A stretch of 25,028 nucleotides of DNA, taken from contig JBKPAK010000239.1 of the NCBI GenBank assembly GCA_046726415.1, positions 1-25,028 of the forward strand, given 5' to 3'. Source of the stretch: Candidatus Methylomirabilota bacterium (GTDB lineage Bacteria; Methylomirabilota; Methylomirabilia; Rokubacteriales; CSP1-6). The position numbers and the translations under genes are program-made. The notes under the pieces were generated by a model that had not been told where the DNA came from, did no database searches, and saw nothing but the letters and a program-made list of their open reading frames with translations. Shown here piece after piece: positions 1 through 25,028 of the stretch. How positions within the stretch are numbered: position 1 is the first letter of the stretch; each line of letters starts with the position of its first letter.

Positions 1-2
1 AG

Positions 3-305
3 ACGCTGGCCGACGCCGGTGAGTCGCTGCCGCTCGGCCGACTGGCGGAACGCCTCTCCTGTGTGAAATCGAATATCACGCAACTGGTCGATCGCCTCGA
101 GGCGGATGGCTTCGTCGCGCGGGAACCAGACCCCGAGGATCGCCGCACCCGGCTGGCGGTGCTGACGACGGCGGGCCGTAGGGCATGCCGAAAGGGGACG
201 CGGCTCCAGCGGGAGGCCGAACGAACGCTGCTGGCGACGCTGACCCGGGGCGAGGCGCACCAGCTTGCGGCCTTGCTGGAGAAGCTGGGGAAACCAGGCG
301 GCTGA
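3..305 (+). CDS. MarR family transcriptional regulator (5' truncated by window edge)
   Basis: Frame is open from the window edge: TLADAGESLPLGRLAERLSCVKSNITQLVDRLEADGFVAREPDPEDRR. HTH plus the DRR wing motif typical of MarR; stop TGA 303-305. Confidence 0.9.
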   Translation, partial: TLADAGESLPLGRLAERLSCVKSNITQLVDRLEADGFVAREPDPEDRRTRLAVLTTAGRRACRKGTRLQREAERTLLATLTRGEAHQLAALLEKLGKPGG

Positions 306-394
306 CCTTTGTCCCAACGCCATGGGTGACAGGCGAGCGCGGCACAATCAGAACGGTGAGGTGACCGATGGACAGTGAGCGCGGGAGATCGACG

Positions 395-793
395 ATGAAC
401 GTCGCGCTGTGGATCGTGCAAGGGCTGCTGGCGGCCCTCTTTCTGTTTGCCGGTGGCGCGAAGCTGGTCCTACCGCTCGACGAGATGACGGGGCCGGTGG
501 CGCTACCGGGCTGGTTCTTGAGGTTCATCGGCGTCGCCGAGGTGCTCGGCGCGCTTGGCCTGATCCTCCCCGGGCTGCTGCGTATCCGGCCGGGCCTGAC
601 GCCCCTGGCCGCCGCCGGCCTGGTGATCATCATGATCGGCGCGATGGTGATCGGGCTGGTGGGCGGCATGGTGGCGGTGGCGCTGTTGAACGTGGTCGTG
701 GCATTCTTCGCGGCGTTTGTTGCCTACGGCCGCTGGCGCCTGGCGCCGCATCGCGACTCGTCCCGCCCGTCGGTGCTCAGGCCCGCCAGCTGA
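395..793 (+). CDS. DoxX-like family membrane protein
   Basis: MNVALWIVQGLLAALFLFAGGAKL...FIGVAEVLGALGLILPG...LTPLAAAGL, four hydrophobic segments; GGGAG SD at 383-387. Confidence 0.85.
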   Translation: MNVALWIVQGLLAALFLFAGGAKLVLPLDEMTGPVALPGWFLRFIGVAEVLGALGLILPGLLRIRPGLTPLAAAGLVIIMIGAMVIGLVGGMVAVALLNVVVAFFAAFVAYGRWRLAPHRDSSRPSVLRPAS

Positions 794-1143
794 GCGCGAA
801 GCCGCTCTCTCGGAAGAAGCAGACGATGAGTACCGGAGCATTCTCCAAGGCGGCTCGGTCGCATGCATGACGTCATGGGCTTCCTCTGCGAGTGGCCACG
901 ATTCGAGGAGGACCGGTTCATCACCGGCCCTCGACGCCGAGGAAGCGAGTCCAAGGCTTCGAGTCCTTGACCGCCGCATCCTTCAAGTTGCGGGGGGCGA
1001 CGGGGTCGCCGCTACGCCCGCTCGCTATTCCAATTCAGCGCAGATAGAGCTTGGCGAATCGCGGCCCGCCTCTGCTGCTGACCCGGCGGGCTGACCATCG
1101 ACGGCCATGCGGCGGCCGAGCGACTGCGCGGGTCGGGGGTGAT

Positions 1144-1554
1144 TCAGCCCAGTCCCCCCATCTGGCAGACGATCCGCCACTCGGCCTCCGTGACTGGCTG
1201 GACCGACAGGCGCGGGAGCCTGACCAGCGCCATGCCGGCGAGGCGGCGGTCCGCCTTGATCCGGCCGAGGCCGACCGGTGTCGGGAGCTGCTGCACCGCG
1301 GCGACGTCGACGGCGCGCCAGGCGGAGTCGGTCGAATCGGGATGCGCCTCCGCGATCACCCTGACGATGCCGACGATCGCGCGTTCCTTGCCGGTGTGGT
1401 AGAAGAACGCCTGCTCGCCCTTCTTCATGGCGCGCAGGTGGTTCTGGGCCGAGAAGTTGCGGATGCCTGTCCACTCCGCCCCGTCACGACGTTTCGCCAC
1501 CTGCTCGGTCCACGACCAATCGTCGGGCTCGGACTTCAGGAGCCAATATGCCAT
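1144..1554 (-). CDS. EVE domain-containing protein
   Basis: MAYWLLKSEP...WTGIRNFSAQNHLRAMKKGEQAFFYHTG...RLSVQPVTEAEW is the EVE signature; start placed at ATG 1554. Confidence 0.93.
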   Translation of the reverse strand: MAYWLLKSEPDDWSWTEQVAKRRDGAEWTGIRNFSAQNHLRAMKKGEQAFFYHTGKERAIVGIVRVIAEAHPDSTDSAWRAVDVAAVQQLPTPVGLGRIKADRRLAGMALVRLPRLSVQPVTEAEWRIVCQMGGLG

Positions 1555-1626
1555 GGCAGACCATCCTCGTTCCCCCAGGCTGAGAGCGCCGGGGGCCGCG
1601 GCCACACAGTAGTCGACCTCAAGGGC

Positions 1627-1801
1627 ATCATGTACGACATCGCGCCGACCTCCGGCTGGCCCAACTCCTTCTCGCTGTCGCGGTCTTGATGCGAACCATG
1701 ATGTCGGCTTTCGACAATCCCGCCAGCGCCAGCTACGTCCGCTTGAGCTGGATCGGCAGTACCGATCGAGCGGCCTGTGGGTTGAGGCAAACGGGAGACC
1801 G
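1627..1801 (-). pseudogene. Internal remnant of a conserved hypothetical protein
   Basis: Reads RSPVCLNPQAARSVLPIQLKRT*LALAGLSKADIMVRIKTA, then shifts frame to KELGQPEVGAMSYMM. In-frame TAG at 1733-1735. Resembles from memory an uncharacterised family with CxNPxAARS and GAMSYMMS motifs. Confidence 0.55.
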
Positions 1802-1869
1802 CCCGCCTCCCGAACGCCTGGGGCCGCCTGCCAAGTCGTATCCTAATCGGGAGCCAAAGGGAGATCGCC

Positions 1870-2564
1870 ATGCCGTTCGAGCTAGTTGAGCCAGGCATCC
1901 TGACCGTTGGCGTCGATGCGTCCGCACCTGGCGCCCTGCACTCGGATCCATCCGTCCCCGGCTTCGAGGGGTTCGAGGTCGACCTCATGACGGAAGTGGC
2001 CGTGCGTCTGGGGCTCACGTACCGGTACCGCGGCGGCCCGGGGGCCGGGCTCATCGACGAGTTGCGGGAAGGCAGACTGGACGCCGTCGTTACCGCGGCG
2101 ACCATCACGGAGGAACGCAAGCGCCTTGTCGACTTCAGCGAGCCTTACCTCGAGTACCGGCTGGGGATCGCCGTCGGGCGTCACGGCGCCATCCGCACGC
2201 TCGCCGATCTGGACGGAAAGCGGATCGCCGTCCGCATCGCGACCACGGCCGCACAGTTCGCGCAGACCAGAGCGAAGGCGGCGGAGATCCGTAGCTATCA
2301 TACGAACGTGGAGGCGTTCGAGGCGGTTCGCGCGGGTGTCGTCGATGCGTGGGTCGAGGATGCGCCGATCGCGCAATGGTTCGTGGATCGCATTCCGGAG
2401 CTGGAGCTGGCCGGGACCATCGAGGCGACGAGGCGCACTACGCGATCATGTTCCGCAAAGGCAACGATGCAGTCCGGCAGGCGGTCGATCAGGTGCTGGC
2501 GCAGGTCAAAGCCGATGGCACCTACGATCGGCTCTGCGAGCGGTGGTTCGGCCGGGGCGTCTGA
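1870..2564 (+). pseudogene. Polar amino-acid ABC-type substrate-binding protein (SBP_bac_3-like), frameshifted near 2428-2430
   Basis: GFEVDL, TITEERKRLVDFSEPY, DLDGKRIAV motifs. The C-terminus EAHYAIMFRKGNDAVRQAVDQVLAQVKADGTYDRLCERWFG* is in another frame; one added base restores it. May be a sequencing error. Confidence 0.8.
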
Positions 2565-2754
2565 CGAGCGGAGTCCGCCCGGGGTCATGAGCTCGTATCC
2601 GAGCGGCCAGTCCCCGTCACTGGCGAGTAGCGCATCGTCAATGGCATCGGACCATTCTCAGCCCCGCCGCGATTGGCGAGGGCGTCGAACAAGCGGCCTC
2701 CGTTCCGGCGCAGCCGCGCTTTGCCGAAACTGCGCCGACATTGAGGTGGCAAGG

Positions 2755-2883
2755 ATGACGGCCGCGGGTGGGCGTTCTATCCTCGCGACGACTCTCCCTG
2801 CGGCGGCGGCCATTTTCGTCTTCGGAACTCTCTACGACGCCGGAGCACGCCTGGTGCTGGGCGTGCCACTCACCATCGCCTCA
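2755..2883 (+). pseudogene. N-terminal fragment of AzlC-like membrane protein
   Basis: MTAAGGRSILATTLPAAAAIFVFGTLYDAGARLVLGVPLTIAS resembles the first AzlC helices and breaks off before the expected S-x-x-x-F-S/A-G-A-x-Q-F motif. Confidence 0.45.
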
Positions 2884-2884
2884 T

Positions 2885-3016
2885 TCGAGCCTCGAGGCGT
2901 CCCAGGAGTTTCTGCAGACGGATGGCTACGCCTCCTACGTGAACGATGTCGAGCCGCTACTATCGGGCCCACCACAAATTACCGCCCTCACGCCGGTGTG
3001 GTCCAAAGGTGCCTAG
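2885..3016 (+). pseudogene. C-terminal fragment of antibiotic biosynthesis monooxygenase (ABM)-like protein
   Basis: SSLEASQEFLQTDGYASYVNDVEPLLSGPPQITALTPVWSKGA* resembles ABM/putative quinol monooxygenase C-termini (PLLxGPP); no start. Confidence 0.45.
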
Positions 3017-3064
3017 CCCTCGTTAAATAGGCCGTCACGGAGAAAGGAGGGCAAGCTCGACCCC

Positions 3065-3148
3065 ACGCCAGCATGCCGACGCAGCCGTACATGACGGCAG
3101 GGAGTATCAGCAGCAGAATACCCGCCATCTTCTCGATTACGGGCCCAT
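3065..3148 (-). pseudogene. N-terminal remnant of small membrane protein
   Basis: ATG GGC CCG TAA TCG AGA AGA then a frame slip into AGILLLILPAVMYGCVGML; reconstructs to MGP(E)SRR(L)AGILLLILPAVMYG. Confidence 0.35.
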
Positions 3149-3204
3149 GGGGCTCGTGCGTGCGCGTGCAACCTCCAGCCCACGCGGGGCACGACCCCGC
3201 GCGT

Positions 3205-4593
3205 CTATGCCAGCACGGAGGCGAGTCGCTTGACACCCTCGACGATCGCGGTGTGGTTCAGGGTGCCGTAGCCCAGCAGCAGAGCGGGCGGTCCCGGGTG
3301 CTGCGCACGATGCGCGTGGACTCCGTACACGGCGACGGAGAGCCTGGCCGCGGCGTCGATGACCTTTTGCTCGTCCGCGCCTGGTTCGAGCTCCACCAGC
3401 AGATGCAGCCCCGCGGCGACGCCGTGGACACGGAGTCCCGGCGCGAGCTTGCGAAGGGCGGCAACCAGAACGTCGCGGCGGCGCCGATAGAGCAGCCGCA
3501 TCCGTCGCAGGTGGCGGTCAAGCTCTCCCCGCTCGAGAAAGTCGGCGTAGGCGAGCTGGTCCAGGGCGGGCGAGCCCATGTCTTCCCGGCCCTTGAGCTG
3601 GGCGACCTCCGCCACGAACTCCCCGGGCAGCACGAGCCAACCGAGACGCAGAGCAGGGGCCAGTGTCTTGCTAACGGACCCGGCGTAGATGACACGGTCG
3701 GGGGCGAGTCCTTGCAGCGCCCCGATCGGCTCCCGGTCGTACCGATACTCCGCGTCGTAGTCGTCCTCGATCACTATCGCTCCGCGCGTGGCCGCCCAAT
3801 CGAGCAGTGCCGCTCGGCGCTCCGGGGCGAGAACGGCGCCGGTGGGGAACTGATGGGCCGGCGTCACGACCACGGCGCCGGCATCGACGGTGCGCAGGCG
3901 CTCCATGCGCAATCCGCTCTGGTCGACGGGAATCGGAGTCAGCCTCAGGCCCAGCGCCTGCATGGTGGCGCGGTGTACCGCGTGGCTCGGGTCCTCGACG
4001 ACGACGCGCGTGACCTCCCGCGCTCGAAGAGCCTGACACACGAGCCTCAACCCCTGGGCGAACCCTGTGCAGAGGACCACGTGGCCGGCGTGCGCGGCCG
4101 TACCCCGCACACGGTTGAGATAGGCCGACAACGCCTGGCGAAGCGGGGCGACGCCCCTGGGGTCGGGGTAGCCGAACGCCGCGCCCGGGGCGGAGGTGAG
4201 CACGCGGCGTAGCGACATCAACCACGCCCGGCGAGGAAACATCTCGGCGTCGGGCACCCCGGGCCGAAAGTCGTAGCGCATCGGTGGCGCGACTCGCTCG
4301 ACCGGCACGGCGGGCTCGACTTTCGATTCGCGAGTGGCCACTCGCGTCGCCGAGCCCCGACGCGCCGTCAGATAACCCTCGGCGAGGAGCTGCTCATAGG
4401 CCTCGACAACGACGCCGCGAGAGAGCCCCAGGTCAGCCGCGAGAGCCCGACTCGACGGCAGGGGGGTCCCCGGCCGGAGCCGGCCGACGCGAATCGCGTC
4501 GCGCAGCTCCCGCTCGAACTGGGCGCGCAACGGCGTGCCAGGGCGCCGCTCCACGCGAAGCAGGATCTCAGGTCGAGAAGTGGTCCTCTTCAT
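3205..4593 (-). CDS. MocR/GabR family regulator (GntR wHTH plus PLP-dependent aminotransferase-like domain)
   Basis: LPSSRALAADLGLSRGVVVEAYEQLLAEGYL; VTPAHQFPTG; IEDDYDAEYRY; GSVSKTLAPALRLGW (PLP lysine). Confidence 0.96.
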   Translation of the reverse strand: MKRTTSRPEILLRVERRPGTPLRAQFERELRDAIRVGRLRPGTPLPSSRALAADLGLSRGVVVEAYEQLLAEGYLTARRGSATRVATRESKVEPAVPVERVAPPMRYDFRPGVPDAEMFPRRAWLMSLRRVLTSAPGAAFGYPDPRGVAPLRQALSAYLNRVRGTAAHAGHVVLCTGFAQGLRLVCQALRAREVTRVVVEDPSHAVHRATMQALGLRLTPIPVDQSGLRMERLRTVDAGAVVVTPAHQFPTGAVLAPERRAALLDWAATRGAIVIEDDYDAEYRYDREPIGALQGLAPDRVIYAGSVSKTLAPALRLGWLVLPGEFVAEVAQLKGREDMGSPALDQLAYADFLERGELDRHLRRMRLLYRRRRDVLVAALRKLAPGLRVHGVAAGLHLLVELEPGADEQKVIDAAARLSVAVYGVHAHRAQHPGPPALLLGYGTLNHTAIVEGVKRLASVLA

Positions 4594-4627
4594 CTCCGGA
4601 TAAGTGGACCTTCACAATATACCAATT
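4578..4627. promoter_or_regulatory. Putative MocR-type operator (two direct repeats plus one inverted copy)
   Basis: AAGTGGTCC 4578-4586, AAGTGGACC 4602-4610, ACCAATT 4621-4627 (reverse complement AATTGGT), lying between the regulator and the divergent gene. Confidence 0.6.
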
Positions 4628-4666
4628 TGCGCCCAGGCTCAGACCAAGGAGATAGGAGGAGGCGCC

Positions 4667-5046
4667 ATGCTGGTGCTGTTCGGCGTTCTCACCGCGAGCG
4701 CACCGTTTGCCGTCGTGATCGGCCTGCTCGCCTGGACGGCTTGGCGCGAGCGTCGGGCCGGGAGGTTCAGGATCGCCAGATCGCGCTGACTGACGGCATC
4801 CACGCTCGGCTCGGCGCCGCCGCGGCGCCGGTGGTGCGCCGCCGTCACCGCGGCTGGCAGGTGCGGATGGCCGTGCCGTTCCAGCGTCCGGCCGAGACCG
4901 AGACGCTCCTGGCGATCGTGCTGGAGGCCTTCGCGCCGGGCGATCGCAATCCCCGAGCACTCGAAGTCGTCTTCACCCGCCCGCCCCACGCGCCCGCGAC
5001 GAAGCTCGTCGGGGCCTACGGCGTCGGGCGGGAGTCCTCGTCATGA
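4667..5046 (+). CDS. Hypothetical membrane-anchored protein, frameshifted near 4758
   Basis: Strong SD AGGAGGAGG; N-terminal TM helix MLVLFGVLTASAPFAVVIGLLAW; continues in another frame as REVQDRQIALTDGIHARLGAAAAPVV...; stop overlaps the next start (ATGA 5043-5046). Confidence 0.6.
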
Positions 5047-5228
5047 ACATGAACGAGTACGCGCTCCGGGTTCTCGCGCGCGATCGGCTCGCCGAACTGC
5101 GGGCGGCAGGCGAACGCCCGAGCCGGATCCGAGTCGTGAGGCCGATTTCCCGTCCGCTGCGGACCCTGTTGGGCCACGCGCTCGTCCGAGTGCGCCAACG
5201 CTGCAGGGTGGACGGGAGTGTTCGCTGA
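5043..5228 (+). CDS. Small basic hypothetical protein
   Basis: ATGA overlap with the upstream gene and GGGAG SD; MNMNEYALRVLARDRLAELRAAGER...LGHALVRV. Confidence 0.6.
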   Translation: MNMNEYALRVLARDRLAELRAAGERPSRIRVVRPISRPLRTLLGHALVRVRQRCRVDGSVR

Positions 5229-5443
5229 TGCTCAGCGCCGGTGGCGGGGACGAGGCCCCAAGGACATCGGCGCCTGAGGCTCTTCGTGGGTGACGCCGAC
5301 CTCGTGAAGGCGCGGTGAACGACGCGGCGAATCGGTCGCCGGGCGCCCGGCATCTCATCCGCTAAGAAACAGTTTCAGGCTCGAACTATGTGGCCGGGTC
5401 TCCTGGAGGGTAGATGCGGTGGCCTGGGCTGGGAGGATTCCGC

Positions 5444-6007
5444 ATGAACGAAAGCGTTCGCATCCTCGGTATCCCAGGCAGTCTGCGCAAGGCGTCGTTC
5501 AACCTCGCGGCCTTGCGCGCGGCCCAGGAGCTCCTCCCGCCGGACGCGACCCTCGAGATCTTCGACCTCGAGGGTATCCCTCCGTTCAGCGAGGACGACG
5601 AGCGGACACCCCCGGCCCACGTCATCGGGCTGAAGGCGAGGATCCGTGAGGCGGATGCGATTCTTATCGCCACCCCTGAATACAACTACTCGGTCCCCGG
5701 GGTGCTGAAGAACGCGATCGACTGGGCCTCCCGGCCCTATGGCGACAGCGCGTGGGACGGCAAGCCGGTCGCGATCATGGGGGCGTCAGTCGGGGCGATG
5801 GGGACGGCGCGGGCCCAATATCATCTGCGCCAGATGTTCGTGTTTCTCAACATGCACGCGCTGAATCGACCCGAGGTCATGATCCCGAACGCGGCCCAGC
5901 GCTTCGACGCCAACGCCCGCCTCGTCGACCCGACGTCGCGGAAGCTCGTGGAGCAGCTCCTCGAAGGGCTGGTGGTGTGGACCCGGCGCCTCGGCAAGGG
6001 TAGCTGA
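5444..6007 (+). CDS. NADPH-dependent FMN reductase (ChrR/SsuE-like flavodoxin fold)
   Basis: GSLRKASFN, ATPEYNYSVPGVLKNAIDWASRP, GTARAQYHLRQ; GGAGG SD before ATG 5444. Confidence 0.95.
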   Translation: MNESVRILGIPGSLRKASFNLAALRAAQELLPPDATLEIFDLEGIPPFSEDDERTPPAHVIGLKARIREADAILIATPEYNYSVPGVLKNAIDWASRPYGDSAWDGKPVAIMGASVGAMGTARAQYHLRQMFVFLNMHALNRPEVMIPNAAQRFDANARLVDPTSRKLVEQLLEGLVVWTRRLGKGS

Positions 6008-6029
6008 GACGGTCGGCGTCGGAGTACGC

Positions 6030-6069
6030 CGTGCGGGAGGCTCGATAAGCGTGGCGGAGGCTCGATAAG
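6030..6069. repeat. 20-bp tandem duplication
   Basis: cgtgcgggaggctcgataag / cgtggcggaggctcgataag; the second copy runs into the SD TAAGGAGGT (6066-6074). Confidence 0.8.
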
Positions 6070-6079
6070 GAGGTGCGCA

Positions 6080-6484
6080 ATGGCGATTCGACTGGACCAC
6101 ACGATCGTCCCGTCCAAGGACAAGATGGTGTCGGCCGAGTTCTTAGCCGACATCTTCGGCCTGACGGCTAAGCCCGGCTACTTCGCCCAAGTGCGAGTCA
6201 ACGAGAGCTTGACTCTCGATTTCGCCGACGAGCCGGAGGAGTGGGGTGGGCCGGGTTTCGACCCCAAGACGGGCCGCAGCCATCACTACGCCTTCTATGT
6301 CGGCGAGGCGGAGTTCGAGGCGATCTTGGGCCGGGTGAAGGCGAAGGGCATTCCCTACGGCAGTGAGCCGCACAGCCACACCAACGGCCGGATCAACACT
6401 CGCCGGGGCGGGCGCGGCTTCTACTTCGAAGATCCTTACGGCCACTTGCTGGAGGTCATGACGGTGCCCGAGACGGGAAGCTAG
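6080..6484 (+). CDS. VOC family (glyoxalase/bleomycin resistance) protein
   Basis: LDHTIV...HYAF...GGRGFYFEDPYGHLLEV; perfect SD. Confidence 0.92.
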   Translation: MAIRLDHTIVPSKDKMVSAEFLADIFGLTAKPGYFAQVRVNESLTLDFADEPEEWGGPGFDPKTGRSHHYAFYVGEAEFEAILGRVKAKGIPYGSEPHSHTNGRINTRRGGRGFYFEDPYGHLLEVMTVPETGS

Positions 6485-6540
6485 CCGCCCGGGAAAGAGC
6501 GGACGAGCTCCCGCCAAGCCGAGTGAGGTGACACCGACCT

Positions 6541-7401
6541 TTGCTCGCATCGCTCCTTGCGCTTGGTTCCGCCACCCTGTACGGCGCCGCCGACTTCCTG
6601 GGCGGGCTCGCGGCTCGCCGAACCGACACCGTGGCGGTCGTCGTCGTGTCGCAGTTTTCCGGGATGGTCGTCCTTGCCGTCATGCTTCCGTTGCTCCCGG
6701 ATGCTTCTCCGGCCGTGCCAGACCTCGCGTGGGGCGCGGTGGCGGGTATTGCCATTGGCGGTGGTCTCGGTCTCCTGTATCGGGCGCTTGCCATTGGCAG
6801 GATGGCGGTGGTCGCGCCGACCACCGCGGTGTGTGCCGTTGTGATTTCTCTGATCGCGGCGGTGCTGCTCGGCGAGCGGCCCGGTCCACGAACCTTTGTC
6901 GGCATTGCGCTGGCGATCGGGTCCATCGCCCTCGTGAGTCAAGCGCCCACGAGGACGGCGCATGAGGAGGTCACCGCTGCCGCTTCTGGTCCCCCCTCCG
7001 GTCTTGGGCTGGCGCTCCTGTCGGGCGTCGCCATCGGAATATTCTTCCTATCGCTGGCGCGCACGGCATCGACCGCGGGCCTGTGGCCTCTGCTCGTCGC
7101 GCGTCTCGCGTCGGTCGCGATCTTTGGAGCATCCGCGATCGCTGGCGGGCGATCGCTGCGAATGGCTACCTCTGTTGCCGCGATCGCCATCGTCGGCGGC
7201 GTGATCGACATGCTCGCCAACGCACTGTATCTACTGGCGACGCACAGCGGGCCGCTCAGCGTGGTGGTGACGCTGACATCGCTCTATCCCGCCACCACCG
7301 TGGTGCTGGCGCTCGCGGTGCTCGGCGAGCGTCTCAGCGGGCGGCAGGGCGCGGGGATCGTATGCGCATTGATCGCGGTGCTGTTGATCGTCGTGAGGTG
7401 A
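6541..7401 (+). CDS. EamA/DMT family transporter
   Basis: About ten hydrophobic helices; YGAADFLGG, GRMAVVAP, LLGERP, SLYPATTVVLA...LGERL duplicated EamA pattern; TTG start uncertain. Confidence 0.9.
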   Translation: MLASLLALGSATLYGAADFLGGLAARRTDTVAVVVVSQFSGMVVLAVMLPLLPDASPAVPDLAWGAVAGIAIGGGLGLLYRALAIGRMAVVAPTTAVCAVVISLIAAVLLGERPGPRTFVGIALAIGSIALVSQAPTRTAHEEVTAAASGPPSGLGLALLSGVAIGIFFLSLARTASTAGLWPLLVARLASVAIFGASAIAGGRSLRMATSVAAIAIVGGVIDMLANALYLLATHSGPLSVVVTLTSLYPATTVVLALAVLGERLSGRQGAGIVCALIAVLLIVVR

Positions 7402-7422
7402 TTCGGAGCTGGTTCCCGTCCT

Positions 7423-7644
7423 CTTTGCTTTGAGCTCATCGTGGCCCGTGCAGAAGTACAGGGATCCCTCTAGCCAGACGGCCACCAGCGGTGTGACGTG
7501 GGGGCGTCCGTCGGGGCGGACGGTCGACAACCAGAACACTTCGGCCCTCTCCAGGATGTCGCGTGCCTGCGCCCACGGTGTGGCCGTGGCTTTTGGATCA
7601 CTGAAAGGGACGTGAAGCTCCGCCCTGGGATCCGTGTCGGTCAT
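7423..7644 (-). pseudogene. Pyridoxamine 5'-phosphate oxidase-like protein, 3' truncated
   Basis: MTDTDPRAELHVPFSDPKATATPWAQARDILERAEVFWLSTVRPDGRPHVTPLVAVWLEGSLYFCTGHDELKAK; similarity stops and the frame runs antisense into the EamA gene. Confidence 0.75.
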
Positions 7645-7811
7645 CTCGCCCTCCCTGTCCAGGTCTCTATCGGGGAGACCACGGCGAATTGCTCCCTGGA
7701 TGCATCGCCTCGCGCACTTCATTCTGTGCTACGTCGTGCTGCGCCCCGCCGCACGGCGCTCGACTTCAAGAAGGTCGATCCGGTTGCGCGGCGCCGAACG
7801 CGACAGTTTCC

Positions 7812-7840
7812 TCGCAACCAGTCGACAAGCAGCGTAGAAT
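7812..7840 (+). promoter_or_regulatory. Putative sigma70 promoter
   Basis: -10 TAGAAT 7835-7840; weak -35 TCGCAA 7812-7817 at 17-bp spacing. Confidence 0.4.
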
Positions 7841-7846
7841 GCTGAG

Positions 7847-8001
7847 CGCCGGACCCAATCGACGCCCACCTCCTTGCTCCCAGGGAGGACAAGGAGGCCC
7901 CGCATACGAGTCTTTGCGAGCGTTCAGTCGCGCCATTCCTCCGTGGGGAGTGAGTTTGCCCCCACAGCCTCCGCGCCGAGCGCCATCGTCGAGATCCGGC
8001 G
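7847..8001 (+). ncRNA. Candidate structured RNA or cis-leader (~155 nt)
   Basis: Ends pair (CGCCGGA 7847-7853 with TCCGGCG 7995-8001; TCGACG 7859-7864 with CGTCGA 7987-7992); internal hairpins CCTCCTTG/CAAGGAGG and GTGGGG/CCCCAC; begins at the expected +1 of the promoter above. Confidence 0.4.
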
Positions 8002-8277
8002 ATGATGAAAGGCGGCGACGATTGGAGGATGTTTGCCCCGCTCCGACGCGGCGAGCCCATCTCGCCGGAAGCCAAGCTGGTCGCCGTGCTCAAGATGCAC
8101 TCGGCCGGGGCCACCGCGGCCACGCTGGCTGACGAGCTGCTCCAGACCGGTTCCGTTGTGGGGATGAGGGCGCCCGTGACGAAGCGGATCGGCCAGTTGC
8201 TCGACGAGCTGGAGCAGACGGCGCGGGTCGAGCGAATTCCCGACGGACGCTACCGCGTGGTCAGGGCCCGGGCGTGA
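8002..8277 (+). CDS. Small hypothetical protein, winged-helix-like
   Basis: LVAVLKMHSAGATAATLADEL...IGQLLDELEQTARVERIPDGRYRV resembles HTH plus wing; start uncertain (8002, 8005 or 8029). Confidence 0.6.
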   Translation: MMKGGDDWRMFAPLRRGEPISPEAKLVAVLKMHSAGATAATLADELLQTGSVVGMRAPVTKRIGQLLDELEQTARVERIPDGRYRVVRARA

Positions 8278-8281
8278 CCGT

Positions 8282-8542
8282 ATGAAGCTCAGCCAGCCTC
8301 AGCGCGAGGTGCTCGAGCGGATGGCCCAGGGAGGGGTGCTCTTTGTCAGGCTCGAGCCGCGCGAGGCGGGCGTGCAGGAGACGTGCTGGATCGGCACGGT
8401 CGAGCTGCCGCCGATGACCGTCAACGCCCTCATCACGGCTCGGCTCGTCGAGCAGCGGGACAAGATCCCCGGAAAAGGCGGGGGGCTGACCGCGTCGTAC
8501 GTCATGAGTTTCGCCGGGCAGGTGGCTCTGCAGGTTTCGTGA
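8282..8542 (+). CDS. Small hypothetical protein, winged-helix-like
   Basis: MKLSQPQREVLERMAQG...TVNALITARLVE...YVMSFAGQVAL; starts 4 nt after the previous stop. Confidence 0.65.
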   Translation: MKLSQPQREVLERMAQGGVLFVRLEPREAGVQETCWIGTVELPPMTVNALITARLVEQRDKIPGKGGGLTASYVMSFAGQVALQVS

Positions 8543-8546
8543 GGCA

Positions 8547-8624
8547 CGCCACACGCGCTAGCCGACCCGCCTCGGAGGCGCCTCGCCACTGGCGCTAGCC
8601 GACCCGCCTCGGAGGCGCCTCGCC
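8547..8624. repeat. 37-bp period tandem repeat with internal palindrome
   Basis: GCGCTAGCCGACCCGCCTCGGAGGCGCCTCGCC identical at 8555-8587 and 8592-8624; contains CGCCTC-G-GAGGCG. Confidence 0.9.
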
Positions 8625-8721
8625 CGGGGTGCGACCGAGCAACGACATCGGGCCGCGGCCGGATGTGCCTGAACGGTGACCTGGGGTGACCTGCACCTGT
8701 GATGCGCGCCGGCGAATCTCA

Positions 8722-8750
8722 TTGACAAGGCTCGCGCCGTATGCGCTAAT
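8722..8750 (+). promoter_or_regulatory. Putative sigma70 promoter of cspA
   Basis: Perfect -35 TTGACA 8722-8727, 17-bp spacer, -10 GCTAAT 8745-8750. Confidence 0.6.
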
Positions 8751-8812
8751 GTCTGCGCTCTGGTGTTTTGTTACGGCTACGCGCTCAGCAGAGTCCGCCT
8801 GAGATCGAGTTT

Positions 8813-8851
8813 GACGCCGCGCGAGATCCAGTTCGCGCGGCGTTTTTGTTT
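8813..8851 (+). terminator. Intrinsic terminator-like hairpin inside the cspA leader
   Basis: GACGCCGCGCGA-GATCCAGT-TCGCGCGGCGTT followed by TTTGTTT. Confidence 0.65.
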
Positions 8852-8932
8852 GTCTCTGCGTCTCGCGCAGGCGCTCCCCGTTGAGGGCGGGAGCATCCAC
8901 GGGGCCGAGGGCCCCTGAAAGGACGGCAGGAG

Positions 8933-9133
8933 ATGGCCACAGGACAGGTGAAGTGGTTCAATGATGCGAAGGGGTTCGGGTTCATCACGCAGGAGGGCGG
9001 CGAGGACGTGTTCGTGCACTTCAGCGCGATCCAGGCGTCGGGCTTCAAGAGCTTGACCGAGGGAGAGCGCGTGGAGTTTGACATCACGCGAGGTCCAAAA
9101 GGCTTACAGGCGGCGAACGTTCGCAAGGCGTAG
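8933..9133 (+). CDS. cspA: Cold-shock protein (CspA family)
   Basis: [15 protein letters not shown] (RNP1) and DVFVHFSAI (RNP2), 66 aa; AGGAG SD. Confidence 0.97.
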
Positions 9134-9154
9134 CGGCTCGCGAGGTCGTTAGGC

Positions 9155-9191
9155 GGCCCCGGCGCCACCGACGGTCGACGGCGCCGGGGCC
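9155..9191. terminator. GC-rich hairpin between convergent genes
   Basis: GGCCCCGGCGCC 9155-9166 with GGCGCCGGGGCC 9180-9191; no U-tract. Confidence 0.55.
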
Positions 9192-9215
9192 AGCCCCACC
9201 GAGCACACGGGAGAC

Positions 9216-9764
9216 TCAGGAGGCGGAGGCCTTCACCGCCTTCAGCACTTCTGCTGGATCCAAGAGGTCGAGCGGGTTGTCCATGATCTTGACGAACTTC
9301 ACCGTTCCCGTCTTGTCGATGATGAAGTACGCCCGCTTGGCGTAGCGGTAGACCGGGCTCGCTGGGTCAGTCTGCATCGCCCCGTAGGCGGGGATCATCT
9401 GGCGCCGGAAATCCGAGAGCAGAAGCTGCGTACTCGAGTTCGCTTTCTGCCAGGCGGCGAGAGCGAGGTGATGATCGGTGCTGATGCCCACGACCTGGGC
9501 GCCTGCGGCCTCGAACTGCGGCAGCGCCGCCTCGAAGCCGTTCAGCTCCTTTGTTCAGGTGGGCGTGAAGGCCGCGATGAATGTGTAGATGACCACGGGG
9601 CCTTTGGCCGTCAGCTCGGACAGCTTGACCGGCTTCCCCTCGGGGTTGTTCAGCGTGAACTCGGGTGCCTTCTGCCCAACCTCCAGCGCCCTCGCCACAC
9701 TGGCCAGGGTCAGGCTGAGCAGCGCGGCCAAGACGATGCCTCGGACCAGCAAGGATCTGCGCAT
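9216..9764 (-). CDS. Peroxiredoxin-like (AhpC/TSA) protein with in-frame UGA, probable selenoprotein; N-terminal signal peptide
   Basis: The two ORF-track pieces are in frame. Read-through gives VGQKAPEFTL...FIAAFTPT(TGA)TKELNGF...VVGISTD...LLSD...KRAYFIIDKTGTV. TGA 9555-9557 sits at the peroxidatic Cys position. SD AGGGAGG before ATG 9764. Confidence 0.85.
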
Positions 9765-9817
9765 ACGACCCTCCCTTGCACGTGCGTTGTCGTCGCACGA
9801 AATGCTACGCCACTTCG

Positions 9818-9834
9818 GGAGTGTCCGACACTCC
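9818..9834. promoter_or_regulatory. Perfect 8-1-8 inverted repeat, candidate operator
   Basis: GGAGTGTC-C-GACACTCC, upstream of a minus-strand -10-like TAGCAT (9802-9807) for the peroxiredoxin gene. Confidence 0.45.
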
Positions 9835-9894
9835 ATTCTCAATGAACGATGTTTCGCCGCCGGTCCTCCCGATCGCCGGCGGTCAGGCCCGGCA

Positions 9895-10278
9895 TCAGTC
9901 GGGGATACAGGCGGTGGCCGTGATTTCCACCAGGAGTTCAGGAGAGTTCAGCATCACCTCCACCGTGGTCCTGGCGGGTTTGCCGGTCGGAAAGTACTTG
10001 GCGTACTCCGCGTTGTAGGCGGCCAGGTCCTCCCGTTTGGTCAGATGCGTGGTGACGGTCAGCACATTATCCAGCGAGGTGCCGGCCGCCTCCAGGATGC
10101 GCTTGATTCGCTCGAGAACGTTGTGAGTCTGCTCCCGGATGTCTCGGCCGATCTCCCCCGTGGTCGGGTGTCTGCCGGTTTGGCCGGCGACGAAAACCAG
10201 GTTGCCGAACCTGGTGGCGGGAGACAGATTCGGGTTGGCCGCGGCCAGATCGGCCTCAACGATTTCTTTTCTCGGCAT
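9895..10278 (-). CDS. RidA/YjgF/UK114 family protein
   Basis: GNLVFVAGQ, ILEAAGTSLDNV, YAKYFPTGKPARTTV, LLVEITATA. Confidence 0.93.
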   Translation of the reverse strand: MPRKEIVEADLAAANPNLSPATRFGNLVFVAGQTGRHPTTGEIGRDIREQTHNVLERIKRILEAAGTSLDNVLTVTTHLTKREDLAAYNAEYAKYFPTGKPARTTVEVMLNSPELLVEITATACIPD

Positions 10279-10345
10279 GGCGATTTCCCTCGGGTGGGTC
10301 TGACCGGTGAATATTCGATGGACCCACCGCGCTGTGAGACAGCCT

Positions 10346-11311
10346 TCAGGAGTCCGGTTGGCCGGCGCGCGATCCTTCGCTTGACGGAATCGACCATAGA
10401 TCGCTGAAGCGAGTGGCCACCACGTCGTCGTAGGCGACCGGCCCCGCGAGCAGGCCGATCGCCTGCGCGAACCGATTCATGGTGGCCACCGACACCTTCG
10501 AGATGACAGGGTCGTAGAAGGGGAGATCGCGCTCGACGATCGCGGCGATGATGTCGGCGGCGGCTGGCGGGAACCGCCTTCTGCCTACCTCGGTGGCCCG
10601 CGCGGGATCTTTCTTGAGAAGGTTCTGTGTCCGGACGATGGCCCGCACGACGGCGGCGACGCGCTCGGGCTCGCGGGCGATCAGGTCCTCAGTAGTCGCC
10701 AGGGCGGCCCATGTGTAGTGCCCCGCGCCGGGCGGGCCGTCGCCGCGCCGGACGTCGACCACGACCTTCCCGACACCGCGCCGCACCGCAGTCTCGCTGC
10801 CGAGCGCGTTGGCCCAGAATCCGTCGACGAGCCGGCGCTCGAGGGCCTCCGCGGCGAGCACGCCGAAGGATGCGCCCGGGGCGTCACCGCCGGGCACCGG
10901 TGCGATCGCCACGCGGTCCCGCGCGGGATCGATGCCCACCTCGTGGAGGAGATGGAGGAGCGCGCGGTCGGGGCCGGCCGCGGCGCCAATGCGAAGGCCC
11001 TTGATGGCAGCGATGTCGCCGCGTCGCACCGGGAGATCCGCGCGCAGGACCAGGAGCCACGGCGTTCCCTGGGATAGCGTGACGACGAGCTTCGCACCTC
11101 TCCAGCCTGGGAACGCGAGCAGCATGGTGTGGGCGCCGCCCGCCACGAAGTTAACCGCGCCATCGCGCAGGGCGTTCACGGCTTCGAGCGACGGGCGCAG
11201 CGCCACATGGGCGTCAATCCCCTCCTCGCGATAGATCCCCAGCTCTTCGGCGGCGAGGGCTGGGAAATAGGAATTTGTCACCAGATCTGGCGTGGCGATC
11301 TGCAGGGTCAT
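10346..11311 (-). CDS. NMT1/SsuA-like ABC-type substrate-binding protein (no signal peptide evident)
   Basis: YFPALAAEELGIYREEGID, IKGLRIGAA, VDGFWA, PERVAAVVRAI; AGGAG SD before ATG 11311. Confidence 0.85.
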   Translation of the reverse strand: MTLQIATPDLVTNSYFPALAAEELGIYREEGIDAHVALRPSLEAVNALRDGAVNFVAGGAHTMLLAFPGWRGAKLVVTLSQGTPWLLVLRADLPVRRGDIAAIKGLRIGAAAGPDRALLHLLHEVGIDPARDRVAIAPVPGGDAPGASFGVLAAEALERRLVDGFWANALGSETAVRRGVGKVVVDVRRGDGPPGAGHYTWAALATTEDLIAREPERVAAVVRAIVRTQNLLKKDPARATEVGRRRFPPAAADIIAAIVERDLPFYDPVISKVSVATMNRFAQAIGLLAGPVAYDDVVATRFSDLWSIPSSEGSRAGQPDS

Positions 11312-11393
11312 TGCGTCAGCTCCTGGGCGATCCGCAGGGTCACTGCGTCGGCTGCTCGGCGATCCGCAGGGTCACTGCGTCGGCTGCCCGGCG
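11294..11393. repeat. Three-copy 32-bp tandem repeat spanning the start codon of the binding-protein gene
   Basis: Unit GGCGATCCGCAGGGTCACTGCGTCGGCTGCTC at 11294, 11326 and 11358; the gene-proximal copy is the most diverged. Confidence 0.92.
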
Positions 11394-11483
11394 GGCCTCC
11401 GCCACTGATCGCTTCTGCGCGCCGCGTTCGAAGTGGCGCGTCGCGGGCCCGAAGGTGCGACGTGGTCGCGCTTCGACAGCGTC

Positions 11484-11990
11484 TCAGCGATCGGACGGCC
11501 AGCGCTCAGAGAGCCAGGCCGGGAGGGGCTCGCCCACCCCGGTGACCTCGAGTTGCCCGTCGCCGTCACCCCGGCCATCGGGGAAACGCTGCAAGGCTCC
11601 GGACATTTCGTAGTAAATCTCCAGCCGGTTCCCGTCGGGATCAAAGAAGTAAATGCTCCGCTGGTTCACGTGGTCCGTGGCGCGGTCGATTTTGACCCCG
11701 TGCTCCAGCAGATTGGAGTAGGCCTCACCAAGCGCCTCGTAGCTGGCCACCTGAAAGGCAGTATGGGCTACCCCAAGCGGCGTTCCGCCGGGCCGTTCGG
11801 CGCGCTCCGGGCTCGGGTGTTGGACTAGGTCGAGCGTGTGAAAGTCGTCGCCAAGGGTCATGAAGACCCCGCCGTGGTTGGGGTCCTCCTCGGCGACCCG
11901 GAAGCCCAGAACATCGCGATAAAAGACCTTGGACTGCTCGAGGTCTGCCACCCGAAGGAGCACATGGCCGATCTTCTTGAGCTGGATCAT
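11484..11990 (-). CDS. VOC family protein (single-domain, extradiol dioxygenase-like)
   Basis: IGHVLLRVADLEQSKVFYRDVLGF, FHTLDL, GVAHTAF, DHVNQRSIYFFDPDGNRLEIY. Confidence 0.9.
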   Translation of the reverse strand: MIQLKKIGHVLLRVADLEQSKVFYRDVLGFRVAEEDPNHGGVFMTLGDDFHTLDLVQHPSPERAERPGGTPLGVAHTAFQVASYEALGEAYSNLLEHGVKIDRATDHVNQRSIYFFDPDGNRLEIYYEMSGALQRFPDGRGDGDGQLEVTGVGEPLPAWLSERWPSDR

Positions 11991-12065
11991 CGCAACCTCC
12001 TCACCCCGCGTGTGCTCGGATACTACCCCAACCTCGTGGCCATGGCGCGACGGCGTGCCTACCCG

Positions 12066-12977
12066 TCACTCCTGCCGGCAGTAGCTGGGAACCCACGTCC
12101 GCTCGAGCAGATCCGCCGGCACGTCGCTGTAGTCGAAGCTCAATCCGTCTTGAATCATCTGGTTGATGTCAAAGAGATACACGCTCTCGGGAACGTCGCG
12201 AAGAAAGGCGCGGAACAGTGGCCCTACGATCCAGCGCGCCATCCGGGTCCCCCGGCGGCCGAGGAAGTTTCGGCGCTGGCCGATGTGGGCGAGCTCGTCA
12301 ACCATGATCTCATGCAGCAATTCGCGAATGCGCTGGCAAGCCTCCGGCTCATCGCCGAGCAGCTGATCCAACAGCGCGTCGACATGGCGGTAGAACGTGA
12401 TCCCGAGCAGCTCGGTGACGAACGCGGGGGGATCCTTGACGGCGTTGGGGATGCCCGGGAAGAGGCGATAGAGTCGTTGCTTCAGGGGGCTGAGAGGCAA
12501 CCAGGCGACCTGGTCGAGCTGAACGGTTCGAAAGATCTCGTCGAAGTAGCGCATGTGGCAGAACTCCTCGGCGAGATGGTAGCGACTGATCTTCGCGGTG
12601 GTCGTCCTCGACTGTTCCAGGCGCAGGGTAGCATCCCAGGCCGCCGAGATGCCCACCCACTCGTGGCGCGCGACCTTGTAGAGGCACGTGAACAGGAGGG
12701 TTTTCCGGTCGATGGTGGCCGGATCGTCTCGAAACGCGACGTGGTTGCGATAGAACTGCGCGGGGTCGGCTAGGGGGCGCCGCGAACGGACGGGTCGCGC
12801 TCGAAAGGCACGGAGCTTCTGGCGCTTCGCCGCGAGGTCTTTCTCGGCTTCGAAGAGCTCGCCGTTCTGTGAGCGGGTGAAGGCGAGGTAGTCCTCGAAG
12901 TTCGCCTGTCGTTCGCGCGGGGTGGCGTCGGTGAAGATCGAACGGTAGTGGCCATTCTGGTGGGTCCGACTCGGCAT
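12066..12977 (-). CDS. Ferritin-like diiron-carboxylate protein
   Basis: Four-helix-bundle ligand pattern: RHEW...AEEFCH...TELLG...VDELAH (two ExxH motifs). Confidence 0.7.
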   Translation of the reverse strand: MPSRTHQNGHYRSIFTDATPRERQANFEDYLAFTRSQNGELFEAEKDLAAKRQKLRAFRARPVRSRRPLADPAQFYRNHVAFRDDPATIDRKTLLFTCLYKVARHEWVGISAAWDATLRLEQSRTTTAKISRYHLAEEFCHMRYFDEIFRTVQLDQVAWLPLSPLKQRLYRLFPGIPNAVKDPPAFVTELLGITFYRHVDALLDQLLGDEPEACQRIRELLHEIMVDELAHIGQRRNFLGRRGTRMARWIVGPLFRAFLRDVPESVYLFDINQMIQDGLSFDYSDVPADLLERTWVPSYCRQE

Positions 12978-13017
12978 AGTGAGGTCCTCGATTCGAGCGG
13001 AGTGCCAGGCACCGCAG

Positions 13018-13437
13018 TCATTCTGGTTCGGCGGGAATCAAGAGGACGCGCGTCCGGCGGACGCTGATGCCTTCGGTCGCGTCCCCATTCGGCCGGGCGA
13101 TGACTAAGCGCACGCCGTGCCGCGCCGTGACCAGGACCAAGGTCGCTTCCCCCACGCGCAGGTACCACGCGCGATCGCCCACGCGGAGGCGTTGGCTCAG
13201 GATGAGACCGAATAGCGCGCTGACCGGCCTCCAACGCGCGCGCAGAGGCGCAACGAAGAGGCCGGCGACGAGAACCACCAGCGCGAGAATGACTGTGCGC
13301 CTGGCTCCGAGCCCAAGTCCGGAGAGCACCCCCCAGAGCGCGCCCCACGCCAGGAGGGCATCGACCACGCGCAGGGCGCGGGCACGAGCGGTCCAGCGGG
13401 CGATGACAGGAGGCAGGGGTTTGAGGGGCGTTGGCAT
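13018..13437 (-). CDS. Hypothetical membrane protein
   Basis: Two to three hydrophobic helices followed by a beta-rich tail starting LRVGDRAWY; start at ATG 13437. Confidence 0.65.
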   Translation of the reverse strand: MPTPLKPLPPVIARWTARARALRVVDALLAWGALWGVLSGLGLGARRTVILALVVLVAGLFVAPLRARWRPVSALFGLILSQRLRVGDRAWYLRVGEATLVLVTARHGVRLVIARPNGDATEGISVRRTRVLLIPAEPE

Positions 13438-13608
13438 GACCGATCGTCTTGAGTGTGCCGTCATGCGGCCGAGCTGTCGAGGGGATATGTGCGGAGCCCG
13501 CTGACCGGTCTGACCGGCGCAGAGAGGGCGCTGGGCATTCAGCCTGTGGGACGCCGGTTCGAGTGCCTGGTCGACGAGGGCGGCCGCAGCTCCGATGGCG
13601 TCCCGGGA

Positions 13609-13971
13609 TTACTTCACCATGGACTTGAGAGTGCTCATCTGCTTCTGCAGATCGCTCAGATCGGTCGCGAGCTGTGGGAGCCGGGTCGCCTCGACCGGCC
13701 GCTCGGCCTCGCTCTGGAGCGAGTTGGCCTTGGCGAGGAGGTCGTCGGCCTGCTCCACCTGTTGGGGCGCGAGCTTGCCGCTGCTCTTCATGGACGTGAG
13801 CTCCGCCACCATGTCCCTCGCCTGCTTCAGCAGCGCATCCTTGGAGAGCCCGCCGGTGGGAAGCGATCCGACCCCCGGGACCTGAACGCCCCCCGGGAGC
13901 TGCGCGAGCGCCGCTCCTGTCGTCATGAGAAGTCCCACCACGAGCCACGCGCCGATCAGCCGTCGCTTCAT
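13609..13971 (-). CDS. Hypothetical secreted helical protein
   Basis: Signal peptide MKRRLIGAWLVVGLLMTTGAALA-Q, Pro/Gly linker, amphipathic helices; GGGGAG SD. Confidence 0.75.
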   Translation of the reverse strand: MKRRLIGAWLVVGLLMTTGAALAQLPGGVQVPGVGSLPTGGLSKDALLKQARDMVAELTSMKSSGKLAPQQVEQADDLLAKANSLQSEAERPVEATRLPQLATDLSDLQKQMSTLKSMVK

Positions 13972-14065
13972 CACTGCTACTCCCCCTGGAGGCTTGCCCG
14001 ATTGAATCGCGCTCGCCGGCGCTGAACACTCGAATCTTGGGGCTATATGCCAACCACCGCCGGCG

Positions 14066-14611
14066 CTATGCGGCGCGCTGCTGAGTGCGACCGCTTTCCT
14101 TCGAGCGTGAGGAACGGCCAGCCTTGGCCCGCGTCGCACCTCTTCGTGCCGCAGACGTCGACTTTGTCCGCTCGGCTGTCTTTCGCTTCTTCCAGTACGC
14201 CCTCATCCGCCGCGCCGCCGCCCGGCGAGCCGCCGGGCTCATCCGAGAACGTCGGGGCTTCGTCCGAGCCCTTGCCGCACCATTCTCGCCCGGCGACGAG
14301 CCTGGCTGGTGCGTCGCCGCCCTTCCCCCCTTGTGCGTCACGCTCATATGCCGGCCCAGATGCAGTGGAAGGGCGAAGGTCCGGCCGCATTCGGAGCAGG
14401 TGAGTGGCTTGGCGCCGCGCGACGCGGATTGACGGCGCCGAGATGATCTCCGCGGGACACCCCGAGAGCTGTTGCCGCCGATGGGCTCCAACCGATAGCC
14501 GAGCCGCGCCAAGACCTCGCGGAGATCGGCGAGGAGTTTTTCCTCGCGCTTGAGCACGGCCTGTTTCTCGGCGGCCAGGGCTTGGAAGGCTGCGTGAAGG
14601 CCAGTTTTCAT
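14066..14611 (-). CDS. Basic protein with N-terminal coiled coil, C2H2 zinc finger and Arg-rich helix
   Basis: KPLTCSECGRTFALPLHLGRHMSVTH (C-x2-C-x12-H-x4-H, 14333-14398); RRSRMSPAARRAAARRMRAYWKKRK; AAGGAG SD upstream. Confidence 0.85.
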   Translation of the reverse strand: MKTGLHAAFQALAAEKQAVLKREEKLLADLREVLARLGYRLEPIGGNSSRGVPRRSSRRRQSASRGAKPLTCSECGRTFALPLHLGRHMSVTHKGGRAATHQPGSSPGENGAARARTKPRRSRMSPAARRAAARRMRAYWKKRKTAERTKSTSAARRGATRAKAGRSSRSKESGRTQQRAA

Positions 14612-14840
14612 CGTCCAGACTCCTTCGGGTCGGATCGACCGCTGAGCAAGACCAGACTACCCTTTTCCTGCATCGCCGCAAAAGAATCTCCAGCGCGAAA
14701 CGGGTCAAACAGGAGCGCCGTCGTGCTGTGGCGTCAGGTGGACCATCTGAACGCCGTCGCCGACAATAGGAGGGCTGGTCCGTCTTCAGCCAGTTTGCCG
14801 CGACAGCCGCCGTATTGATCGGTCAGACCGCCTCAATGCT

Positions 14841-14856
14841 TGCATATCATGTGCCG
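14841..14856 (-). promoter_or_regulatory. Putative sigma54 (-24/-12) promoter
   Basis: Minus strand CGGCACATGATATGCA gives GG-N10-GC, close to TGGCAC-N5-TTGCW; points toward the zinc-finger gene. Confidence 0.4.
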
Positions 14857-15029
14857 ACGGTCATGGGCCCCGGCCGGACTGAGCTGCTCTCATCGCATCG
14901 TGGCATCTTCGACGGAGATGGAGAATACCCTGCGTTCCCGACGGCCATGGGCGAACATACCCAGAGTGTCAGCAAGTGAGCATTGACCGTCTGGTTCGCC
15001 GACAGACGCCTGGGACTTGCCTTCTCTGC

Positions 15030-15080
15030 CATTCCTCCCCCGAGACCCTGATTTCATTCCTCCCCCGAGACCCTGATTTC
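15030..15080. repeat. Perfect 25-bp tandem duplication
   Basis: CATTCCTCCCCCGAGACCCTGATTT at 15030-15054 and 15055-15079. Confidence 0.92.
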
Positions 15081-15316
15081 CGCAGAGCCCGCGTGTGAGT
15101 GAGCGGCTCGAGCCGATGCCGTCGTCGACCGACGCTCTTCAGTTCAATGGATATGTACGGCGCGAAGCACGGGTCGACGCCAATAGGGGAATTGCCACTG
15201 CGCACAGCCAGGCGACCCCGCGGAGGGATCAGGGGATGGGAACAGTTCGGCCGACGGTTACCGTCGGTGACGCGGGCATCGACGACGAGCGGGCAGCGCC
15301 ACTGGCGAGCGTCTCA

Positions 15317-15493
15317 TCACACTGCCTCATCCGCGATCGAAGAGTGGCGCCAGATGTCGGCCAGATCGGCGTCGAGCCCCGACTCGTCGAAGGTGATGCC
15401 GTGTTCGGCGAACACCGCTCGAATGACCGACCTCGACCCCTCCTGTCGCGTGATTGTCCGTCCCGGGATGATCACCAGGCCCGCCCCCTTCAT
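15317..15493 (-). pseudogene. Degraded GNAT acetyltransferase N-terminal remnant
   Basis: 58-aa frame below the ORF-track cutoff containing VIRAVFAEHGITFDESGLDADLADIWRH, resembling GNAT N-termini (x-VFxEYGxxFDxxGxDADLxDI). Confidence 0.5.
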
Positions 15494-15653
15494 CCGGGAG
15501 GTGGGGCATCGCGCGTCGCATCGAGGGATCCCGCCGAGGATTCCCGTCAGGTCAGCGTGCGGTCGACAACTCGCTCATGAAAATGGTCCGGATGGCGCCG
15601 AGCTTTCTCGACGCCGGCCGGAATATGGCTGGCCCGCTGGCGCACCCCGGCGG

Positions 15654-15930
15654 TCAGCGGGTACGGCTCGCGCGCAGGGGGGCCGCGGCACCGGAATCAG
15701 CGCCCGCGGTTCCACAGCTCTCGCAGTAGATGCCCCCGCGCCTGCTCCAGCTTCTCAATCGCTTCTAGGATCGAGTGCGCCTCGGCGGCGCAGCCTGGAA
15801 GCTCCGGGTACTCCGCTCGCCGCAGCCATTGGCCCTCGCGTTCGACCGACTCAACCACCAGTAGGTAGGGGACCGCCTCGTAGTCATCGAGGGTGGGTAG
15901 AATACTGGACTCGCCCGCCGACCAGCTCAT
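15654..15930 (-). CDS. HicB-like domain small protein (C-terminus frameshifted; as written it stops at 15697)
   Basis: LDDYEAVPYLLVV...AEYPELPGCAAEAHSILEAIEKL; the expected IPVPRPP tail lies out of frame just past the stop; ATGA overlap with the Rieske gene. Confidence 0.7.
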
Positions 15931-17234
15931 GGCACGAAGGGCACCCACGCGATGGGCACACCGGCGTCCGACTGCCGGGCCTTCTCCGTGGCGGTGATCC
16001 AGCTCTCCCCGTCGGGCAACAAGACCGAGGCGGGGCGAACGCGGTACAGGTTTGCGTCGTCGACGTTCGCCGGCGGGGTGCCGTGCTCGCGCAACGCCCG
16101 GGCGGCGTTGAGGAGACAGCGCCGCACGAAGATCACCATCGCGTCGGTCGTGCCCAGGTGCTCCTGCGTGCGGTCGTAGATTGGGCCCATGGTCTCCGTC
16201 ATCGCCCTATCTTGTAGATTTCCGAGGAACGGAATGCCGATGGTCAACTCGGTCTTCTGCAGCTCGTAGTCGACGAGATAGTCATTGTGGATGTTGGCCT
16301 TGGTGTAATAGCGGGTCAGCGGGTCGCTGGTGGGCTCGAGGTATCCGCCCCAGGAAGCGAAGGGATCGGTCAGTCGCTGGCGCTCTTCGGCCGTCACCGG
16401 CCGGTCCAGCCGCCCGCGCATCACGAACTGGAGATTGTAGTGATCGTCCAGCGGCACCCAGGCGCGCGCCGACACCAGGTGCGGGTCGCTGGCCGCGATC
16501 ATCGAGTAAAAAGGCAGAATGAACTGCGTGATGCGGTGCCAGGAGAGGCCGTCGACATCCCAGCGCCGCCGCGCCGAGTAACAGGCCCCGTAGTCGGTGG
16601 GCAACACCTCCAGCCGCGGCCGCTTGTCGCGATGATAGGTTCCGCGCGGCTTGCTGTCCGCGCGGAGCTTGGCGTGGACGAAGTCGATGTGGGACGAGTC
16701 GATGTCGCCCTCCAGGGCCTGCACCCAGTTGCACTCTTCCAGCATCAGGTGGGGCGGATAGACGTGGTCGGCGGGCAGCGTGTTGATCTCGAAAGCGGGC
16801 AGCGGCGGTGGCACTTCGCGTGAGCCCATGTAGATCCAGATCACTCCGTTGACGTCCTGGCACGGGTACGCTCGCGCCCGCACCTTGTCTTTGAAGCTGC
16901 TCTCCGCCGGCTCGTTGGGCATATCCACACAGCGGCCCGTCACGTCGAACTTCCAACCGTGGTATGCGCAGCGCAAACCGCATGCCTCGTTGCGCCCGAA
17001 GAAGAGCGAAGCCCCGCGATGGGGGCAATTGGCGGCGAGGATTCCCATCGCGCCTCGGCTGTCGCGGAAGGCCACCAGGTTCTCCCCGAGGAGCCGCACC
17101 TTCTTCGGCGCGCCATCGGGCTCGGGCAGCTCAGCGGAGGGCAGGCACGGCATCCAGTACTGGCGCAGCAGCTCGCCCATCGGCGTTCCAGGCCCCACCC
17201 GGCACAGGAACTCGTTGTCCTCTCTCGAGAGCAT
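15927..17234 (-). CDS. Rieske non-heme iron oxygenase alpha subunit (phthalate 4,5-dioxygenase/LigXa-like)
   Basis: RVGPGTPMGELLRQYW; CPHRG...CAYHGW Rieske ligands; EGDIDSSHIDFVH and QDRA mononuclear iron motifs. Confidence 0.95.
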   Translation of the reverse strand: MLSREDNEFLCRVGPGTPMGELLRQYWMPCLPSAELPEPDGAPKKVRLLGENLVAFRDSRGAMGILAANCPHRGASLFFGRNEACGLRCAYHGWKFDVTGRCVDMPNEPAESSFKDKVRARAYPCQDVNGVIWIYMGSREVPPPLPAFEINTLPADHVYPPHLMLEECNWVQALEGDIDSSHIDFVHAKLRADSKPRGTYHRDKRPRLEVLPTDYGACYSARRRWDVDGLSWHRITQFILPFYSMIAASDPHLVSARAWVPLDDHYNLQFVMRGRLDRPVTAEERQRLTDPFASWGGYLEPTSDPLTRYYTKANIHNDYLVDYELQKTELTIGIPFLGNLQDRAMTETMGPIYDRTQEHLGTTDAMVIFVRRCLLNAARALREHGTPPANVDDANLYRVRPASVLLPDGESWITATEKARQSDAGVPIAWVPFVP

Positions 17235-17279
17235 CCCCTTCTCCTCCCCCTGCCCCGACGGGCGCGGTCAGCCTCCGTG

Positions 17280-18074
17280 TCAGCGCCGGGCGATCAGTCG
17301 CCTGAAGATCTCGCCGTACGTGAAGTCGTGGCCCTGTGCCACCTCGGCGGCTCGGTTCTTGACCCGGTCTTCGATCGTCTCTCCCGGTTGCACGTAGAGA
17401 CCGGCCACCTGGCTCTCGTGCCGGATCAGGGCCGCAACCTGCTTGTCGATCGAATCCGTAACGTCGACGATGATGTCGGGTTCGTCGGCACCCCAGTACC
17501 ACAGTTCCCGCACCTTGTGCGGCTCGAGGCCTTCCTCGGTGATCTGTTCGGGGAAATGCAGATGGTCGCGTGCGAACGGATAGATCGCGTCCGTGGTGAC
17601 GATGCCCGCCATCCGGTGGTCGCGGTGCTGGAAGCCCTTGAGGCGGTAGGGATCGTGCGTGAGCACCGTGTGCGGGCGGTACTTGCGCAGGGCGCGCACG
17701 ATGTCAGCACGGAAGACCCGACTGTCTTCGAGTCCTCCGTCCGGGTAGTCCAGCATGACCACGTTCTTCACGCCCATGAAGTCTGCGGCGGCGCGTTGCT
17801 CGATGGCCCGCTGTTGTGCCAGCTCCGCGGGGGTCAGCGATCGGTCGGCCGTGCCGGCGCCCCCGTTGGTGCACAGCACGTACGTGGCCTCGCACCCCGC
17901 GGCCACCCACTTCGCCACCACCCCGCCCGACCCGATTTCCGCGTCGTCTGGGTGGGCAAAAATCACCATGGTCCGGTCTGGCACCTCGGTCACGACCTGG
18001 AGCTTCCGAACACTGGCCCCCTGGGCCTTCTTTTTCGTCACGGCCGTCCTGGACCCTCGTCTGGTTGTCCGCAT
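17280..18074 (-). CDS. PIG-L family deacetylase (MshB/BshB/Mca-like fold)
   Basis: AHPDDAEIG and HRDH motifs; start could be GTG 18041. Confidence 0.93.
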   Translation of the reverse strand: MRTTRRGSRTAVTKKKAQGASVRKLQVVTEVPDRTMVIFAHPDDAEIGSGGVVAKWVAAGCEATYVLCTNGGAGTADRSLTPAELAQQRAIEQRAAADFMGVKNVVMLDYPDGGLEDSRVFRADIVRALRKYRPHTVLTHDPYRLKGFQHRDHRMAGIVTTDAIYPFARDHLHFPEQITEEGLEPHKVRELWYWGADEPDIIVDVTDSIDKQVAALIRHESQVAGLYVQPGETIEDRVKNRAAEVAQGHDFTYGEIFRRLIARR

Positions 18075-18133
18075 GGCGGAATTCTACAGGAGCCGCCCGT
18101 TCGACTCGGCGGTAAGCTCGAGGCCCACGGGAG

Positions 18134-18514
18134 ATGGTCATGGCGCCGCGAGTGCTCTCCATCAGCGCGGTTACCCTCGCCACGAGGGACATGGGGCGGG
18201 CCGTACCCTTCTACCGCGCGCTGGGCTTCACCCTCGCTTACGGAAGCGAGACCGCGGCCTTCACGTCCTTCCGCGTCGGGCGGGGGTTCCTCAATCTCGC
18301 GCGCACGACATTGGAGTCCACCTGGGACGGATGGGGCCGCGTCATTTTCTACGTCGACGACGTGGACGCGATGTACGCGCACGCGCGTGCCCAGGGCCTG
18401 AGCCCCCCGGCGGCACCCCAGGACGCTGCGTGGGGCGAGCGCTATTTCCACGTCACGGATCCCGACGGTCACGAGTTGTCGTTCGCCCGGCCGCTGTCGG
18501 GCCCCCCCCGGTAG
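18134..18514 (+). CDS. VOC family protein
   Basis: ISAVTLATRDMGRAVPFYRALGF...DAAWGERYFHVTDPDGHELSFA. Confidence 0.92.
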   Translation: MVMAPRVLSISAVTLATRDMGRAVPFYRALGFTLAYGSETAAFTSFRVGRGFLNLARTTLESTWDGWGRVIFYVDDVDAMYAHARAQGLSPPAAPQDAAWGERYFHVTDPDGHELSFARPLSGPPR

Positions 18515-18545
18515 GTGCTCGCCAACCTCGCCGCGGGGGGCCTGG

Positions 18546-19463
18546 TCAACCCTTGACGGAGCCCGCCGTGAGTCCTTGGACCATGTACTTCTGGAAGACG
18601 AGCACCAGGAGGACCGCGGGAAGGGCGCCGAGAAAGCCGGAGGCGGCGATCACCGAGTAGTCGATGTTGATCTGGCCGTTCATGCCGGCAATCACCGGAG
18701 GCAGCGTCGTCGTGCCGGGTTTCGTGTTCAGCACCTGCGCTACGATGAACTCGTTCCAGCAGAGCATGAAGGTGAAGGCGCCCCCCGCCACCAGCCCGGG
18801 ACCGGAGACTGGCAACACGACCTTGGTATAGGCCTGAAAGCGGTTACACCCGTCGACCAGGGCGCTCTTGTCGAGCTCGCTGGGGACCGTCTCGAAGTAC
18901 GCCTTCATGATCCACACGGTGAACGGAAGGGTGAAGGAGCAGTAAGCGACGATGAGCCCGGTGAGGCTGTTCTGGAGCCCGAGGGCGCGCAGCATCAGGA
19001 AGAAGGCCGGGATCAGCACCACCGTCGGCAGCATGCGGGTGAAGAGCAGCGCGAAGAGCGACAGGCTCTTCAGCGGGAACCGGTACCGCGCATAGGCGTA
19101 GCCGGCGGTCGTGCCGACGGACAGGTTCATCAAGGTCACCACCGAGGCGACGATGAGGCTGTTCAGCATGGAGGGCAGGATCTTAGCGGCCTGGCCCTCG
19201 GCGTGGAACCGGATCAGCCCGAAGATCATCTTGTAGTTCTCGAGCGTGACCTCCGGCGGAATGAAGGCGAGCGGGCGCGCGAGCAGATGGCGCTGGTACG
19301 AGATGCTGGTGATGAAGAGCCAGATGAATGGCGCCACCAACCACGCCGTCACCGCGAGGACCAGCCCGTAGAGGACGAGGCGGCTGCCCAGCGACCGCCC
19401 CTTGTAGCGTCCACCGCGGTAGCCGCGATCGACGACCGTCGCCCTCTCCAGCCTCACCGCCAT
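18546..19463 (-). CDS. Carbohydrate ABC transporter permease (MalG-like)
   Basis: AGYAYARYRF, TLPFTVWIMKAYFETVPSELDKSALVDG (EAA loop), QKYMVQGLTAGSVKG. Confidence 0.95.
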   Translation of the reverse strand: MAVRLERATVVDRGYRGGRYKGRSLGSRLVLYGLVLAVTAWLVAPFIWLFITSISYQRHLLARPLAFIPPEVTLENYKMIFGLIRFHAEGQAAKILPSMLNSLIVASVVTLMNLSVGTTAGYAYARYRFPLKSLSLFALLFTRMLPTVVLIPAFFLMLRALGLQNSLTGLIVAYCSFTLPFTVWIMKAYFETVPSELDKSALVDGCNRFQAYTKVVLPVSGPGLVAGGAFTFMLCWNEFIVAQVLNTKPGTTTLPPVIAGMNGQINIDYSVIAASGFLGALPAVLLVLVFQKYMVQGLTAGSVKG

Positions 19464-19470
19464 GTCGTCG

Positions 19471-20448
19471 TCACCCCTCGGGCTCGAACCGGGTCAGGAT
19501 GAGTCGCTGGTACGCGATGGTCAGGAGCAGGCACAGCGCCGTCAAGGTGTACAGGATGGCCGTGCCGGGACCGAACTTGAAGAACGCAAAGGTGGTCTGG
19601 AAGCCGAGCCACGAGATGGTGGTCGTGTCGTGGGCGGGGCCGCCCATGGTCAGGACGTAGATCAGGTCGAGCATGAGAAAGCCGTTCACCGTGGCCAGGA
19701 CCAGGACGAGGAACACGATGGGCCGGAGCGCCGGCAAGGTCACGTAGCGGAAGCGCTGCCAGTACCCCGCACCGTCGACCTCGGCCGCGCTGTAGAGGTC
19801 CACCGAGATCGACTGCATGCCGGCCAGGAACAGGAGCGTGGCGAACGGGGCCTGGTTCCACATGTAGACGGAGACCAGGACGTTGAGCGCGCTGAAGCCG
19901 TGCTTGAAGAACGCGATCGAACCGTCGATGAGGCCGAGCCGGGCCAGCAACCCATTGAGGGCCCCGAATTCGAAGTCGAGGATCCCGATCCAGAGGAGCC
20001 CCACGACCACGCGGGAGAGCGACCACGGGATCAGCAGGAAACTCCGCACGAGCGGACGGCCGTGGAAGCGTTCGTGCAGCACCAGCGCCATGCCCATCCC
20101 GACCATCGCGGCCTCGAGCACGAAGGCTCCGACGAAATAGAGCGTGCGGCCGAGCGAGCTCCAGTACAGCGGATCGCCGAAGATCCGAGCGTAGTTTTGC
20201 AGCCCGACGAAGCGGAACAAGGGCACACGGACGCCGAACAGCTCGAGGGCGGGGCCGGTGGTCCGAAGCAGGTTGACATCGGTGAAGGAGAGCCACAATG
20301 AGTAGAGCAGCGGGAACAGGACGACGACGACAATCGCCAGGAGCGCCGGCGCGATGAGGGCCAGCGCGAACCAGCCGTCGGACAACCGGAATCCCAGTCC
20401 CGGAACGGTCCGACGGATGGCGCCTCCGACCGTCCGGGCGACCGCCAT
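19471..20448 (-). CDS. Carbohydrate ABC transporter permease (MalF-like)
   Basis: FVGLQNY, LAGMQSISVDLYSAAEVDGA (EAA loop), LTMGGP. Confidence 0.95.
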   Translation of the reverse strand: MAVARTVGGAIRRTVPGLGFRLSDGWFALALIAPALLAIVVVVLFPLLYSLWLSFTDVNLLRTTGPALELFGVRVPLFRFVGLQNYARIFGDPLYWSSLGRTLYFVGAFVLEAAMVGMGMALVLHERFHGRPLVRSFLLIPWSLSRVVVGLLWIGILDFEFGALNGLLARLGLIDGSIAFFKHGFSALNVLVSVYMWNQAPFATLLFLAGMQSISVDLYSAAEVDGAGYWQRFRYVTLPALRPIVFLVLVLATVNGFLMLDLIYVLTMGGPAHDTTTISWLGFQTTFAFFKFGPGTAILYTLTALCLLLTIAYQRLILTRFEPEG

Positions 20449-20457
20449 GACTGCCGA

Positions 20458-21756
20458 TTAGGCTAGCGACTTCTGCAGGCTGGCCAGCTCCTTGAGCCCC
20501 TTGGGTACGGGGGTGGCGCCCCGGATGATGTTGTGGACGGTGGCCACCGCCTTGGTGTCGTACTCGCCGTACCACGGCTCCTTGTAGGCCGCGATGACCT
20601 TCCCCTTCTTGTATTGCTCGCGCAGCAGCTTGAGGTCGATCCAGCGGTCGTACGACTGGATGATCTCGGGATGGTCATACATCTCCGGATACGGGTTATC
20701 GAGCCCGGAGATCAGGCACCACTGGCGCTGAACGTACCAGTCGCCGTTCAGATTCCCCCCCAGAAAGCGCGTGAACTTCCAGGCGTCCTCCAGCACTTTG
20801 GTCTTGGCGTTGACCGTGTAGGAGTCCGTCCACATGTACGTCTGCCCCGTACCGGGGTACATGACCATCTTGGCCTTCTTGGGGGCAAGCTTGGAGTTCT
20901 CGGGCTCCCCGGCGATGGTCTTGAGGTAGTAGGAGTGGTTCGTGTGATAGGCATACCGCCCGGTCCAGAACAGGCGGTGGGTGTCGGTGGAAGAGGTCTT
21001 GGTGAGGACCTCGGGGTTCACCAGCTCGGCCTTGTAGACTTTCTGCCAGCGCTCCATGGCTCGCGCCGCGCCGGGCTCCTGATCGACGATCACCCGGTTC
21101 TTGGCGTCGAACACTTGGGCTCCTTCCGAAAAGCAGTCGGTCATGAACTGCGGCATCGTCCCCGACGGGCTGTTGTTCCAGTTTGGCAGGAACGGCGTGT
21201 CGCTGAGCTTGTCCCGCTTGAGCTTGGTGCAGTGCTCGACCAGCTCGTCCCAGCTCTTGGCGGGCGCCTTGATACCGGCCTGCTGGAGCAGCGGCTCGTT
21301 CACGATCAGAATGAAGAGGCTGGTGAAGTAGGGCAGCCCCAAGAGCTTCGTGCCGTCCTTGCTCTTGAGGCTCTCGAGGTTGGCCGGCGTCATCTTCTTC
21401 TTCAGCTCGTCCACTCCGGGGAGGTCGTCGATCGATCGAATCAGGCCATTCTCGTACCAGCGCTCCCGGTTATTGTGGTTGCAGTACATGACATCGACCA
21501 CTTCACCGGCGAGGGCCCGCGTCTCCATTGTCGGATGGTACTGAGCCCACGGGATGGACTCGTACTTGACCTGCCCCCCGTGCTTTTGATTGTAGAAGTT
21601 CACATAATCCTTCACGGTGTCGGGCTTGAACACCCACCCGGAGAAGCTGATTGGCTTGTCCGCGTGGGCGACCCCGCGGACCGCCTCGGCCAGGGCCGCT
21701 GAAGTCCCGAGCAGTCCCGCGTTCCTCAAAAGCTGCCGCCGGCTGATGGTCGTCAT
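20458..21756 (-). CDS. Extracellular solute-binding protein (family 1) with Tat signal
   Basis: MTTISRRQLLRNAGLLG...AHA twin-arginine leader; GLPY, PAKSWDEL, AWKFTRFL; adjacent to two permeases. Confidence 0.92.
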   Translation of the reverse strand: MTTISRRQLLRNAGLLGTSAALAEAVRGVAHADKPISFSGWVFKPDTVKDYVNFYNQKHGGQVKYESIPWAQYHPTMETRALAGEVVDVMYCNHNNRERWYENGLIRSIDDLPGVDELKKKMTPANLESLKSKDGTKLLGLPYFTSLFILIVNEPLLQQAGIKAPAKSWDELVEHCTKLKRDKLSDTPFLPNWNNSPSGTMPQFMTDCFSEGAQVFDAKNRVIVDQEPGAARAMERWQKVYKAELVNPEVLTKTSSTDTHRLFWTGRYAYHTNHSYYLKTIAGEPENSKLAPKKAKMVMYPGTGQTYMWTDSYTVNAKTKVLEDAWKFTRFLGGNLNGDWYVQRQWCLISGLDNPYPEMYDHPEIIQSYDRWIDLKLLREQYKKGKVIAAYKEPWYGEYDTKAVATVHNIIRGATPVPKGLKELASLQKSLA

Positions 21757-21860
21757 CGGTCTCGTCTCCTCTGGTTCGGGCCCTTTGGCTGCGACGTGCG
21801 ATGCCCCTGGCGTCGCGTCCCGGGGGAGCCCGGGACGCTCGTCGACGAGCCGAGAGGGTC

Positions 21861-22958
21861 CTATTCGTACACGACGACGCTGCGCTTGACCTCGCCCTGC
21901 AGCATCAGGTCGAAGGCGTGGTTCAACTCGGTGAGCGGAAGCCGGCGACTGATCAGCTCGCGGAGCTTGTACTTCTCGGCCATGAACAGATCGATGAGCA
22001 TGGGCACGTCGGTGCGCTGGTGGCCCCCACCGAATGACGTCCCCGTCAGCGTCCGCTGCTGCAGCAAGAGGAGCGGATCGATGGACAGTCGCGTACCGGC
22101 CGGACAGACCCCCACCACCACGGCCATGCCACCGCGATGGATGGAGAGAAAGGCCTGTTCGATCGTCTTCTGGATACCCACGACCTCGAAGGCGTAGTCG
22201 ACGCCTCCCGTGCCGCTGAGAGCCTGTACCCGAGCGATCGGATCGTCCCTGGACGCGTCCACCACGTGCGTGGCCCCGAACTCCTCGGCCCACTCGAGCT
22301 TCTGCTTCACCACGTCTACCGCGATGACCTTCCCAGCCCCCACCAGGCGCGCGGCCTGAATGGTGTTGAGTCCCACCCCGCCGCAGCCGAACACCGCCAC
22401 GCTGGCGCCAGGCGGCACCTTGGCTCGGTTGAACACGGGGCCGGCGCCGGCCAGCACCCCGCAGCTCACCAGGCATACGACATCGAGGGGGGCGTCCTTG
22501 CGGATCGGGATCACGCCCTCCTCGAGGAGCACCGAGTACGTGGCGTAACCGGCGACCTGCAGGTAGTGGTGCAGCCCTTGGCCATTCTTCTGAAAGCGGG
22601 GAGTTCCGTCCAGCATGAACCAGCGCGGCTTGTCGCGCAGCGCGCACATCGTGGGCTGGCCACCGATGCAGTACCAGCACTTGCCGCACGAGGGAATGTA
22701 GCTCGAACAGACGTGATCGCCCGGCGCGACCGTCTCCACACCCGGCCCGACCTTTTCCACGACCCCGGCGGCTTCGTGACCCAGCACCACGGGCAGGGGA
22801 TGCGGAGAGTCCCCCTTGATCACGTGGAGGTCACTGTGACAGACGCCGTTGGCGATCCAGCGGACCCGCACCTCATGGGGCCCGGGCTCCAGTACATCGA
22901 CGTCCTCCACGACCAGTGGCTTGTTGATCTCGTACAGCACGGCGGCAGTGGCCTTCAT
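21861..22958 (-). CDS. Zn-dependent alcohol dehydrogenase (class III-like MDR)
   Basis: GVCHSDLH, GHEAAG, CGKCWYC...C, VFGCGGVGL; AAGGAGG SD before ATG 22958. Confidence 0.96.
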   Translation of the reverse strand: MKATAAVLYEINKPLVVEDVDVLEPGPHEVRVRWIANGVCHSDLHVIKGDSPHPLPVVLGHEAAGVVEKVGPGVETVAPGDHVCSSYIPSCGKCWYCIGGQPTMCALRDKPRWFMLDGTPRFQKNGQGLHHYLQVAGYATYSVLLEEGVIPIRKDAPLDVVCLVSCGVLAGAGPVFNRAKVPPGASVAVFGCGGVGLNTIQAARLVGAGKVIAVDVVKQKLEWAEEFGATHVVDASRDDPIARVQALSGTGGVDYAFEVVGIQKTIEQAFLSIHRGGMAVVVGVCPAGTRLSIDPLLLLQQRTLTGTSFGGGHQRTDVPMLIDLFMAEKYKLRELISRRLPLTELNHAFDLMLQGEVKRSVVVYE

Positions 22959-23169
22959 GAACGCCTCCTTCTGGATCGCGGGCGAGGGCGGTGGTGCGCC
23001 GACCGTCCGAGTGTAAACCACATCGGCCACGGCCGTTCGGTCATGTCCGACCCCGGTCGGCGCGGCGGGCGAGCGAGTAATAGAGGTTTTCGCACGCCAG
23101 CCCAGCGTTTGATGTTTACTGAAACCGTCCGCACGCGGCATCAGATCGACCGCGGGACAGGAGGCCGCT

Positions 23170-24012
23170 ATGGACTTCGGCGTCGTCATGTTTCCCACCA
23201 ACTACGCCATCCAGCCTGACGAACTGGGGCGGGCGCTCGAAGAACGAGGATTCGAGTCGCTGTGGGTGCCCGAGCACACCCACATTCCCGCCAGTCGACG
23301 CAGTCCCTGGCCCGGCGGTGGGCCCCTGCCCAAGGAGTACTGGTCGTCCTACGACCCGTTCGTCGCCCTGATGGCGGCTGGCGCGGCCACCCGCCGGCTG
23401 CGACTGGGTACGGGCATCTGTCTCGTCATCGAGCGCGATCCAATCGTCACGGCGAAGGAGGTCGCTACGCTCGACCGGCTCTCTGGTGGCCGGTTTCTCT
23501 TCGGCATCGGCGGGGGCTGGAACGCCGAGGAGATGGAGCACCATGGGACGAACTTCAAGACGCGGTGGCGCGTCCTTCGCGAGCGGGTGCTGGCCATGAA
23601 GGAGATCTGGACCAAGGACGAGGCGGAGTTTCACGGGGAGTTCGTGCATTTCGACCGGATCTGGTCACAGCCCAAGCCCGCGCAGGCGCCGCATCCGCCA
23701 ATCGTGATCGGCGGCGACGGACCCACCACCTTCGATCGCGTCGTGGAATTCGGGGATGGCTGGATACCCATCCTGCGCCCGGGCGTCAACCCGGTGGCCA
23801 AGATTCCGGCTTTGCGAGAGCGACTCGAGCGCGCCGGCCGCGATCCGGGATCCGTCCCCGTGTCGGTCTTCTTTGCGCCGCCGAAGAAGCCGGATCTCGA
23901 GGGCCTGGCCGCAGCGGGGGTGGCCCGCGCGATCTTCGGTCTCCCGTCGGAGCCTCGGGACGCCGTGCTCCCTCGCCTCGACAAGTACGCGGCGGTGATC
24001 GGGTCGATGTGA
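23170..24012 (+). CDS. LLM class (putative F420-dependent) oxidoreductase, Rv2161c-like
   Basis: GFESLWVPEHTHIP, AKEVATLDRLSGGRFLFGIGGGWNAEE, PKPAQAPHPPIVIGG; AGGAGG SD. Confidence 0.92.
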   Translation: MDFGVVMFPTNYAIQPDELGRALEERGFESLWVPEHTHIPASRRSPWPGGGPLPKEYWSSYDPFVALMAAGAATRRLRLGTGICLVIERDPIVTAKEVATLDRLSGGRFLFGIGGGWNAEEMEHHGTNFKTRWRVLRERVLAMKEIWTKDEAEFHGEFVHFDRIWSQPKPAQAPHPPIVIGGDGPTTFDRVVEFGDGWIPILRPGVNPVAKIPALRERLERAGRDPGSVPVSVFFAPPKKPDLEGLAAAGVARAIFGLPSEPRDAVLPRLDKYAAVIGSM

Positions 24013-24180
24013 CGGGCACCGCGGCGATGTGAAGGATCTATACGAGAGGGCGGGACGTGAAACTCCGCGGCCGTCAGGGATCGTGCGTCGATTGGTGGGA
24101 CCGCGAAGACGGTGCGGGAGCGGTCGCGGGCGGCCGCTCGCCGATAGATCCTCGGCGAGGATCACTCCGGCCGCCGTCGT

Positions 24181-24975
24181 TCAGCTGCGGGTGATCCGGG
24201 TGAGGCCGGGCAACCGGCCGAGCACGTTACCCGTCACCCCACCATCGACGATCAGGTCGTGCCCGGTGATGTAGCGCGCGTCGGGTCCAAGCAGGAACGC
24301 AATGACGTCCGCCATATCCTCGGGGGTCGCCACGCGTCCGAGCGGGACGAGGGCGGCGCGCTCAGCGGCGAGACGCTCGTCGGCGTAGACGGCTGCGGTC
24401 ATGCCCGTGCGGACCATGCCCGGTGATACCGTGTTCGCGCGGATGCCATCGGGGCCGAACTCCTGGGCCAGGACCTTCACCAGCATGATGAGCGCCGCCT
24501 TGCTCGGCCCGTATGGCCCGAGGTTGGCGTGGGCCTCCGAGCCCGACATGGAGGCCACGGCCACGATGGCCCCGCCCGACGCCTTGAGTGGGGCGTAGGC
24601 GGCCTGCGCCAGCAGCCACGTGGCGCGCGTGTTCACCGCGAACACGCGGTCCCAGTCGTCGACGGCGTAGCCCACCAACCGCCCCGGTCGATTGATGCCC
24701 GCGTTGCTGACCAGAGCGTCGAGACCGCCAAAGTGCTCCACCGCCGCGTTCACCATCCGCTCCGGGACCTGGGGATCGCCCATGTCGCCGTGCAGCGAGA
24801 GCGCTTCGCCGCCGAGGGCTTTCAGTTCCGCCGCGACCTTCGCCAGGTCCTGCGACTGTGGAAGGTCGACGGCGGCGATCTGTGCTAATCGCCCTTGGAT
24901 CTGCGCGTCGCGCGCCAGTCGGAGAACCGTTGCTCGTCCGATTCCGCTCGCTGCTCCCGTCACCAAGACACGCAT
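24181..24975 (-). CDS. SDR family oxidoreductase
   Basis: TGAASGIG, NAG, YGPSK (YxxxK), VSPG, YITGHDLIVDGG. Confidence 0.95.
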   Translation of the reverse strand: MRVLVTGAASGIGRATVLRLARDAQIQGRLAQIAAVDLPQSQDLAKVAAELKALGGEALSLHGDMGDPQVPERMVNAAVEHFGGLDALVSNAGINRPGRLVGYAVDDWDRVFAVNTRATWLLAQAAYAPLKASGGAIVAVASMSGSEAHANLGPYGPSKAALIMLVKVLAQEFGPDGIRANTVSPGMVRTGMTAAVYADERLAAERAALVPLGRVATPEDMADVIAFLLGPDARYITGHDLIVDGGVTGNVLGRLPGLTRITRS

Positions 24976-25028
24976 GGAAGGGACCTCGACGTCGAGACTC
25001 TCGCGACCGAGCCGCGCCAGCGGCCCCG

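Follow-up and report, generated by a model that had tools for sequence, protein, structure and literature searches.

What does a zinc finger of the classical C2H2 type, the commonest DNA-binding domain of animals, do in a small, strongly basic protein of the Rokubacteria, an uncultured soil phylum? To our knowledge, classical C2H2 fingers are rare and essentially unstudied in bacteria, and the only well-studied bacterial Cys2His2 finger that we know of is that of Ros/MucR, whose fold differs from the classical one. The question is raised by a gene in the stretch of 25,028 nucleotides analysed here (the window). The unstudied bacterial family to which the encoded protein belongs most likely binds DNA, and the more specific reading favoured here, that of an oligomeric protein in the Rokubacteria/Methylomirabilota lineage which depends on zinc and binds DNA with broad specificity, has in our estimation an even chance of being right.

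The open reading frame, proposed in the first-pass annotation as encoding a zinc-finger protein, is a real gene with a ribosome-binding site and 32 homologues at E <= 1e-3 (identity of the best match 94%), whose N-termini align at its initial Met; a profile search returned 103 matches to the family. As the GC3 of the frame is only moderate (0.74), gene status rests on the homologues, which rule out that the ORF arose by chance or is read in the wrong frame; the high GC2 reflects the Arg, Ala, Ser and Gly content. Eukaryotic contamination was likewise ruled out, by the bacterial neighbours, the Shine-Dalgarno site and a neighbour 65% identical to a protein from a Rokubacteria MAG. The surroundings are ordinary and chromosomal, with metabolic genes, and the G+C content of the host is 67%. 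A scan of positions 13400-15400 gave no promoter-like sites and one terminator-like site, which falls on the opposite strand within the gene, as chance would give, and Rfam models had no match at the gathering score over the window. The protein has a mass of 19.8 kDa, a net charge of +36 and a pI of 12, and the pI lies between 10.1 and 12.0 in all 41 members of the family alignment (A2).

Table 1. The finger gene, its signals and the modules of its product (residue numbers refer to the 181-aa protein).
Feature	Position in window	Strand	Basis
Gene for the 181-aa C2H2 protein, complete	14066..14611	(-)	ORF list and homologues
Stop codon	14066-14068	(-)	
Residues 147-181, variable basic tail	14069..14173	(-)	Net charge +9; pLDDT 50-63; homologues differ in its length and sequence
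Residues 121-146, conserved Arg-rich helix RRSRMSPAARRAAARRMRAYWKKRK	14174..14251	(-)	AlphaFold2; net charge +11 over 26 residues
Residues 96-120, Gly/Ser/Pro/Ala spacer, disordered	14252..14326	(-)	pLDDT <50 for 98-115; variable in A2
Residues 70-95, classical beta-beta-alpha C2H2 finger	14327..14404	(-)	Regex, Pfam, PDB profile, AlphaFold2, Foldseek
Residues 47-69, basic linker, disordered, with G-x-K-P at its end	14405..14473	(-)	AlphaFold2, composition
Residues 1-46, amphipathic helix (2-37) then G38-Y39-R-L-E-P-[IVL] motif, putative oligomerisation module	14474..14611	(-)	AlphaFold2, alignment A2
Shine-Dalgarno-like AAGGAG	14620..14625	(-)	8 nt ahead of ATG

The finger reads K68-P69-L-T-C72-S-E-C75-G-R-T-F79-A-L-P-L-H84-L85-G-R-H88-M-S-V-T-H93 and follows C-x2-C-x3-F-x5-L-x2-H-x4-H exactly, with the 12-residue Cys-His spacer that had been described for it. 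When the window and three fetched loci were searched in six frames with the pattern C..C.{12}H.{3,5}H, it matched once in the window (14333-14398), where the finger is thus single-copy, once each in loci L001 and L002, and not in L003; since the matches are confined to the finger genes, the motif is not background. Locus L003, from Pyrinomonadaceae, was rejected as a spurious family member: its FALPLHLGR lies in a frame that has no ORF and neither the Cys nor the His residues. In A2, C75, H84, G86, R87, H88 and H93 are invariant, C72, F79, L83 and L85 are each kept in 40 of the 41 rows, L81 in 39 and P82 in 38, and across the 103 profile matches C-x2-C-x12-H-x4-H is kept in 99, HLGRH in 100 and LPLHLGRH in 83. 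Loss of the Cys and His residues among homologues had been set beforehand as a refuting observation; in both sets the ligands proved conserved. AlphaFold2 places strands at 70-71 and 78-79 and a helix at 82-98 in a beta-beta-alpha arrangement with a pLDDT of about 90, the finger spanning residues 70-98 (~29 residues). Within this fold C72, C75, H88 and H93, the predicted ligands, would hold one zinc ion, and the invariant H84 could serve as an alternative ligand.

Searches by sequence and by fold point to the same class. The suggested Pfam check gave matches to C2H2 models, but the window protein stays under the curated cut-offs (zf-C2H2_11, E=1.5e-4, 21.8 bits against 27; zf-C2H2, E=1.2e-3, 19.6 bits against 25.2), which lowers formal Pfam membership only, because one short finger rarely reaches a cut-off. 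At E <= 0.01, PF00096 was matched by 29 and PF16622 by 31 of the 41 members, and two-finger relatives exceed the curated cut-offs of zf-C2H2 and zf-C2H2_4 (P0210 with 34.8 bits, P0220 with 34.6 bits). Beyond the C2H2 models, Pfam and NCBIfam gave one chance match (SSP160, E=7.9). Against the PDB, the family profile matched classical DNA-binding fingers exclusively, with PRDM9 best at 1.2e-11, ZNF568 and Aart at 1e-10 to 1e-8 and Zif268 also among the matches, where these E-values are summed over repeats and the i-E of single fingers is 0.03-0.9. A phmmer search of 1.84 billion representatives returned 3299 matches at E <= 1e-3, and among the 150 matches listed most are long multi-finger proteins with ~40% identity over residues ~55-98. 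The Foldseek top 50 are nearly all classical fingers, with every E above 0.2 and non-significant, and include Tramtrack (rmsd 2.8-2.9 A over 32-33 columns) and Miz-1 (1.5-1.8 A over 29-30 columns); CTCF is another classical finger matched in these sequence and fold searches.

Under Zif268-type rules, a His at +3 and an Arg at +6 recognise G in the major groove. The finger helix carries L81 at -1, Pro at +1, L83 at +2, H84 at +3 and R87 at +6, and it would be expected to lie in the major groove with H84 and R87 contacting the guanines of a short G-rich triplet. L81, P82 and L83 could instead form a protein-binding surface. A finger devoted to protein interaction, with its hydrophobic L81-P82-L83 face docked on a conserved partner such as RNA polymerase and with its basic stretches in an accessory role, would account for hydrophobic residues at the canonical base-contact positions -1 and +2 that are invariant or nearly so, and for a finger surface kept in all architectures. 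It accords poorly, however, with the extreme positive charge beside the finger in every architecture and with the neighbourhood, where no conserved partner gene lies beside the finger gene. We consider such a role very unlikely.

The order of helix, basic linker, finger, Arg-rich helix and basic tail that had been read from the letters alone was borne out by AlphaFold2 and the alignment. The N-terminal helix is predicted with a pLDDT of 84-97, its module has strongly hydrophobic columns at 5, 6, 9, 12, 19, 26, 27, 30, 33, 34, 37, 39, 41 and 44 with a heptad-like spacing of 3-4 that, like the confident lone helix, would be compatible with self-association, and K16, R22 and E23 are conserved (A2); the GY motif is present in 66 of the 103 profile matches. 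A complex prediction with two copies of residues 1-46 and A2 scored 0.02 against a mark of 0.42, a value that says nothing either way about pairing. Queried with the N-terminal 48 residues, the PDB gave just two designed proteins (E=1.3), and among 88 candidates the two closest homologues and no others were matched, a search uninformative on the occurrence of this module elsewhere. The linker has a pLDDT below 50 over 47-65 and contains seven Arg, one Lys and no acidic residue (net +8), with K68 conserved in 28 and P69 in 23 of the 41 rows of A2. Behind the spacer, RMSPAARRAAARRMRAYWKKRK forms residues 123-144, followed by the basic tail; the predicted C-terminal helix spans 126-165, with a pLDDT of 84-94 for 121-150, and contains a conserved Trp in its Arg-rich part (A2). 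The C-terminal 66 residues had no match in a PDB sequence search, and residues 112-165 reached best scores of 0.84-0.85 with unnamed clusters of the ESM Atlas, which are leads only.

In the favoured mechanism, the Arg-rich segments on either side of the finger, the linker ahead of it and the helix behind it, would clamp the backbone or the minor groove, by analogy with GAGA factor, and the N-terminal amphipathic helix with its GYRLEP motif would pair or bundle subunits such that two or more fingers act jointly. Alternatively, the Arg-rich helix would be an arginine-rich motif of an RNA-binding protein whose finger contacts RNA, a property known from some C2H2 fingers. A pI of 12, the Trp-bearing Arg-rich helix and weak zf-C2H2_jaz (double-stranded-RNA finger) matches in some relatives, located on their first, non-HLGRH finger, are in line with this option. 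Yet the Arg-rich-helix motif, present in 32 of the 103 profile matches, is missing from the other 71, with the short forms (that of L002 included) among those lacking it, the gene lies outside any ribosomal or RNA-processing neighbourhood, and distant relatives contain a DNA-associated, HARE-HTH-like domain. RNA binding is therefore very improbable.

The LPLHLGRH finger recurs in other small bacterial proteins in which the modules are rearranged, either as two fingers with a C-terminal helix, as an N-terminal finger with a helix, or as an N-terminal finger with a helix and a HARE-HTH-like domain (HARE-HTH in three of four longer forms, sub-threshold at E of about 1e-4). Judged by sequence, the window finger is part of a wider bacterial 'HLGRH' group and not unique to its architecture. 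Other HLGRH proteins (P0213, P0225, P0236) share a finger 78-83% identical over about 23 residues, a basic linker and one amphipathic helix predicted with high confidence; they differ in the reversed order, finger first and helix last, in the extra first finger or HARE-HTH-like domain of some, and in having neither the N-terminal GYRLEP domain nor the MSPAARR helix. In all these architectures the finger is bordered by extremely basic segments. These relatives are unnamed or labelled 'uncharacterized C2H2 Zn-finger protein'. The earlier suggestion of an undescribed nucleoid-associated or silencer-like family is supported in part: no curated family was found, nor any paper in the openly accessible literature, and the finger itself is shared with the wider group.

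Because the LPLHLGRH surface is invariant across differing architectures, a generic, low-specificity target and an architectural or global-regulator role, similar to that of nucleoid-associated proteins, are favoured, and a regulator with a private operator is less likely. Such a regulator would be a sequence-specific transcription factor whose dimer sets two single fingers, aided by their basic arms, on a bipartite operator and governs a defined regulon, a possibility that is fairly unlikely but to be taken seriously. It would suit the single-copy gene in the window, an N-terminal helix whose predicted form lends itself to dimerisation, the strict conservation of base-contact positions within orthologues, and the presence of single-finger complexes among the Foldseek matches, all with non-significant E (GAGA factor/DNA, 1yui, at rank 38 with E 1.4; TZAP; ZBTB48). 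In transcription-factor families, however, base-contact positions usually diverge between paralogues, and here proteins of unrelated architecture share the recognition helix. No neighbour is conserved beyond general synteny, and a repeat search comparing three upstream regions found no shared motif, convincing palindrome, operator or repeat.

How widely the protein occurs bears on the scale of such a role. Exact pattern matches numbered 23 in 185,579 species-representative genomes, with two confirmed window-type copies (L001 and L002), and the confirmed copies lie in Rokubacteria/Methylomirabilia MAGs in an ordinary chromosomal context; the family looks rare, unlike a core nucleoid protein. 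In tblastn searches the window protein had no match in the plasmid and phage collections, nor did P0236 and P0213 in plasmids or P0241 in phages, and NCBIfam and PHROGs each gave zero families for the window protein. The ESM Atlas, as leads only, offered an unnamed Methylomirabilota cluster (best score 0.89) and lower-ranked clusters with zf-C2H2 from several phyla, phages and archaea.

A putative nucleoid-protein or silencer role fits the architecture. A strict xenogeneic silencer, a rokubacterial analogue of H-NS, Lsr2, MvaT or MucR that polymerises on AT-rich foreign DNA in a genome of 67% G+C, would agree with the predicted layout of N-terminal helix and C-terminal DNA-binding region, with the basic disordered linkers, with the high G+C of the host and with the precedent of MucR, which PMC9779718 presents as a zinc-finger protein able to act as a silencer, with a proposed H-NS-like role. 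Against this, His at +3 and Arg at +6 predict major-groove G contacts, under the Zif268-type rules, rather than minor-groove reading of AT-rich DNA; no conserved RGR or AT-hook-like motif occurs outside the finger helix (R65 in 12 and G66 in 23 of 40 rows of A2); the single helix provides one obvious interface, although two are needed to form filaments; few genomes carry the family; and Histone_HNS, Lsr2, MvaT and ROS_MUCR had no Pfam match at E <= 10. A strict silencer is accordingly improbable.

For the broad-specificity DNA binder favoured here, the conservation of the finger motif, the classical-finger-only PDB matches, the phmmer matches to multi-finger proteins, the predicted finger fold with its Foldseek matches, the charge, the recurrence of finger, basic linker and helix in other orders, the HARE-HTH signal of longer forms, the two-finger relatives above Pfam cut-offs and the chromosomal context with no plasmid or phage relative were counted in support. 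The leucines at -1 and +2 and the proline at +1, unusual at base-contact positions, were counted against it, as were H84 as a possible alternative ligand, the rarity, the cut-off miss, the non-significant Foldseek E-values and the absence of an operator or motif. Perhaps the HLGRH proteins are even a native bacterial lineage of classical C2H2 fingers, a better prokaryotic counterpart of the eukaryotic finger than Ros/MucR, as its ancestor or as its recipient; in Rokubacteria their finger would have become, separately from MucR, part of a chromatin protein that oligomerises and covers or bridges DNA. We regard this proposal as rather doubtful. Its named basis is the 12-residue spacer, the predicted beta-beta-alpha fold and the GxKP linker ahead of the finger. 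The family joins a finger of textbook type, whose recognition helix does not vary, to basic and putative oligomerisation modules that change place, and offers a simple system for how one finger attains useful affinity as well as a data point in the debate over the origin of eukaryotic fingers. For Rokubacteria, the window protein is a candidate for a chromatin protein or a global regulator; as an ordinary local regulator it would be of modest interest.

Among bacterial systems, H-NS, Lsr2 and MvaT resemble the window protein in architecture only, as small basic proteins with an N-terminal helical self-association region (putative here), a flexible linker and, at the C-terminus, a module for DNA binding (predicted here). 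They differ in that the module here is a zinc finger predicted for the major groove, and no sign of a second oligomerisation interface was seen in the window protein. Ros/MucR (PF05443) shares with it a bacterial host, one Cys2His2 zinc site (predicted here) with three His near it, an N-terminal oligomerisation region (putative here) and a C-terminal DNA-binding region (predicted here). The finger is nevertheless, as had been claimed, not of the Ros/MucR type: its spacer has 12 residues against the nine in Ros, and it is a minimal predicted beta-beta-alpha finger with disordered flanks, whereas Ros has a 58-residue beta-beta-beta-alpha-alpha globular domain (PMC9779718). Ros/MucR proteins occur in alpha-proteobacteria, the window protein in a different phylum, and P0239 is the sole distant relative with a ROS_MUCR signal (E=0.086). 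Classical C2H2 matches in prokaryotes are on record but rare, with PF00096 in 59 prokaryotic proteins according to a survey table in PMC7017128.

A lone classical finger set among basic stretches might be enough to bind DNA, as in GAGA factor (1yui), whose one finger is aided by flanking basic regions. The window protein differs from GAGA factor in having basic regions on both sides, a putative oligomerisation helix in place of a BTB domain, and no significant sequence or fold score to it. Classical eukaryotic fingers (PF00096; Zif268, PRDM9, KRAB-ZNF, Miz-1, CTCF) have the same ligand spacing, hydrophobic core and predicted fold, single ones are about 40-50% identical to the window finger, and the G-x-K-P ahead of it resembles TGEKP, the linker of classical C2H2 arrays. 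The window protein departs from them in its bacterial host and in its single finger, which, unlike those of the arrays, lies between a coiled-coil-like and an Arg-rich helix, and its recognition-helix residues LPLHLGRH are invariant in the family, whereas these positions are hypervariable in classical C2H2 fingers.

The open reading frame and all the sequence elements that the first-pass annotation had described for the C2H2 zinc-finger protein were present where it had placed them (Table). A ribosome-binding-site-like AAGGAG precedes the start by 8 nt, and the frame has a GC3 of 0.74 and a GC2 of 0.65. As this coding signal is weaker than that of the neighbouring genes, the status of the frame as a gene is based on its homologues. 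When all six frames of the window and of three loci fetched after a genome scan (~60 kb) were searched with a regular expression for the C2H2 pattern, only the finger genes matched, so the motif is not background, and the gene is single-copy in the window. The protein contains 33 Arg, 13 Lys, 1 Asp and 9 Glu (net charge +36, pI 12.0). This extreme positive charge resides mainly in three regions, namely the linker (+8), Arg-rich helix (+11) and tail (+9).

Table. Features of the finger gene, its protein and the AlphaFold2 model.
Feature	Position	Strand	Description
Finger gene	14066..14611	-	ATG start, ORF of 181 aa
Amphipathic segment	residues 1-46
Basic linker	residues 47-69		8 Arg/Lys, 0 acidic residues, C-terminal G-A-K-P
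Finger	residues 70-95		L-T-C72-S-E-C75-G-R-T-F79-A-L-P-L-H84-L85-G-R-H88-M-S-V-T-H93
Gly/Ser/Pro spacer	between finger (70-95) and Arg-rich segment (121-146)
Arg-rich segment	residues 121-146		RRSRMSPAARRAAARRMRAYWKKRK
Basic tail	after residue 146
Predicted helix	residues 2-37		pLDDT 84-97
Low-confidence stretch	residues 47-65		pLDDT <50
Predicted finger unit	strands 70-71 and 78-79, helix 82-98		pLDDT ~90
Low-confidence stretch	residues 98-115		pLDDT <50
Predicted helix	residues 126-165		pLDDT 84-94 over 121-150

The AlphaFold2 model, built on a cleaned 41-row alignment of the protein and its homologues, had a mean pLDDT of 71.9 and a pTM of 0.26, values that would be expected for confident modules linked by disorder. 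In the N-terminal helix the strongly hydrophobic alignment columns (5, 6, 9, 12, 19, 26, 27, 30, 33, 34 and 37) follow a 3-4 spacing, and the conserved K16 and E23 occupy core-type positions. No PDB structure matched the model in Foldseek at E<=1e-3, which is explained by the shortness of the finger and the helical or disordered character of the rest. Nearly all of the best 50 matches (E >1e-3) were classical C2H2 fingers, with an rmsd of 1.5-2.9 Å over 25-33 columns, including ZNF484, ZNF473, Tramtrack, CTCF, Miz-1, PRDM9, Zif268, a designed consensus finger, GAGA factor and TZAP.

In Pfam, residues 71-94 matched zf-C2H2_11 (E=1.5e-4, 21.8 bits) and zf-C2H2 (E=1.2e-3, 19.6 bits), but both scores are below the curated cut-offs. 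Nothing else credible was found in Pfam, and nothing in NCBIfam. At E<=0.01 the two models matched 31 and 29 of the 41 alignment members, respectively. Among PDB sequences the family profile matched PRDM9 (1.2e-11), Aart, ZNF568, a consensus finger and Zif268. In these alignments C72 and C75 fall on the two Cys, F79 and L85 on Phe and Leu, respectively, and H88 on the first zinc His; H84 coincides with the His of PRDM9 '-S-H-L-' at helix position +3. The Ros/MucR Pfam model gave no match at E<=10. Judged by sequence and predicted fold, the finger is classical and not Ros-like, in agreement with the first-pass annotation.

Word-seeded phmmer identified 32 proteins with E<=1e-3 (best 94% identical), all from metagenome-derived sources and all unnamed or 'hypothetical'. 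The Cys and His residues, on whose conservation the proposed family depended, are retained in the 41-row alignment: C75, H88 and H93 are invariant, as are H84, G86, R87 and L12, while C72 is at least 90% conserved, together with R77, F79, A80, L81, P82, L83 and L85 and the N-terminal K16, A18, R22, L26, L30, L34, G38 and Y39. A profile search with this alignment yielded 103 proteins, of which 99 keep C-x2-C-x12-H-x4-H, 100 contain HLGRH and 83 the longer LPLHLGRH; [LIF]-G-Y-[RQE]-[LIV] at the end of the N-terminal domain occurs in 66 and a MSPAAR-type C-terminal motif in 32. The four proteins that lack a complete finger seem to be fragments or damaged copies: in P0083 a Trp replaces the first finger Cys, P0204 stops within the finger, and P0032 and P0228 diverge in this region. 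Unfiltered phmmer against 1.84 billion representatives gave 3299 matches at E<=1e-3. Among the best 150, most are 500-2900 aa long, with 8-39 matched stretches at ~40% identity to residues ~55-98, and look like multi-finger arrays; another ~14, of 109-229 aa, match over a single stretch and represent the true family. Two pairs of homologues share a longest-contig figure (P0013/P0015, 25404; P0019/P0021, 3241), which hints at two paralogues per contig in some genomes.

Lower-ranked profile matches share the finger only (78-83% identity over ~23 residues). In nine relatives the HLGRH finger is preceded by an ordinary C2H2 finger and followed by a basic linker, and the C-terminus is a conserved helix (L-T-V-D-Q-L-x-x-L-K-x-A-V-D-A-R-L-A-E-I). 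These exceed the Pfam curated cut-offs for zf-C2H2 or zf-C2H2_4, and AlphaFold2 on their alignment predicted two beta-beta-alpha units and a helix at 114-137 (pLDDT 88-95). In eleven relatives the finger sits at the extreme N-terminus, with a basic linker and then an amphipathic helix behind it; four of them (P0232, P0236, P0238, P0240) have a further C-terminal domain after the coiled helix, with a HARE-HTH match in three (E ~1e-4, below cut-off). The recurring unit is therefore an HLGRH finger, an Arg/Lys-rich linker and one amphipathic helix in either order; the Rokubacteria version, represented by the window protein, has the helix in front and a further Arg-rich helix at the end. The initially described order of helix, linker, finger and Arg-rich helix thus stands for this protein, but the finger also occurs in other module orders. 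Residues 1-26 of protein P0231 (…LSEALKKAWKARRAKQ) resemble by eye the C-terminal Arg-rich, Trp-containing helix of the window protein, so this helix, too, may be able to move as a module.

Scanning 185,579 species-representative genomes, with incomplete MAGs, for the exact nine-residue pattern FALPLHLGR matched 23 stretches, three of which passed tblastn. Locus L001 ('Candidatus Rokubacteria' MAG) encodes a copy of 154 aa that has the N-terminal domain but another basic tail, and L002 ('Candidatus Methylomirabilia' MAG) an 86-aa form of only helix and finger; L003 was rejected as spurious. The finger gene lies among ordinary chromosomal genes (Rieske oxygenase, PIG-L deacetylase, ABC transporter components, glyoxalases, cold-shock protein, MocR-type regulator), with neither a PHROG match nor a relative in plasmid and phage collections. 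Except for a 303-aa neighbour in the window and L001, no gene context is common to the window, L001 and L002, so no operon partner is suggested. This protein (12066-12977 (-)), without a Pfam family, is 65% identical to that of L001 4251-5234 (-), and the window therefore probably stems from an organism related to that of L001. Its gene is ~1-1.5 kb or less from the finger gene in both loci, sharing the strand of the finger gene in one locus but not in the other, and by our own reading its two E-x-x-H motifs (AEEFCH, DELAH) give it a resemblance to a di-iron protein.

The interval of ~700 nt that separates the finger gene from the next plausible gene (14612-15316) is unusually long for this gene-dense window and contains no convincing ORF, Rfam match or sigma-70-like promoter. 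An exact 25-nt tandem duplication, CATTCCTCCCCCGAGACCCTGATTT, occupies non-coding positions 15030-15079 in two copies, ~420-470 nt upstream of the start. Directly downstream, after a 95-nt gap, a small ORF (13609-13971 (-)) reads from an internal Met as signal-peptide-like MKRRLIGAWLVVGLLMTTGAALA and then as helical and Gln/Leu/Ser-rich; it has no family match and is absent beside the finger gene in L001 and L002. Elsewhere, a 743-aa ORF (20458-22689 (-)) has a solute-binding-protein match confined to residues 360-645, and its upstream part overlaps a zinc-dependent alcohol dehydrogenase gene (21861-23201 (-)) in another frame, so its real start is probably internal. Two long ORFs, 3073-4212 (+) and 3205-4593 (-), overlap on opposite strands with high GC3 in both; only the latter has family matches (GntR and class I/II aminotransferase, MocR-like).

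In the proposed working of the protein, zinc would be bound through C72, C75, H88 and H93 and the finger helix inserted into the major groove. By Zif268-type rules, which place the contacts at helix positions -1, +2, +3 and +6, these would fall on L81, L83, H84 and R87, respectively, with H84 and R87 reading guanines. The flanking basic segments would supply the affinity that a single finger lacks, as in GAGA factor (1yui), which is among the Foldseek matches of the model, and the N-terminal helix would join two or more subunits. The contact positions, the most variable ones in eukaryotic finger families, are invariant across the different architectures of HLGRH proteins, and may therefore point to a common, generic target. 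A regulator that is architectural or of broad specificity is thus favoured over one with a private operator. The same invariance would also be compatible with recognition of the hydrophobic L-P-L face by a protein partner.

No curated Pfam or NCBIfam family covers the protein, and full-text searches of the literature outside subscription titles found no paper on its family, the HLGRH signature or Rokubacteria C2H2 fingers, in line with the initial proposal of a candidate undescribed family. Classical C2H2 matches in prokaryotes are rare and already on record: a survey table counts 59 prokaryotic PF00096 proteins and puts their genomic distribution at 0.03 (PMC7017128), and the ESM Atlas contains unnamed bacterial, archaeal and phage clusters with zf-C2H2. 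In addition, MucR is already an example of a zinc-finger protein able to play an H-NS-like part (PMC9779718; see also PMC7710501). Given these precedents, the family is genuine and uncharacterised and its architecture undescribed, without representing a new principle.

The MucR precedent also touches on the nucleoid-associated or silencer-like role first proposed for the protein. Among species-representative genomes, however, the family is uncommon, as judged by the exact nine-residue pattern in incomplete MAGs, and no AT-hook-like motif is conserved in the 41-row alignment. Silencers that form filaments need two interfaces, and the single helix provides just one that is evident. While H-NS, Lsr2 and MvaT read AT-rich DNA in the minor groove, the finger is predicted to do the opposite and read guanines in the major groove. 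A strict xenogeneic silencer is therefore improbable, and a broad-specificity oligomeric DNA binder has about an even chance of being the right description.
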